Program-made: the position numbers and the translations under genes
Part shown: positions 1 to 64,000 of the stretch, piece by piece
How the letters are laid out: every line of letters starts with the position of its first letter
How positions within the stretch are numbered: position 1 is the stretch's first letter
Assembly (NCBI GenBank): GCA_013166775.1
Contig: JABLTJ010000009.1
Location: forward strand, 35,931 to 99,930
Source of the DNA: Promethearchaeati archaeon
GTDB lineage: Archaea; Asgardarchaeota; Heimdallarchaeia; Heimdallarchaeales; Heimdallarchaeaceae
Length of the DNA stretch: 64,000 nt
Direction: 5' to 3'
Notes under the pieces: generated by a model
Seen by the model: only the letters and a program-made list of their open reading frames with translations
The model's database searches: none
What the model was told of the DNA's origin: nothing

Positions 1-9214: not shown

Positions 9215-9301
9215 AGTTTAATCTTTTCTAACAAAATGACTTTAAGCGTAATAATTATATAATTCTAATTTATTTATCATGCAAATTTCTTGGTAATAAA
9301 A

Positions 9302-10120
9302 ATGATGACAACAACACAAGTATACGATAAATCATCTACTGATATGGTAAAATACAGTGCATTAATATTTGTCCTAGCACAAGCAGTGAGCTTTGGTATG
9401 GCTTTTATAGAATCTGACTATATTGGTCTAGTTGGAGATATAATTTATGCATTAGGATTATTCCTTCTCGGTACGGCTATACATAAAATTGGCATGTCTT
9501 TTCCAATTGCTAGAAGAGATGCGGATACAACAAAACAATGGTTGTATGTGTTCGGAGGTTCATTGCTTGTAGTTTACATCCCATTTGTAGGGCTTTTGGG
9601 TGCTATTGTAGCACTTGTTTCAAGCATTGTATGTTTTCTGAAATTAAATAATTTATTTAAGAAGATTACACAATCAGCTCCCCAACATGGACAGTTGGAT
9701 TCTTGGGTTTTTCCATTATATGCTTTCTATGGACTGATTGCAGGGGTAGCAATTTTCATAGCAGCATTAGCGATAGTCATCTCCGGATTAATAACTCTAG
9801 TATCTCTGTTTATTTTAGCTTTAGTTGTTGGGATTGGCGGAATATTATTGGCTTTAGGAGTAGCTTATGTTTTATATCAGAATTCTCTGAAACTGGAAAA
9901 CATAAGACAATCTATCGACTTTTCACAACTTGCCTCTACACCTGCACCAGGTGTTTATGCTCCAGCTACTACTCCAACTGTTTATACACCAGCTCAATCT
10001 CCAGTTCAAACCATACCACCGGAATCTGGTGAAGAAGCTACAAAATTCTGCTCAAATTGTGGATCTAGTATTATTGAATCTGATAAATTCTGTCCGAATT
10101 GTGGTGCAACGGTGAACTGA
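9302..10120 (+). CDS. Multi-pass membrane protein with a Pro/Thr-rich linker and C-terminal zinc ribbon
   Basis: ~6 TM segments; 'FCSNCG...FCPNCG'. Start probably ATG 9302 or 9305. Confidence 0.8.
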   Translation: MMTTTQVYDKSSTDMVKYSALIFVLAQAVSFGMAFIESDYIGLVGDIIYALGLFLLGTAIHKIGMSFPIARRDADTTKQWLYVFGGSLLVVYIPFVGLLGAIVALVSSIVCFLKLNNLFKKITQSAPQHGQLDSWVFPLYAFYGLIAGVAIFIAALAIVISGLITLVSLFILALVVGIGGILLALGVAYVLYQNSLKLENIRQSIDFSQLASTPAPGVYAPATTPTVYTPAQSPVQTIPPESGEEATKFCSNCGSSIIESDKFCPNCGATVN

Positions 10121-10133
10121 TCCACAGTAGTAT

Positions 10134-10565
10134 TTATTGCTCTAAAATTTGCCTTGCGAGATTGATTATCAGTCGACTTTCGTAATCGTATAGATCATAA
10201 AAATCTAAAGATCTACAAAACCACATCTTTAGATGATTCTTGGGGATAGGATCGAAGGTGAGTAAAAGAAACACTGCTTGGTAAGGGATTAGATGAGTGA
10301 GAGAAGGAAGATTATCTCTTAACTCCCATACATTATTAAATTTGTTCAAAGCTTTCCATTTCTCATCTTTGATGGAATAGAGATTAGCGAGATAAAGGTA
10401 AGGAAGAGCGGTTTCAGGATAATCGTTAATCAAATCCTTGAGAATAGTTACAGCAGGAGAGAGATGACCAGTCTGAATTGAATTAAGGGAAGTGTCAAGT
10501 AGAACTTGGTAAACCTCATCGATAGAGTCTGGTTGTTCCTCAACTATTATCCATGTCCTCAACAT
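10134..10565 (-). CDS. Small TPR-like protein
   Basis: 'AVTILKDLINDYPETALPYLYLANLY...KALNKF' helical-repeat pattern; start uncertain. Confidence 0.55.
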   Translation of the reverse strand: MLRTWIIVEEQPDSIDEVYQVLLDTSLNSIQTGHLSPAVTILKDLINDYPETALPYLYLANLYSIKDEKWKALNKFNNVWELRDNLPSLTHLIPYQAVFLLLTFDPIPKNHLKMWFCRSLDFYDLYDYESRLIINLARQILEQ

Positions 10566-10642
10566 GATTAGTTTCGGTACACTGAAAGCGAAAAAAGTAT
10601 TTAAGCACAAAGAAAAGTTTAGAATAATTCGGATAAGAAAAA

Positions 10643-10907
10643 GGATTTCTGCCTGAACAGGAAGGGGATTCTGACTCGATGCCTCTGGGGTTTTTTCATC
10701 CTTACGGATGATGGTTGGGGGTTCTGGCAGACAGAAGTTGTCTGTAAATCAGACACATCTGATTCTGGGGATTCGGGCTCAGGAGGTCTTAACTAAGCCC
10801 AATGGGGGTTCAAACCATCTAAAAAGGGGTTCAACCATAGTTCCCGAGATTTACCCTTGGGAAGGGTTGAAGCATCGGATTCTCTTCCTGTTCAGTTTGC
10901 AGTTTCC
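10643..10907 (-). ncRNA. Putative novel structured ncRNA (or DNA hairpin element) of unknown family; strand tentative
   Basis: GC-rich island. The ~40-nt termini pair (ctgaacaggaag/cttcctgttcag; cgatgc/gcatcg). At least five internal hairpins, one closing a GUAA GNRA loop on the minus strand. Minus-strand BRE/TATA at ~10961-10977 and a T-tract right after the 3' end. Confidence 0.65.
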
Positions 10908-10960
10908 TCTTAGATAGCCTTTTACTAAATAACCCCAACTATATTATTTTCTCTTTGAAA

Positions 10961-10977
10961 CTATATAAATGTTTTTC
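10961..10977 (-). promoter_or_regulatory. Candidate archaeal BRE-TATA promoter pointing into the structured element
   Basis: Minus strand gaaaaacaTTTATATAg, with no credible protein-coding start nearby downstream. Confidence 0.45.
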
Positions 10978-11093
10978 TGATTGTAACAGCACCCTCTACA
11001 ATCGACAAAAATCGCGTATTTCACTATTTTTAGCTTTAGAAGGATTTTAGCTATTCTGCGAGCTAATTTCACCTTTTTTCCAATTTAATTTGA

Positions 11094-11813
11094 TTAAAGA
11101 TGACTTTCTCTTGTTTTATTGAATGTTTCTTCTCTTACCATCCTATTGCTCTCATCTATTCTCCTTTGTATTGTAGATGAAACATTGTTGAACTGATTTT
11201 CATCAAATTCGAAATTGAATAGCTTTGATAATTCCAGTAAAATCTGTTTAGCTGCGTAATAACTTGCTACTCCCGGATCACATTCAGCCAATAGTGAGAA
11301 ACACCCATTGAATCCTTTTGAATCACATAATTCTAGTGTTTCTACTACAGTTCCGTATAATATTCCTTCATCCAGAATTTTGACACCATAGTTTGCTAGG
11401 AAAGTTAGCATTTCATCGTTTGTGGTAATCGCGAAACATCTGGCATCGTTTGCTGGATCTTTTAGTACGGGTAAACCTCCCACTGGAATGACATGTGATG
11501 CTCCTTGTTTAATATAATAATCTACTAGCGTTTTGAGAAAGTGTTGAGTGTTGCTGTAAGAGATAGGAATCTCGCATGACATTAGAGCAAGTTTTTCTGA
11601 TTGAAACAATCTTATTGGATGTTCGATTTTACCATCTTTGACTATTGCAACTGGAGGAATTGAGCTTGAATGAATTACTGCAACATGTTCCATCTCTAAT
11701 GCATCAATTAGGAATGCTGACAGTATTGTCCCTATTGCACCACTCCCACTAAAAGATTGAATTACGGGGATGTTTTTCAGGTTCACTTTTTTGATTTCTT
11801 TTATTCTGTCCAT
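11094..11813 (-). CDS. PAC2 family proteasome assembly chaperone (PbaA/PbaB-like)
   Basis: 'FSGSGAIGTI...LIDALEMEHVAVIHS..IPPVAIVKDG..HPIRLF', 'VGGLP'. Confidence 0.85.
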   Translation of the reverse strand: MDRIKEIKKVNLKNIPVIQSFSGSGAIGTILSAFLIDALEMEHVAVIHSSSIPPVAIVKDGKIEHPIRLFQSEKLALMSCEIPISYSNTQHFLKTLVDYYIKQGASHVIPVGGLPVLKDPANDARCFAITTNDEMLTFLANYGVKILDEGILYGTVVETLELCDSKGFNGCFSLLAECDPGVASYYAAKQILLELSKLFNFEFDENQFNNVSSTIQRRIDESNRMVREETFNKTRESHL

Positions 11814-13676
11814 TTATTTCACCTTTGATTTAGTTCTTTTCCTATTAATAACAAGTATTCCTGTAACTAAACTGAATGCTGTAATTGTGCTTACTAAACT
11901 GAAAGATGCTTCTGTTTCATAATCCTCTGGATTCGTTGAAACATTATATCCGGCTAAATTAAGATAATTAATTGCTTCAGTGATGCTATATGGATAAGTT
12001 GTTACACTTGGATTGTAGAAATCAGAGAAATATCTTGATATTGGAGTTTCCGTCACATTGAATTTATTATTATGGAAAACACTATCCATATATGGTTTAT
12101 CTACCATCGAAGCAAGAGCTCTTCTAATTGCTAATCCTTTTGAAACACCTTCTTCTTCTGTTGGGATATAATTGTTTGCCCCCCCGAAAATTTCATTATT
12201 CAGGTTGAAAGCAAGAAACACAAGGGAGTTTTCCAACCTAAATTGTGTTTTAAAATCAACAGTCTGATAAGAGACTTCTAAATCTGGATTCTTTCCAAAA
12301 TCTGCTATATCAATTACTCCTCCTTCCTTCAAATCAAAATTCATTGCTGTAGGATCTGCATATGATTTAAGCTCAACAAATTCAAATTCCAGATTTGTAG
12401 GTAGCCCATCTAAATAACCAACACCATGCCAATTGTCGTATTTTTTAAGCGTCACAGAGAAATCTATCTCTGCTTCGCTGGAATTAAATCTATATTTTCC
12501 AGTACCAAATGGTGATATAGCGAAATTTGCATATCTTACAGAGCTGATTATTTGAGATATTGTACTTTCTGTATTCAGATAATACTCTGGGTAAGGATAA
12601 ATTGATAGTTCTTCCAATGCAAATGCATATGGTTCTTTTTCTTCTGTGCTAGGATCTGAATCTATGAATATTTTGATACTCGACGTTCCATTAGTTTCAT
12701 ATGATTCAATCCAGTCAAAAATTTCATAATTATTATTTGCATCAGGGTTTGTATACATATCCAAAGTAAAAATCACATCATCCACAGTTAACAATTCCCC
12801 AGTAAATAGTTCATCATTATCTGGTTGCCATTCTACTCCATCTCTAACATGTAGTATGAGCGTTGTGTCATTTTCAAATATCCAATCATCAATAAGACCA
12901 CGTTTAATAGGAGAATTTTTCTCATCTAATTCGATTAGTTTATCCATAACAAGAGAAAGAACTACTTTTTCTCCTCGTTTTATTGCTTTTATTGGACTAA
13001 AATTTTCCCACTCTGAGGTTCCAATTTTTAACATTGTATTTGATTCTTGTCCATCATGCAGTCCATCAAAAATCATATATGGAATACTATGGGAGAAATC
13101 CAGAACTGATGAAAAATTCTTTAAATTATCATAATATGCGAAAAATCTTGCAGGGGTATAAAGTGGAACCATTAATAGAATGTCTTTCATTAGATGTTCC
13201 TGCAAATCGTATAAATAATCTTGTCTTGCATTGAAATTCATTTCTTGCGTAATATTGGTTATATAACTTGCAGTTGTCCCATTATCCAGCACATTCTCAA
13301 AATTGAAAATATTCAAGAAAGAATCTTCTTTGAAAAAGAGATCGAGAATCGGAGAATTTTCCCCTTCTATTTCAAGTATAGCAAGATCAAAGTCCTTGTT
13401 TTCTACTACTTTATTCAAAAATACACTATATTCAGTTAGGTAATCTTTTACTTCAATCCCTATTTCTCTTATACTCTGAATTATCGAAGTTGCATAACCC
13501 AGGTAATATAATCTTTCAGTTCCTTTTGTATAAAAACGAAGAGAAGTTGTAAATACCCTTCCTGTATCGCTTGGTTCAGGTCTGAATAATATCACTACAA
13601 ATATTGATGTAATAAGTAGAAGTCCAATTAGGATATAGATTAATTTTCGATTAAATGCTTTGTCTGTCTTACTCAT
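11814..13676 (-). CDS. ABC transporter substrate-binding protein, family 5-like (oligopeptide), membrane anchored
   Basis: 'LHVRDGVEW', 'LTVDDVIFTL', 'PFGTGKY', 'AIRRALASMVDK'; N- and C-terminal TM segments. Confidence 0.85.
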   Translation of the reverse strand: MSKTDKAFNRKLIYILIGLLLITSIFVVILFRPEPSDTGRVFTTSLRFYTKGTERLYYLGYATSIIQSIREIGIEVKDYLTEYSVFLNKVVENKDFDLAILEIEGENSPILDLFFKEDSFLNIFNFENVLDNGTTASYITNITQEMNFNARQDYLYDLQEHLMKDILLMVPLYTPARFFAYYDNLKNFSSVLDFSHSIPYMIFDGLHDGQESNTMLKIGTSEWENFSPIKAIKRGEKVVLSLVMDKLIELDEKNSPIKRGLIDDWIFENDTTLILHVRDGVEWQPDNDELFTGELLTVDDVIFTLDMYTNPDANNNYEIFDWIESYETNGTSSIKIFIDSDPSTEEKEPYAFALEELSIYPYPEYYLNTESTISQIISSVRYANFAISPFGTGKYRFNSSEAEIDFSVTLKKYDNWHGVGYLDGLPTNLEFEFVELKSYADPTAMNFDLKEGGVIDIADFGKNPDLEVSYQTVDFKTQFRLENSLVFLAFNLNNEIFGGANNYIPTEEEGVSKGLAIRRALASMVDKPYMDSVFHNNKFNVTETPISRYFSDFYNPSVTTYPYSITEAINYLNLAGYNVSTNPEDYETEASFSLVSTITAFSLVTGILVINRKRTKSKVK

Positions 13677-13717
13677 TCTTCCTTACCATCTTTTCAAATG
13701 TAAAGAGATTTATTAAC

Positions 13718-15898
13718 TTAATTTTCTTTCTCTTTCTGACTTTTCTCTAATTTCTTTCTCCCAACTCTCATAGCATTAAGAATTACTAACAATGAAGCGC
13801 CCATATCTCCAAAAAGTACAGCTAGCCATAATAACGAGTCCCCAAAGAATGTTTTTACTGCTATAAATGCTATACTCAGAAAGACCAAAATAAAGAATAT
13901 GAACTTGATAAACAATGATAGAAAAATATTGGTTTGTATTGTTCTTTTTGTTTGTTTACCTAATCTGAAAAGATAAGGGAGACTAAACAAATTATCCGAA
14001 GATAGAACAATATCAGCTGTTTCAATAGCAATAGCTGTTCCAGCCGCTCCCATTGCAATTCCAACATCTGATAAAGCCAATGCTGGTGCATCATTTATAC
14101 CATCACCAACCATTGCAACTAGCTCGTATTTTTCTTTAAGACGCTTCACAGAATCAACTTTTTCTTCTGGTAAAAGTTCAGCTTCATATGAGATACCTAA
14201 TTCTTCTGCTATTTTATTTGCGACAGCTTCATTATCTCCTGTTAACATGATTATGTCTTTTACACCAGTTTTCTTTAGAGAAGATATCGCATCTTTTGTT
14301 TCAGGTCTTAACTCATCTGACATATGTATATGCGCTATAACAGATTTATCCTCAACAACATAACTAACGATACTTTCTGTTTCTTCGCATTCAAGATCAT
14401 AAGCTTCAAATCCTAAAGCTTCGTTAACAAGTGCTTCACTCCCAATGTAGTAAACTTTACCTTTCCTTGAACCTTTGATTCCTTTTCCAGGAAGTATCTT
14501 TACATCCTTATATCCAAGTCCTCTAGTTCCATGTTCTTTTCCGTAATTTACTATAGCTTCCGCAATCTTATGCTCTGAATGTGATTCAAGACTGGATGCT
14601 ATTTCTATAATTGTGTTTTCAGAGTATCCTTCCAGAGCTTCTATTTTGTATACTTTAAGGTTACCTGTGGAAAGAGTGCCTGTTTTATCCATACCGACGG
14701 CATTAACAGAAGATAATACTTCCAGATATTTACCTCCCTTTACTAAAACACCCTTTTTTGAAGCTCTTGTAATTGCTGTTACTACAGTTATTGGTGTTGA
14801 AAGTACTAATGCACATGGACATGAAATAACTAGAATTACTAAGCTCTGATATAACCAAGATCTCAATATTTCCAAGTCAATAGGAATGTTCATGAAAATG
14901 CCTGGTATCAAGAATACAGAGAGAGCTATAATTACCATTGCGGGTGTATAAAATTTGGCAAATTTCTGAATAAATTGTTCTTGTTTAGATTTTTGTTGTT
15001 CTGCTTTTTCTATTAGTTGCCTTATCCTTGCAACAGTGCTTTCCTCAGGCATCTGAGTTACTCTAATTATTATGTAACCATCAATATTAATTGAGCCAGA
15101 GAAGACTTTATCTCCCACTTCCTTGTAGATTGGTGTAGACTCTCCAGTTATAGGACTCTGATCAACATAGGATTTTCCCCAATCTAGTTTCCCATCTATG
15201 GGTATTCTTCCTCCTGGTTTTATACTAACTCTATCACCTACAACTAAATCTCCTATTGGAACTTCTTCGTGTTTTCTACCTTTTATTAATTTAATAGCGG
15301 TTGGAGGAGTTAAATCCATTAATTCTCGAATAGATTGTCTTGCTTTATCCATAGAAAAAGCTTCTAGCAATTCTGCTAAAGTAAATAGAACAATAATCTC
15401 TGCAGCTTCTTCCCAATATTGAATACTCATTGCTCCAATAACAGCTATAACCATTAGAAGGTCTATATCTATAGTTCTTGCTTTAAGAGAAGCAAACGCT
15501 TTAAGATAAATAGGTATTCCACCAACTGTTATAACTGGGATGTAAAAAATCAACACTAAGTAAGTGTCATCAAAATAAAGATAATCCATAAGCAATGCAA
15601 TTATTAGAAAAAATGTGCCAATCAAGAAGAATAAAAGATTTTTATTATGTTTGATGTTAAAGAAAGATTTCCGCTCATATGCACTACTGAAACCATATCC
15701 TGTTTTCTTTATTGTATCTATGATTTCTTTTTCCGAAACTTCATCTTCATTATATTTAACGATAAGTTTCGTTGAAACAAGATTTAAAGTAACATCTTCA
15801 ATGCCTGTTATACTCTCAATACTCTTAGTGACTTTAGCTAGACAATTAGCACAGTCCATTCCAGTCACTACTCCCTTTAATTCAGACATTTTTATCAA
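13718..15898 (-). CDS. Heavy-metal-translocating P1B-type ATPase (ZntA/CadA-like)
   Basis: HMA 'GMDCANC', TGES, 'SCPCAL', DKTGT, 'GDGINDAPAL'. Confidence 0.93.
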   Translation of the reverse strand: MIKMSELKGVVTGMDCANCLAKVTKSIESITGIEDVTLNLVSTKLIVKYNEDEVSEKEIIDTIKKTGYGFSSAYERKSFFNIKHNKNLLFFLIGTFFLIIALLMDYLYFDDTYLVLIFYIPVITVGGIPIYLKAFASLKARTIDIDLLMVIAVIGAMSIQYWEEAAEIIVLFTLAELLEAFSMDKARQSIRELMDLTPPTAIKLIKGRKHEEVPIGDLVVGDRVSIKPGGRIPIDGKLDWGKSYVDQSPITGESTPIYKEVGDKVFSGSINIDGYIIIRVTQMPEESTVARIRQLIEKAEQQKSKQEQFIQKFAKFYTPAMVIIALSVFLIPGIFMNIPIDLEILRSWLYQSLVILVISCPCALVLSTPITVVTAITRASKKGVLVKGGKYLEVLSSVNAVGMDKTGTLSTGNLKVYKIEALEGYSENTIIEIASSLESHSEHKIAEAIVNYGKEHGTRGLGYKDVKILPGKGIKGSRKGKVYYIGSEALVNEALGFEAYDLECEETESIVSYVVEDKSVIAHIHMSDELRPETKDAISSLKKTGVKDIIMLTGDNEAVANKIAEELGISYEAELLPEEKVDSVKRLKEKYELVAMVGDGINDAPALALSDVGIAMGAAGTAIAIETADIVLSSDNLFSLPYLFRLGKQTKRTIQTNIFLSLFIKFIFFILVFLSIAFIAVKTFFGDSLLWLAVLFGDMGASLLVILNAMRVGRKKLEKSQKEKEN

Positions 15899-16015
15899 TT
15901 CAATTTAATAGGAAGAACTATTAAGAATTCTTATTAGTCAAAATTCAATCTACTAAGAAATATCACTAGCCACTACTACTCGAGTTAATAAAAATGGAAA
16001 AAAATGGAAAAACTT

Positions 16016-16357
16016 CTAAAGCTTATCTAATTTCTGCAATTTCAGCGTCTCTGGCATTGTGGCTTTTATTTTCAGTTTCTTTTGTTGATAAGCTTTAAAA
16101 CCACTTATTTCACCACGATTAAGTTTTAGAAAAGTATCTGTACTCATCGAGTACATAATATCTGGGTCATCAAGTTTTTCTTTCACAATTGGTTGTGGTA
16201 TTCCTTTTATCAACTCTATTACATAATACTCGTCAATATCTGTAAAATGATACTGAAGTTTCTTAGTCCAGGTTTTAAAGAATTTTGCAACCTTTTCATG
16301 AGTGTATTTGTCCTTTTGTTTTTCTAGTGTTTCAAGTACTTCGTCCATGTTCACCAT
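16016..16357 (-). CDS. SCP2 (sterol carrier protein 2-like) lipid-binding domain protein
   Basis: 'PDIMYSMSTDTFLKLNRGEISGFKAYQQKKLKIK' matches the SCP2 pattern. Confidence 0.75.
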   Translation of the reverse strand: MVNMDEVLETLEKQKDKYTHEKVAKFFKTWTKKLQYHFTDIDEYYVIELIKGIPQPIVKEKLDDPDIMYSMSTDTFLKLNRGEISGFKAYQQKKLKIKATMPETLKLQKLDKL

Positions 16358-16372
16358 ATATTACACCTTAAC

Positions 16373-16633
16373 TTATCCGTAGCTGAAACGAACTCCAGTT
16401 CCACCTTTTGGTTCACTGAAGAAAACTGCGTCATATTCACAGGCATTCCAGCAAGCTCCACATTCTACACACTGTTTGAGGTTTACTGGCCGATATATTT
16501 TTCCGTCTGGTTGCCAAACATCTCTTGTACAGAATTTTGCACAATCACCACAACCAACACAATTATCTTCTAACACTTTAATGAATTCTCCAGTATCTCC
16601 TGGATAGTAATCTACTTTCATTTCTACCTTCAT
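16373..16633 (-). CDS. 2x[4Fe-4S] ferredoxin (FixX-like)
   Basis: Two CxxCxxCxxxC motifs; C-terminal 'PKGGTGVRFSYG' is typical of FixX. Confidence 0.88.
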   Translation of the reverse strand: MKVEMKVDYYPGDTGEFIKVLEDNCVGCGDCAKFCTRDVWQPDGKIYRPVNLKQCVECGACWNACEYDAVFFSEPKGGTGVRFSYG

Positions 16634-17931
16634 TTTCTTTGCCTCTCTTTGACTAATATTTCGAAATCCGGATCGACTTTAGCATAGGGTTGGATTAACT
16701 CTAGAAAATCATAAGCTTCTTGTATCAATTCGAAGTTTTCATCTTCTACACCCTTCATCCATTTACTGTGAATAGCGTTTGAAATAAAACCACCACCCAT
16801 GATTACTTGTTGCATCATTTGGGTAATTTCTTCATCAGTTTTTGTTAAAATCGATTCTTTATTTACAGCTGCGATATAACGAAATGCTTGCATGAAGAAG
16901 TTTTCACCAATAAGCTCGTCATATCTTTCTGATAATTTTGATTCTGAATAATCTCCAGCTTCAATTGCTTCAGCTGCAGCTGTAGCAGCATATATACCAG
17001 TAAAGAATGCTTCTGGCATTCCTTCTCCTAAGAATGGAATAACAAATCCTCCTGCTTCTCCTGTAAGGATTAAACCGTTTCTTACTCTCCTTTCAATAGC
17101 TTCGTCATATTCCAAATGTAATCCCCAAGAGGTTATCTCTCCTCCTTCCAGCTTCTTCTTAACCACTGGAAGATTGAGGAAATTGTCCATGTATTTATTC
17201 ACGTTTGGAAATTCATCATTGATGAGATTTTCATCCATATATCCCCCAGTTCCTACAGTAACAGTATCTTTCTTAGGGAATATCCAAGGCCAAGTTTTAT
17301 GTTGAATTCCTGGGGATAAATAATATTCTATACAATCACCAAATCTCTCATTAATTACTTCTTCTCCTAATTTAACTGCAACTGTAACATAAAGGATCAT
17401 ATTCTGACCTTTTCGTTTAGGTATTAAACCAGCTTTTCTACCCACAATTGAATTCACACCTGCTGCATCAATGATTACTTTTCCGTAGAATTTTTCTCCA
17501 GAATCAGTCACAACTCCTTTGATATAATCATTTTCTTCTATAATATCCAGCACAGTTGTTGAAAGTTTGACTTCAGCTCCTGCTTTTCTAGCTTCTTCTG
17601 TATGCCAGGAATCTAGATGGTCTCTTCTGACCGAAAGCAATAAAATCCCTTCTGAAGGTATTTCATGAAAAACTGTTGTTCTTTCGCTATTGATATGAAA
17701 AGTTCTCATTTCTCTAATTTTTCTTTCAATAGGACATTCAGCAATATAGTGCAAATCTGGATCGAGTATAGCAGCACCATTTAAACAAGTTCCAGAAACA
17801 TTTTTTTCACCTGGAACTTGGGATTTCTCAAGAAGTAGTACTTTCATGCCAAGTTCTGCAGCTTTTTTAGCTGCTGCAGGACCTGCACATCCAGCACCAA
17901 CGACTATGATATCATACTCATTATTACTCAT
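16630..17931 (-). CDS. FAD-dependent oxidoreductase, FixC / geranylgeranyl reductase family
   Basis: 'IIVVGAGCAG', 'EKSQVPGEKNVSG', 'WIFPK', 'GEAGGFV.PFLGEGM'; overlaps the ferredoxin start (ATGA). Confidence 0.85.
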   Translation of the reverse strand: MSNNEYDIIVVGAGCAGPAAAKKAAELGMKVLLLEKSQVPGEKNVSGTCLNGAAILDPDLHYIAECPIERKIREMRTFHINSERTTVFHEIPSEGILLLSVRRDHLDSWHTEEARKAGAEVKLSTTVLDIIEENDYIKGVVTDSGEKFYGKVIIDAAGVNSIVGRKAGLIPKRKGQNMILYVTVAVKLGEEVINERFGDCIEYYLSPGIQHKTWPWIFPKKDTVTVGTGGYMDENLINDEFPNVNKYMDNFLNLPVVKKKLEGGEITSWGLHLEYDEAIERRVRNGLILTGEAGGFVIPFLGEGMPEAFFTGIYAATAAAEAIEAGDYSESKLSERYDELIGENFFMQAFRYIAAVNKESILTKTDEEITQMMQQVIMGGGFISNAIHSKWMKGVEDENFELIQEAYDFLELIQPYAKVDPDFEILVKERQRK

Positions 17932-18152
17932 TTATAGTTCCTCCTTGAACACCAACAACGATAAAACAAACAATAAACTAGTTTCTATTCGTTATTGCTT
18001 CAGACAAGCCTCACTCTTATTGTGCTAATTTTAAATTTTTACTCGTAATTGCTAACATGTCTTTAGAAACGTAATTCTAACAAAATCTAAATAGATTCTG
18101 AAGGAGGTAGTTGAATAGAAAAATAAAAATAATAATTCTATTCAGAAACCTC

Positions 18153-19340
18153 ATGGATATTCAAGAATTTAAACAAAATCTTATCGATGAAGCTAAAGAA
18201 CTAGAGTCATATATTATAGAAAAACGAAGACACTTTCACATGAATCCTGAAACAGGATTTGAAGAGGTAAAGACATCTGCTCATATTGAAGAGGAATTAA
18301 GAAAGATTGGTTATGATATACAAAAAACTGCAGTTACTGGGCTTATTGCTACTATCGACTCAGGTAAAGAGGGGAGAACTATTGCATTGAGAGCTGATAT
18401 AGATGCCCTCAATGTTACTGAAGATAACGATAAACCCTATTGTAGTAAAATACCAGGAAAAATGCATGCTTGTGGTCATGATGCACATTCAGCAATGTTA
18501 CTAGGTGCAGCGAAAATAATTTACAAAAACAAAGATAACTTAACAGGTAAAGTAAAACTTGTATTTCAACCAGCAGAAGAAGGTGGAGGAGGAGCTAAGA
18601 AAATAGTGGATGAAGGCCATATTGATGATGTAGACCAAATCTTTGGCATTCACGTTTGGCAAGAAGGACAAAGTGGAACTATTGCAACAACAAAGGGACC
18701 TTTTCTTGCCTCAGCGGATCAATTTAAAATAAAGATAAAAGGCAAAGGTGGACACGCTGCCAGTCCCCATCAAACATTTGATCCAACTGCAGTTCTTGTT
18801 GATATCTATAATGCCATTCAAAAAATAGTTAGCCGAGAAATTGATCCCTTGGAAAAAGCAGTTATTTCTATTCCAATGATAGAAGGAAGTGATGCGCATA
18901 ATATAATTCCTACAGAAGCTAAAATGGAAGGTACATTTAGAACTTTCAACAATGATGTCAGAGATCACATCTTGAAAAGAATAAAGGAAATTGTTGAGGG
19001 ATACAGTAAAGCTTGGAGATGTGAAGGAAATGTTGAGTTTGAGATAGACGGTATCTATTACCCTCCAACCATAAATCATGTAGAAAGTGTTGATGATTTG
19101 ATCGAAATACTAAAACCTCTTGATGAAGTAAAGGATGCAGGTCTGACAATGGGTGGAGAGGATTTTGCTTTTTACCTTAACAAAACAAAAGGAGCTTTTA
19201 TTGTACTTGGGCTTTACAATGAAGAAAAAGGTATAATTCATCCTCATCATCATCCAAAATTTGATGTGGATGAAGATATATTATGGAAAGGAACAGCAAT
19301 TTACTCGCTATTAGCTTTCTACGATATCTTTAAGCAATAA
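18153..19340 (+). CDS. M20D family amidohydrolase/carboxypeptidase
   Basis: 'ALRADIDAL', 'MHACGHDAH', 'FQPAEEGG', 'GGEDF', 'HHHPKFDVDE'. Confidence 0.92.
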   Translation: MDIQEFKQNLIDEAKELESYIIEKRRHFHMNPETGFEEVKTSAHIEEELRKIGYDIQKTAVTGLIATIDSGKEGRTIALRADIDALNVTEDNDKPYCSKIPGKMHACGHDAHSAMLLGAAKIIYKNKDNLTGKVKLVFQPAEEGGGGAKKIVDEGHIDDVDQIFGIHVWQEGQSGTIATTKGPFLASADQFKIKIKGKGGHAASPHQTFDPTAVLVDIYNAIQKIVSREIDPLEKAVISIPMIEGSDAHNIIPTEAKMEGTFRTFNNDVRDHILKRIKEIVEGYSKAWRCEGNVEFEIDGIYYPPTINHVESVDDLIEILKPLDEVKDAGLTMGGEDFAFYLNKTKGAFIVLGLYNEEKGIIHPHHHPKFDVDEDILWKGTAIYSLLAFYDIFKQ

Positions 19341-19398
19341 CTTTCTTCTTTTCATTTCTAGATAATCTTTATTTATTGCACAAGGGAATATATGGTAT

Positions 19399-20364
19399 AT
19401 GTTAAAAAGACAAAAATCAACTAAACTAATTTTCATTTATTGTCTAATGCTTATAATAATATTTATTACACAGATTCAATCTTCAAGTTCATGGATATCA
19501 TCATATGGATATTCAACGATTGTTGAAGCGGGAGATATAATTAGCTGGGAAGTTGAGCGATTTTCAGGTCCTAGTAGTTTTAACAATTTTAAAAATGGAA
19601 TATATGTCACAAATGGAGTCTATCTTCCAGAAGGAAGTACTTTGTCAGTGCGTGTAAATTATCATCCTAATGATCTATACTACAAACATCCACTTCTCTT
19701 GTGGAACACATCAACAGATTGGTATGATTTGTACATCAATGATTCTAAAGAAATCTTAGAAATAACAATGAGTTCTCTAATGACCATAGGATTCTTAACT
19801 TTACCATATTTAGCACCTGTCAAAGCAGAGGTCAATGAGGAAGAGAAGAATTATTTTCCGTATTTAATAGAGCAAGAAGAAGCATATAATCATACAAGTA
19901 CAGGCACACTTGATGAAACAAGTGAATATCCAATTGATTATGTTCGAAAGGAGATTTTTACAACCTTCATCAATTCAACTGATTTTAGTTCGAAATCTAT
20001 AGATAATTACAAAAGAACACAGGTAATTTCAGAAAATTTGACTTATATTTGGACTCTGAGGAAAGAATATAACAACACATACGATATAACAACAGGAATT
20101 CTGAAGAAGGAAGAATGTATTATCAGCAATGTTACAACCACAATAGAAACAGATGAAAACAGCTCTTCAACATCAAAAAGTTATCACTGGTTCAAATACA
20201 ACTTCGTCAGTAATTACACATATACTAGTCCACAAACAGATCCAACATCTTTCAGTTCAATTATAGTTATTTCACCGACAGTTCTACTTTGCTTGGTTCT
20301 ATTCCCTAAATTCTTGAGAAAAAAAGGAAAAAACAGACGTCTAGACAAAGGGCGTGTAAGATAA
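19399..20364 (+). CDS. Secreted, C-terminally anchored hypothetical glycoprotein
   Basis: Signal peptide, many NxS/T sequons, terminal TM + basic tail. Confidence 0.7.
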   Translation: MLKRQKSTKLIFIYCLMLIIIFITQIQSSSSWISSYGYSTIVEAGDIISWEVERFSGPSSFNNFKNGIYVTNGVYLPEGSTLSVRVNYHPNDLYYKHPLLLWNTSTDWYDLYINDSKEILEITMSSLMTIGFLTLPYLAPVKAEVNEEEKNYFPYLIEQEEAYNHTSTGTLDETSEYPIDYVRKEIFTTFINSTDFSSKSIDNYKRTQVISENLTYIWTLRKEYNNTYDITTGILKKEECIISNVTTTIETDENSSSTSKSYHWFKYNFVSNYTYTSPQTDPTSFSSIIVISPTVLLCLVLFPKFLRKKGKNRRLDKGRVR

Positions 20365-20673
20365 ATAGATACTGGACTTACATGCTGTTTTTCTCACTTT
20401 TAGGCTCTCTAATTAGAAAACTCCTTCGTCTAGAAATACTCTCCAGTTTTTAGAGGTTTCTCAAGCTTTAACCTTGCTGAAAGGTTACCTGTGAATTCTC
20501 AAAACCACCTTATTATGAAAGTCATCTTTAGGATAAGGGATTATACAAGAAGGTAGAGGTCTCGGTTTTTTTCGAGGTTTACTATTTGAAACCATTGGAA
20601 AGGAATATATATATAAGTAGAAGAGATAATCATAATTAAACAGAAATGGGTTAGAAACCTATAAAGTGGAAAA

Positions 20674-21135
20674 ATGGGGATAAAATTGGATACAGAGGTC
20701 AACTCTTATGTAAGCTCGAAGATTGGTGAATTACTCAAAAAGTATACCAATCAGCCCAATCTTAGGAATGCTATGAATTTGGGTAGAGAAATCGCAACAG
20801 GCTCTGCTTCTTTAGAAGTAAAGAAATGGAGGTTTAGAATGGCTTTGGATGTTGTTACACCAGATATGGGTGTTTATTCTGCACTTATGGCTTGGTCTTC
20901 GATTACAACTCTTGAGGATAATGTTCCTCCTAGTCAAAAAATAATAGCAGTCAAAGAGATGCTTAGGAATCCTGATTTGAAATCAGAAGTGTTAGATGAA
21001 GTAATTAAGAGCATATTTGTTAGTAGGGAAGTACCAAGAGATCTCTTAAATTATATTGCTCCTGAAATCAAAAAAGCTTCAAGAATTTCTGCTGAACTAA
21101 AATCGTATATTTTGGATAAAAAGGATGCTGAATAG
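20674..21135 (+). CDS. Hypothetical protein
   Basis: Clean ORF with upstream TATA-like tatatatataag. Confidence 0.7.
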   Translation: MGIKLDTEVNSYVSSKIGELLKKYTNQPNLRNAMNLGREIATGSASLEVKKWRFRMALDVVTPDMGVYSALMAWSSITTLEDNVPPSQKIIAVKEMLRNPDLKSEVLDEVIKSIFVSREVPRDLLNYIAPEIKKASRISAELKSYILDKKDAE

Positions 21136-21136
21136 T

Positions 21137-21907
21137 CTAACATCTCAATTTACAAAAGATATTTGATATTAGTTCTACTTGTTTTCTATTAATACCTAGT
21201 TGCAAAAATTGATAATTTTGTATCTCTAGGGCTAGGATATTTTCAAACTTATCTGGTTGAATGATATCTTCATATTTCTCAGCTGTTTTTTCGAAACATG
21301 TTATCATCTTTTCATTATCCAAAACACCTAGTTTCCAGAAAACCAAACATCGAGAAATAAAAATCCCTAATTCATCTTGATTTTTTAGGATTTGTGTTTC
21401 ATTTAATGCAAAATGATAGAAGAGGCTAGCTAAAATTTGAAAAATTTCATGTATTTTGTGAGGATATTTTGGATACATTGTAAGATTGTTTAATAGATCT
21501 CTAAAGGATTTTATATTAGTGATTATAGCTTGGGGAGGAGATAGTTCTTCATTTAAACAGCTTTCCATGAAATCACATAATTGACTATGAACTTTCTCTA
21601 ATTCTTCTTTTTGATTCTTTGGAATTTCTTTTCCCAAAGGATATTCTCTTGCTAAATAAAACAATTTATGAGCTAATCCACTTAAGTAATTGAGCAGGTT
21701 TTTACTTGAGTTATCTTCCTTCCAAACATATGGAAGATAATCGATAAGAAGTAAATAACTGATATGCAAGTTTACATTCTCTACAAGAATATCTGTCAGA
21801 AATTCACTTGAAAGGTTCTGGATATTCTCCATGATTAAGTTTCGTGCTTTTGAAGAAAGTCCTTCTTCTAAGATATAATCATAAATCTGTTCTTCTAAAT
21901 TAGTCAT
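21137..21907 (-). CDS. Hypothetical helical protein
   Basis: ORF; probable start ATG 21907 (MTNLEEQ). Confidence 0.65.
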   Translation of the reverse strand: MTNLEEQIYDYILEEGLSSKARNLIMENIQNLSSEFLTDILVENVNLHISYLLLIDYLPYVWKEDNSSKNLLNYLSGLAHKLFYLAREYPLGKEIPKNQKEELEKVHSQLCDFMESCLNEELSPPQAIITNIKSFRDLLNNLTMYPKYPHKIHEIFQILASLFYHFALNETQILKNQDELGIFISRCLVFWKLGVLDNEKMITCFEKTAEKYEDIIQPDKFENILALEIQNYQFLQLGINRKQVELISNIFCKLRC

Positions 21908-22018
21908 ATTAATATCATTTTCTACAATGTATCTTATTTTTATTATGGTATAGCAAAATCTACATTGGTATATATCCAATCACCACAATGCTTTTTTATA
22001 AGTTGAAGATTTTTACAT

Positions 22019-23242
22019 ATGGATTTCTCTATCTTTCTGCCTTCGATAGAGATTGGTCCTCCCTACGTTGGACCCATGGCAGGTTTACGTCGTTACGCAT
22101 ATTCTTTAGTTCAATCTCTCGTTAATCAAAACATTGACATTCATATTGTAACAACCTCAGAACTGCTTGAGAACGATGAAATACTGGATAGAGAAAATGT
22201 TAACATTTACAATTTACCACCTCAGATTTCAGCTAGAGGTGCATATAGTACTCAAACCCATTTTTATGCTAAAAACCATCGTAGGTTTTCTAAACAAGCA
22301 TATGAGATTTTTCAAACCCTTCAGGATGAGATAGGTTTCTCATTAATTCATGCTACAGAAGGAGCTGCATATGCTTTTGCAAAAGCTAAGAAAAAAAATA
22401 AATTAAGGATTCCAATAATCGTTTCTATTCATGGAGCCGTAACAACGGGTAATTTCAAATCAAGAGTTTTTGTAAAACGGCCATATTCAAGATTGTTGAG
22501 AAAAGTAATTGAAAGCAGTAATCTCATAGTATCAAGTTCCTTCTCTTTATTGGAAAAAATTAAAGGACTTCCGAAAGGTACTAAGGAAAAAACAGAAATC
22601 GTTCCTCATTCCTTAAACTGTAAGAAATTTTCCCAAATTCCTAAACTTGAAGATATAGAGGATTTCAGAGATAAATATGATCTTAATCTAGGAAAAGTTA
22701 CTTTTCTTCTTCAAGGACCCTACATCACACGAAAATCACAGCATGAAATCATTGAATACTTTCCAGAGATTATTGAATATCATCCTGACTCCATTTTTCT
22801 CATTATAGGTGAAGGACCTTTATTATCAAAAATAAAGGCGAAAATTATTGATTTGGGAATTGAAGAATCTGTTAGAATTACTGGATATATAAATGAGGAA
22901 GAATTACATTTAGCATATCATACAAGTGATATACTTCTCTATCCTGCAACGGAAGCTAGTTTTAGTACACCTTTGATAGAAGCTATGGCATCTGGACTAC
23001 CAGTAATAGCAGTTGATGCACCACCCATGAATGAGATGCTACCACCAGATGTTGATTGGCTCTACCCATCTAATCAGAAGGATCTCTTGGTTGAAAAGGT
23101 AGTTGATATTATTGAAGATAAAGAAGCAAATCAGCAAATAGCTTTTGAATCCAGAAAACATGCTCTAGAAATATATGATAATAAGATAGTTGGCAAAAGA
23201 ATCAAGAAAATCTATCTTAATATTATAAAAGACTCAGAGTAG
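22019..23242 (+). CDS. Glycosyltransferase family 4 (GT-B)
   Basis: 'IIGEGP', 'EASFSTPLIEAMASGLPVIA'. Confidence 0.9.
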   Translation: MDFSIFLPSIEIGPPYVGPMAGLRRYAYSLVQSLVNQNIDIHIVTTSELLENDEILDRENVNIYNLPPQISARGAYSTQTHFYAKNHRRFSKQAYEIFQTLQDEIGFSLIHATEGAAYAFAKAKKKNKLRIPIIVSIHGAVTTGNFKSRVFVKRPYSRLLRKVIESSNLIVSSSFSLLEKIKGLPKGTKEKTEIVPHSLNCKKFSQIPKLEDIEDFRDKYDLNLGKVTFLLQGPYITRKSQHEIIEYFPEIIEYHPDSIFLIIGEGPLLSKIKAKIIDLGIEESVRITGYINEEELHLAYHTSDILLYPATEASFSTPLIEAMASGLPVIAVDAPPMNEMLPPDVDWLYPSNQKDLLVEKVVDIIEDKEANQQIAFESRKHALEIYDNKIVGKRIKKIYLNIIKDSE

Positions 23243-23346
23243 TGCTATTATTTGTTTAGAAATATTTTTATCTCATAAAACAGATTAATGAAATATCCTT
23301 AAATACTCTCAAGAGCAATATTGCAGTAGTATAAGGTGTTAAAGAA

Positions 23347-23898
23347 ATGTCTAGAAAGAAATTCTTTTGTCCAAATTGTGGAGCTTCTATAACTCCAGAT
23401 GATAAATTCTGCTTAAATTGTGGTCATAAATTGGTTGAGGAAGATACAATTCCTTCTCCTGCTCAACAGGTACAATATCAACAACCAGTTCAGCAATCTG
23501 GACCTTACGCCCCTGCACAGCCCTACGCTCCAGCTCAACCAATGCCAGTGGTGGGAGGTATTCCAAGAGAACGGTTTATGGAGCTTAAACCTTCATATTT
23601 AGATAGGTTTCTTGCTTTCCTAATCGATGATATAATTTTTGGTTTTATTGGTGCATTTTGTTTTATTATACCATTTTTCAAAGATATGATACCAGAAGCA
23701 GGAAAATCATTCGGTAAGTCTATCCTTAAGCTTAAGGTAGTAAATTACGATACAGGAAATCCAATAACTGCAGGTCAAGCTTGTGTTCGAACTTTGTGCT
23801 TTATCATCCCATTTGATGTATTTGTGCCATTATGTACTGAGGATGGAAGACGTATAGGGGATATGGTAGCTAACACAATAGTTTTGGAGGACAGATAA
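23347..23898 (+). CDS. Zinc-ribbon + RDD family membrane protein
   Basis: 'FCPNCG...FCLNCG'; 'RFLAFLID', 'GKSFGK', 'RRIGDMVANT'. Confidence 0.88.
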   Translation: MSRKKFFCPNCGASITPDDKFCLNCGHKLVEEDTIPSPAQQVQYQQPVQQSGPYAPAQPYAPAQPMPVVGGIPRERFMELKPSYLDRFLAFLIDDIIFGFIGAFCFIIPFFKDMIPEAGKSFGKSILKLKVVNYDTGNPITAGQACVRTLCFIIPFDVFVPLCTEDGRRIGDMVANTIVLEDR

Positions 23899-23930
23899 AA
23901 ATCCCCTCCCCACAAAGGAAAAAAAATAGT

Positions 23931-26000
23931 ATGACTTCATCTTTTCTGGAAAGAATCGACACTCTATTTATGAATAATAAATACTCTGAAGTAGTAGTTT
24001 TTTTTACAGAGAATATTGATAAGATTTCCAACCAGAAAGATAAAATAAGAACATATCATTTTGCAGCTAAATCTTATTACCACCTGGGAATAAACAAAGA
24101 AGCGTTTGATTGCATTCAAAAAGTGATAAATTCTATAAATGAGATTAGCTCCACTCCTAAGGAAATTATAGAGATTAATCTTGATTATGGCAAAATTCTG
24201 AGAAGACTTGGTCAAAAAAAAAAGGCTAAAAAAATCTATCAAGAGATTATAAAGAATTATGAAGAGTATTTGGATGATGAGCTTAACGCAAAAATATTAC
24301 ATAACTTAGCAAACATACACCTAGAAATAGGTGATTTCGATAGAAGCAAAGACTATTATCATCAAGCACTTGAAATAGATCAGAAAACAGACAATCTTAA
24401 AGGACAATCATTATCATATTCAGGTTTAGGAAGTCTGTTTTTTTACTTGGGTCAATTTGAAGAAGCTATTGAATATTATCAGAAAAGCCTAGAGTTTAGG
24501 AAAAAAACACAAGACCATATTGGGGAAGCTCTTATTTTATTGAATATTGGTTCTTCTTATTCCAATATCTTGAATCAAAAGAAAGCTGACAAATACTTAG
24601 ATGAATCTTTAAAGATCTTTCAACAATACAATCATGATAGAGGTATTCAGGAAGTTCAAATTACAAGAGCGAGGATGAACTTCAACTTGAACAACTATCC
24701 TTTGGTTATAGAATCCTTGGAATTCCTGGAAGAATCTGAAGCACCAATTCTGAATAGGGAACAGATGGAACTTGTGAATATACTTATAGAATCTTTGATT
24801 CGAAATGAAGAACTTGTTCGAGCAGAGAAATTAATCGAAAGGAGCATAACACCTCTCGAAAAAGCTGAATTAGAAATAGATAGTTCCTTATATGAAGAAT
24901 ATGGAAAATTAAAACAATTACTCAGTTTGATAAAATTTCAATTGGATAAGGTAGAAGAAACTTTACAAGTTTTAGAGGAATTAGAAGAAATTGCAACTAA
25001 TCACAATGATTTCCAAAGTCTTGTTGTTGTATTTTTCTCAAAAGCAAATGTACATTACCAAATCGATTCGTTAGATGATGCTATGTTATTTGCGAAAAAA
25101 GCAGAAACTATAGCTAAACGTATTCAGCATAGTTCTTTACCTCTTATCTTAGATATATTGTTTAGAATCAATGTAAGAATAAGCAATTTTTCTGAATGCA
25201 TAAAATTGCTCAAACAGCTGAAACGAATTTCTGGAAGTGATTCATCAACAATAGAATTAGCTATAAAATCATTCCAGATTTTTGCGAATGAGAAAATAAA
25301 AATTATGTCAAAAAATTCACTTCAAGAAATGGATAGATTTCAATTACCAATTACAATTCTACAAATCATAGTAGGAGGAATTCTACAACAATCTCTGAAG
25401 TTTTCAGAAATATTGGAATTAAAGAGTGTAACACAGGATTTGAAAAATAACAGGGCAGGTATCCTAATTCCGTACTTCTTGCAAGCTAGTTTTCTTCTTG
25501 ATGAAGAAAATTCAGAGATGGACTTTTCTAATGCAATATCTGAAAATAATTATGTAGAAACGATATATTCGAATGTTCTGCTTAAAAGAGTTTCAAGTAA
25601 GGAACTGAAAGAGATAATAAGTAATTGGAAAGATCAGGAAGAATTTACTCTTCATCAGAGTCTTATATGTTTGGATACAATTCTCTATGGTGTATTATAT
25701 GATTTAATTTCAAAAGAGAATTTTAAACTGAATTTTTTAGAGGAGAGCATAACTGATGAATATAAGGATATAGTCAAAATAAAACAGGAACTTCTTATCA
25801 AAATAGTAGACATAAAGAAACCAGAAGATTTCTCATATGAAAGTAAAACATCTATGGGTTGTATGGTTTCGGCTATTTACAAGAATATACTACCAAAGAT
25901 TTATGAAATAGAAGGAATTACGCAAGAAAAACTAAAAATCCTATTAGTTCTATTATCAGAACTCATTATAAGAACACTTGTTATGTTGTTTGTCAGGTGA
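23931..26000 (+). CDS. Tetratricopeptide repeat protein
   Basis: Tandem 'HNLANIH..IGDFD...YYHQALEI', 'GLGSLFF.LGQFEEAIEYYQKSLE'. Confidence 0.88.
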   Translation: MTSSFLERIDTLFMNNKYSEVVVFFTENIDKISNQKDKIRTYHFAAKSYYHLGINKEAFDCIQKVINSINEISSTPKEIIEINLDYGKILRRLGQKKKAKKIYQEIIKNYEEYLDDELNAKILHNLANIHLEIGDFDRSKDYYHQALEIDQKTDNLKGQSLSYSGLGSLFFYLGQFEEAIEYYQKSLEFRKKTQDHIGEALILLNIGSSYSNILNQKKADKYLDESLKIFQQYNHDRGIQEVQITRARMNFNLNNYPLVIESLEFLEESEAPILNREQMELVNILIESLIRNEELVRAEKLIERSITPLEKAELEIDSSLYEEYGKLKQLLSLIKFQLDKVEETLQVLEELEEIATNHNDFQSLVVVFFSKANVHYQIDSLDDAMLFAKKAETIAKRIQHSSLPLILDILFRINVRISNFSECIKLLKQLKRISGSDSSTIELAIKSFQIFANEKIKIMSKNSLQEMDRFQLPITILQIIVGGILQQSLKFSEILELKSVTQDLKNNRAGILIPYFLQASFLLDEENSEMDFSNAISENNYVETIYSNVLLKRVSSKELKEIISNWKDQEEFTLHQSLICLDTILYGVLYDLISKENFKLNFLEESITDEYKDIVKIKQELLIKIVDIKKPEDFSYESKTSMGCMVSAIYKNILPKIYEIEGITQEKLKILLVLLSELIIRTLVMLFVR

Positions 26001-26596
26001 GTAAAATGGAGGAAAGCAAAAAACCAAAGAGAAAAGAAAGATGGTTACTTTATCCTTATCGATTAGCTCACCATCCTTTGTGCTCGGAATTCAAAGATCA
26101 TGTTTACATAATAAGAGGAATGGAGGTTTGTAGAGGATGTGTAAACATGTATAGTGGAGTCTTATTAGGGTTGATACTAATACCTATTTTCGATATTGTA
26201 CTTCATATGAACTTCTGGATTGCTTTTGGCTTAAACTGGGGTTTATACTTATGTACACCTTTGAGCGTATTTCTTCATCCACCAAGGATTGTAAAAGATT
26301 TTAGCCGTATGCTCTTAGGTGTAGCCATAGTAAATACTTTCAACATATTAATCTTATCTTTTATAGAATTAGTTAATGGCTTCAATTGGGGTGCATTATC
26401 AGTAATTATAATCACTGCAGGATTGTATTATTTCAGTAGAAAATATTTCACAAAATTAAGAGATAGAAGAAATGAAAAAGTTTGTAGAAATTGTGATCAG
26501 TTTTATGATGTTCGTTGTGAAGGAATGAGGAGTTCAACAGATCGTGCAACAGCTTTATCCAGTCTTGAGAAAGGAGATGCATTTAGCGAGAAGTAA
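25997..26596 (+). CDS. Cys/His-containing membrane protein (DUF2085-like)
   Basis: 'HHPLC...VCRGC..MYSG', 4 TM, C-terminal 'CRNC...C'. Confidence 0.6.
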   Translation: MSKMEESKKPKRKERWLLYPYRLAHHPLCSEFKDHVYIIRGMEVCRGCVNMYSGVLLGLILIPIFDIVLHMNFWIAFGLNWGLYLCTPLSVFLHPPRIVKDFSRMLLGVAIVNTFNILILSFIELVNGFNWGALSVIIITAGLYYFSRKYFTKLRDRRNEKVCRNCDQFYDVRCEGMRSSTDRATALSSLEKGDAFSEK

Positions 26597-26658
26597 ATTT
26601 TTAATGTTAGTGGTTTTCTAATGTAATTATCTGTTTAAATTCAAGACTAAAAATCGAA

Positions 26659-28284
26659 TTGCATAAAGGAGAAACTCAATTGAGATATGTATTACCCACA
26701 TCTATGACCGCATTAGATATTATAGGCTTAGCTTGTTTATTTATATTTGTGCTCTCAGCATTGGCATTAGCTGAAGTTTTGAGGAGAAAGGATAAAGTAT
26801 CGGGAAGTACTTCAAGAAAAATAGTTCACTTATCAGTTGGAAATGTAATATTAGTATTCCCTTTCGTTTTCTCAAGTATCTGGTTTGCACTAATTGGACC
26901 AGTTTTTTTTATACCCTTCACTTACCTTACATGCCCTGGTTCTCCCATCAAGAAATTTAAATTGAAAGGAGTAGAAGAAGGACATACTTATGGAACAGTA
27001 TTTTATGCAATTGCTCTAACTGTTTTAGTAGCACTATTTTTTTATCCAAAATCCCAGGGAGAACCAATTAATCAATACAACATCATATTATTTGGAGCAT
27101 TTATGCCATTAGTTTGGGGAGATGGGATTAGTGCAGTTATAGGTTTGAAGTATGGAAATGATAAACCTTACACAATTTTTGGTGGTACAAAAACACTTTT
27201 GGGGAGTTGGGCAGCTGCTTTTGCTACATTCTTCGCAGTAACTATTAGTTGTTTAATTCTATCTCAAACTGTTGTAGTTTCTATTTATATTGGTCTTTTT
27301 ACAGGTTTCATAACTGCAATAATCGAAGCAATTACTCCAAAAGGATTTGATAATCTAGCTGTCCCAGCATCAAATGCACTAGCATTATATTTACTTTTTA
27401 GGTATTTCAGTTACAATTTCGGAGGATTAGAAACTTCCTTACTATTAAGTGCAGTAATTACTGGTTTAATTGGAGGTTTAATACTAGCTGTTCTAGGGAT
27501 TATTTTCAAAGCGTTGACTTGGGATGGTGCAATTGCTGGTTTCTATTTTGGTGTTATAATTCTAGGATTAGGCTCATGGACTTGGGGAATTATGTACTTC
27601 TCCTTCTTTATCTTAGGAAGTTTTTTTACATTTGTTGGTAAAAATAAAAAGAAATCAATTACACAGGAATTTGAGAAGGGAGATACAGCCCGAGATAGTA
27701 TACAAGCAATGGTTAACAGCCTTATTCCAGCTATACTTGCTTTCATTTTTGTTCTACTCCAAAAGCCCATACTTACCGTTATGGCAGCAGGAGCTGTTGC
27801 AGTTAGTTTAGGTGATACATTAGGTACAGAAATAGGTTCTTTATCGAAGAAGAATCCTAGAGTATCGATAAAACCCTGGATTAAAGTGGAAAAGGGATCA
27901 CCAGGTGCGATTTCATTACTTGGAATAGCAGCATCAGTTATTGGAGCATTAATTATCGGTTTCATCGGAATAGGAGTTGGTACTATGGAAAGTAATCTTG
28001 GATCTCATGATGTTTTACCATCAGCAATCTGGTTATTCCTTTTTTCTGCTACTACAGGAGGGATAATCGGTGCATACCTTGACAGTGTTTTTGCTTGTAC
28101 TATTCAAAAGCTCAATAAATGCGGTATATGTGGAAAAATAACAGAAAAAAGTATTCACTGTCAGAAGAAGACAGAGTATCATACAGGTGCAAAATGGATG
28201 CAAAATGACCTCGTAAATCTTTTCAGTATTATCGCTGGATCACTTATTTCTTTAATCTGCTATCTAATTGGGATATGGATTTGA
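26659..28284 (+). CDS. Fusion of dolichol/phytol kinase-like (CTP-dependent) domain and DUF92/TMEM19 domain
   Basis: 'RKIVH', 'WGDG.SA.IG', 'KT..GS', 'GFDNLAVP'; then 'RDSIQAMVN', 'GDTLGTEIG', 'GAIS..G', 'DSVF', 'NDLVN'. Confidence 0.85.
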   Translation: MHKGETQLRYVLPTSMTALDIIGLACLFIFVLSALALAEVLRRKDKVSGSTSRKIVHLSVGNVILVFPFVFSSIWFALIGPVFFIPFTYLTCPGSPIKKFKLKGVEEGHTYGTVFYAIALTVLVALFFYPKSQGEPINQYNIILFGAFMPLVWGDGISAVIGLKYGNDKPYTIFGGTKTLLGSWAAAFATFFAVTISCLILSQTVVVSIYIGLFTGFITAIIEAITPKGFDNLAVPASNALALYLLFRYFSYNFGGLETSLLLSAVITGLIGGLILAVLGIIFKALTWDGAIAGFYFGVIILGLGSWTWGIMYFSFFILGSFFTFVGKNKKKSITQEFEKGDTARDSIQAMVNSLIPAILAFIFVLLQKPILTVMAAGAVAVSLGDTLGTEIGSLSKKNPRVSIKPWIKVEKGSPGAISLLGIAASVIGALIIGFIGIGVGTMESNLGSHDVLPSAIWLFLFSATTGGIIGAYLDSVFACTIQKLNKCGICGKITEKSIHCQKKTEYHTGAKWMQNDLVNLFSIIAGSLISLICYLIGIWI

Positions 28285-28285
28285 G

Positions 28286-29545
28286 TTATTTATCAGATAG
28301 ACATTCAATAGCTGGAAGAAGAACACCTCTCATTACTTCAAGGCTTGCTCCACCGCCTGTAGAAATGAATGATACTTCATCTTGAAAACCAAATTTCTCA
28401 AATGCAGCAGCAGAGTCTCCCCCACCAATTATTGTGAATATTTCTTTCTCAATTAGATATCGTGCAATTTCTCTAGTTCCATTTTCGAATTCTTTCTTCT
28501 CAAAAACACCTAACGGACCTTGCCATATTACTTGCTCTGACTGACTCAAGATTTTTTTATAAATCTCGATTGTTTCTTCACCAATATCAACTCCAACATG
28601 TTCATCTCCAATTTCTGTTATTGGAACTGTTTTAATTTCTGTTGGGTAGTCTAATTCATCACACACAACTACATCACGAGGTAGGTAAATTTTTGTACTA
28701 TAGTTATTTGCTTCTTTAAGATAATACTTGATGTTATCAAGACGAGTCAAATCACGAACAGATTTACCTATTGAATAACCTTTAGCTAAAAGAAAGGTAT
28801 ACGCCATTCCACCTCCAATAAGAACATTATCTGCTAAACCAATTAGATACTTTATAACATCTAGTTTGTCTTCTACTTTTTTTCCACCCAAAATTACAGT
28901 AAAAGGACGTTTTGGTTTCTCAATACAATGTGTTAGAAATTTCATCTCTTTCTCCATTAAAAAGCCATATCCCTTTTGTTTGAAATATGGACAAACACCA
29001 TAGGTTGAGGAATGTTTTCGATGTGCTGTTGCAAAAGCATCAGTCACATAAATATCAGCTAAACTAGCAAGTTCTCCAGAAAAAATAGGATCATTATCTT
29101 TTTCTTGGGGATGAAATCGTGGATTTTCTAATAATAATATTTCTCCCTTTTTCAGATTCTTTACCATGTTTTCTACTTCAGGACCTACGCAATCAGGGGC
29201 ATGGAATATTCTAACAAATGGTAAATACTCTTTTAATCTCTTATAAATTGGGGCTAACCTTAAATCTTCCGATTTCTGTCCGCCAGGTCTCCCCAAGTGG
29301 GAAACTAAAATAATCCTGCAATTCTCATTCAGAAGATAATGAATAGTGGGAAGAGTCATTCGAATTCTTCTAGAATCAGTTATATTTCCATACTCATCTA
29401 AAGGTACATTAAAATCTACTCTTACTAGAACCCTCTTATTCTTCAAATCTAAATCAGTTATCGACATCTTTTCGCGAAATTTTAGCATTCCAGAAAGATC
29501 TCTCTCACTCAAATTGGATTCTTCTTTTTGATCTGTGATAAGCAT
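28286..29545 (-). CDS. pgk: Phosphoglycerate kinase
   Basis: 'RVDFNVP', 'SHLGRP', 'LLENPRF', 'STGGGASLE'; true start may be slightly downstream. Confidence 0.95.
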   Translation of the reverse strand: MLITDQKEESNLSERDLSGMLKFREKMSITDLDLKNKRVLVRVDFNVPLDEYGNITDSRRIRMTLPTIHYLLNENCRIILVSHLGRPGGQKSEDLRLAPIYKRLKEYLPFVRIFHAPDCVGPEVENMVKNLKKGEILLLENPRFHPQEKDNDPIFSGELASLADIYVTDAFATAHRKHSSTYGVCPYFKQKGYGFLMEKEMKFLTHCIEKPKRPFTVILGGKKVEDKLDVIKYLIGLADNVLIGGGMAYTFLLAKGYSIGKSVRDLTRLDNIKYYLKEANNYSTKIYLPRDVVVCDELDYPTEIKTVPITEIGDEHVGVDIGEETIEIYKKILSQSEQVIWQGPLGVFEKKEFENGTREIARYLIEKEIFTIIGGGDSAAAFEKFGFQDEVSFISTGGGASLEVMRGVLLPAIECLSDK

Positions 29546-29708
29546 TAACGTTCCACCGTATTTCGCAAATACGTATTTGTAATATGTATTTTAGCAACTA
29601 TAATCTATATGCATAATAAAAAGATTGCTCAAGAGTCTTATCCATCTGTTTTATTTGTCAAAACTACTGAATGGTAAAGAATTAAAATTCTATGATTTAT
29701 TGAGTATT

Positions 29709-30206
29709 ATGGAAGAGAACTTCAATGCAAGTTTGACTTTTACAATCCGTGAATTCAACTTATCAGATATTGACTTTATAGTAGAAATTTGGGTTGATAT
29801 TCTAAACTGGCATGCTGAATTCGATCAAGAGTTCATTTTAGATCCTGAAGGACGAACGAATTTCAGGTTTGTACTAAAATCTGCTTTTAGTGATCCATCT
29901 CAAACAGTATATATCGCCTTACATGAAGAAGAAATAGTAGGATTTGTTTATGGATACATCAAGAAGCATTCTGGTTTTTTTAAGAAAAGGACAGTAGCCC
30001 ATGTTTCCGATATAGCAGTGAAAGAGAATTATAGAAGGAAGGGAATTGGAACAGCTCTTATGAGACGATTTGAGCTTGATTTTGCTAGAAAAAATGGTGT
30101 AAACGGTTTATCTCTCTATGTTCATTTTAATAATGAACAAGGCTTGAATTTTTATGAGAAACTTGGATTTGATATAAAACTTGCTTCAATGAGAAAGAAT
30201 CTTTAG
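29709..30206 (+). CDS. GNAT family N-acetyltransferase
   Basis: 'IAVKENYRRKGIGTALM', 'N..GLNFYEKLGF'. Confidence 0.9.
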   Translation: MEENFNASLTFTIREFNLSDIDFIVEIWVDILNWHAEFDQEFILDPEGRTNFRFVLKSAFSDPSQTVYIALHEEEIVGFVYGYIKKHSGFFKKRTVAHVSDIAVKENYRRKGIGTALMRRFELDFARKNGVNGLSLYVHFNNEQGLNFYEKLGFDIKLASMRKNL

Positions 30207-30209
30207 ATT

Positions 30210-30632
30210 TTAAAGAATTAAACCCAATCCCAAGTGATTCGTTGGTAGGTATGATCCATCTTTCTTTTGAAAACCCATTCCATTCCCGATTGCAGATATT
30301 GGTAATTGAATACAACCTTTAATTATTTCAACAGCTACTTCGATTTTGGTTTTAGGCAGCAAAGTGTCTTCTGTTTTAAAAGTGAAATCCCCTGGCACTG
30401 TAGAGACAAGATTTTCTGAAATAACGACTTCATCATCAATTATCAATTTCATAATAGCTTCAGTTTGTTCCTGAATGGACTCGATTCTTATTATAATTCC
30501 ATTAATGCCTTCTTTGAAAAGTAAAGCGGAAAAAACTTGTTTCACTTCTGGAATTGCATGTCCAATTTTCTTACTTCTTGGAAGTTTTGAGTCAGGACTA
30601 TACCCCCATATAATTGTCATGAATTTCATCAC
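30210..30632 (-). CDS. Hypothetical protein
   Basis: ORF with GGTGA SD-like site at the start. Confidence 0.65.
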   Translation of the reverse strand: MMKFMTIIWGYSPDSKLPRSKKIGHAIPEVKQVFSALLFKEGINGIIIRIESIQEQTEAIMKLIIDDEVVISENLVSTVPGDFTFKTEDTLLPKTKIEVAVEIIKGCIQLPISAIGNGMGFQKKDGSYLPTNHLGLGLIL

Positions 30633-30770
30633 CTATGTAGAGAATATTACATTCAAGATATATTGCAACAACTATTACTGTTATTAAGTCTTTAATCAGT
30701 TATTGAAAGAATGTATACTACTATTTGAACTCTTTTAAAAAAATAAAAGGAAAAAAAGGAGGAAAAGAGT

Positions 30771-31856
30771 TTATCTTTTTCTTCTAATTAGTGCGTAAAT
30801 TGTTCCAATTGCGACTAGTGGTATAATTGCGAATAGGAATGCAAATGGTGTATCATCAGCTGAGATTACTGGAATACCAAAGTAGTTGATAATGTTGTTT
30901 GTGAACATCATACCAAAATGTTCTCCACCATTATATACTCCAGTTTCAGTGTACATATTATACATAAATTTGTAATATGTATAGAATGCTTCACCTGCAG
31001 CGATAACATAGCTGTGAATGTCTAGTGAATGAATTAAATCTTCAAAGACAACACCAGGATAAAATCCATCGCCGAGTTCATCAGGATCTAGTGCATAAAT
31101 ATCATAGTCTCCATCAGTTACATCAGAATCATCAGATGTAGCGTTTTGACCATACCACCATAGTGTTTCAACAAATCTTGGGAATGCAATACCTCTCATA
31201 TCCTTTAGTCCAGCAGATGTGTTAGCTAGAATTGAGCAAGGACCATGTAAGATAATACCAGCATCACAACCAGCTGTTAAAGCTTCTCCAACAAGCCCTA
31301 CACCTGGTGTATTATCTGTTTCTGCATTTAGCGCACGACCGCTGATTGTTGCTGCAACACGATAGGATGCACCATCACTGTCAACAGGATCAGAGATTGA
31401 TGTACCATCGAGTCTGATAATTGCTCCTAGGTAATCTAATACTGTGTTTATTGGATAGTTAGAGAAGTAACCACCGTAATCACTGTCACCTGAAACGACC
31501 AAAAGTCTGTTTTCAAGCATCATCCATCTCTTGATTTCTACAAGTTCTTCCATGGTGAAGTTGTAATCACTTTGAGTTAAGAACAGTATTGAAGCTTCGT
31601 TTGGAATACTCCAAGTCCATTTTTTGTCTACGCCTGTATCATTCAGAAGTATGACTTCATTCCCGGCTAATGTTATATTGTTAATTAACGGATCTAAATC
31701 AAACTCTGTTGTGTGAAATCCACCATGGTATAAATCAATGACAACTACTATGTTTGATACATTGATATATGAGGGTGGTGGAAGTGCTGCTGGAGATACC
31801 ATACCGGCAACCATTCCCACAATTAGAATTGACGCTAGAATATATTTTCTTTTCAT
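30771..31856 (-). CDS. Secreted GldG/IFT52-like (class I GATase-like fold) protein with a C-terminal anchor
   Basis: 'VVVIDLYHG', 'FT.EELVEIKRWM....LLVVSGDSDY', 'N.VLD.LG..IR'; ends TPF-TM-RRKR. Confidence 0.6.
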   Translation of the reverse strand: MKRKYILASILIVGMVAGMVSPAALPPPSYINVSNIVVVIDLYHGGFHTTEFDLDPLINNITLAGNEVILLNDTGVDKKWTWSIPNEASILFLTQSDYNFTMEELVEIKRWMMLENRLLVVSGDSDYGGYFSNYPINTVLDYLGAIIRLDGTSISDPVDSDGASYRVAATISGRALNAETDNTPGVGLVGEALTAGCDAGIILHGPCSILANTSAGLKDMRGIAFPRFVETLWWYGQNATSDDSDVTDGDYDIYALDPDELGDGFYPGVVFEDLIHSLDIHSYVIAAGEAFYTYYKFMYNMYTETGVYNGGEHFGMMFTNNIINYFGIPVISADDTPFAFLFAIIPLVAIGTIYALIRRKR

Positions 31857-32346
31857 ATATTTTCACCGCACTTTAATGTGCATTAATACTTGAAGTTAGA
31901 CTTTCTTAAATGTTTCCCAAATAAATAGTGAAACAATCAATTAAAGTAAAACATCTTTTCATCAAACCATTGATTAATTTTTGAAACATTTTAATAATTG
32001 GAATAGATTTGTAGAATGAGGTAAACCATGAAGATATTTGCTAAAGTTATAAAGAACAGAAGAACTACTTTTATTATATTTCTGCACAATGATTATGTTT
32101 TACACTTCAATGAATGATTTTTTTTATTTTTTTGTGCTGTTTCATGTGAAGAAGTAAGATATACGTTTCAAAGAAGTTCAATCTGTTCAATCATGTTTCT
32201 GGAATTGGGTGTATAGTAATATTTTGTAAAACTCCGACAATATTACGTATGTTTATAATTTAAGCAAATCTAATCTGAGTATGAAGAAAAAACGAACACT
32301 CACAGAGCTTCAAGATGAGAAACAATAATTTGTTTGTGATTCAACT

Positions 32347-33951
32347 ATGATTGATTTATTACTTATCAAAGATAACAAGATTATTAGTATCAACTCACAA
32401 ACAGTCGCACAGATAGGGGATAGTATACTAGTTTCTGGGAAGGAAGAGAACATACCTTTTGTTCAACCAAGAAAAGATCCCAAATTACACATCTTACTTA
32501 TGTCACCCATTGGGACAATTATTGATTCTTGTCAAGTTCGATTAAATGAAACTGGATTACAACAAGTATATAATTTTCCAATTACAGAAGATTTATTTTC
32601 AGGTTCCTATGTAATGCAAATTGATGGAGAGTTCAAGAGACGAGATAAAATTAACATCAAGACAAATATGCAATTGTTGAACAGATGGATTTTCTCGTAT
32701 GGAGTTAATATAACCAATCCGAACAATGTTCCACTAAACAATTTTGTATTAGATGTAATGATTCCTCCAAATATATCTCCCATTCAGCAAATTACTAAAC
32801 TCATTTCAAATTTCAAACCATCAAAGCTTATAAGTGATAAAGATGGCAATAGATGGTTAAGATTTTCTTTTCCACAAATCGATCCCAATGAGACGATAAA
32901 GATTGCGTATAGAGCTTTTGTTATCACAAGATTAATTGCATATGATATCACTCGTATAAAGAACGAAGAAGATGTCAAAGATGATCTCTATCCTGAAACG
33001 TATTCTATATACACAAAACCTGAACCATTTATTGAATCTACTCACCCATCAATTCTAAAAATAGTACAAAAATTTAATTCCTATACTCCTTTAGGAAAAA
33101 TTTTTGCTTTTCTTAAATTCATCAAAAATAACTTTGATTATATTCCTCTTGATGGTGATTTTGGTCCTATTTTTGCACTAGAAAATCGTTATGGTGATTG
33201 TACAGAGTTTGCAACACTCTTTGTTAGTTTATGTAGAGCTGCTAAAATTCCTGCAAGATTAACGACAAGTATAATCTTAAATGAACTGGAGGGGTGGGAA
33301 TACCATTCCCAAGCAGAATTCTTCACTAAGGGGATATGGTTTCCAATTGATCCGACACTTCAGCAAGATATTCGGTATCTCTATAGAAATCCGAATTGCA
33401 TAATTCTTCAGAGAGGTAATACTCTTGGAGACTCTCCAACAAGAGAAATAAGATATCGATATGATAATATAGAGAATTTAGACCTAAATGTTCGTACACA
33501 CAAGGAAGCTGTTTTTGATAAAAATCGAATTGTAGGAAAGGTATCTGAAACACTTTCTGAAAAAAAGTTAAAGGATAAAGGCTCATTTTTTGAACACGTT
33601 TCATGGAATTTTTCGATACCTAGCCTTGATCTTGAGCAGCAAGAAAAAAGTATAGAAATTAAAGCTATATCACCAGAAACTGCGCCTATACATAAGCCAT
33701 TCAGCATTCCAGTTCATTTATACAACAGAAATGATGAGGATATCATTGGAACATTAAGAGTTTCATTTGTTAGAGGGGGGATTTACACAAGCCAACTTTA
33801 TTCTATGAGATTGAATGAAAATTCTCATGAACCTAAGATGATTGAAATCCCAGCAACTAATTTTCTTGGGAGTACCTTAATCGAACTCATATTCCAGGAT
33901 GAAAATGGTGGAAAAATAGGCTACGAACAAAAAAAGATTCTTTTCCAATAA
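32347..33951 (+). CDS. Transglutaminase-like domain protein
   Basis: 'GDCTEFATLFVSLCRAAKIPAR', 'YHSQAEF', 'WFPIDPT' give a Cys-His-Asp triad. Confidence 0.88.
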   Translation: MIDLLLIKDNKIISINSQTVAQIGDSILVSGKEENIPFVQPRKDPKLHILLMSPIGTIIDSCQVRLNETGLQQVYNFPITEDLFSGSYVMQIDGEFKRRDKINIKTNMQLLNRWIFSYGVNITNPNNVPLNNFVLDVMIPPNISPIQQITKLISNFKPSKLISDKDGNRWLRFSFPQIDPNETIKIAYRAFVITRLIAYDITRIKNEEDVKDDLYPETYSIYTKPEPFIESTHPSILKIVQKFNSYTPLGKIFAFLKFIKNNFDYIPLDGDFGPIFALENRYGDCTEFATLFVSLCRAAKIPARLTTSIILNELEGWEYHSQAEFFTKGIWFPIDPTLQQDIRYLYRNPNCIILQRGNTLGDSPTREIRYRYDNIENLDLNVRTHKEAVFDKNRIVGKVSETLSEKKLKDKGSFFEHVSWNFSIPSLDLEQQEKSIEIKAISPETAPIHKPFSIPVHLYNRNDEDIIGTLRVSFVRGGIYTSQLYSMRLNENSHEPKMIEIPATNFLGSTLIELIFQDENGGKIGYEQKKILFQ

Positions 33952-33987
33952 ATTAGAAAAAAAAGAAAAGAAAAGAAAAGGAGGGAA

Positions 33988-36882
33988 TTAAATTCCAGTT
34001 ATTGCTTCTGCTCTTGAACCTAGTATAACATTTGTGATTATCAAGCTCAATACTTGCAATATCATTAGGATTACTCCCAATGCGCAGAATATTTGGAATT
34101 TAAGTGGATTCCACGCCATATACCATGTCAAGGTTCCAGCTCTTGATTCAAAAATTAGGAATATTGTCGTAGAAACCTCAGATAGACAGTAAATAAAAGA
34201 AACCAAAGAACCAGCAAATACATTCAAAGAAATTAAAGGAATTGTTACTTTGGCGAAAGTTTGAACTCTACTTGCACCAAGGTTAAAGGATGCTTCCTCT
34301 AGAACTTCATCTGTTTGTTGTAATCCTGCAAACGCAGATCTCACTGTGAATGGAATTTTCCTGACCGTATAACTCATTACTAGTAGAGTAACTGCAACTC
34401 CAATGAATGGATCGAGTCTGAGTGATGATGTAACATTCGCCATCATATTATTGAACCAATTTGGATTTCGTGATGCAATTCCGCTCCAATCAAAGGATCT
34501 ATAGTATCCTATGGCTAGAACTATTCCAGGTATTGCAATTGGAATAGTTACCAAAGCATCTACAAGATTTTTTCCTCTGAAATCTTTTCTGGCTATAACA
34601 TACGCAGCTAAGGATCCGATAATAACAATCAACACCGTAGCTATAACACTATAAACAAGCGTATTTACTACAAATGGTGGGATATTATACACAGATGAAA
34701 CAAAGATTACTTTGTAATTTTCAAATGTAAACTTTATATCCGCTGCCGTTCTCGGGCCTAGAGTTTTCATGATAGACATCAAGAAAACTCCAACATGTAC
34801 TAATAATGAAAAAACAAACAGAATTATTAGAAATGGATAAATAAAGAGCAATTTCCATCTTGGTTTTGAGATCCTATACTGCCCAGCTCTTCCTTTACTA
34901 ATCATAGAATATTTTCGAAGAGATACATATTTACGAATCACAAAGAATCCGATTAACGCTAGGATAAGGAGAATACCACCTAGAACGCAGACTTCTGGCG
35001 TGATTACTGAAGTTCCTGCTCTTGCATATTTTTCAAACACATAATAAGTAAGATAATTTCTAGCGGCATTATCACCCATTGCTGCAAAGATAATAGGGGT
35101 TCCAACATCCTCCATAGCAAGAATTAATACCAAAATGGATCCTGCACCTATACCTGGCATTGCAAGAGGTAGGGTTACTGAAGTGAATAATTTGAAGCTA
35201 CCCGCACCAAGATTTTCAGCAGACTCTTCCATACTTGGATCAATGTTAATAAATGAGGAAAATGCATTCAAATAGATTAAAGCATAGAAGTGGGAAGTCT
35301 GCACAAAGCAGATAGCAACAAATCCAGTCAGAATTATTTTAGAACCAAATAGAGGAGTAAGTATGAAGTTATTAATAAAACCTGAAGGTCCAAGAATCAA
35401 ACGAAAACCCATTCCTGAAATGAATGGGGGAATGATTAACGGAGCTAAAGCTAACATACTAACTATTCTTTTTCCAGGAAATTCATACCTAGCTAAGATA
35501 AAAGCAAGAGCTGTTCCGAGTAAGATTGAAAATACAGTAGTACTTACACCTAGTATTATAGTGTTTAATACCACACCTCTGTTTTTCCCACTGAAAGTGA
35601 AAACTTTTATTTTTGCAGTATCGTTATAATTGGCAATTTCTGTGAGACTGGAAGGAGAGGATATATAAAAGATAGTTGTACCCCCTTTCTCTTGAGCGAG
35701 AAAAATCCTGTTATTTGCTGCGTCAATAAAAACATCTTGAGTTCTAAATTGTGCAGTTTCATGTCTGGTTGTTTCTATGATATTAGAAGTATTAGTGACA
35801 TCTAGTAATTTAATTCCATAGTTGAAGCTGAGATCATTAATTATTGTCACTACAACATAGTCACCTATTAAATCCACACCAGCAGATTTTTCTCCATTTT
35901 CTGAGTTTTCAAAATCACCAATATATGTGATGTTTTCAGGATCACTTACGTTGAGCATTGCAAAACCATCATTGTGAGCAATATATGCAATATCATTTTC
36001 AACCTTGATATCTTGAGTCCTTAGATCACTATCCTGTATATCAATGAATTTTGTATAAGTTTTAACATAATCTGGTTGAGATGGATCACTAATATCATAA
36101 ACCATTATACCGGTAGAGTAACCTACAACATATACATAGGCATCTTGAATGGCTAAATTATAGACATCTGTATCGATTGAAACATTTGCTATTATTTCAG
36201 GGGATGTAACATCGGCTACATCTATAATTGTGAAACCTTTTCCATTATTATCAAGAAAAATTAAATCATCATATATTTGAATGAAATCTGTGGTATTTGC
36301 AATCTCAGGAAGAAAAGTAATAGGAACAAATTCATCTTCAACAGTAGATAAATTGAATACTACTAAACCACTTAGACCTCCAGCAGCAAAGAGATAATCA
36401 TCTTGTATTACCATATCTGAAAATGAGGAAATTTCGTCAAAGTATTCAGCAATTTCTACTATATTATCCGTATCTGAAATATCCAGAACTTCTATTCCTT
36501 GCGTTCTTTCTGAAACGAAAACTAGATCGTCCTTATATTCAAAAGAAGTTGCGGGACCACCCAAGTCCTCTTCACTTTTTTCAAAGAAATAACTAAATTC
36601 TTCTCCTCTGAAATCAAAAAAGATAGGATCAGTGAAAACATTACTAATGGGTTTCCCTGACCATGCTCCTTCGAAGTATACAGCTCCTGAAAGGACTGTG
36701 AAAAGGGGGATTACCATCCATACAATGAAGACAAAAACTACAACTACAATAATAAAATTTGTAGATGGATCTCTCAAAAGCTTCTTATATAGAAAATCGA
36801 TAACTGAACGATTAGTTTTTTTACCTTTTTTTCCCGTTTTTTCTATTTTTGCTTTCTTCTTTGAATCTGTCATTTCAAACAT
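33988..36882 (-). CDS. Fe3+/thiamine-type ABC permease (FbpB-like, two TMDs) with an inserted LVIVD-repeat extracellular domain
   Basis: Two EAA loops ('EESAENLGA', 'EEASFNLGA'); ~300-aa insert with 'GIEVLDISD', 'GFTIIDVAD', 'GIMVYDISDP' repeats. Confidence 0.88.
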   Translation of the reverse strand: MFEMTDSKKKAKIEKTGKKGKKTNRSVIDFLYKKLLRDPSTNFIIVVVVFVFIVWMVIPLFTVLSGAVYFEGAWSGKPISNVFTDPIFFDFRGEEFSYFFEKSEEDLGGPATSFEYKDDLVFVSERTQGIEVLDISDTDNIVEIAEYFDEISSFSDMVIQDDYLFAAGGLSGLVVFNLSTVEDEFVPITFLPEIANTTDFIQIYDDLIFLDNNGKGFTIIDVADVTSPEIIANVSIDTDVYNLAIQDAYVYVVGYSTGIMVYDISDPSQPDYVKTYTKFIDIQDSDLRTQDIKVENDIAYIAHNDGFAMLNVSDPENITYIGDFENSENGEKSAGVDLIGDYVVVTIINDLSFNYGIKLLDVTNTSNIIETTRHETAQFRTQDVFIDAANNRIFLAQEKGGTTIFYISSPSSLTEIANYNDTAKIKVFTFSGKNRGVVLNTIILGVSTTVFSILLGTALAFILARYEFPGKRIVSMLALAPLIIPPFISGMGFRLILGPSGFINNFILTPLFGSKIILTGFVAICFVQTSHFYALIYLNAFSSFINIDPSMEESAENLGAGSFKLFTSVTLPLAMPGIGAGSILVLILAMEDVGTPIIFAAMGDNAARNYLTYYVFEKYARAGTSVITPEVCVLGGILLILALIGFFVIRKYVSLRKYSMISKGRAGQYRISKPRWKLLFIYPFLIILFVFSLLVHVGVFLMSIMKTLGPRTAADIKFTFENYKVIFVSSVYNIPPFVVNTLVYSVIATVLIVIIGSLAAYVIARKDFRGKNLVDALVTIPIAIPGIVLAIGYYRSFDWSGIASRNPNWFNNMMANVTSSLRLDPFIGVAVTLLVMSYTVRKIPFTVRSAFAGLQQTDEVLEEASFNLGASRVQTFAKVTIPLISLNVFAGSLVSFIYCLSEVSTTIFLIFESRAGTLTWYMAWNPLKFQIFCALGVILMILQVLSLIITNVILGSRAEAITGI

Positions 36883-37019
36883 TCCGTTTTCTTATTCTCG
36901 AATGTTATAGAAATTAATACTTTTTGAATTTTCTCCTTAAATTTATAAAAAACATTGAAGAAATAATCAAATACTAATCAACTAATGAGAAAAACAAAAG
37001 AAAAAAAAGGAAAAAAGAA

Positions 37020-38513
37020 TTATTTCTGTTTTCTTCTTCGTATAATAGTTAATGCTGCCATGAAAATTGTTGATATAAGAACAGGAGCTATAATGAATGG
37101 AGTTTCTTCGTCTTCACATGTTCCTTCTATTTGACAAATTATATTAGCATATCTAGCTTTTGCCATAGAACGCCATTCTGTCTCTAATTCAGAAGCTCTT
37201 GTTGCGCTACTTTGATATTCTTCATTCAATGTCAAAGCATCTGCCATGGTATAGGGTATTTCTCCCATTTCATAAGCTAAATCTTGAAACTGAGTACCGT
37301 TTATAGTTTCATCATCTAATGCAGTAAGAAGAGTACCCCAAGTATTTCTTAGGTTATTATGTAAACCTGCGATAGTTTCATGGAAGTAGTAAATTGTAAA
37401 TTGTAGCAAATCAGTTTCGAGATTTTCATCAAATTCTATCCCTTCATTGGCAAGAGTATCATTGTAAAGAGAATAAAGATCTGTTCTGGTTTGTCCATAA
37501 GGTGTTTGAAAGGCGTCTGCTACTGCAGGAAGTCTGTCTAATCCTTCATGCATCCAAGTATTTTGACCTTCTAGTGAGAATAGATACTCAAAAAATGCAT
37601 TAGCTCCATCGAAATTGTCACAAAAAGAAGCTATTGCAATTGGATCACCATTAACTATAGATTGACCTTCTGGGATTATATATTCGGTATTAGGATTTTC
37701 TCTTTTAGCTATAACACCATAAAAATCAATAGTCATACCAATACCAACATCACCAGTAACTACTGCTGCTCTAGTATCGACAGAACCAGGATAGATACCT
37801 GAATTAGCACCTATTCTTGTAAGAATAGACCATCCTTCTTCCCAACCAAAAGCTTGTAGTATAATTGACACAATTTTGGTGTTAGATGTGGTAAGAGGGG
37901 GATCTCCAAAACTAACCGCCTTTATATTTGGACCAAGATAGTATGTAGGTGTTGCTAATTCTTCCCATGTATTAGGAACAGGAAGACCATAATCATCTAA
38001 GAAATCATGATTTACTGTAAAACCGAAAGAAGAAATTGCATTTCCAATCCATATGAGATTATCAGAGGCATCATATGATTTAATAGCTAAACCAGCTACT
38101 TCATCAGGAACAACAGCATTCAGTAGATCAATTAGAGTTTGATTATCAATGTGATATAGCAGACCATAATCGTCCATAGTATTGAACAGAGCAGGACCGC
38201 CACCCCAAGCTACATCAATAGATTTGCTAGGATCTTCAAGAAGTTTTTTCCAACCTGCATCTGTCGATGCTGAATTAAACACTAAACTAGTAATTCCAGC
38301 GTTAATTGCGTAATCTGAAGCTAGGAAGGCAGATGTAAATTCATTGGTTATTGTTACGTCGTGTCTTGTTACAAATGAAAGAATACTTGCTTGATCAAGA
38401 TTTTCAGATGCAACTACACTATCATCAACAACAGCATTAGTCATAAGAATTGTCATACTAAAAGTTAAAGTTGTAACTAGTAATACAACTAGAAATAGTT
38501 TTTTCATTTTCAT
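37020..38513 (-). CDS. ABC substrate-binding protein (Fe3+/thiamine family) with a C-terminal anchor
   Basis: 'IDVAWGGG', 'PNTWEELA', 'GWEEGW', 'IDFYG'; directly upstream of the permease. Confidence 0.88.
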   Translation of the reverse strand: MKMKKLFLVVLLVTTLTFSMTILMTNAVVDDSVVASENLDQASILSFVTRHDVTITNEFTSAFLASDYAINAGITSLVFNSASTDAGWKKLLEDPSKSIDVAWGGGPALFNTMDDYGLLYHIDNQTLIDLLNAVVPDEVAGLAIKSYDASDNLIWIGNAISSFGFTVNHDFLDDYGLPVPNTWEELATPTYYLGPNIKAVSFGDPPLTTSNTKIVSIILQAFGWEEGWSILTRIGANSGIYPGSVDTRAAVVTGDVGIGMTIDFYGVIAKRENPNTEYIIPEGQSIVNGDPIAIASFCDNFDGANAFFEYLFSLEGQNTWMHEGLDRLPAVADAFQTPYGQTRTDLYSLYNDTLANEGIEFDENLETDLLQFTIYYFHETIAGLHNNLRNTWGTLLTALDDETINGTQFQDLAYEMGEIPYTMADALTLNEEYQSSATRASELETEWRSMAKARYANIICQIEGTCEDEETPFIIAPVLISTIFMAALTIIRRRKQK

Positions 38514-38705
38514 TTTATCTTCAACCTTTTTGTTGATATCAAATTAATATCAGATTACGTTCATATTATCAGACTATAAATTTTTTGTAGTGATGAAATA
38601 ATCTTCTGAGTTAGTTAGCAAAATGTCTATACATATAACTTTAGATGTTTTTTTATCACTTTAAGCTTAATTAATTCCTCTATTGTCAAAGAAAAAAATT
38701 CAATA

Positions 38706-40271
38706 ATGGGAAATGAATCTTTTTCAAGATTAATAGAAAATTGTGATTTTATGAAAAGAAAACTCTTAGTTTATACGTTAATAATAACATTGATTTCTTC
38801 TTTCGTTGGTTTCAATCAATTAGTTGAAGGTTCACTTGAAATTGAAGTTCAACAGAAAAATCTAGCTGATTTTCAGATTCCTCAATTCGATAATACCGTT
38901 ATAATTACTTGGGATGGTGCTTCATCCAAATATATGGACAAATATCTAGATGATGGATCACTTGTGAATACTCTTGAACTTTTAGAAACAGGATATAGAC
39001 AAAAAATCAGAATAACGTCTCATAAAACAAGTACTGATCCAGGTCTTTGTACTATAGAATCAGGTTATGGCCCTGAAATCCATGGAATAACTTACAATAT
39101 GTGGGGTGAGGGTACTATAAAACTTTCAATACCAGATAATCTTACTATCTCAGAACGATTAAAAGACACTTTCGGAGATGAAGTTAAAACAGGCTTAGTT
39201 TTCGCTTGGGGTCTAACTGATAATATAAATTGGACTTATATAAATCAGGCAGAGACAAGAGGATCAATATACGATAACAGCATGAGTGAAATAGATTACC
39301 TGATAGCTTCTGCGAACCTTTCTTGGCAGCCTGATGATCCTGAATCCAGAGCAGCAGCTTATCATGGTTTTGATGAAGGACTTGGAATGTACAAATCACC
39401 CGTATTAACATCAGATTATCTGGGTCAGAAAGCTGCAGAATGGATTCCTACAGTTAAGAATGATAGATTCTACTTGAGAGTTCACTTAACTCAACCAGAT
39501 CAAGAAGGCCACGGGTACGGTGATAGTTCTTCAGAATATAAAGCTGCTCTGAAAGAATGTGATGATGCAGTAGGTTTGATTTTAGATGAACTCGAAGATG
39601 CAAATATTCTTGATAAGACCTTAGTAATGGTTGGAACAGATCACGGTATGTATGGTACAGGTCATAATGCAGGTCCTTGGCCAGATGTTGCAGATGATCT
39701 GAATGAACTTGTGTATGTAATCAGTCATGATTCTATGCGACATGAAGAATCTATAGCAGTTAGCCAACAAGATATTGCCCCTACAGTTCTTGCAGCCATG
39801 GGAGTTGATCTATCTCTACTTACTCCGGCTTACATTGATGATGCTGATACTGGAATTCCTTTCTGGGAAAAAACAGATAGTACAGACCCTAGTATCAAAA
39901 TTGTTTTTTATAAAACAGATAAAATGGATAATTTTGATATTCTTTCTAATGATATAGAGATCAAAGGAAATTTTGACATAAAATTAGACATCAAAGAATG
40001 GAGTCCACTAAGAACTGCGACTCTGCAAATTAGTGATAATACCATTAATGCAGATTTTAATTCATCAAGAAGAGTTGATTGGTTCGATGTAAATCCTAAA
40101 GATAGTGGAACAGGAGTTCAATCCCTAATCTTCACACTTATTGATCCATTCGGAAATGAAGCTACAGAAGAATTTAGCCTAACCTTAAAAGCTCCATCAG
40201 CTTTTTGGATCTCAATTTTACCGATACTTGTAATAAGTACAGTTATCACGTTGAAACGAAAAAAAAGATAA
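38706..40271 (+). CDS. Secreted alkaline phosphatase superfamily (NPP/phosphodiesterase-like) protein with a C-terminal anchor
   Basis: 'IITWDG', 'TSTDPG', 'PDQEGH', 'TDHG', 'DIAPTVL'; start probably ATG 38751. Confidence 0.82.
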   Translation: MGNESFSRLIENCDFMKRKLLVYTLIITLISSFVGFNQLVEGSLEIEVQQKNLADFQIPQFDNTVIITWDGASSKYMDKYLDDGSLVNTLELLETGYRQKIRITSHKTSTDPGLCTIESGYGPEIHGITYNMWGEGTIKLSIPDNLTISERLKDTFGDEVKTGLVFAWGLTDNINWTYINQAETRGSIYDNSMSEIDYLIASANLSWQPDDPESRAAAYHGFDEGLGMYKSPVLTSDYLGQKAAEWIPTVKNDRFYLRVHLTQPDQEGHGYGDSSSEYKAALKECDDAVGLILDELEDANILDKTLVMVGTDHGMYGTGHNAGPWPDVADDLNELVYVISHDSMRHEESIAVSQQDIAPTVLAAMGVDLSLLTPAYIDDADTGIPFWEKTDSTDPSIKIVFYKTDKMDNFDILSNDIEIKGNFDIKLDIKEWSPLRTATLQISDNTINADFNSSRRVDWFDVNPKDSGTGVQSLIFTLIDPFGNEATEEFSLTLKAPSAFWISILPILVISTVITLKRKKR

Positions 40272-40288
40272 TTTTTTTCTTTCTTTTT

Positions 40289-40744
40289 TTATTCTATTTG
40301 TCCCCAAGTGAGAAATTTACCATCTTTTCTTTTAACTAATACTGTACCAAATTTTCTCCATTGTTCTTCTCTGAATCTTGTCATTCGATAAGCTTCTTCA
40401 TCTTGAACCTTTTTTGTACCTTTTAACAATTCTATTTTTTTCTTTTCGTCATCAAAAAACAGTTTCCGTATATATTTTCCTTCTTTAGGATCTTTTTGTA
40501 TATCTTCAGCAAGATCCATGATTTGCTCTACGGGGAGAAGAGAAAAAAATGATTGATGTTCTGTAAAATAAACGGAGCCAGGACAAACTTTTTCATTTTC
40601 GGATTGTTTCTTACATTCTGTGCAAAACACTAGTTGACATCCATTACAAATTTCCCACCCTTCCAATGCAGCTTCTTTTACTGTATTCATCTTATTACAT
40701 AAAGCACATCTAATGTAGAATTGCATTGCTTCCGTATTCTTCAA
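40289..40744 (-). CDS. Zn-finger (RING-like, Nse1-type spacing) protein, last gene of the SMC operon
   Basis: CALC...CNGC-x4-CTEC-x9-CPG...H; start overlaps the upstream stop. Confidence 0.6.
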   Translation of the reverse strand: MKNTEAMQFYIRCALCNKMNTVKEAALEGWEICNGCQLVFCTECKKQSENEKVCPGSVYFTEHQSFFSLLPVEQIMDLAEDIQKDPKEGKYIRKLFFDDEKKKIELLKGTKKVQDEEAYRMTRFREEQWRKFGTVLVKRKDGKFLTWGQIE

Positions 40745-41349
40745 ATCTTTCTAAACTCCCTAGCTATTTTACGCCTTTCCTTTTCTCCAAATTCTATCCT
40801 CACTCTATAATTATACTTCCACTCATTTTGTTTTCTTTCAATATAGCCTTGCCTGACTAGTTTACGAATTGTATTTTCAACAAAATACTCTTTCATTTTA
40901 CCTGTTACAACGAGCTTTTCTTTAATTTTCTCAGTTGTAATTGGTTCTTTCGATTTACCTTCTATTAGTCCAATAATAGTACCAAGTACAGCTAATTCAC
41001 CTTTTTCTAATTCTGATGGAGCATAGAAATTAGAACGTAAACAATACCATCTCTCTCCTTTAATTTCATATTCTAATACTTCTAACCCAAGAACCTCAAC
41101 AAATCCCTTATATTCTTCGAGTGTCTCTCTCAGAGTATTTATATCAAACCTTGTTGCTAGTAGTAAATCCATCTCTGAGCAACCGAATACCATTGTTTTC
41201 TCTTTAATCCATTTCCTGGATAAAATAGTTGTGAGTTCTTTGAAAAGTTCTCCTTTATCCGAATCAGCTATTGTTGCAGGGAGTTTGATAATGTTCATTT
41301 CTTCATCTTCCTCATGAGAAGAAAACTCCTCTTGAGGTGGCTCTTCCAT
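40741..41349 (-). CDS. KITE (tandem winged-helix; Nse1/Nse3-MAGE-like) SMC accessory subunit
   Basis: 'LAVLGTIIGLI....ITTEKIKEKL...IRKLVRQGYIER....W.Y..RVRIEF' resembles WH-B of Nse1/Nse3; located in the SMC operon. Confidence 0.65.
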   Translation of the reverse strand: MEEPPQEEFSSHEEDEEMNIIKLPATIADSDKGELFKELTTILSRKWIKEKTMVFGCSEMDLLLATRFDINTLRETLEEYKGFVEVLGLEVLEYEIKGERWYCLRSNFYAPSELEKGELAVLGTIIGLIEGKSKEPITTEKIKEKLVVTGKMKEYFVENTIRKLVRQGYIERKQNEWKYNYRVRIEFGEKERRKIAREFRKI

Positions 41350-41366
41350 CAGATTTCACCTTCTTT

Positions 41367-42122
41367 TTATTTTTTTACTGGTGACAGCAAAACTGAGCTT
41401 GAAACTCCCTCGATTTGATTTTCATCAGTAAGCTCTTCAAAGAGTAATTTATCTCCCTCAAGAATGACTTGAATCTTTTTTTCACTGATCATCTTTGATA
41501 GAAGCTCAGCTTCAATTGATGATAACATCACATTAAGTGCTTCACGATTAAACTTTTTCCCTACAAATTTATCATAGATATCTCTTTCAATACTCATATA
41601 ATCACTTTTGCTAAAAATAATATTCTTCAACGGAATGACATATTCTTTATTTTTGGATATGAAACTTTCAAGTTCTGATTCTGATTCCAAAAGGATTTCA
41701 TCTGTTTCAAGAAATGTTCCTATATCAGACACAGGAATAGAATTCTCTCCTTCTATAGCAAATACTGCTTGACTTAATTTCGAAACCAGAAACGCGAATT
41801 GTTCTAATCTCTTCTCCGGATACAATAATTGTTCTAGATAGCTTTTCTCTCTTAGTTCACTCATGTCAATGAAATCACTATAGAGAGCTGAATCAATGAG
41901 ATTTTCTTTTAGATTTTTAAGATAGAGATATGCATCAGAAACCCTTACTCTATCATCTTCTGACTCTTGAACTCCTACAATCGTTTTTACTTTTAGAGAT
42001 CTCGAATATTTTTTCTCTAGTTCAAATAGAGTTTGGAATACAACCTCAGCCCAATTGCTAATTTCATCTACTTTAGAACCTTCAGAAATCTTTCCATCAT
42101 TTACTAAATCGTGATCCGTCAT
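41367..42122 (-). CDS. Putative kleisin (Nse4/ScpA-like)
   Basis: Translationally coupled (ATGA) to the SMC gene. Size and N-terminal helical 'SALYSDFIDMSELREKSYLEQLL' are compatible with a kleisin; the call rests mainly on context. Confidence 0.45.
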   Translation of the reverse strand: MTDHDLVNDGKISEGSKVDEISNWAEVVFQTLFELEKKYSRSLKVKTIVGVQESEDDRVRVSDAYLYLKNLKENLIDSALYSDFIDMSELREKSYLEQLLYPEKRLEQFAFLVSKLSQAVFAIEGENSIPVSDIGTFLETDEILLESESELESFISKNKEYVIPLKNIIFSKSDYMSIERDIYDKFVGKKFNREALNVMLSSIEAELLSKMISEKKIQVILEGDKLLFEELTDENQIEGVSSSVLLSPVKK

Positions 42123-45094
42123 TCTCTCATCTCTGTTTTAGTAACTTTGCTTTCAATCAATACTTTGTGTGAGAATTCTTTCGAAAGATCTACATCATCT
42201 AACATTGGAGTTATTAGGATAAATTGTGGAGTGATAATTCTGTTCTCCCTCGCTAAATTATAAGTAGCAAGAGCCATTGAAAAAGCTAACGCTCTATTCT
42301 TTTTGTCAAGTTTTTGAGTGAATTCATCTATTGCATGTATAGGTGAATGGTTAATCATATGAAGTGCTAATATTATAGCCTGAGCAATTAGTGTTTTTTC
42401 TCCTCCAGATAATTGACGATAGCTTCTCTTATCACCTTTTGTTTCAGCTTCTATAATTAATTCAGCATTCCTTTCTTCATTGTAATTTGTAATCTTAACT
42501 GATATTGTGTCAAAAGTATCCCGCAACAACAAGTTCAACATTCGATTTAAATGAGAGATTATATTATACAATCCTCCTTCCCATTCATCAATTCGTCTTT
42601 CTAAATCTTTTTTAAGATTCTTTAAATGAATCACATTTGCTTGAGCTTCTTTTTCTATTTCATCTACTATCTTTTTCTGATTTTCAACGCTTTCTGATGA
42701 TATATCGGGAGTAATCTCTAATAATTCCAATTGCCCTTTAATCTTATTATACTCTGAAAATATTTCTACTCTATCTTCTCTTATTTCTGCAGGAGTTTCT
42801 CCTTTTTCTTTTGCAAACTTGAGAAGTTGTTTATTTCTTGTTTTAAGTTCTTCTACTTCCATAGATAGAAGTTCTATATGCTTGAGTATTTTCTCTCTTT
42901 TATCTCTGAGGTTTTGAAGATTTTGGGATACTTTATCTATCTTCTGTTTCTCTTTGTCAATAATCTCTTGTTGGTTTTTTAGTTCCTTTTCTGCTTCTAC
43001 TAGTTCATTGTTTAATATTGTAATCTTCTCTTCTAGTTGAGAATTTTCTTCATTATCAACTTCATATTGTGCTTCAAATTCAGTTTTCAGATTCTCTAAT
43101 TTGAGAAATTCTTTTTCCAATTCATCTTGTGTTGCAGTCCAAGGTTTAAGTTTAGATTCCATCTCTCTTTGGTAGACCTCAAGTGATGAAATGTATATAA
43201 TGTATTCTTGCTCTTTGTTTTTTAGTCCTTCAATTTTATTATATAAGTTATCTAATTGTTCTCTAATTCTCTCTATCGATTGATATTTACCTAAATCCAC
43301 TCCTAGTTTCACATTATATGGTTGTGGAGGTCTTCCAAAAGCTTCCAGAGAGAGATAAAAGCTTGAACCATCAGCTGTTAGAATATTAGCTTTTGATTGT
43401 CTAGCAAAATCAGTTAGAATATTAGGAGATAGATGAGGTAATGCAAGAACTATTTTGCAGAATTTTCGAAGGAACATCTTTACTTGAGGAGGAGATTCTA
43501 CTAGATTAACAACAAAATCAATAACGCCATCTGGTTTCTTATCTAATTTTTGACTAAACAAATAGTCAGGTTTAGGCCCTTCTTTTTCTTCTAAAATCCT
43601 TCCTACAGTTATATTAGGTTTATACTGAAAGAATACCTCATCATAAATTTTCTTTGCTTCTTCATAAGCTTCTTGAGTTGTAGCAACAAAACTATAGAGA
43701 TATTTGCCAATTGCAGATTTTATAACATTCTCATATTCTTGGAACTCAGATTTTATCTCTAATACTTCATATAAAGGACCAATGATCTCATCCTTGAAGC
43801 TGGATGTTCTAATCCGTTCTTGGTATGTAATTGTGTTTTTGATTAGGTTTCTTTCATAGTTGCTTAAGTTACCGTAAATTTCTGATCTTTCATCAATCCT
43901 CTTCTTTATTGATTCTTCTTCTTCTATATTTTTTTCCAATTCAAAAACTATTGATTCTTTTTGAAAAATTAGTGCTTTCAATTTAGATTTAAGATTATCT
44001 AATTCTTCCTGCAATTGAATTTTCTTTTCCAATCCCTCACTTGTATTAAGATTTTTGAAATCTTTAATCTGCTTAACAATCTCTGATATTTTTTTTTCTA
44101 AATTTAGAAATTTCCTCTCCTTCTCCTCTTTTTGACCTTTCAGCTGATTCAATTTATCTGACTTTTTTTGTAATTTAATTTTGAAATCTAAACTTATTTC
44201 CTCTAGTTCTTTACACTTAACTAGTAAATCTTCATGTTCCTTATTTTTGTTAAATGCTTTTTCCTTAGTTTTTGAGAATTCAGTTTCTTTATTCTTTAAT
44301 TCTGACTTTACCTCTTTGAATTGCTTCTGTGATTCTAAGGAATCATACCAGTGAAGTTCTTTTTCCACTTCTTCATATCTTGTGATCAATTCTTTTTTCT
44401 TTTGCATTCTTTCTAAATTTTCTTCTAGCTTGGAAAGTTTATTTTGTTCTTTTTCCAATTGTAAAATTAATGGAGAGATTTCTTTTTCTTTCTCATCAAC
44501 ACGTTTCATTGAATCCAAATAGCTTGTAAAAATTTCCTTCAAACCCGTTGCTGCTAAAAGAGTGCTTAGTTTTTTATGAGGAGAACCGTCCGCAAAAGAA
44601 CTTAGATAACCCTCTTCTGTAAAATTAAGCATTGTATCCTCATAAATTCCTATGCTTTTCATTAATCTTTGAACTTGAGCTCGAGTAATATCCTTCGACT
44701 TACCTTTTGCAACTATTTTTCTTTTTATTCTTCCATTTGCTGATATCTCAATCTCAAGAAAGAAGGATTCATTGTTTGCTATCGATATTAGATCAGGATC
44801 AGTTACTGTTATAAGTCTTTGTTCAGATAAAGAAGGATTATTTAGCTCAAGTTGTATGGAACATTTACTACCAAACTGTCCTACTAAATCTTTTGAAGAA
44901 CCTAAGGAAACCCTACTCGGAGTGTGCCCTACTGCGAGTATTAATGCTTCCAATATTTGTGTCTTCCCGCTGCCATTTGCCCCTGATATAACCGTTATTG
45001 GTAGTTCTTCAAGATTTAACTCTGTTTGTTTATGCATCTTGAAGTTTTGAAGCTTTAGGCTTTTGAAGATATAGTTATCTTGAGCTAAAGTCAT
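42119..45094 (-). CDS. SMC family ATPase, SMC5/6-like (ClsN/coalescin-related)
   Basis: Walker A GANGSGKT, two coiled coils, hinge 'IIGPLYEVLEI...AIGKYLYSFVA' lacking the GX6GX3GG motif, signature LSGGEKT, Walker B/D-loop 'AIDEFTQKLD'; 991 aa. Confidence 0.85.
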   Translation of the reverse strand: MTLAQDNYIFKSLKLQNFKMHKQTELNLEELPITVISGANGSGKTQILEALILAVGHTPSRVSLGSSKDLVGQFGSKCSIQLELNNPSLSEQRLITVTDPDLISIANNESFFLEIEISANGRIKRKIVAKGKSKDITRAQVQRLMKSIGIYEDTMLNFTEEGYLSSFADGSPHKKLSTLLAATGLKEIFTSYLDSMKRVDEKEKEISPLILQLEKEQNKLSKLEENLERMQKKKELITRYEEVEKELHWYDSLESQKQFKEVKSELKNKETEFSKTKEKAFNKNKEHEDLLVKCKELEEISLDFKIKLQKKSDKLNQLKGQKEEKERKFLNLEKKISEIVKQIKDFKNLNTSEGLEKKIQLQEELDNLKSKLKALIFQKESIVFELEKNIEEEESIKKRIDERSEIYGNLSNYERNLIKNTITYQERIRTSSFKDEIIGPLYEVLEIKSEFQEYENVIKSAIGKYLYSFVATTQEAYEEAKKIYDEVFFQYKPNITVGRILEEKEGPKPDYLFSQKLDKKPDGVIDFVVNLVESPPQVKMFLRKFCKIVLALPHLSPNILTDFARQSKANILTADGSSFYLSLEAFGRPPQPYNVKLGVDLGKYQSIERIREQLDNLYNKIEGLKNKEQEYIIYISSLEVYQREMESKLKPWTATQDELEKEFLKLENLKTEFEAQYEVDNEENSQLEEKITILNNELVEAEKELKNQQEIIDKEKQKIDKVSQNLQNLRDKREKILKHIELLSMEVEELKTRNKQLLKFAKEKGETPAEIREDRVEIFSEYNKIKGQLELLEITPDISSESVENQKKIVDEIEKEAQANVIHLKNLKKDLERRIDEWEGGLYNIISHLNRMLNLLLRDTFDTISVKITNYNEERNAELIIEAETKGDKRSYRQLSGGEKTLIAQAIILALHMINHSPIHAIDEFTQKLDKKNRALAFSMALATYNLARENRIITPQFILITPMLDDVDLSKEFSHKVLIESKVTKTEMRE

Positions 45095-45212
45095 TCAGTT
45101 ATCACTAGTTTTACCTTTAGGATTCTAGCGACAAAACAGTATTTAAAACAAGCTATTATACAGAACAAAAGTCAAAGTAAAAACAATAAAAGAAAAAGAA
45201 AAAGAAAAAGAA

Positions 45213-48200
45213 TTAAGGTTTGATTTTTTTCTTCAAGGTGACTGCAACTGCTGTAACAAAGATTGTTCCAATTGACCAGAATAGTGCATCATATGAGCCT
45301 AATCTGCGGGTTTGATCTCCTCCACCGAAAACATCAGCTCCTGCTGAGGTTCCTGTTTGAGTAGACTCTCCGTAATCTTCCCAATCTTGTTCGTCCTGAG
45401 TTTGACCATTCATCGAATACAATAATGGAGTTTCAGTTTCGTCTCCTTCAATAGGATCTTCACCAAGTTCGTTAGCAAATCTGCTGTCATATATGATATA
45501 GATACCAGGAATAAAACATCCATGGCTTGTTAGGAACAACCATCTTATGATAATTGTTATTGATTCACCAGGTAGTAACTCAATTCCTTGGAACAGAATT
45601 ATACCCATTCCGTGAGAGATTCCATCAACTATGTCTCCTTCAGAAGAAGATCTAGTAATTAGCTCCATTTCAGTAGCATTGTAGAATTGCATAGCAGTAA
45701 TATGTGTAGCGCTTTCACCTACGTTAGTGATTACAATTGTAACCTCTAATTCCCAAGGTGCATCTTCAGGAATAAATATTGCTGCATCGACAGAAATTTC
45801 TAACACTGGTTGTGGGAATGCGGGTCTCATTTCTTCAGTTGCTGGTAGAAGTATAGCCCAATCCATATTAGATAGAACTACTTGATGAGTTTCTCCTGCT
45901 CCTTCAAAGATTGCATATAATCCTGGAGCAAAATCAACTTCTGTATCAGCAAGTGTATTTTGACCAACATCACTGTCGAAGTAAACAATAGCATAAACAG
46001 AATGAATTCCTAAGAAAGAATTAGCTTCAACATATGCAGAATCACTGTATGTTACGCCTTCTGCTACTATTCCAACGTCGTCATAATAGAATATTTCTGG
46101 ATCTTTAATTTGCCAATCATTACCCATTGTTCCATGAACAAGATATAATTTAACATTTTCTGCATCCAGATTACCTGTATTTTCTATTGAGTAATCAACT
46201 CTTACAGGATCACCTACTGTGTAACCTACATCATCAAGAGATACTTGAACATTCAGAACTGCTTCATCGTCGGCTAATTGCAAGTTGATACCATTGCTAA
46301 ATCCAAAGTATTCAAATCCCTCAGGATCATTATAGCTAAATCTTGCTCCTCCTGAGAACCATATGTCTAACCAAGGATCGTAATAGCTTATTGGACGACT
46401 GTATGTGAATGTGCTTCCTGGATCTTTATCACCGAAAATTAACCTTAATAGATCATAACCTGTTCTTTTCATTGTAGATAATTGTAGAGCAGGATGTGGA
46501 TCACCTAGATATACTGGTGCAACACCCATAACGCCAAATTGAATATTATCGGTTGCTGGAACATTATCTAAAGCCCAACTGAGTGTCTCAGTTCCTCCAT
46601 TTCCTGCTAAGAAAGGTATTGTTGAATTCAAGAATACTTGTTCATATGAGTCTGATCCTATTTCACCAACATCTCTTGTACTAATTCCAAAGTCCATAAA
46701 ATCTGGTACAAATATTGGAACTAATTCGTAGAGTAAATCATATAGTTCATCTCCTGCAGCTACAACAGAAGCAATAGCTTCAGTTTTATAATTAGCTAAA
46801 ATAGCGTTAATTGTTGGAACAATATCCAATACTGAGTTGATAGGATAATCATTAAGATTTATGTCAGCAAGAAAATCTGTTGCTTTATCTACTAAGATTT
46901 GTGGAAGACCATCTGGAGAAGTTAATTTTGCCTCGGTTGTAACATCGCCGAATACCCCCATTACTTCATAAAATGCTAGATCTGTTTTTACAACCTCTTC
47001 TTTCATTGCATGGTTGTAATCTACCCATTCAGCTGTGGTATCATTAACATACCATCCATCAAGTACTAACACTGTTTGAGTGAAAACCAAAGGTTCAGTA
47101 TATGATGCAAATAAGGCACCACCAAAAGTCAATGTTACAGTAGCATTTATTTCTGTAAGAATTCCTTCATCAATAGTTACACCTGGAACAAGTGTTGGTA
47201 AATCTGGTTTTGTTGCCATGAAATTTAGAAATTCAGGACCCAATGCATATCTGATATCAATATTTTCAGCATCTTCAGGTCCAGTATTTGTTACTGTATA
47301 ATCTAATTGCAATCTGCCATCCATATTAAGCATTGTTTGATTATATTCCATATTAACTGATACTCTTGGAACAGAGGCTAACCTAGTGTGATCAATATTA
47401 TATGTAACTATATAATCCATTGCTGGTCTAGGAGCTGCCCAAGGTACATTTAATACCCAATCCATTTTACCTGTAATTTGAGGTGCAAAGTTATTAGGTC
47501 TTGGATCCATTGAGAGTGGATTGATTGTATATGGGAATCGGAATTTAACGGTTGAATATATAATCCAAGGAGTTATACTTGGTCCAATAGTTGTACCAAA
47601 TAGATTGTGTGTTGATAGAGTATAAATTCCTCCACTTTCAGTTATCGCATCTTCATCAACATAGTAAACTCCCCTAACAGGATGTTTAATTCCTTCTAGG
47701 AATGCTTCACCAATGATAATTGCTTTCACTGGAGATGAAGTAACATCTGATGAGCTGATTTCGGATACTAAACCACCACTGATATCTGTTTGAATCTCTG
47801 ATAACAAAGTACCGAATAGAGAAGTTTCCATTCCTCCTGTAAAGAAGTAAAGGAAGTTTCCATTATCAAGTTCTTGAGCTCTTGCCCACATTAAACCAAC
47901 GCCATAAGTTGATGCAAAAAGTATTGCAATATTCACGGCTTTAGCGAGACTAGCATCAGGACCCAAAGAAGCTTTTATTTCAACAACTAAAGTTGCGTTT
48001 TCAGGAGCTCTGAAGGGTCTTCTCATCAAGTAAGGATGGTAGTTAGCTTGATCTGAAGCAATAAAATACCAATTGACTACATTACTATCAAAGAAAGAGC
48101 TAGAGGTTATAGAGGGAGCAACAGCGCCTATTAATAACAACTGAACTAATGCTGCGGAATCAATACCGGCAACAATGTTCATTTCTTCAATTAAAATTGG

Positions 48201-48329
48201 ACTATCAGCTAATTGGCTTGAACGAAGACTGGATGCTGAGATCTGTGCTTGTGTAACAGCACCACTTACTGTAAGAAGTATAATTGTCAAACCTAATATG
48301 GCTGAACCCAATATTGCCTTGTTTTTCAT
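45213..48329 (-). CDS. Large secreted cell-surface/S-layer-like protein with Ig/CARDB-like domains and a C-terminal anchor
   Basis: Signal peptide; repeated 'Y.V.N.G..DAEN' Ig-like modules; acidic; TM + KKKIKP. Confidence 0.7.
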   Translation of the reverse strand: MKNKAILGSAILGLTIILLTVSGAVTQAQISASSLRSSQLADSPILIEEMNIVAGIDSAALVQLLLIGAVAPSITSSSFFDSNVVNWYFIASDQANYHPYLMRRPFRAPENATLVVEIKASLGPDASLAKAVNIAILFASTYGVGLMWARAQELDNGNFLYFFTGGMETSLFGTLLSEIQTDISGGLVSEISSSDVTSSPVKAIIIGEAFLEGIKHPVRGVYYVDEDAITESGGIYTLSTHNLFGTTIGPSITPWIIYSTVKFRFPYTINPLSMDPRPNNFAPQITGKMDWVLNVPWAAPRPAMDYIVTYNIDHTRLASVPRVSVNMEYNQTMLNMDGRLQLDYTVTNTGPEDAENIDIRYALGPEFLNFMATKPDLPTLVPGVTIDEGILTEINATVTLTFGGALFASYTEPLVFTQTVLVLDGWYVNDTTAEWVDYNHAMKEEVVKTDLAFYEVMGVFGDVTTEAKLTSPDGLPQILVDKATDFLADINLNDYPINSVLDIVPTINAILANYKTEAIASVVAAGDELYDLLYELVPIFVPDFMDFGISTRDVGEIGSDSYEQVFLNSTIPFLAGNGGTETLSWALDNVPATDNIQFGVMGVAPVYLGDPHPALQLSTMKRTGYDLLRLIFGDKDPGSTFTYSRPISYYDPWLDIWFSGGARFSYNDPEGFEYFGFSNGINLQLADDEAVLNVQVSLDDVGYTVGDPVRVDYSIENTGNLDAENVKLYLVHGTMGNDWQIKDPEIFYYDDVGIVAEGVTYSDSAYVEANSFLGIHSVYAIVYFDSDVGQNTLADTEVDFAPGLYAIFEGAGETHQVVLSNMDWAILLPATEEMRPAFPQPVLEISVDAAIFIPEDAPWELEVTIVITNVGESATHITAMQFYNATEMELITRSSSEGDIVDGISHGMGIILFQGIELLPGESITIIIRWLFLTSHGCFIPGIYIIYDSRFANELGEDPIEGDETETPLLYSMNGQTQDEQDWEDYGESTQTGTSAGADVFGGGDQTRRLGSYDALFWSIGTIFVTAVAVTLKKKIKP

Positions 48330-48539
48330 TTTAGACCTCCAAAAATTTTGTCTAATATTATTTAAGCTAAATTCTTAATATAAGTATTATTTTAGATTCC
48401 ACTAAAGAAATAAAGTTCGGGAAAAATCGAAGATGCTGAAAGAGGGTTTTAGTCGCTATTGTACAAAATTTCCAGCCATTTTTACTTATTTTTCACCGCC
48501 AAAAAATAGCAGTGAAAGAATATAATTATTTTCGTATTA

Positions 48540-49496
48540 TCACAACATTAATTTTCGTAGTTGAGCAGCTGCTGTTTCAGGTAAAGTCCCGTTGATAAAT
48601 GTATTAGTACTTGTTTCAACTGCTCCTAAAAGTTTTATAGATTTCTTATTCCTTTGTGGAGTGTGGAGTTTAAAATACATATGAAAAGCTGTTGAACCTT
48701 CAGAATTAATTGGACCCTGGTGGAGAGAAAGAGAATAGCTTACTTCTTTTTCAAAAAGTTTGTTCAAAGCTTTGATTGCAATTGGAAAGAAACTCAGCAT
48801 AGAAACCATTTCACTTCTTGTACATTGATGAAGAAAACTTATGTGTCTTTTTAGATAAATGAACAAATCATAAGAATATTTAGCAAAATAGGGAATTAAA
48901 ACAACTATATTTTCATCTTCATAGATTATTCGATCTTTGCCCTCTTGTTCAGTAGCAAGATAATCACACATCATACATTTATTGTGATTCTTTCGATACT
49001 CAAGAATAGTTTTCATTTCCCTCTTCATATAATCTGGAATAAAAGGAAACGCATAAATTTGTCCATGGGGGTGAAGTAAGGTTGCTCCTACTTCTTCTCC
49101 ATAATTCTCAAAAGGCAGAATATATTTCAAGTTCTTGTTAGAACCTAGCTGTTTAGTTGCTTGCATCCATGCTTCAAGAATCCCCATCGATTCATCTACA
49201 AGTAATTCAATGAACTTTGAATTATGCATATCTGTATATACAACTAATTCACAACAACCGTATCCACTAGTTTTTTCATAAAAGGAGTCTTTCTTGTATT
49301 TTTTGTATTCTACATCTTTTGAAAGAGCGGGAAACTTATTAGAAATTCTAAGAGGTTTAGTAAAAGTAGGAACTTCTTCGGATCCTGAACACAAAGGACA
49401 TTTACTACTATCTCTATCTGGTCTGTCCTGCCTTATTTCTGAGAATATAACAACCTCACCTGTAAAAGGATTTTTTCTTATTTCTCGAACACTCAT
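48540..49496 (-). CDS. galT: Galactose-1-phosphate uridylyltransferase
   Basis: 'R.NPFTGE', 'RQDRP', 'CPLC', 'NKFP', 'FENYG..VGATL.HPHGQ'. Confidence 0.93.
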   Translation of the reverse strand: MSVREIRKNPFTGEVVIFSEIRQDRPDRDSSKCPLCSGSEEVPTFTKPLRISNKFPALSKDVEYKKYKKDSFYEKTSGYGCCELVVYTDMHNSKFIELLVDESMGILEAWMQATKQLGSNKNLKYILPFENYGEEVGATLLHPHGQIYAFPFIPDYMKREMKTILEYRKNHNKCMMCDYLATEQEGKDRIIYEDENIVVLIPYFAKYSYDLFIYLKRHISFLHQCTRSEMVSMLSFFPIAIKALNKLFEKEVSYSLSLHQGPINSEGSTAFHMYFKLHTPQRNKKSIKLLGAVETSTNTFINGTLPETAAAQLRKLML

Positions 49497-49629
49497 TGAA
49501 AGAAGTAAAGTTCAGTTGTTATTTAATTTCTTCTAATACTCTGAAGTAAGCATTTTTGAAAAACTATAATCTTTTCTTCTAATGGAAAGGTAGTTTCAAA
49601 ATTCCCAAAACCTTTATAATTCTTCGTAG

Positions 49630-50871
49630 ATGTTCTTTCTTGTGTATTCTACAGTAATTTTACATGCAAATCTACAATATGCTGAAATTCCGGTTGAGGA
49701 AATTCCAAATGTGGTTCACCAAAGTTACATACCTGTTTTAACTTCATTGTTAGAGATTCCTAAAATTGAAGTTGTTCTAAACTTCACAGGTGTAACTTTA
49801 GAGATTCTCAATAATGAATACCCCGAAGTTTTAGACTTACTAAAGGAAGGAATAGAAAAGGGAAAATTCGAAATGACAGGAACGGGATATTCTCATCCCA
49901 TCTTTCCACTACTTCCAATTGAAGACTCAAGAAAACAAATAGAGTTTAATCTTCAGGTTATGGAAAATACACTTAACTACAAACCAACTGGATTCTGGTT
50001 ACCAGAATTAGCATATGATCCAACGTTACCATCTTTATTGAAAGAATATGGATTTTCCTATATATTTATTGATGAAGAATTATACAACACTAGTTCTCCT
50101 CTTCTAAACTATTCTAATCCGAACAATTTGCCCTACACCTCTGCTCATCATTATATTACAGAATTAAATAAGTCGAAGAATTTGTTAGGGAGATTACTAA
50201 AATTTCGTCGAGCTTTATCAGAGCTTAAGAAGCGTAGTAAAAGAGCTAATTTTGCACCAGTTGAGTTGAAAGGAGCTAAAAGTACGATTACAGGTTTGAA
50301 AATTCCTTCTGTTTGGTCGATTATTACTTCAGCAAGTATGTATGGTTACCCTTTCGTTTCCTTTAGGAAAATTGCTAAATTAATTTCAAAACATAGAAAG
50401 CAAAACGGACTAGTGATTCCATATGGTACAGATTTAGAGTTTATTGGTTACAGAAGTTTGGTTGATGGAAAATTAATAACACCAGAACAACTTAGAAAGC
50501 TTTTGATGAAAATTCTCAAAATCGAGGGTAATGAGATGATTCTTCCAAAGGAATATATTAAGAAGTGTAAACCTACAGATTTAGGGTATTTGAAGACAGG
50601 CAGTTGGGCTCAAAATCAGAGACTTGATTTATGGACAATGGATGAAGATAATCAAAAATTAGAGAGGATTTGTGAAGAAATTCGTTGGTATTTCAGACAA
50701 TTTCTTTCAGAAGAAATAGATGAAAGAATATGGAAGCACCTATTATTAGCTGAAAACAGTGACGGAAGAGGATGGGATCCTATCCCTGAGAGAAGACTTG
50801 CTTGTTTTTCACATGCTTTAGAAGCACTTAGTCTTGTAAAGGAGCTTTATAGAGAAAAAAAATTCAAATAG
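49630..50871 (+). CDS. Glycoside hydrolase family 57, alpha-galactosidase-like
   Basis: 'HANLQYAEIP', 'GFWLPELAY', 'GTDLEFIGY', 'AENSDGRGW' as in Thermococcales GH57 alpha-galactosidases. Confidence 0.85.
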   Translation: MFFLVYSTVILHANLQYAEIPVEEIPNVVHQSYIPVLTSLLEIPKIEVVLNFTGVTLEILNNEYPEVLDLLKEGIEKGKFEMTGTGYSHPIFPLLPIEDSRKQIEFNLQVMENTLNYKPTGFWLPELAYDPTLPSLLKEYGFSYIFIDEELYNTSSPLLNYSNPNNLPYTSAHHYITELNKSKNLLGRLLKFRRALSELKKRSKRANFAPVELKGAKSTITGLKIPSVWSIITSASMYGYPFVSFRKIAKLISKHRKQNGLVIPYGTDLEFIGYRSLVDGKLITPEQLRKLLMKILKIEGNEMILPKEYIKKCKPTDLGYLKTGSWAQNQRLDLWTMDEDNQKLERICEEIRWYFRQFLSEEIDERIWKHLLLAENSDGRGWDPIPERRLACFSHALEALSLVKELYREKKFK

Positions 50872-50961
50872 ATTTAGTAAAGTAAGAAGAAAAACAGCAA
50901 TACTTATAATGAGCTTTTGGTTATGCTAGACATTCGCTATTAGCAAAGATGATGGGGTAAA

Positions 50962-51795
50962 ATGCAAATAGAAATATTCATTCATGAAGAAAATTGTGAC
51001 CACTGTAAACCAACACTGAAATTCTTAACAGCAGTACTAAGTGCTCTTAAAACAGAAGAAGTTAAGCTAATAGTACATCAAGTCAGCAAAAGTAAAGAAT
51101 CAGCAGAGAAAAAAGGTATTCCGTTAAGTCCCTTACCTGCGATTTTGCTCCCCTCAGGTTGTGTAATCTCAGGTTCTTTATCACATGATCTAATTGGGAT
51201 TTTAATCTGCAGTCTTTTATCTAAATCAAAAGTACCAATACAATCAAATGATAATTTTGAATTAACCAAAAAAGAAGCTCAGACTTTGTTAGAACTAGCT
51301 TCAGCTATGATAGAATATCAGGCTGCTTACACTCTGAGAAGAGACAGATCTTACACTTTCAGTATTAAAGAAACAACTGATAAAGTCCCTCTAGAAAGAT
51401 ATCAACAATTAGCTAAAAACACAAAAATGATGATATTAACAAACTTTGAGAAAAAACCTGATACTAAACTGTATGAACTCGGTTTAGATCCCAATGTTTA
51501 CCTTGGACATATTATCAGGGATAACATAATGCTTACAGCTAATTTGATAATCTGGAGAGATAGAGCAAATCATGTAAGTTTTTTCAGGGTTAAAAAAATA
51601 AATGGTGATAAGTATATTGGGAAATGTTCTTGCCTTCTTGGTGATGGAAAGCAAATGATTCGAGAATTCTTCAAACCTTTCTTTTTAACATCTGCTACTA
51701 TAGATTCAGATGGTTCTAAAGGTTCTGGACAAAACAGAATCGTTGCTAGTGTAAAAGAAATAAGTAACGATTTGGAACAATTAATCAGGAGATAA
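50962..51795 (+). CDS. Thioredoxin-like N-terminal domain fused to an unknown (possibly DICT-like sensory) domain
   Basis: 'IEIF...CDHC' and cis-Pro-like 'LPAI'; the C-terminal assignment is weak. Confidence 0.5.
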   Translation: MQIEIFIHEENCDHCKPTLKFLTAVLSALKTEEVKLIVHQVSKSKESAEKKGIPLSPLPAILLPSGCVISGSLSHDLIGILICSLLSKSKVPIQSNDNFELTKKEAQTLLELASAMIEYQAAYTLRRDRSYTFSIKETTDKVPLERYQQLAKNTKMMILTNFEKKPDTKLYELGLDPNVYLGHIIRDNIMLTANLIIWRDRANHVSFFRVKKINGDKYIGKCSCLLGDGKQMIREFFKPFFLTSATIDSDGSKGSGQNRIVASVKEISNDLEQLIRR

Positions 51796-51797
51796 AA

Positions 51798-51980
51798 CTA
51801 TAACTTTTTCTTCAAATTTCCGAAACCATCGCAGAGTCCATATTTTAACATACACTCCCCACTTTTAGTGATAAAATACTTACAATAACCCCCCATAATA
51901 GGATGATATTTTTCGCAAGTGGCATCTGGATTTTCGTCACTCGAATCTTTGCCGCTTGGAGGAAGTGGTATATCGACCAT
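51798..51980 (-). CDS. Small Cys-rich protein
   Basis: 60-aa ORF with four Cys and a His; TATA-like site upstream. Confidence 0.55.
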   Translation of the reverse strand: MVDIPLPPSGKDSSDENPDATCEKYHPIMGGYCKYFITKSGECMLKYGLCDGFGNLKKKL

Positions 51981-52052
51981 TTTTCTGACCTTATAGAGAT
52001 ATGAAACTCCCTAGATTATATAACGTTTTTTGTAATTATATCCAACCTATCT

Positions 52053-52199
52053 TTAGAAATAGTTAGGATTTAATCTTTCACAGTTTGGACACTTTTCATC
52101 GTGTTTATCTAAAGGAGTACTGCAACCAGAACACTTGAATGGTTTCTCTATCTCATTCACATCCTTTGACTTATCCTTGTCAGAAAAATGTTCAAACAT
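52053..52199 (-). CDS. Zinc-ribbon microprotein (48 aa; below the ORF track cutoff)
   Basis: MFEHFSDKDKSKDVNEIEKPFKCSGCSTPLDKHDEKCPNCERLNPNYF*; CxxC-x10-CPxC. Confidence 0.65.
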   Translation of the reverse strand: MFEHFSDKDKSKDVNEIEKPFKCSGCSTPLDKHDEKCPNCERLNPNYF

Positions 52200-52361
52200 A
52201 CTAAGGACAAATATAGTTGAAGATATTAATAATTATTGCGGAGATTTCAGTCCTTTTATCTATTTTGGATACTTGTAGTTGAAATATGCACAGTCACAAC
52301 TCTTATTATAGAACATCTTTCAAATTATGTTTAAAGATATTGAAATGACGAGGCGAGAGAT

Positions 52362-53885
52362 ATGGTTAAATTAATCATAAAAATAGAAAAAATATTAGAT
52401 ACGGAGCCTGATTATTGCTTATTTAATTCAGAATTAGCTCAAAAATACGAAATTATGCCAGGACAACTCGTAGAGATTTCTCCTTTCAATGTTGGTCTGA
52501 AAGTATATACAAGTGACAATTATCCAAAGAATCAAGTAGGAATATCAAGTAAAATCTCAAAAGAATATGGAATTCTTAAGGGATCAGAAATTGTAGTAAA
52601 GGAAATTACAAATGAAAACATTATTCATCTTCTTCATAAAAAAATGAGGGGAGACACTCTTAAAGAAGAGGAGATATATTCAATCTTTAAATCAATAGAT
52701 AAGAATTTGATGCATCCAACACAAATAGCTGTTCTTATGTCTTTGTTTCAAGTTCAAGGATTAACATTAGAAGAAACCACATCTATAGCAAAAGCAATTA
52801 TTATTAATTCTCAAAAATTAAATCCGAAAAAGAAGCCAGTAGTAGATAAACATAGTATTGGCGGTATAGCTGGCAATAGAATTACTCCAGTAATGATACC
52901 TATACTAGCTGCAGCAGGTTTAACAATTCCTAAAGTATCAACAAGAGCAATAACTTCTCCCGCAGGCACTATAGACGCTGTAGAATTATTGATGCCTTGT
53001 GAGCTTACTCTTGAAGAGATGACATATGTAGTGGATAATGCTGGAGGGTGTATAGTAAGTGGTGAAACAGTAGGTTTAGCTGATGTTTCGGATAAGATTA
53101 TTAATGTCCTCGAAACAATAAAAATCGATCCAAGAGAATTTATGGTAGCAAGCATACTTTCAAAGAAAATTGCTGCAGGATCAGAATATGTTTTAATTGA
53201 TTTACCTACTGGGAAAGGAGCAAAAGTTGTTCACAGAGAAAATGCTCAAGAATTAGGAAGTCTTTTCACTACTATTGGTTATGCTCTAAAAATAAAACTG
53301 GATTGTATAATTAGCCCAGGTGATAGACCAATAGGTAGTATGATTGGTCCAGCTTTAGAAGCTAGAGATGCTCTGAAAATACTAGAAAATCAAAGTGGAA
53401 GTAGCGATCTGATGAGAAAAGCGCTTTCACTCTCAGGTATAATTTTTGAGGCTCATAACTGGTGTCCAAGAGGATATGGTTTTGAATATTCAGAAGATAT
53501 ATTAAGAAGTGGAAAAGCCCTATCAAAATTCAGGGATATAGTTGAAATGCAAGGTGGAAATAGAGATATTACAGAAGATGATATTCCAAAAGCTGACTAT
53601 GTGGAATCTATTGTTGCAAAGGATGATGGTGTAGTTTATGGTGTAGAAAGTGCACAGATTTCTACAATTGCTAGACAAGCAGGAGCACCAAGCGACAAAA
53701 CAGCAGGTGTCGTGTTGAAAATAAAAAGAGGAGAACGATTCAAAAAGGGAGACACTCTATTTGAGATTCACTCTTCATCTGAAGAAAGACTTACTTCTGC
53801 AATAAAACTTGCAACCTCTGACTTTGAACCTATTGACACAGAGAAGATGATCCTTGAGATTATTAGAGGACCAAAGGAGTTGTAA
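52362..53885 (+). CDS. AMP phosphorylase (thymidine phosphorylase family)
   Basis: N-terminal extension; 'DKHSIGG..GN', 'K.S.RAITSPAGT.D', 'SILSKK', 'AGAP.DK.AG'. Confidence 0.92.
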   Translation: MVKLIIKIEKILDTEPDYCLFNSELAQKYEIMPGQLVEISPFNVGLKVYTSDNYPKNQVGISSKISKEYGILKGSEIVVKEITNENIIHLLHKKMRGDTLKEEEIYSIFKSIDKNLMHPTQIAVLMSLFQVQGLTLEETTSIAKAIIINSQKLNPKKKPVVDKHSIGGIAGNRITPVMIPILAAAGLTIPKVSTRAITSPAGTIDAVELLMPCELTLEEMTYVVDNAGGCIVSGETVGLADVSDKIINVLETIKIDPREFMVASILSKKIAAGSEYVLIDLPTGKGAKVVHRENAQELGSLFTTIGYALKIKLDCIISPGDRPIGSMIGPALEARDALKILENQSGSSDLMRKALSLSGIIFEAHNWCPRGYGFEYSEDILRSGKALSKFRDIVEMQGGNRDITEDDIPKADYVESIVAKDDGVVYGVESAQISTIARQAGAPSDKTAGVVLKIKRGERFKKGDTLFEIHSSSEERLTSAIKLATSDFEPIDTEKMILEIIRGPKEL

Positions 53886-53893
53886 TCAGAAAA

Positions 53894-54415
53894 ATGATCA
53901 ATAGTGGGGAGAAGGATTTCTGCTTTCGAATCTTTAGAAATTCTACTTCTCTTGATATAGATTTATTACTTGAATTTTTGAGAGAAAGAAGCTCCAATAA
54001 GGTAATACTTCAGATTTTAGACCCCAACCTCCTCATTAGTGTAAAGCAACTTCAATCTGCAGTTTATCATACAGAAAAATCTTTTGAAAGTAAGCGAAAT
54101 ATTGCAAGAACTAGAGCTAATGAATTTCTCATCCGTTTAGCAGGTAAAAGGCAGATCTCCAACGCATTGAAGCTTCTTGGTATTAAAGAATCTAGTCAAT
54201 ATTTACTCATTATAGCTTTTGGAACAACGTTAGAAAATAATAAGAAAGAATTAGAGAAATTTGTAAAGCAATTTAGTTTAATTGAGTATGAAGCTAAGAA
54301 TAGTCTTCCAATATCAAAATTGAAGGTCTTAAGCACATATTATGAATGTCAAGAAGATTTAATAGAAATTGAAAAAACAGCTTTAGAGAAAATTGCTTCT
54401 GTAGAGATTCTATAA
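53894..54415 (+). CDS. cgi121: KEOPS complex subunit Cgi121
   Basis: 'NIART..NEFLIRLAGKRQISNALK.LG'. Confidence 0.88.
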   Translation: MINSGEKDFCFRIFRNSTSLDIDLLLEFLRERSSNKVILQILDPNLLISVKQLQSAVYHTEKSFESKRNIARTRANEFLIRLAGKRQISNALKLLGIKESSQYLLIIAFGTTLENNKKELEKFVKQFSLIEYEAKNSLPISKLKVLSTYYECQEDLIEIEKTALEKIASVEIL

Positions 54416-55450
54416 TTAGTATGATGGAATCCAAGCTTTCAATAACGGTAATCCCATCTCTAGATATTGTTTAACAATTTCAGTAATTCTGTCTAGTTGT
54501 TCTTGCTCTTTCTGTGGGGAAGAAAATATCAAAGGTTTTAATTTATGAACCATTCCAGTTAAAGATCCAATACCTGCAGTACTGTAAGCTATTTTTCCGC
54601 TTCCAGTTCTAAAGAAATGATCAGATTCTACTAACAATTTGTTAAACCAAAGCGGATGTGCAGACATTATTTTGAAGCCATCACTTTTGGGATAAGATGT
54701 TGATTTAGATATATGTTGATTAAATTTCTCAATTGCAGTTTTATTTGGATGAAAAACATTCCTACTGATTACACCCTTAACATAGGTTTGAACTGTTTCA
54801 GTTTGCTCAATAATATGAAAAGGTAATATTGTTGATACTTCAGTTATTGTAGCATCAATCTTATCAGACTGGTAAATTTTTTCTGCTGTATATATTTTTC
54901 CTAATAAATCAAGTGGTAAGCAGATACCATTTATCTCAAGATAGTCTTCTAAATAATTTCCACTGTCTACAGCAAATTCTGAATAATATATTCCAGGTCC
55001 AAAAATAACTGCAATTCTCTCATCTGTTAATTCCTTAAAGGTTTGAGTTTCATCAGTTAGCATAACAATGGTGTCTCGTCTCAAATCCAATACTGGTTTA
55101 TCCAGATAGACACCCTTAGTTGGTGTTTCAATGAGTTTAGTCCAAGAAGTAATAATTAGGAGAGAATTAAGATGTCGGGATTCCATTTCTTGAAGTCGCA
55201 TATTTCTCTTTTTATTCTGTAGTTCTAGAATTTCTGTGTCGATTCTTTTTAGAACATGTTCTGCTTCTGGAAGACGTCTAGGGTAACCTTCATCTGACAT
55301 AAATGCTATAAGTTCTCTTAGAGGAATATCACCGGTATCAAAGTCATAAAAATTCCCCCCAGTTCCATAATATTCTTTTAAGAGTTCTAGTAATTGTATC
55401 CTAAGATCTACTTCTTTGTATTCTTCAGAATCTTCGACTTTGAGAGACAT
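54416..55450 (-). CDS. Hypothetical protein
   Basis: Long clean ORF; no recognised motif. Confidence 0.7.
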   Translation of the reverse strand: MSLKVEDSEEYKEVDLRIQLLELLKEYYGTGGNFYDFDTGDIPLRELIAFMSDEGYPRRLPEAEHVLKRIDTEILELQNKKRNMRLQEMESRHLNSLLIITSWTKLIETPTKGVYLDKPVLDLRRDTIVMLTDETQTFKELTDERIAVIFGPGIYYSEFAVDSGNYLEDYLEINGICLPLDLLGKIYTAEKIYQSDKIDATITEVSTILPFHIIEQTETVQTYVKGVISRNVFHPNKTAIEKFNQHISKSTSYPKSDGFKIMSAHPLWFNKLLVESDHFFRTGSGKIAYSTAGIGSLTGMVHKLKPLIFSSPQKEQEQLDRITEIVKQYLEMGLPLLKAWIPSY

Positions 55451-55532
55451 AATCTATGCATTCTTCCACAAATTTTATTGTCGAGTATATTACATTGGTT
55501 CTCTTTATGTATTTATTCTTTGTGACGATAAG

Positions 55533-56516
55533 CTAGGACGTGGGATACTCACCTGTTTCAATTAAATGCGAAGCAGATTTGATTGCGAATCTCAGAGCAT
55601 CTTCTTCAGATGAAGAATTGAACAGAGAATGCAAGAATGCGCCATTAAAACAATCTCCAGCACCAACAAATGTTTTCATTGTTTTTAGCTTTAAAGTAGG
55701 GAATTTGATTACTTTATGATTGTAATATCTTACTTCCTTAGAAGTATGAAAAACAATAGGAAATCCAAGATGCTTAGAGAGTTCTTCTGGAGTTTTGTTA
55801 AATATAGATTGAAGTGCTTTAAGTTCATTTTCATTAACAGAAAGATATTTCTCACCTTCGAAATTATGTAGAAATTCTAGGAATTTAGCGAATTCTTTGA
55901 TTCTTAGAAAATGAGAAATGTCGGATGGATCAATAAATATTATGCCATCAAAAGCAGCATCCTTAATTTTACTAAGAGTATCAAAAGGAGATGGCTGATT
56001 TTTCATATCTTCAACCAGTTCAAAATCTACAAGAGAGATTAGTAAGGAGCTTATCCACTCAATAGATGTAGGATTCAGTGAGACATTACTTATTGATTTT
56101 ATTGGACTGTTTCTATATCTCTCCACAAGTTCTTCATTCAAATGCTCATACGATAAGAAACTCCTTACTGAGTTAAATTGAGTTTCTCCGTTCTTTCGAT
56201 TTAATATAGCAGTATAACTTACATCTGAATTCTTAATAGGGTAAATTTCAATTGGAATTTTATTCTCTTTTACTATTTGTTCAAAAAAAATTGATGATGG
56301 TCCGACGTATGTAACTTTGCGACCTAGATGTGCTAATGCTCTACAAAAATTAAAACCATTTCCTCCAGGTCTAAATTCAATTTTATTATTTCTATGATGA
56401 GAACCAATTACAGGTATTTCTTGGATTAATTCGTTTGTTTCTAGATCATAAGGCTGAATATCAATATCGATAAAAGTTAGATCAAAACCTCCAAAGATGG
56501 TTGAGATTTTTTTCAT
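55533..56516 (-). CDS. PfkB/ribokinase family carbohydrate kinase
   Basis: 'PGGNGFN...LAHLG', 'NENE', 'VGAGDCFNGAF'. Confidence 0.88.
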   Translation of the reverse strand: MKKISTIFGGFDLTFIDIDIQPYDLETNELIQEIPVIGSHHRNNKIEFRPGGNGFNFCRALAHLGRKVTYVGPSSIFFEQIVKENKIPIEIYPIKNSDVSYTAILNRKNGETQFNSVRSFLSYEHLNEELVERYRNSPIKSISNVSLNPTSIEWISSLLISLVDFELVEDMKNQPSPFDTLSKIKDAAFDGIIFIDPSDISHFLRIKEFAKFLEFLHNFEGEKYLSVNENELKALQSIFNKTPEELSKHLGFPIVFHTSKEVRYYNHKVIKFPTLKLKTMKTFVGAGDCFNGAFLHSLFNSSSEEDALRFAIKSASHLIETGEYPTS

Positions 56517-56527
56517 TTGTTATCATC

Positions 56528-58561
56528 TCACATTTTTTCTAAATAATCTATTCCTATCACTTCAAATAGACTTTCCAGACATTTTAGAAAACAATAAACA
56601 ATGAGCAATCTAGAATCTCTGAGAGTATCTGGATTTGCTTTCAGAACAGGGCAAGAATCATAAAACTTGTGAAAAGCTGCTACTAAAGAATATGTGAAGT
56701 TTGCTACTGAATCTGGTCTCAGGGATTCCGCTGCTTTCACTAGAATGTATGGAAGTTCTTCCATCATTTTGATTAATTCCCACTCTTCCTCTTTTTCGAT
56801 ATCAAAATTCATCTGTTCAGCATTCGAGAGTATTTCTTGTATTTCAAGACTATTCTCTTTTGCTTTCTTAATTATATTCAGAGCTCTTGCATAAGAATAT
56901 TGAAGAAATGGTCCAGTATTTTCATTAAGATTAACAGCCTTCTTAACATCAAAAACAACTAATTTCTTTGGATCCATTCTTAGGATAAAATATTTGATAC
57001 TACTTGTTGCAACTTTTTCCGAAATATTTTTAGCTTCCTCTTCCGAATAATCTCTCTCTTCTAGAAGAATGTTAACTTCATCTTTTACTAAATCATACAC
57101 TTCATCAGGAGTTACATATTCAAATTCTCTTCCAGCCATTTTACGTCCTACCAGATTCACAGTCTCAAAATCAAAGTGCTCGATTTTATCTGCAATATCT
57201 GGTTCTCCTAAACCGTAGAGAGCTAGTTTTACAGTGAGCTGGGGGAATTGCTGCTCTTTACCTACTACATTGTAACAGTAACTTGCATTAAATTTTTCTA
57301 ACTTATGAAGATGGTAAGCTATATCTCGACAGGGGTAAAGAGTAATTCCTTCAGAGTTGACTATTATTGAAGAAGGCATTTCGTATTTTAGATTGTATTT
57401 TTCCTTGAAACCTAGATTTGTACCAATTTTATCATTATCTAATAATCTGGCTTTTCCATCATGAATCAAGAATTTGTTCTTCTCAAGTTTTACAAGAATT
57501 GTTTCAACTTCACCTGACCATGCAACATCTGATTCCCAATCAAAATCATCATGAAAGATATTAAACAAATTTAGAGTTTCTACATGCCCTGCTAATGCTT
57601 CTTGTGTAACTTTTCTGAATTTTGAAACTAATTCTTTATCTTTTCCTTTTTGATATTCTATTACATACTCCATAGTGAGTTGGTTTAAATCTGTAATTTG
57701 CTTCGAAGTCAGTTTTCTCAACTCGAGATAGACATCTGGGATTCTTTCTTCCAAAGAATTTTGAACTCTAAATAATTTATCAATGCTCTCAAAAATTTGT
57801 TCTTTCTCTGTTCCTCTAAGCTTATGATCTTTTAGAACTTCTTTACATTTACTTGTTTCTTCAAGAGAAAGAGAATATAAATTATCCTTGCTGGTTCCCT
57901 TAATACCGATACTGTTTAAATGCTCCTTCAGTTGCTGTATTTCTAGAAAAGTATTCATCGTTGCGTAGATTTTTCCTATCCAGAGATCAACTTTAATATT
58001 TGGCTCAATCCCTTTTTCTTTCAATAAGTGATATCCTATAATCAATGGAGCTATCTGTCTCCCTAAATCATTTACATAATATCGAAAGTTTACTGCAGCT
58101 CCCATGAATCTGAATAACCTACCGATTACATCACCTAAAATTGAATTACGAAAATGACCTATATGTAATGGACCTGTTGGATTGCTCGAAGTATGTTCTA
58201 CTATAATTCGTTCTGAAGATTTGATTGTACTTTGCCCATATTTTGCATCACTTAAAATCTTAAGAAGAGTGTCGAGTGAGAAACTCTGTTTATTCAGATA
58301 TAGGTTAAGAAAACCTCCCTGTATTTCAACTTTATTAATATATTTAGGTTCTGAGAAAGATTCCTGAATAGCAATTGCTAGCTCTGAAGGAGGTATTGAT
58401 AGTTGTTTTGCAACATTAAACAACGGAAAACTAATGTCACCTAAATCAGATGAGGGAGGTTTTGACCATATTAAGGAAGTTTTCAAATCATATTTATCTT
58501 CCAAAATTTTCTCAAGGATGTTCTTTTGATATTCATAAATTCTCTCTGTCATAAAATACAT
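56528..58561 (-). CDS. argS: Arginine--tRNA ligase
   Basis: 'EHTSSNPTGPLHIGH.RN', 'KMAGR', 'GPFLQYSYARA', 'FHKFY..CPVL'. Confidence 0.95.
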   Translation of the reverse strand: MYFMTERIYEYQKNILEKILEDKYDLKTSLIWSKPPSSDLGDISFPLFNVAKQLSIPPSELAIAIQESFSEPKYINKVEIQGGFLNLYLNKQSFSLDTLLKILSDAKYGQSTIKSSERIIVEHTSSNPTGPLHIGHFRNSILGDVIGRLFRFMGAAVNFRYYVNDLGRQIAPLIIGYHLLKEKGIEPNIKVDLWIGKIYATMNTFLEIQQLKEHLNSIGIKGTSKDNLYSLSLEETSKCKEVLKDHKLRGTEKEQIFESIDKLFRVQNSLEERIPDVYLELRKLTSKQITDLNQLTMEYVIEYQKGKDKELVSKFRKVTQEALAGHVETLNLFNIFHDDFDWESDVAWSGEVETILVKLEKNKFLIHDGKARLLDNDKIGTNLGFKEKYNLKYEMPSSIIVNSEGITLYPCRDIAYHLHKLEKFNASYCYNVVGKEQQFPQLTVKLALYGLGEPDIADKIEHFDFETVNLVGRKMAGREFEYVTPDEVYDLVKDEVNILLEERDYSEEEAKNISEKVATSSIKYFILRMDPKKLVVFDVKKAVNLNENTGPFLQYSYARALNIIKKAKENSLEIQEILSNAEQMNFDIEKEEEWELIKMMEELPYILVKAAESLRPDSVANFTYSLVAAFHKFYDSCPVLKANPDTLRDSRLLIVYCFLKCLESLFEVIGIDYLEKM

Positions 58562-58762
58562 GTCTCCTACTAATGTATTGAAGTCCTAAATATCTATACT
58601 TGGAAGCTTATTCTTACTTCTTCAAAGCTTGACTAAAAATACTTAAACTTTCCTTCTATTAATTTGTTTTACAAAAGTTTATATTTTTTATAATTTGGGA
58701 TGGGATAAAGAGAACAGATATATAGATGTTTTCTGAGTTCAATTTAATTATTCAAATATAGA

Positions 58763-59104
58763 ATGGGGATTCAAATGGTTAAAGTACAGAATGTTACAAA
58801 AGATGAATTTGACAAAATACTTGACAATGAAACAAAACCAATAATTGTTGATACATGGGCTCCATGGTGCGGTCCTTGTAAGAGTATTGAACCTTACTTT
58901 GAACAGCTTTTCGATAAATATAAAGAGAAATTAAGATTTCTTAGAATGAACATGGACGAAGAACCCATTTTTGCTCAAAAGTATATGATTGCTAGTCTTC
59001 CCACTTTCATAATTTTCAAGGAAGGAAAACCCTTTAATTCTATGATTGGAGCTAATCGAGGAAAACTTTTGAAGCTAATAGAAGAATCAGTAAAAGAAGA
59101 TTGA
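58763..59104 (+). CDS. trxA: Thioredoxin
   Basis: 'WAPWCGPCK', 'LPTF'. Confidence 0.93.
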   Translation: MGIQMVKVQNVTKDEFDKILDNETKPIIVDTWAPWCGPCKSIEPYFEQLFDKYKEKLRFLRMNMDEEPIFAQKYMIASLPTFIIFKEGKPFNSMIGANRGKLLKLIEESVKED

Positions 59105-59166
59105 AGCAGTTAAATTTTTAGGGAGATGATTTCTTTATTTTTAGTAACAGCTATTTGTGTGAGTAA

Positions 59167-59793
59167 ATGCATCAAGAGAGAAAGAAGCTAACTTTTCCCA
59201 ATGGTTTGTATGAATACCTTGTAAGAATGGCGAATACAGCTATAGGAGAGAACTTCATTGGAATATCCTTTCCAATTCTCGAAATAAAATTCCTGAATCT
59301 TAGAAGAAAAGGTAGTCCAAAAACTGTTGATTGGTTATTTGAAGAATTGAGTAAAAGATTAGTGAACATCTCTAAAAAATATGATTTAGAAATTGGTCAA
59401 AGTTCACATCGAAAAGATGTTATGATAAATTTTAGAGTGGAGGATAATTATCGTCAAATTAACATAACGGGTTATCATCACATTCCTTTGAAATCATTTG
59501 GGAATATCTTAGCAATTGCCCTTTGGAGTTACATAGTTTTTATTTTTGGAAAGAAACCAAGTGAAGATGAAGAAGCACGTAATCTCCATAAGAAATTTAC
59601 AGATGATCTTGATGAGTTTCGTGAACACTGGAATAGAAACTCCAGAAGGAAAACTACTCTTGAGGAGAAAAGATCGTGCTACATATGTGGTAAACCAGCT
59701 TATTCCTACAACCAATGGTTTTACAAATCAAAGAGCAGTGTTGAAGAAATACTTACACCTGTTTGTAAAAAACATAGTAAACTTCTTGTATAA
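59167..59793 (+). CDS. Hypothetical protein with a C-terminal Zn finger
   Basis: 'CYICGKPA...PVCKKH'. Confidence 0.65.
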   Translation: MHQERKKLTFPNGLYEYLVRMANTAIGENFIGISFPILEIKFLNLRRKGSPKTVDWLFEELSKRLVNISKKYDLEIGQSSHRKDVMINFRVEDNYRQINITGYHHIPLKSFGNILAIALWSYIVFIFGKKPSEDEEARNLHKKFTDDLDEFREHWNRNSRRKTTLEEKRSCYICGKPAYSYNQWFYKSKSSVEEILTPVCKKHSKLLV

Positions 59794-59838
59794 CGGAAAA
59801 TTAGGAAAGTTTTTAATTTTTGAAAATAGTTTTACTTA

Positions 59839-60222
59839 ATGATTAGAGAATTAGAAGATGAAAAGAAAACTAAATTATTGCGAATACTTAGGGATATTTC
59901 TCGAGAATGTAGTTTAGGAGCTATTGCTGTAGTTAGTTTTGAAGGTCAAGAGTTGGCATTTTTTGCAGAAAAGGGAACTGATCAAGTTATCATGTCAGCA
60001 TTAGCTTCTGCATTAAATGCAGCAGGACAAAAAACTGTAAGCCAGATTAAATGTGGAAATCTTGATCAGGTCATTATTAAAGGTACAGAAGGATTTGTGA
60101 TTCTTCAAAATTTAGATAATTTCATAGTATTAGCAGCTTCTAAGGAGATTTATAGTTTAGCTCTAGCTATGAATGTTTTAGGTAAATATGGAAAAAATGT
60201 TTACCAGATTCTTACTTCTTAA
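59839..60222 (+). CDS. Roadblock/LC7 (MglB-like) domain protein
   Basis: 'AVVSFEG', 'MSALASAL', 'G.LDQVIIKGTEGFVIL'. Confidence 0.88.
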   Translation: MIRELEDEKKTKLLRILRDISRECSLGAIAVVSFEGQELAFFAEKGTDQVIMSALASALNAAGQKTVSQIKCGNLDQVIIKGTEGFVILQNLDNFIVLAASKEIYSLALAMNVLGKYGKNVYQILTS

Positions 60223-63019
60223 TTGGTTTGCGTCTTGTTACTATTAATAAAGCAATACATGCCATTACAGAAACTTCAACAATTACTGGTCCCCAAGAAA
60301 CCATTGCTAAGATATGTATTGGCCAACTAGCTTTACCAAAAGAAGATCTTATTGCTAGACGATATTTACCAGGGGGTAAATTGTAGTTTTTTGGTATAAA
60401 TGAAAAGGAATAAGATCCGTTTTGATAATCTTCATAGGTTGAAAATCGAAAAATTGAATTGCTTTCAGTTTGAATTGATAAATAAAATTTCAATCCACTT
60501 AATGGTTTATAGAAATTATAAGCGTGTATATCTACCTTGAATAATTTGTTTGATTTGGTTTCTTCTGTATTCAGAGCATACTCTATCTCGATTTCATCTA
60601 CTACTGCTGAAGTTAAAATGTTCTCTAGTATTTCTTCATTATTTCCAAAATATAGTGATTGCATATCTTCTTCATAATTTGTAGTAATATCAGAATAAAG
60701 GTAAGGTGAGCTGAGGAACATATTAATTGTATTTGATGCAATTATTAGTGAACCTTCATCTTCTCTTTGGTCGGATATAGCAAAACGATTTGCTATTAAA
60801 TTTATTAGATCATCATCTTTTGTTACATTAAGAGGACTTGGTAAGTACATGCTGAAAACGCTATTTGGACTTTCAAGAAGCGAATGAGATAACATAGAAA
60901 CATCAAGAATTTCATTTGTTAAACCAGTCATAGAATATGAGATATTAAAAGGATTCAGTAGAGAATTAATGAGATTTAAATCTGAATTAATGGTTGGAAA
61001 CAAAATAATTGCACCCCCGTTATATTGTCCATCCTCAGAAGCATAATCTGATAGAAGATTTAGATCTGCTTCTGAATATGAGCGATACTCTGAACTATTA
61101 GGATTTATAAGAGCAATAGCTTCAAAGTCATTAAGATTTAAAGAACTCAACTTTGTTAAAGAATCTCTTGCTAAAATAGAAGGAATCAAGCCCACTCTTT
61201 TTGCTATTGTCATGAATTTCCACAAGGAGCCATAGAGAGAATATTTGAACGTATCACCTAATTCATCACAAATAAACAGAATCCTCCCCTCTGCTTTAAC
61301 AACTTCATAGGATAGTTGAATAGATACTGTTTGATTATTTATCTCGAAGCTAATCTGATGTCTATGGGAGCCTAAATAGGAATCCTCATGCGAGATTGTA
61401 ACTTGAAGATCATATTGACCGATATCTGGATCTTCAGGTATTTCGGTTATAGTTACAAATTCAGAAACACTTGATTGCATTGAAATTTTAAGATTATCAG
61501 TTTCTTCGTTAATAAATAGACTAATTTGAAAAGTGCTTTCAGTATTCTTAAAAACAGTATTCAAATCAAAAGGAACTATTGGTGGCCAAATGAAAATTGG
61601 TGGTGGATCATCAAGATAAGCGCTTGCAGCTGAGCAATCCACTAATCCTGATCCTTGGTAGAGTTTAGGAATTGCTCTTTTAATGATACTACTAAATGGG
61701 GAAATCATCTCAATGTACTGTGTATCAGCTGTTTCCAACAATGAGGATTTAATAATAGAAGGAGGAGAATTTTCATGTTCTTGAAGCAATAAAGAACAAA
61801 TTCCAGAAACTACAGCAGTTGAATAGCTTGTACCTGAAACTCGTTTAGTTGTGAGACCATCTTTTGAAGTTGTATTTAGCATGACTCCAGGAGCCAAAAG
61901 ATCAGGTTTTAATAACGTATTTGTAAGATCAACTGAATCAAAAAGAAATTGGCCATCAATTTCATCGTAATTCTCTACAATTGAGCCAGCACTACTCAAC
62001 TCATATAATACTTTATTATTATCTATAGCACCAACTGATATTGCTTGACTAGCAATTCCTGGACTTAAAACTGTAAATAAATCATTATAACCAAATTCAT
62101 TCACATTTCTCGCATTACCAGCTGCCACACAGACAATTACTCCTTGTTGAACTGCAGAATTTATTGCAATAATTTCAGGAGATGTTACATTAGAAACAGC
62201 TTTTCCAAGTGAAAGATTAATTACATCAACTTCATTTTCTAACGCCCAATCAATGCCCTTTATCAAAGTTTCAACAGATCCTTGAGCTGCATGAGAAAGA
62301 ACCTTTCCAATCAGAAAATCACAATTTGGAGCAACTCCTTTATCAAAACCATAAAGTCCGTTGCTCCCTATAATTCCTGCTACTTCTGTACCATGACCAT
62401 TATCATCCTCTATATTTGTTGAATCGTCAAAGAAATTCTTAGCTTCAATTATTCTGTTTTCTCCTTCCATAGTTTGATTTAAAGCAGGATGATTTTGCTT
62501 AATCCCAGTATCTAGAATAGCAATCTTTGTTGAATTTCCATAAAATCCTTCAGCCCATAATGGTGGAGCTCCTATACTTGTTGTATAGTCATAAACATCT
62601 CTTGTCAGATTCAAGGATTGAATATGTGAAGAATCAGAAGAAGCAAAAATGGGGGAGTTAAACCAAAGATTCTTAATGATATTTCTTTCAATCAGTCTCA
62701 ATATATCAGTCTTGGTAATCGTTAAAGCGACACCAGTATAAGAATTAAAAATCCAGAGATCTTTTCCCAAGTGATTTAAGTACGATATATATTTGGAATC
62801 TGAAGGTTTAAACAAAACTCTAAATTCTTCTTCCGATTCTGCATTCTTTAAATCTTTAAGAAAGACTTTATCCTCAATTACTACATCCAAAGATTCAGAA
62901 GGATTTTGAATATGAAATACTGGTTGATTTCCTTGTGAGAAAATAGAATATGAAAATAAACAGAATACAATAAAAAAGGAAGTCCAAATTGCTGAATATA
63001 TTCTATGTTTACATCTCAC
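60212..63019 (-). CDS. Membrane-anchored subtilisin-like (S8) protease with site-1-protease-like architecture
   Basis: Catalytic 'ILDTG', 'HGTEVAG', 'SGTSYS'; downstream 'GRILF..D' GATase-like region; C-terminal TM + RRK. Probable GTG start at 63019 (track ORF starts at 63118). Confidence 0.85.
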   Translation of the reverse strand: MRCKHRIYSAIWTSFFIVFCLFSYSIFSQGNQPVFHIQNPSESLDVVIEDKVFLKDLKNAESEEEFRVLFKPSDSKYISYLNHLGKDLWIFNSYTGVALTITKTDILRLIERNIIKNLWFNSPIFASSDSSHIQSLNLTRDVYDYTTSIGAPPLWAEGFYGNSTKIAILDTGIKQNHPALNQTMEGENRIIEAKNFFDDSTNIEDDNGHGTEVAGIIGSNGLYGFDKGVAPNCDFLIGKVLSHAAQGSVETLIKGIDWALENEVDVINLSLGKAVSNVTSPEIIAINSAVQQGVIVCVAAGNARNVNEFGYNDLFTVLSPGIASQAISVGAIDNNKVLYELSSAGSIVENYDEIDGQFLFDSVDLTNTLLKPDLLAPGVMLNTTSKDGLTTKRVSGTSYSTAVVSGICSLLLQEHENSPPSIIKSSLLETADTQYIEMISPFSSIIKRAIPKLYQGSGLVDCSAASAYLDDPPPIFIWPPIVPFDLNTVFKNTESTFQISLFINEETDNLKISMQSSVSEFVTITEIPEDPDIGQYDLQVTISHEDSYLGSHRHQISFEINNQTVSIQLSYEVVKAEGRILFICDELGDTFKYSLYGSLWKFMTIAKRVGLIPSILARDSLTKLSSLNLNDFEAIALINPNSSEYRSYSEADLNLLSDYASEDGQYNGGAIILFPTINSDLNLINSLLNPFNISYSMTGLTNEILDVSMLSHSLLESPNSVFSMYLPSPLNVTKDDDLINLIANRFAISDQREDEGSLIIASNTINMFLSSPYLYSDITTNYEEDMQSLYFGNNEEILENILTSAVVDEIEIEYALNTEETKSNKLFKVDIHAYNFYKPLSGLKFYLSIQTESNSIFRFSTYEDYQNGSYSFSFIPKNYNLPPGKYRLAIRSSFGKASWPIHILAMVSWGPVIVEVSVMACIALLIVTRRKPIKK

Positions 63020-63095
63020 ATAAAAAAGAAAGCAGTTAAAATATAAAAGTATAAGGTGTGAAAATGAAAGAAAAGCAAAAATTTTTCTCAATAAA

Positions 63096-63953
63096 TTATA
63101 AGTCCTTGAACAGCTCAATAATATCCTGAAGATTATTTACAATGACATCGGGACTAGTATCATCACTTAGATTCACTAAATCATCTGTTGAAGTTACTCC
63201 AGAAAGAACAAGGAAAGAAAGGATTCCTACTTGATTCGCACCCATTATATCAGTCTCAATGCGGTCTCCAAAAAACACCGCTTCTTCTTTTGTTGATCCT
63301 GAAATTTCCAATGCAGATATATACATCTGAGGACTGGGTTTTCCAATAATTAACTCTACTTTTCTTCCAGATAATTCCTCAAGCATTGTTATCATTGCAC
63401 CACCACCAGGAATTAATCCCTGTTGTGTTGGAAATGTCATATCGCCATTAGTAGCGATAAATTTCGTTTCTTTGTCTTTATTTTTTAGAATATTGATAGC
63501 ACGAGCAAGTTTAACATAAGTTAGATTCCTATCCATTCCAGTAACAACGCAGTCTACATTGCTAAAATCTAAATCAAAAATTGCTTCGTCATTACTTTCT
63601 TTACCAGAATTCATAACCTTCAATCCTAAACTGCGAAATTCTTCTTTCAGTCCCTCTTCTCCAATTATGTAAGCATTCAAATCTGGAGAATGTTTTGAGA
63701 AATAAGCAGCGGTTAGGTAAGCTGAGGTCAATATATTTTCTATTGGTATTTTTATTCCTAGATTTTCCAATTTCGCTTGGAATTCTTTTCTTGTTTTTGT
63801 ACTATTGTTGGTTAAGATGAAAATCTTTTTCTCTTTCTTTTGTAATAAAGTTAAAAATTCAATAGCACCTGGTAATGCTAATTCTTCTTTATAAAGGACC
63901 CCATCTCCATCAAATAGAAACGTATCTTTTCCTATGAAAGGATTATCACTCAT
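63096..63953 (-). CDS. HAD-IIA family hydrolase (NagD-like)
   Basis: 'FDGDGVLY', 'LTNNS', 'GKPS', 'GDRIETDI'. Confidence 0.92.
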   Translation of the reverse strand: MSDNPFIGKDTFLFDGDGVLYKEELALPGAIEFLTLLQKKEKKIFILTNNSTKTRKEFQAKLENLGIKIPIENILTSAYLTAAYFSKHSPDLNAYIIGEEGLKEEFRSLGLKVMNSGKESNDEAIFDLDFSNVDCVVTGMDRNLTYVKLARAINILKNKDKETKFIATNGDMTFPTQQGLIPGGGAMITMLEELSGRKVELIIGKPSPQMYISALEISGSTKEEAVFFGDRIETDIMGANQVGILSFLVLSGVTSTDDLVNLSDDTSPDVIVNNLQDIIELFKDL

Positions 63954-64000
63954 ATTTTATTACCCTAGCCTATCTGTTATGTTAGTTCCATAAAGATATT

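What the first reader, a model, noticed from the sequence alone, without database searches (positions are those of the whole stretch)
10643..10940. Unrecognised ~270-300 nt multibranch structured RNA
Seen: a long terminal stem (CUGAACAGGAAG/CUUCCUGUUCAG, then CGAUGC/GCAUCG) encloses hairpins CAUCC-GUAA-GGAUG, CAGACA/UGUCUG, AAUCAGA/UCUGAUU, GGGCUUAG/CUGAGCCC and UUCCC/GGGAA, plus a long-range AUGGUUG/CAACCAU pair. It is markedly GC-richer than its flanks. The minus strand has a BRE-TATA (10961-10977) and a T-tract after the 3' end. A plus-strand BRE-TATA (~10590-10605) and some better G-U pairs on the plus strand leave the strand uncertain. It lacks the SRP helix-8 and complete RNase P signatures. 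Inference: a new archaeal ncRNA class, or a folded-DNA recombination site.
Basis: partly seen in the sequence, partly recalled or inferred. Interest (0 to 1): 0.8.

Follow-up and report, generated by a model that had tools for sequence, protein, structure and literature searches.

The report
Circular-RNA gene of Heimdall archaea
This is a real, uncatalogued minus-strand gene for a folded RNA of about 300 bases, found in only one family of Heimdall (Asgard) archaea. A conserved tRNA-splicing signal frames it, so it is probably cut out and closed into a 250-base ring, and its 3' end is also where gene cassettes have been inserted.

Summary
It folds better than shuffled sequence on both strands and matches no Rfam family. 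SRP RNA and RNase P RNA lie elsewhere in this genome.

- **Strand:** minus. A BRE/TATA box sits at a fixed distance upstream in every homologue I read, and a T-tract follows. G.U pairs outnumber A.C pairs 67 to 8.
- **Distribution:** one copy per genome in all five genera of one Heimdall family, at a conserved position (PAC2, RNA, eS30, Elp3). Not found in three other families of the order.
- **Structure:** helices show compensatory changes between genera.
- **Processing:** the ends form a bulge-helix-bulge motif (4-bp helix, 3-nt bulges). This predicts excision and ligation into a 250-nt ring, window 10896 to 10647. The genome encodes two EndA-domain genes and RtcB. I found no RNA evidence for the joint.
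- **Cassettes:** the last 25-55 nt of the gene recur as five same-orientation partial copies at 3817-9036. They bound 0.8-1.9 kb cassettes without an integrase, and relatives hold none to six.

Function is unknown. An invariant loop repeats the 16S 3' end (ACCUCCU) and C-rich linkers recur, which hints at translation control. This scan had already noted homologues in other genomes, and I took the bulge-helix-bulge lead from those notes.

The parts
10963..10979 (-). BRE/TATA promoter of the RNA gene (minus strand reads AGAAAAACA-TTTATATA)
   Evidence: AAAAA(A/G)-TTTAAATA lies at the same distance upstream (about 75-80 nt before the long stem) in 18 homologues of the genus and in four other genera. 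The start is predicted near 10939-10941, at a conserved AUAG.
10897..10941 (-). 5' leader, predicted to be discarded. It holds the 5' strand of the outer helix (GAGGAAA, 10903-10909), the 5' strand of the central 4-bp helix (CUGC, 10899-10902) and two nt of the 5' bulge.
   Evidence: Cofolding the two ends gives outer helix, 4-bp helix and 3-nt bulge in almost every variant (all but G027, see full report). The leader sequence varies but keeps its pairing to the trailer.
10647..10896 (-). Segment predicted to be excised and ligated into a 250-nt ring (joint ...GUUCAGGCAGAA|ACUGAACAGG...)
   Evidence: Cuts are placed after the 2nd nt of each 3-nt bulge, from the usual position of the tRNA intron (my own derivation; the motif is defined in PMC5829648). 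The motif is conserved with covariation. The circular fold has -83.6 kcal/mol and holds 70 C against 51 G. No RNA evidence for the joint was obtained here.
10884..10895 (-). P1, 5' strand (CUGAACAGGAAG); pairs with 10653-10664
   Evidence: A 12-bp helix, invariant within the genus. Between genera it changes in a compensatory way: CUGGACAGGAAG/CUUCCUGUCCAG, CUGAACAAGAAG/CUUCUUGUUCAG and CCAGAUAGGAAG/CUUCCUAUCUGG.
10653..10664 (-). P1, 3' strand (CUUCCUGUUCAG); also the core of the repeated insertion site
10872..10877 (-). P2, 5' strand (CGAUGC); pairs with 10677-10682 (GCAUCG)
   Evidence: Pairs 111:462 (UA 14, UG 6, AU 2), 112:461 (GC 20, AU 2) and 113:460 (CG 10, UA 6).
10832..10838 (-). Long-range helix P4, 5' strand (AUGGUUG); pairs with 10711-10717 (CAACCAU)
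   Evidence: GGUUG/CAACC is kept in all 27 distinct sequences. It is replaced by UUUGG/CCAAA in the two closed genomes, read by eye.
10775..10800 (-). P6 hairpin. Its loop carries GACCUCCU (10781-10788), whose ACCUCCU repeats the last 7 nt of this genome's 16S rRNA.
   Evidence: The stem covaries: GGGCUUAG/CUGAGCCC, GGCUUUU/AAAAGCC, CAGACUU/AAGUCUG. The loop motif is invariant in all five genera. The 16S 3' end reads GAUCACCUCCU.
10697..10764 (-). Peripheral hairpins: P9 at 10697-10710 (only in this genome), P8 at 10728-10744, P7 at 10747-10764
   Evidence: Hairpins are gained, lost or resized between species while the linkers stay fixed. P7 pairs covary (helix 5).
10630..10652 (-). 3' half of the processing motif and the trailer: central helix GCAG (10649-10652), 3' bulge AAA (10646-10648), then the outer-helix 3' strand running into the T-tract terminator, UCCUUUUUC (10637-10645)
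   Evidence: Similarity among the partial copies stops right after the T-tract, which marks the end of the functional gene.
9005..9036 (-). Partial copy of the RNA gene's 3' end (insertion-site repeat)
8157..8213 (-). Partial copy of the RNA gene's 3' end (the longest, about 55 nt)
6288..6331 (-). Partial copy of the RNA gene's 3' end
5238..5283 (-). Partial copy of the RNA gene's 3' end (more diverged)
3817..3851 (-). Outermost partial copy of the RNA gene's 3' end

Best explanation
Window 10941 to about 10637 on the minus strand is a stand-alone gene for a structured non-coding RNA found only in one family of Heimdall (Asgard) archaea.

**Shown here.**
- It has its own archaeal promoter and T-tract terminator.
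- It occurs once per genome, at a conserved position.
- It has a multibranch fold whose helices covary.
- Its two ends pair into a bulge-helix-bulge motif: outer helix, 4-bp helix CUGC/GCAG, a 3-nt bulge on each strand, then the 12-bp helix P1.

**Inferred.** The tRNA-splicing endonuclease (two EndA-domain genes in this genome) cuts in both bulges. RtcB then joins the ends. This would release a 250-nt ring (10896 to 10647) in which P1 is capped by the loop GCAGAAA.

**Function (inferred, weak, about 0.3).** The ring displays an invariant loop that copies the 3' end of 16S rRNA (ACCUCCU). It also carries about six single-stranded GAA(C/U)CCCC linkers. I therefore favour a stable trans-acting RNA that binds G-rich Shine-Dalgarno regions of mRNAs, or factors that recognise the 16S 3' end, and so tunes translation.

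**DNA level (repeats shown, mechanism inferred).** The last 25-55 nt of the gene act as an attachment site. Each inserted cassette brings a fresh copy of the 3' end and pushes the old copy outward. This left five partial copies over 6.8 kb in this genome.
For: **Strand and ends.**
- The BRE/TATA box is conserved at a fixed distance, and a T-tract or hairpin terminator follows.
- G.U cells number 67 against 8 A.C cells.

**Real structure.**
- Fold z-score is -5.7.
- Nine core pairs change on both sides, against 1.3 +/- 1.0 in shuffles (0 of 500 reach it). Versions with partners slid by 1-3 columns score lower.
- P0, P1, P2 and P6 show compensatory variants between genera.

**Host gene.**
- There is one full-length copy in this genome and one per genome in relatives.
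- Model R1 (my covariance model of the conserved core) scored homologues in four genera. A weak match and reading by eye added the fifth.
- The position is SBP, PAC2, RNA, eS30, Elp3, HTH protein, fibrillarin, Nop5.
- SRP RNA and RNase P RNA lie elsewhere.

**Bulge-helix-bulge.**
- The central helix is always 4 bp, in five variants: CUGC/GCAG, CUGU/GCAG, AUGU/GCAU, CUAC/GUAG and GUGU/GCAC.
- The 5' bulge is always AAA and the 3' bulge is 3 nt.
- The motif is strict in three genera.
- Two EndA-domain genes and RtcB are present.
- Asgard archaea carry the broad-specificity (alpha-beta)2 EndA (PMC5829648) and make circular pre-rRNAs (PMC12918454).

**Translation hint.**
- ACCUCCU equals the 16S 3' end and is invariant.
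- Shine-Dalgarno motifs are enriched at -16 to -5.
- GAAYCCCC occurs 10 times in the window against 1.6 expected. Four lie in the RNA and three in its partial copies.

**Attachment site.**
- All copies lie downstream of the gene's 3' end and in the same orientation.
- Related genomes hold none to six.
- Cassette content differs between close relatives.
Against: - No RNA data were obtained. My one metagenome scan used a 20-mer that would also match the predicted joint, and none of the 13 contigs carries it. A scan of viral contigs for the joint found nothing.
- In this genus, including this window, the 3' bulge is relaxed: one unpaired A faces it (two in this window). Cleavage therefore depends on a tolerant endonuclease.
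- The function is guesswork. A search for mRNA sites complementary to the loop gave only scattered hits, and a 7-mer identity with 16S could be chance.
- No integrase or other recombinase with a catalytic domain was found in or beside any array. How cassettes enter is unknown.
- Covariation rests on few, closely related lineages.
Confidence: 0.7

Rival explanations
1. It is a conventional linear ncRNA. The terminal helices and bulges are only a closing stem, and the primary transcript of about 300 nt is the mature form.
For: No joint sequence was found in any collection I could scan. The 3' bulge is relaxed in this genus.
Against: The exact 4-bp helix with a 3-nt bulge on each strand is kept through compensatory changes in five genera. 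The leader and trailer vary apart from their pairing. That is the pattern expected of a processing signal, and it is hard to explain otherwise. The enzymes are present.
Confidence: 0.2
2. The element works as DNA. It would be an integron-like platform (attI-like) whose repeated GGGG(A/T)TTC motifs are recombinase-binding sites, and the RNA fold would be incidental.
For: Cassettes bounded by copies of one end lie next to it. The motif recurs. A gene with a recombinase DNA-binding domain lies at the far end of arrays.
Against: Many genomes have the element with no partial copy found, and two (G007, G025) show no inserted genes. No recombinase gene lies beside it. There is a conserved promoter and terminator. 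G.U asymmetry and compensatory changes preserve RNA helices, including ones far from the insertion site.
Confidence: 0.04
3. It is a rearranged (permuted) or very divergent copy of a known RNA such as SRP RNA, RNase P RNA or 5S rRNA, restored by circularisation as in Thermoproteus.
For: The precedent is the permuted SRP RNA of Thermoproteus (PMC4731332). Rfam models can miss permuted genes.
Against: A permissive Rfam scan, which should also report partial matches, gave only noise. This genome has a full-length SRP RNA (88 bits) and RNase P RNA (163 bits) elsewhere. ARAGORN finds no tRNA or tmRNA here.
Confidence: 0.03
4. It is a miniature mobile element (MITE) or part of one.
For: Inverted terminal sequences, and partial copies nearby.
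Against: There is one full-length copy per genome at a conserved position. The partial copies hold one end only and occur only downstream of the gene. None is dispersed.
Confidence: 0.01

Closest known systems
Circular SRP RNA of Thermoproteus tenax (Plagens et al. 2015, PMC4731332)
   Same: Both are non-tRNA, non-rRNA structured RNA genes. [quoted passage not shown] Here the same kind of signal frames the gene.
   Different: There the gene is permuted and the ring restores a known RNA. Here the gene is not permuted and the RNA matches no known family. Circularisation is predicted here, not shown.
tRNA-intron circles and circular pre-16S/23S rRNA intermediates of archaea
   Same: Bulge-helix-bulge excision is followed by ligation. 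The motif is two 3-nt bulges separated by a 4-bp helix (PMC5829648). Circular rRNA transcripts are reported in Asgard archaea (PMC12918454).
   Different: Those are by-products or intermediates of a host RNA. Here the excised part is the conserved, structured product, and the flanks are short and variable.
tRNA and tmRNA genes as attachment sites of integrative elements (Williams 2002, listed in the references of PMC8813620)
   Same: Direct repeats of the RNA gene's 3' end bound inserted DNA. Occupancy varies among relatives. The gene is restored by the incoming copy.
   Different: The target is an orphan ncRNA. The units are 0.8-2.7 kb (one of 8.7 kb) and mostly hold one gene. No integrase was found in or next to any of them.
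Integron cassette arrays (IntI, attI, attC)
   Same: Both have compact, mostly single-gene cassettes in a row at one anchor site. In sense-oriented cassettes the gene stops just before the next repeat.
   Different: There is no IntI gene and there are no attC-type imperfect palindromes. The repeats are straight copies of an RNA gene's 3' end.
C-rich regulatory sRNAs of low-GC bacteria (RsaE/RoxS type; from my own knowledge)
   Same: Several unpaired C-rich motifs in an AT-rich genome, where G-rich tracts are mostly ribosome-binding sites.
   Different: There is no sequence relationship. This RNA is much larger and probably circular, and no target has been shown.

Membership tests
RNAs excised at a bulge-helix-bulge and circularised (EndA/RtcB substrates) | Two 3-nt bulges on opposite strands separated by a 4-bp helix, flanked by helices | tested here: met
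   In this window: CUGC/GCAG, with AAA bulges at 10896-10898 and 10646-10648. The motif is strict in G025, G026 and G028. In this genus one unpaired A faces the 3' bulge (two in this window).
RNAs excised at a bulge-helix-bulge and circularised (EndA/RtcB substrates) | The motif is conserved in homologues through compensatory change | tested here: met
   The central helix has five variants, all 4 bp. The 5' bulge is AAA in all.
RNAs excised at a bulge-helix-bulge and circularised (EndA/RtcB substrates) | The genome encodes the splicing endonuclease and RtcB ligase | tested here: met
   Two EndA-domain genes (94.8 and 50.9 bits) and RtcB (536 bits). Aragorn calls nine intron-containing tRNAs.
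RNAs excised at a bulge-helix-bulge and circularised (EndA/RtcB substrates) | The ligated joint is seen in RNA | tested here: inconclusive
   No joint in the 13 metagenome contigs that match a 20-mer compatible with it. None in viral contigs or in the fetched loci. No transcriptome could be searched directly.
Rfam families (SRP RNA, RNase P RNA, all 4227 models) | Covariance-model score at or above the gathering threshold | tested here: not met
   No hit at gathering score. The best hit at E up to 10 scores 22 bits, to an unrelated Listeria sRNA.
RNA genes used as attB by integrative elements | Direct repeats of the gene's 3' end bound the inserted DNA, and occupancy varies among relatives | tested here: met
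   Five partial copies here, six in G001, none in many genomes. The gap to eS30 is about 90 nt in G027 and under 0.85 kb in G007. Here it is about 9.5 kb.
RNA genes used as attB by integrative elements | An integrase is encoded in the inserted DNA | tested here: not met
   Pfam and PHROGs scans of cassette ORFs from G000, G001 and metagenome contigs found none.
Integrons | An intI gene beside attI, and attC sites at cassette ends | tested here: not met
   The neighbours are PAC2 and eS30/Elp3. The repeats are copies of the RNA 3' end.
MITE | Many dispersed full-length copies with target-site duplications | tested here: not met
   One full-length copy in 3.85 Mb and one per related genome.

The most novel reading that the evidence does not exclude
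The ring is an abundant, nuclease-resistant mimic of the 16S rRNA 3' end. It would soak up Shine-Dalgarno leaders or small-subunit maturation and initiation factors, and so set translation in the archaeal family closest to the cultured Heimdall lineages. At the DNA level, the 3' half of its splicing signal would be the anchor of an integrase-less, integron-like system that captures genes for secreted and surface proteins.
Probability: 0.15. Interest if true: 0.85.

Novelty: new variant of a known kind. Interest (0 to 1): 0.72.

Why it matters
Large conserved structured RNAs with no assigned family are rare, and rarer still in archaea. This one lies in Heimdall archaea, a group argued to share ancestry with eukaryotes. 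It has a clean, testable prediction of its mature form: a 250-nt ring made by the tRNA-splicing machinery. As far as I found, the only described precedent for a stand-alone structured RNA gene of this kind is the Thermoproteus SRP RNA.

Its loop that copies the 16S 3' end gives a concrete hypothesis for a circular regulator of translation.

Its 3' end also anchors arrays of small gene cassettes without any recognisable recombinase. That points to an undescribed route of gene gain. The locus also breaks metagenome assemblies, so it is easy to miss. I found no paper describing it.

Tried and rejected
- **Known RNA families.** Rfam at gathering score and at E up to 10 gave nothing. ARAGORN found no tRNA or tmRNA.
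- **SRP RNA or RNase P RNA.** Rejected, because both are found elsewhere in the genome.
- **Plus strand.** Rejected on the promoter, the terminator and the G.U asymmetry.
- **MITE.** Rejected.
- **Leader of plus-strand genes.** I considered that the short repeats were a shared 5' leader or promoter. Rejected: the copy at 8157-8213 lies between two converging genes, and in G001 the copies follow gene ends.
- **Cis-regulator of eS30/Elp3.** Rejected, because the RNA has its own terminator and is now about 9.5 kb (here) to about 19 kb (G001) from them.
- **Mobile element carrying the site.** The six viral-contig matches to an 18-mer are chance matches: no similarity extends beyond it and G+C is 0.45-0.47.
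- **RNA evidence for the joint.** The 20-mer metagenome scan, a viral-contig scan and a scan of the fetched loci all found none. Two searches for proteins called across the RNA, meant to reach transcript assemblies, found no candidate.
- **mRNA targets of the loop.** Inconclusive.
- **Control motif in the 16S flanks.** An attempt to show a bulge-helix-bulge in the flanks of the 16S gene gave no clear picture from the short flanks held.
- **Other families.** Model R1 found nothing in three other families of the order. The 1.5 kb upstream of Elp3 in G031 and G036 shows no homologue. R1 scores even the same-family closed genomes at only 15 bits, so absence beyond the family is not established.

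Full report
**What is there.** Its G+C is 0.44-0.48, against 0.30-0.39 around it. Both strands fold better than any of 100 shuffles, with z-scores of -4.2 (plus) and -5.7 (minus). Rfam 15 gives no match at gathering score in the whole window, and only noise at E up to 10 in 10500-11100. ARAGORN finds no tRNA or tmRNA. The same genome has a full-length SRP RNA on contig 54 (88 bits) and RNase P RNA on contig 6 (163 bits), so this is neither.

**Homologues and strand.** A DNA search of 60 relatives found one full-length match per genome across the genus. The closest named record is a 'Candidatus Heimdallarchaeota archaeon' MAG. In the aligned homologues the conserved block ends sharply on both sides.

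On the window's minus strand, every homologue I read has AAAAA(A/G)-TTTAAATA about 75-80 nt upstream of the long stem. An AUAG sits where transcription should start. Just after the 3' arm comes a T-tract, or a small hairpin plus T-tract.

In the consensus helices 67 cells are G.U on the minus strand. Only 8 would be G.U on the plus strand. The RNA is therefore read from the minus strand, from about 10940 to about 10637.

**Structure is under selection.** I built a covariance model of the conserved core (R1; 137 positions). It finds one hit per genome in 19 of 24 genomes of the genus. It also finds hits in three further genera of the same family, and none in 16 genomes of three other families of the order.

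The two closed single-contig genomes of the fifth genus carry a divergent homologue at the same position. R1 scores it at only 15 bits, so absence outside the family is not established.

On 27 distinct core sequences, 97.6% of cells pair. Nine pairs change on both sides, against 1.3 +/- 1.0 in shuffles (0 of 500). The slid controls score lower.

Between genera the helices change in a compensatory way:
- **P1:** CUGAACAGGAAG/CUUCCUGUUCAG becomes CUGGACAGGAAG/CUUCCUGUCCAG, CUGAACAAGAAG/CUUCUUGUUCAG or CCAGAUAGGAAG/CUUCCUAUCUGG.
- **P6:** GGGCUUAG/CUGAGCCC becomes GGCUUUU/AAAAGCC or CAGACUU/AAGUCUG.

Whole hairpins come and go between species while the linkers stay fixed.

**The frame is a splicing signal.** Earlier notes of this scan, on homologues in other genomes, proposed a bulge-helix-bulge frame. 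I tested that here. The 5' strand reads outer helix, CUGC, AAA, P1. The 3' strand reads P1, GCAG, AAA, outer helix. That gives two 3-nt bulges on opposite strands separated by a 4-bp helix, which is the published definition of the motif (PMC5829648).

- The central helix is 4 bp in every homologue, in five variants: CUGC/GCAG, CUGU/GCAG, AUGU/GCAU, CUAC/GUAG and GUGU/GCAC.
- The 5' bulge is AAA throughout.
- Cofolding the two ends gives the strict motif in three genera.
- In this genus one unpaired A faces the 3' bulge (two in this window), which is a relaxed form.
- In G027 the minimum-energy cofold leaves the central helix open, although GUGU/GCAC can pair.

The genome has two EndA-domain genes and RtcB, and Aragorn calls nine intron-bearing tRNAs. 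Asgard archaea are reported to have the (alpha-beta)2 endonuclease with the insert that confers broad specificity. They are also reported to make circular rRNA transcripts (PMC12918454).

I placed the cuts after the second nucleotide of each bulge. That rule follows from the usual position of the tRNA intron, and is my own derivation. It predicts a 250-nt ring, 10896 to 10647, in which P1 is capped by GCAGAAA. The circular fold has -83.6 kcal/mol.

I found no RNA evidence for the joint:
- The 20-mer used in my single metagenome scan also fits the joint, and none of the 13 contigs shows it.
- A viral-contig scan and a scan of the fetched loci were empty.
- Two attempts to reach transcript assemblies through called ORFs found nothing.

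Earlier notes claim such joints in sediment RNA for homologues. I could not check that claim.

**Hints to function.** Invariant across all five genera are the P6 loop GACCUCCU, the linkers CCCCAGAA and CAGAACCCC, and CAUCGAG.
- ACCUCCU equals the last seven bases of this genome's 16S rRNA.
- Shine-Dalgarno motifs are enriched at -16 to -5 of long ORFs. GGAGG occurs 70 times there against 4 in the control window, and GGTGA 136 against 9.
- GAAYCCCC occurs 10 times in the 64-kb window against 1.6 expected. Four lie in the RNA and three in its partial copies.
- The ring has 70 C against 51 G.

A stable RNA that pairs with G-rich ribosome-binding sites, or that decoys factors recognising the 16S 3' end, is my best guess, at about 0.3. 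A search for extended complementary sites was inconclusive.

**The 3' end as an insertion site.** The last 25-55 nt of the gene recur five times, always on the same strand and only downstream of the gene. The copies lie at 9005-9036, 8157-8213, 6288-6331, 5238-5283 and 3817-3851. They comprise the P1 3' strand, GCAG, the bulge and the trailer.

In relatives without copies the gene is followed directly by eS30 and Elp3. Here eS30 is at 949-1170 and Elp3 at 2-913. About 9.5 kb has therefore been added.

- G001 has six copies over 16 kb, and many genomes have none.
- All copies within a genome share that species' own sequence variant.
- A close relative joins the 10134-10610 cassette directly to the SecY cassette.
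- Several assemblies break at this gene.

The cargo is NosD/beta-helix proteins, fragments of solute-binding proteins, zinc-ribbon membrane proteins and a SecY paralogue. No integrase or phage family was found. No viral contig carries the site.

This looks like serial site-specific insertion in which each cassette supplies a new 3' end. The recombinase is unknown.

**Verdict.** This is a real RNA gene of a new family, read from the minus strand. Very probably it is processed at a bulge-helix-bulge into a ring. Its function is unknown, and it doubles as an anchor for cassettes. I found no paper describing it.

Noticed in passing
window 3863-5149 (-): A 428-aa SecY-family gene stands alone between two partial copies of the RNA 3' end, that is, as cassette cargo. 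The same cassette is present at about 78% identity in two related genomes.
   Followed up: partly
window 2618-3592 (-); L041:8538-9371; L096:376-927: A protein with only the DNA-binding 'Recombinase' domain of large serine recombinases (weak Pfam hits) lies at the far end of the array in G000, G001 and one metagenome contig. DNA matching window 2618-3592 is also present in G013 and G019. It is absent between the RNA and Elp3 in the array-free genome G007. Whether it takes part in cassette insertion is open.
   Followed up: partly
It lies about 30 nt upstream of an ATG at about 10567 of the first cassette gene (ORF 10134-10610), so it is probably that gene's promoter.
   Followed up: no
window 949-1170 (-) and 2-913 (-): The ribosomal protein eS30 gene (Pfam S30, 38.7 bits) and Elp3 are the ancestral downstream neighbours of the RNA gene. 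Further on in relatives come an HTH protein, fibrillarin and Nop5, so the neighbourhood is tied to translation and RNA modification.
   Followed up: partly
L040 and L041 (G001), L086, L091, L096: NosD/right-handed beta-helix proteins are the commonest cassette cargo. Five lie in one 8.7-kb unit of G001.
   Followed up: partly
G000 contig 54, 106870-107176: This genome's SRP RNA scores 88.4 bits, below Rfam's gathering score of 96.5. Standard annotation would miss it.
   Followed up: no
window 10720-10770 (-): The invariant CUUCUGUCUGCCAGAA can pair in three ways. It can pair with the upstream CAGAC (P8), with the CAGAA that follows P6, or within itself (UUCUG/CAGAA). This may be a pseudoknot or a switch.
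   Followed up: no
L030, L064, L065 (other genera): Three other genera carry a small GNRA hairpin (GC-GAAA-GC, with a covarying closing pair) between P1 and P2. This genus has lost it.
   Followed up: partly
G003:C161, G011:C113, G022:C310, G006:C170: Contigs of several MAGs end inside or next to this RNA gene. That fits strain-level variation or repeats at the locus breaking the assemblies.
   Followed up: no

What the first reader, a model, noticed from the sequence alone, without database searches (positions are those of the whole stretch)
40289..45094. Compact four-gene SMC5/6-like operon (SMC, kleisin?, KITE, RING-like)
Seen: four co-directional genes, two junctions overlapping by 4 nt. 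The SMC has a short arm, an SMC5/6-type hinge without GX6GX3GG, and DEFTQKLD. Established: eukaryotic Smc5/6 uses kleisin Nse4 and KITEs Nse1/Nse3 and restricts extrachromosomal DNA; SMC5/6-related proteins are known in archaea (ClsN) including Asgards; bacterial Wadjet/MksBEFG has similar operon logic. Inference: a complete homodimeric proto-Smc5/6 complex encoded in one operon, possibly for chromosome organisation or anti-plasmid/virus defence.
Basis: partly seen in the sequence, partly recalled or inferred. Interest (0 to 1): 0.78.

Follow-up and report, generated by a model that had tools for sequence, protein, structure and literature searches.

The report
Asgard SMC5/6-like operon, RING-like subunit
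This Heimdall-group Asgard archaeon encodes what looks like its only chromosome-clamping SMC complex, a relative of eukaryotic SMC5/6 already known from archaea, plus an undescribed RING-shaped zinc protein that always follows the kite gene and in sister lineages sits beside a private ubiquitin-like tagging kit.

Summary
Four co-directional minus-strand genes sit at 40289-45094: a 991-aa SMC, a 251-aa kleisin-like protein, a 202-aa KITE and a 151-aa zinc protein, with two 4-nt overlaps. The SMC is a true SMC, not Rad50. Its closest solved relative is Smc6 over the full length and for hinge and both head halves separately.

The three-gene core is already published as the archaeal "SMC5/6-related" operon (van Hooff et al., bioRxiv 10.1101/2024.01.07.573240).

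Points I did not find in the papers I searched:
- The fourth gene is a conserved two-zinc protein of RING/U-box fold class with a near-invariant C-terminal motif. It keeps the same position in about 36 loci from eight Asgard families.
- The whole order of this genome lacks canonical Smc-ScpAB, so this is probably its only SMC complex.
- In sister lineages the zinc gene is followed by JAB and E1 (ThiF) genes and a 103-aa ubiquitin-like ORF. That ORF was not found in this order.
- The operon also lies on a 70%-GC bacterial (Planctomycetota-labelled) contig.

"Split Nse1" ancestry is not shown: the ligand pattern is not C4HC3 and no fusion was seen. This scan has reported the same operon before on other DNA.

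The parts
42119..45094 (-). SMC ATPase, 991 aa, of the SMC5/6-related archaeal kind. It has short arms of about 235 aa each and a hinge without the glycine motif.
   Evidence: Pfam SMC_N 4.5e-19. The orthologue profile against PDB gives Smc6 134 bits, Pyrococcus Smc head 103, Smc3 80, Smc5 65, Rad50 38. The only significant hinge hit is yeast Smc6 at 2e-5.
41367..42122 (-). Kleisin-like subunit, 251 aa. N-terminal helical domain, disordered linker, C-terminal winged helix.
   Evidence: AF2 model with pLDDT 74: helices 14-116, low confidence 120-146, winged helix 172-230. Foldseek gives Nse4 7tve_G E=0.037, Brn1 6yvu_C 0.073, Nse4 7qcd_F 0.12. VIA gives 7qcd_F Z 6.9 with 160 residues aligned across 18-251. 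No sequence-level match in Pfam or PDB. It always lies between the SMC and KITE genes.
40741..41349 (-). KITE subunit, 202 aa, tandem winged helix, Nse1/Nse3-like.
   Evidence: ESM Atlas structure search: archaeal hypotheticals TM 0.60-0.66, eukaryotic Nse1 0.55-0.60, ScpB 0.52, MksE 0.43-0.47. By features, MAGE scores 0.86. Two orthologues hit Pfam MksE weakly at 0.005.
40289..40744 (-). Fourth subunit candidate, 151 aa. Two-zinc RING-like domain (residues about 10-80) plus a near-invariant C-terminal motif REEQWRKFGTVLVKRKDGKFLTWGQ.
   Evidence: Eight conserved ligands: C13, C/H16, C33, C36, C/D41, C44, C54, H63. AF2 pLDDT is 75-88 over residues 10-80. Structural matches: RNF4 RING Z 6.0 (rmsd 2.4, 58 aligned), Prp19 U-box Z 5.3-6.0, Mms21 Z 4.7. 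It always follows the KITE gene.
45140..45147 (-). TTTAAATA, an archaeal TATA-box-like element upstream of the SMC start. The T-rich terminator-like tract of the upstream gene lies just before it.
   Evidence: Read directly from the sequence. Promoter function is inferred, not tested.
41356..41360 (-). GGTGA Shine-Dalgarno-like element 6 nt before the KITE ATG, inside the 17-nt gap after the kleisin stop.
   Evidence: Read directly from the sequence.
40259..40266 (-). T8 run 22 nt after the stop of the last gene, the likely end of the transcription unit.
   Evidence: Read directly from the sequence. Inferred only.

Best explanation
The four genes encode one SMC holocomplex of the archaeal SMC5/6-related lineage. 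Two copies of the 991-aa SMC pair through their hinges. The 251-aa kleisin bridges the two ATPase heads, with its N-terminal helices on one neck and its C-terminal winged helix on the other cap. A dimer of the 202-aa KITE sits on the kleisin's middle. The 151-aa zinc protein is a fourth, co-translated accessory subunit. No canonical Smc-ScpAB was found anywhere in high-quality genomes of this order, so the complex most likely does the general work of an SMC motor here: ATP-driven DNA entrapment or loop extrusion for chromosome folding, segregation and repair. The zinc protein most likely stabilises or regulates the kleisin-KITE module through its conserved C-terminal motif, in the way the Nse1 RING has a structural role in Nse1/3/4. 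In sister lineages, which keep a JAB-E1-Ubl gene set next to it, it may also couple the complex to ubiquitin-like conjugation. Shown here: gene structure, family assignments, conservation, distribution and gene linkage. Inferred: stoichiometry, all contacts, DNA activity, and any ligase or adaptor role.
For: SMC identity and kind. The published phylogeny places the single SMC and kite of the same family (UBA460) in the 'SMC5-6-related' and 'Nse1-3-related' clades, with no canonical parts (supplementary Table 3; main text). KITE. Kleisin layout. Operon signals (4-nt overlaps, SD, TATA, T-run). The order SMC-kleisin-KITE-Zn is invariant in about 36 loci of families f1, f2, f4, f6, f7, f8 and f12 and on a bacterial contig. 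Zn and KITE profiles hit the same genomes: Zn 62/399, strong KITE hits in the same families. Only SMC: none other in the own genome; no ScpA, and ScpB only at 0.002; none in two closed genomes of the family; 0 of 8 high-quality genomes of the order. Metabolic neighbours and no defence-family match. Link to a tagging kit elsewhere: Prok-JAB and ThiF directly after the Zn gene in f7, f8, f29, f6 and the bacterial copy. A 103-aa ORF ending in VG is found only in operon-bearing families f6, f7, f8 and f12.
Against: No sequence-level match ties the 251-aa protein to any kleisin family. Its structural matches are below the level that stands out from background. The RING-like assignment rests on a medium-confidence model and Z scores of 6 or less. 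I could not include eukaryotic SMC5/6 sequences in my own tree, so 'SMC5/6-related' rests on profile scores, with small margins for the two head halves, and on a published tree. No expression data could be obtained. Four fragmentary MAGs of the family do carry canonical-SMC pieces on short contigs. I read these as contamination, but did not prove it.
Confidence: 0.72

Rival explanations
1. The zinc protein is an E3-like ligase or adaptor. It brings a ubiquitin-like modifier onto the SMC complex or its DNA-bound targets. Sister lineages would use the private Ubl, E1 and JAB; this genome would use its eukaryote-type ubiquitin and E2 enzymes. This is the archaeal counterpart of the Nse1/Nse2 ligase arms. 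It is compatible with the main explanation and differs only in what the fourth subunit does.
For: Fold class of RING/U-box E3 domains. A conserved Pro follows ligand 7, as in many RINGs. JAB and ThiF genes directly follow the gene in f7, f8, f29, f6 and the bacterial copy. The 103-aa ORF with a terminal Gly is confined to operon-bearing families. The own genome encodes 4 UBC-like E2 and 2 ubiquitin-like proteins.
Against: No E2 gene was seen in the linked gene set. The whole order of this window keeps the zinc gene although the 103-aa ORF was not found there (0/30, 0/1 and 0/3 genomes), so the protein must have a kit-independent role. The most conserved part is the C-terminal motif, not the zinc domain: a Planctomycetota paralogue lost five of eight ligands but kept the motif. 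RING folds also serve as plain structural modules.
Confidence: 0.3
2. The operon is a defence or surveillance module against plasmids and viruses, working like Wadjet/MksBEFG or like eukaryotic Smc5/6 restriction of extrachromosomal DNA, and not as the housekeeping chromosome organiser.
For: It coexists with a canonical SMC in f7 and f12. It moved as a unit, with JAB, onto a bacterial contig that carries bacterial RF1, in an 8-Mb 70%-GC genome. In the SMC tree the bacterial copies nest among the Asgard ones. E1+JAB pairs are known regulators in bacterial immune operons (my own knowledge).
Against: It is the only SMC complex found in this order. It is single-copy, and the tree groups it by host family. 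Neighbours are metabolic genes, not defence genes. There is no nuclease gene. KITE and zinc proteins match no PADLOC model, and the SMC matches JetC at only 33 bits.
Confidence: 0.15
3. Split Nse1: the KITE gene and the zinc gene are the unfused ancestors of eukaryotic Nse1 (KITE plus C-terminal variant RING), so the Nse1 RING is of Asgard origin.
For: The gene order KITE then RING-like matches the domain order of Nse1. The KITE is structurally nearest to Nse1 among named families. The first six ligands have PHD/variant-RING-like spacing. The host is a Heimdall-group archaeon.
Against: Nse1's defining C4HC3 pattern (PMC8750328) is not met: ligand 5 is C or D and ligand 8 is H. No Pfam zf-RING-like hit appeared among the 25 listed families for 29 members. 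No Nse1 chain appeared among the 50 best rows of three structural searches, whereas RNF4, U-boxes and Mms21 did. No fused form occurs in about 36 loci. The published tree places this family's kite in the generic Nse1-3-related group.
Confidence: 0.12
4. The fourth gene is merely an unrelated neighbour that happens to lie downstream.
For: It matches no known family and no physical interaction has been shown.
Against: Position, strand, and overlap or near-abutment with the KITE gene are conserved across eight Asgard families and one bacterial copy at 25-30% protein identity. Its distribution coincides with that of the KITE.
Confidence: 0.03

Closest known systems
Archaeal 'SMC5/6-related' SMC-kleisin-kite operons of TACK and Asgard archaea (van Hooff, Raas, Tromer, Eme, bioRxiv 10.1101/2024.01.07.573240; SMC5/6-related aSMC of Yoshinaga and Inagaki, PMC8665677)
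   Same: A homodimer-type SMC with Smc6-like hinge and heads, followed by kleisin and kite genes in one operon. The paper's Table 3 lists the same family (UBA460) with one SMC5-6-related SMC, one Nse1-3-related kite and no canonical parts.
   Different: The paper describes three genes and states that the Nse1 RING is absent from archaeal kites and is a eukaryotic innovation. Here a separate RING-like gene always follows the kite. The kleisin of this family was not detected by their search. The generic operons, for example in Lokiarchaeia, were not hit by the zinc-protein profile (f20 1/134, a marginal hit).
Eukaryotic Smc5/6 core: Smc5-Smc6, Nse4 kleisin, Nse1-Nse3 KITEs, Nse1 C4HC3 variant RING, Nse2 SP-RING
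   Same: Smc6 is the best solved match for every SMC region. The arms are short. The KITE is nearest to Nse1 models. The kleisin's only full-length structural matches are Nse4 and Brn1. A RING-class zinc module is associated with the KITE/kleisin part.
   Different: One SMC and one KITE gene, so presumably homodimers. The RING-like module is a separate protein with a C-x2-[C/H]...C-x8-H pattern, not C4HC3, and carries an extra conserved C-terminal motif. No Nse5/6 and no Nse2-type arm binder were recognised.
Canonical prokaryotic Smc-ScpAB
   Same: Overall SMC-kleisin-KITE logic and operon layout.
   Different: TIGR02169 scores 78.6 bits against a cut-off of 729. The hinge lacks the glycine motif. 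The partners have no ScpA or ScpB Pfam hits. In the tree it is separated from canonical archaeal and bacterial SMC by a branch with 100% SH-aLRT support.
Wadjet (JetABCD) / MksBEFG four-gene SMC systems
   Same: Four genes including SMC, kleisin and KITE. At least one horizontal transfer of the whole unit.
   Different: The fourth gene is a 150-aa zinc protein, not a Toprim/MksG nuclease. The gene order differs. JetC models match at 33 bits or less, and JetA/JetB models do not match.
Prokaryotic E1(ThiF)-JAB-Ubl gene sets
   Same: In sister lineages the operon continues with Prok-JAB, ThiF and a 103-aa ORF ending in Gly, or Gly plus 1-2 residues.
   Different: The 103-aa ORF was not found in this window's genome or order. 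No E2 gene was seen beside it. Linkage to an SMC operon is, as far as I could find, undescribed.

Membership tests
SMC proteins proper (as opposed to Rad50/SbcC/RecN/MukB) | Walker A, signature motif and Walker B/D-loop in a split head; two long coiled-coil arms; a globular hinge instead of a zinc hook | tested here: met
   GANGSGKT at 38, LSGGE at 895, DEFTQKLD at 923, arms at about 185-421 and 603-841, hinge of about 175 aa. Pfam SMC_N 4.5e-19. SMC chains score 58-134 bits against Rad50 at 38 bits.
SMC5/6-related archaeal SMC clade | Groups with eukaryotic SMC5/SMC6 and not with SMC1-4 or canonical SMC | tested here: inconclusive
   Smc6 is the top solved hit for the full length (134 vs 103 bits), hinge (2e-5 vs 0.019), N-head (47.8 vs 44.9) and C-head (51.8 vs 46.2). 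In my tree it is separated from canonical SMC with 100% support. No eukaryotic SMC5/6 sequences could be included there. The published tree assigns the family's SMC to this clade.
Canonical Smc (TIGR02169/TIGR02168) | Score above the curated equivalog cut-off; hinge glycine motif | tested here: not met
   78.6 and 123.5 bits against cut-offs of 729 and 567. No GX6GX3GG.
Kleisin (Nse4/ScpA/Scc1 superfamily) | N-terminal helical domain and C-terminal winged helix joined by a flexible linker | tested here: met
   AF2 model: helices 14-116, low-confidence linker 120-146, winged helix 172-230.
Kleisin (Nse4/ScpA/Scc1 superfamily) | Recognisable homology to a kleisin family | tested here: inconclusive
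   Nothing in Pfam or the PDB sequence search. Foldseek Nse4 E 0.037-0.12 and Brn1 0.073. VIA Nse4 Z 6.9 over 160 residues.
Kleisin (Nse4/ScpA/Scc1 superfamily) | Binds the SMC neck and cap asymmetrically | not tested
A head-kleisin model or pull-down is needed.
KITE (Nse1/Nse3/ScpB/MukE) | Tandem winged-helix fold resembling known KITEs | tested here: met
   ESM Atlas model: Nse1 clusters TM 0.55-0.60 over about 160 residues, ScpB 0.52, MksE 0.43-0.47. The C-terminal winged helix is also seen by Pfam.
KITE (Nse1/Nse3/ScpB/MukE) | Gene adjacent to a kleisin gene in an SMC operon | tested here: met
   True in every locus long enough to tell.
Nse1 (KITE with variant RING) | C4HC3 zinc-ligand configuration (PMC8750328) | tested here: not met
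   The pattern is C, C/H, C, C, C/D, C, C, H.
Nse1 (KITE with variant RING) | RING fused to the C-terminus of the KITE | tested here: not met
   Separate genes in all loci examined (about 36). No fused ORF was seen.
RING/U-box fold class (cross-brace two-zinc module) | Cross-brace fold with eight ligands forming two interleaved sites | tested here: inconclusive
   Two aligners list almost only RING, U-box, ZZ and SP-RING domains, but with Z of 6.0 or less and Foldseek E of 0.059 or more. A paralogue lost ligands 1, 2, 5 and 6 together while keeping 3, 4 and 7, as a cross-brace predicts. Pfam gives only sub-threshold IBR, C1, FYVE and RING hits.
Wadjet / MksBEFG | JetA/B/C/D or MksB/E/F/G family matches, including a nuclease subunit | tested here: not met
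   PADLOC: JetC at 33 bits or less, nothing for the KITE or zinc proteins, no nuclease gene.

The most novel reading that the evidence does not exclude
The zinc protein is an E3-like adaptor that couples an SMC5/6-type motor to ubiquitin-like conjugation. In sister lineages the machinery is a private Ubl, E1 and JAB encoded in the same gene cluster. If so, the pairing of SMC5/6 with protein-tagging ligases (Nse1 RING, Nse2 SP-RING), so far regarded as a eukaryotic invention, would have existed already in Asgard archaea. The order of this window would then represent a stage in which the RING-like subunit was kept after the private kit was lost.
Probability: 0.25. Interest if true: 0.85.

Novelty: new variant of a known kind. 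Interest (0 to 1): 0.66.

Why it matters
SMC5/6 is the least understood eukaryotic SMC complex, and its ligase arms are treated as eukaryotic additions. A compact four-protein homodimeric relative from the archaeal group closest to eukaryotes would be a tractable model. It already carries a RING-shaped subunit, and in sister lineages a dedicated Ubl/E1/JAB set. With it one could ask what the RING module does for an SMC5/6-type motor, and whether SMC function and protein tagging were coupled before eukaryotes arose. The apparent replacement of canonical Smc-ScpAB by this complex in a whole order gives a natural test of whether an SMC5/6-type complex can serve as the general chromosome organiser. 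The transfer into a bacterium shows that the module can work as a portable unit.

Tried and rejected
**Complex prediction.** I ran kleisin + 2 KITE + zinc protein, with the zinc protein as partner. There was no verdict:
- The three runs scored 0.00, 0.47 and 0.51.
- A control with the kleisin replaced scored 0.48.
- I do not use this as evidence either way.

**Sequence searches that gave nothing significant.**
- Sequence-profile searches of the kleisin, KITE and zinc families against PDB. The weak Nse1 hit of the kleisin profile (E 0.11) disappeared with a deeper alignment.
- ESM Atlas had no model or usable hit for the kleisin.
- No Nse1 chain appeared among the 50 best rows of the three structural searches with the zinc-protein model.

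**Readings considered and rejected.**
- The Rad50/SbcC reading of the SMC: 38 bits against 134.
- A 2155-aa hit of the zinc-protein profile is an Ig-repeat protein and is spurious.

**Limit on my own tree.** I could not obtain eukaryotic SMC5/6 sequences by reference, so my tree cannot test SMC5/6 affinity directly.

Full report
**What is there**

The minus strand of 40289-45094 carries four tightly packed genes:
- a 991-aa SMC (42119-45094)
- a 251-aa protein (41367-42122)
- a 202-aa protein (40741-41349)
- a 151-aa cysteine-rich protein (40289-40744, TTG start)

Several signals point to one transcription unit.
- The first pair of genes overlaps by ATGA and the last pair by TTGA.
- The middle junction is a 17-nt gap with GGTGA 6 nt before the ATG.
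- A TTTAAATA box lies about 45 nt upstream of the SMC start, behind the T-rich end of an unrelated secreted CARDB protein gene.
- A T8 run follows the last stop.

- Walker A GANGSGKT, signature LSGGE and DEFTQKLD at 923-930
- no GX6GX3GG motif in this protein or in seven orthologues
- two coiled-coil arms of about 235 residues, shorter than in the roughly 1180-aa canonical SMCs found

**The organism and its SMC inventory**

Record titles of close relatives name Candidatus Heimdallarchaeaceae/Heimdallarchaeota. One family member is the closed genome of Ca. Heimdallarchaeum aukensis.

This operon is the only SMC and the only KITE I could find in the window's genome (3.85 Mb, 88.7% complete).
- The canonical SMC model reaches 28 bits.
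- ScpA is not found, and ScpB only at E 0.002.

The same holds more widely.
- Two closed genomes of the family have no canonical SMC.
- In the whole order, 0 of 8 high-quality genomes have a canonical SMC.
- Four of 47 genomes have hits, all on short contigs of fragmentary MAGs, one of which has six different pieces. I read these as contamination.

Families f7 and f12 (Hermodarchaeota by record title) have both a canonical SMC and this operon.

**The SMC**

A profile of eight orthologues searched against all PDB sequences scores as follows.

| Target | Bits |
|---|---|
| Smc6 | 134 (E 3.9e-38) |
| Pyrococcus Smc head construct | 103 |
| Smc3 | 80 |
| Smc4 | 74 |
| Smc5 | 65 |
| Rad50 | 38 |

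Searched by domain:
- The hinge has only one significant hit, the yeast Smc6 hinge (2e-5). The next hit is a bacterial Smc hinge at 0.019.
- Both head halves also rank Smc6 first, by small margins.

In my tree the family forms a clade with 99% support. It is separated by a 100% branch from canonical archaeal and bacterial SMCs. I could not obtain eukaryotic SMC5/6 sequences by reference, so that tree does not test the SMC5/6 affinity itself.

The published phylogeny does test it. Van Hooff et al. list the same family (UBA460 in their GTDB release) with:
- one SMC5-6-related SMC
- one Nse1-3-related kite
- no condensin/cohesin-related parts

These entries are in supplementary Table 3 (column meaning inferred from the text and the LC-3 row). 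The equation of UBA460 with Heimdallarchaeaceae rests on my own knowledge of the taxonomy.

**Kleisin and KITE**

Neither protein matches Pfam, NCBIfam or PDB at the sequence level.

KITE (202 aa), from the ESM Atlas model of the protein:
- The nearest models are archaeal hypotheticals from Nitrososphaerota and Bathyarchaeota (TM 0.60-0.66).
- Next come eukaryotic Nse1 (0.55-0.60), ScpB (0.52) and MksE (0.43-0.47).
- By features, a MAGE cluster scores 0.86.
- It is therefore a KITE of the Nse1/3-like kind.

Kleisin-like protein (251 aa), folded with 23 orthologues (pLDDT 74):
- a helical N-domain (14-116)
- a low-confidence linker (120-146)
- a C-terminal winged helix (172-230)

Foldseek's few full-length matches include Nse4 and Brn1 at E 0.04-0.12. 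The only match from the second aligner that spans both domains is Nse4 (7qcd_F, Z 6.9, 160 residues). These values do not stand out from background. The kleisin call therefore rests on layout and position, not on demonstrated homology or binding.

**The fourth protein**

It has eight conserved metal ligands, C-x2-[C/H]-x16-C-x2-C-x4-[C/D]-x2-C-x9-C-x8-H. It also has a near-invariant C-terminal stretch, REEQWRKFGTVLVKRKDGKFLTWGQ.

The AF2 model is confident only for residues 10-80. For that part, Foldseek and two runs of a second aligner list almost nothing but RING, U-box, ZZ and SP-RING domains:
- RNF4 RING: Z 6.0, rmsd 2.4 A, 58 residues
- Prp19 U-box: Z 5.3-6.0
- Mms21/Nse2: Z 4.5-4.7

The scores are modest. 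The consistency supports the fold class, not a family.

A diverged Planctomycetota paralogue lost ligands 1, 2, 5 and 6 together (and 8) while keeping 3, 4 and 7. This is what an interleaved cross-brace predicts.

The pattern is not the C4HC3 of the Nse1 variant RING (PMC8750328).

A profile search of 1.8 billion representatives found only 42 relatives, so the family is small.

**Conservation**

The zinc-protein profile hits 62 of 399 Asgard genomes.

| Family | Genomes with a hit |
|---|---|
| f1 | 27/30 |
| f2 | 1/1 |
| f4 | 3/3 with the broader profile |
| f6 | 2/2 |
| f7 | 11/12 |
| f8 | 1/1 |
| f12 | 16/19 |
| f29 | 1/1 |
| f3 | 0/12 |
| f5 | 0/22 |
| f20 (largest family) | 1/134, marginal |

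Strong KITE hits fall in the same families.

In every locus long enough to judge, about 36 in all, the order is SMC, kleisin, KITE, zinc protein. Protein identities to the window go down to 24-30%. No fused KITE-zinc gene was seen.

More distant KITE relatives in f14 and f28 sit in different SMC-like clusters without the zinc gene.

**Linked genes in sister lineages**

Earlier notes of this scan pointed to a ubiquitin-like kit next to the operon in other lineages. I tested this.
- In f7, f8 (Ca. Asgardarchaeum abyssi), f29 and f6, the zinc gene is followed by a Prok-JAB gene (PF14464, about 1e-9). Where the locus extends far enough (f7, f8, f29), a ThiF-type E1 gene follows the JAB gene (PF00899, 1e-36 to 1e-39).
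- In Hermodarchaeota the same two genes lie about 3.5 kb upstream of the SMC.
- A 103-aa ORF belongs to the neighbourhood. It ends in ...QVG in f7 and in ...EVG plus one or two residues in f12, like a ubiquitin-like modifier and its precursor.
- Across 399 Asgard genomes this ORF occurs only in f6 (2/2), f7 (10/12), f8 (1/1) and f12 (18/19). It was not found in f1 (0/30), f2 or f4, that is in the window's order, nor in the window's genome.

The window therefore shows the four-gene core without the kit. Its genome does encode four UBC-type E2 and two ubiquitin-like proteins elsewhere.

**Transfer to bacteria**

A 63.5-kb, 70%-GC contig of an 8-Mb MAG labelled Planctomycetota (DATKZY010000100.1) carries all four genes in order, followed by a JAB gene.
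- HMM scores are 760, 150, 151 and 138 bits.
- All eight zinc ligands are kept.
- The contig also carries bacterial release factor 1 at 463 bits.

A second Planctomycetota MAG has the SMC on one contig and a degenerate zinc-protein paralogue behind a kinase-like gene on another.

In the SMC tree these copies nest among the Asgard sequences. They have long branches and skewed composition, so their exact place is unsure.

**Reading**

The best explanation is a four-subunit SMC holocomplex of the SMC5/6-related lineage. In this order it has become the only SMC complex, and so it is probably the general chromosome organiser.

The neighbourhood supports this:
- The flanking genes are metabolic.
- There is no nuclease gene.
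- Defence-system models do not match beyond generic ATPase similarity.

The zinc protein is best read as an accessory subunit with a kit-independent role, since it is retained where the 103-aa ubiquitin-like ORF was not found. An E3-like or adaptor role in ubiquitin-like conjugation is a serious second reading, because of the gene linkage in five other lineages.

Descent of the Nse1 RING from this gene is possible but unsupported.

The one complex-prediction job gave no verdict.

No paper I could find describes the fourth gene or its link to the JAB/E1/Ubl set. The main paper calls the Nse1 RING a eukaryotic innovation absent from archaeal kites.

This scan has reported the same operon repeatedly in other genomes.

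Noticed in passing
L082 (G399 contig C100, DATKZY010000100.1) 52-5656: The complete SMC-kleisin-KITE-zinc-JAB set lies on a 70%-GC contig of an 8-Mb genome labelled Planctomycetota. The contig also carries bacterial release factor 1. This looks like an inter-domain transfer of the whole module.
   Followed up: partly
L081 (G400 contig C279) 5165-9030: In a second Planctomycetota MAG, a degenerate copy of the zinc protein follows a 1100-aa protein-kinase-like ORF instead of a KITE gene. Five of its eight ligands are lost but the C-terminal motif is kept.
   Followed up: partly
L014:11314-11622 (+); L015:4468-4770 (-); all f12 loci directly upstream of the SMC: A 103-aa ORF with no family match is 50% identical between Heimdall-class f7 and Hermodarchaeota. 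It ends in VG, or VG plus 1-2 residues, and is probably the ubiquitin-like modifier of the linked E1/JAB pair. It occurs only in operon-bearing families.
   Followed up: partly
L015:3021-3413 (-), L017:8407-8766 (+); second hits in f7 genomes: Short paralogues of the zinc protein (about 115-130 aa) carry the N-terminal zinc domain only, without the C-terminal motif. They lie near the operon in Hermodarchaeota and 10-13 kb away in f7.
   Followed up: no
L018:8636-9280 (-) (Ca. Heimdallarchaeum aukensis): A 214-aa stand-alone copy of the SMC N-terminal head half lies about 2 kb upstream of the full operon. It is 55% identical to residues 4-201 of the window's SMC and is annotated 'ATP-binding protein'.
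   Followed up: no
L083:13-5611 (G030, family f3 of the same order); L084: Family f3 has neither this operon nor a canonical SMC. Its only long SMC_N protein (942 aa) follows overlapping 450- and 475-aa genes and scores 12 bits with this family's profile. It is a different SMC-like system. A similar layout (459 aa + 835 aa + 218 aa + KITE-like 172 aa) occurs in f14 (L046).
   Followed up: partly
G094:C43:5400-6863: A Hermodarchaeota genome has a third SMC-like gene (942-aa frame, 88 bits with the canonical SMC model) besides its canonical SMC and this operon.
   Followed up: no
window 45213-48329 (-): The upstream gene encodes a 1038-aa protein with an N-terminal signal-like segment, CARDB/DUF11 domains and a C-terminal membrane anchor, probably a surface protein. 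It is unrelated to the operon.
   Followed up: no
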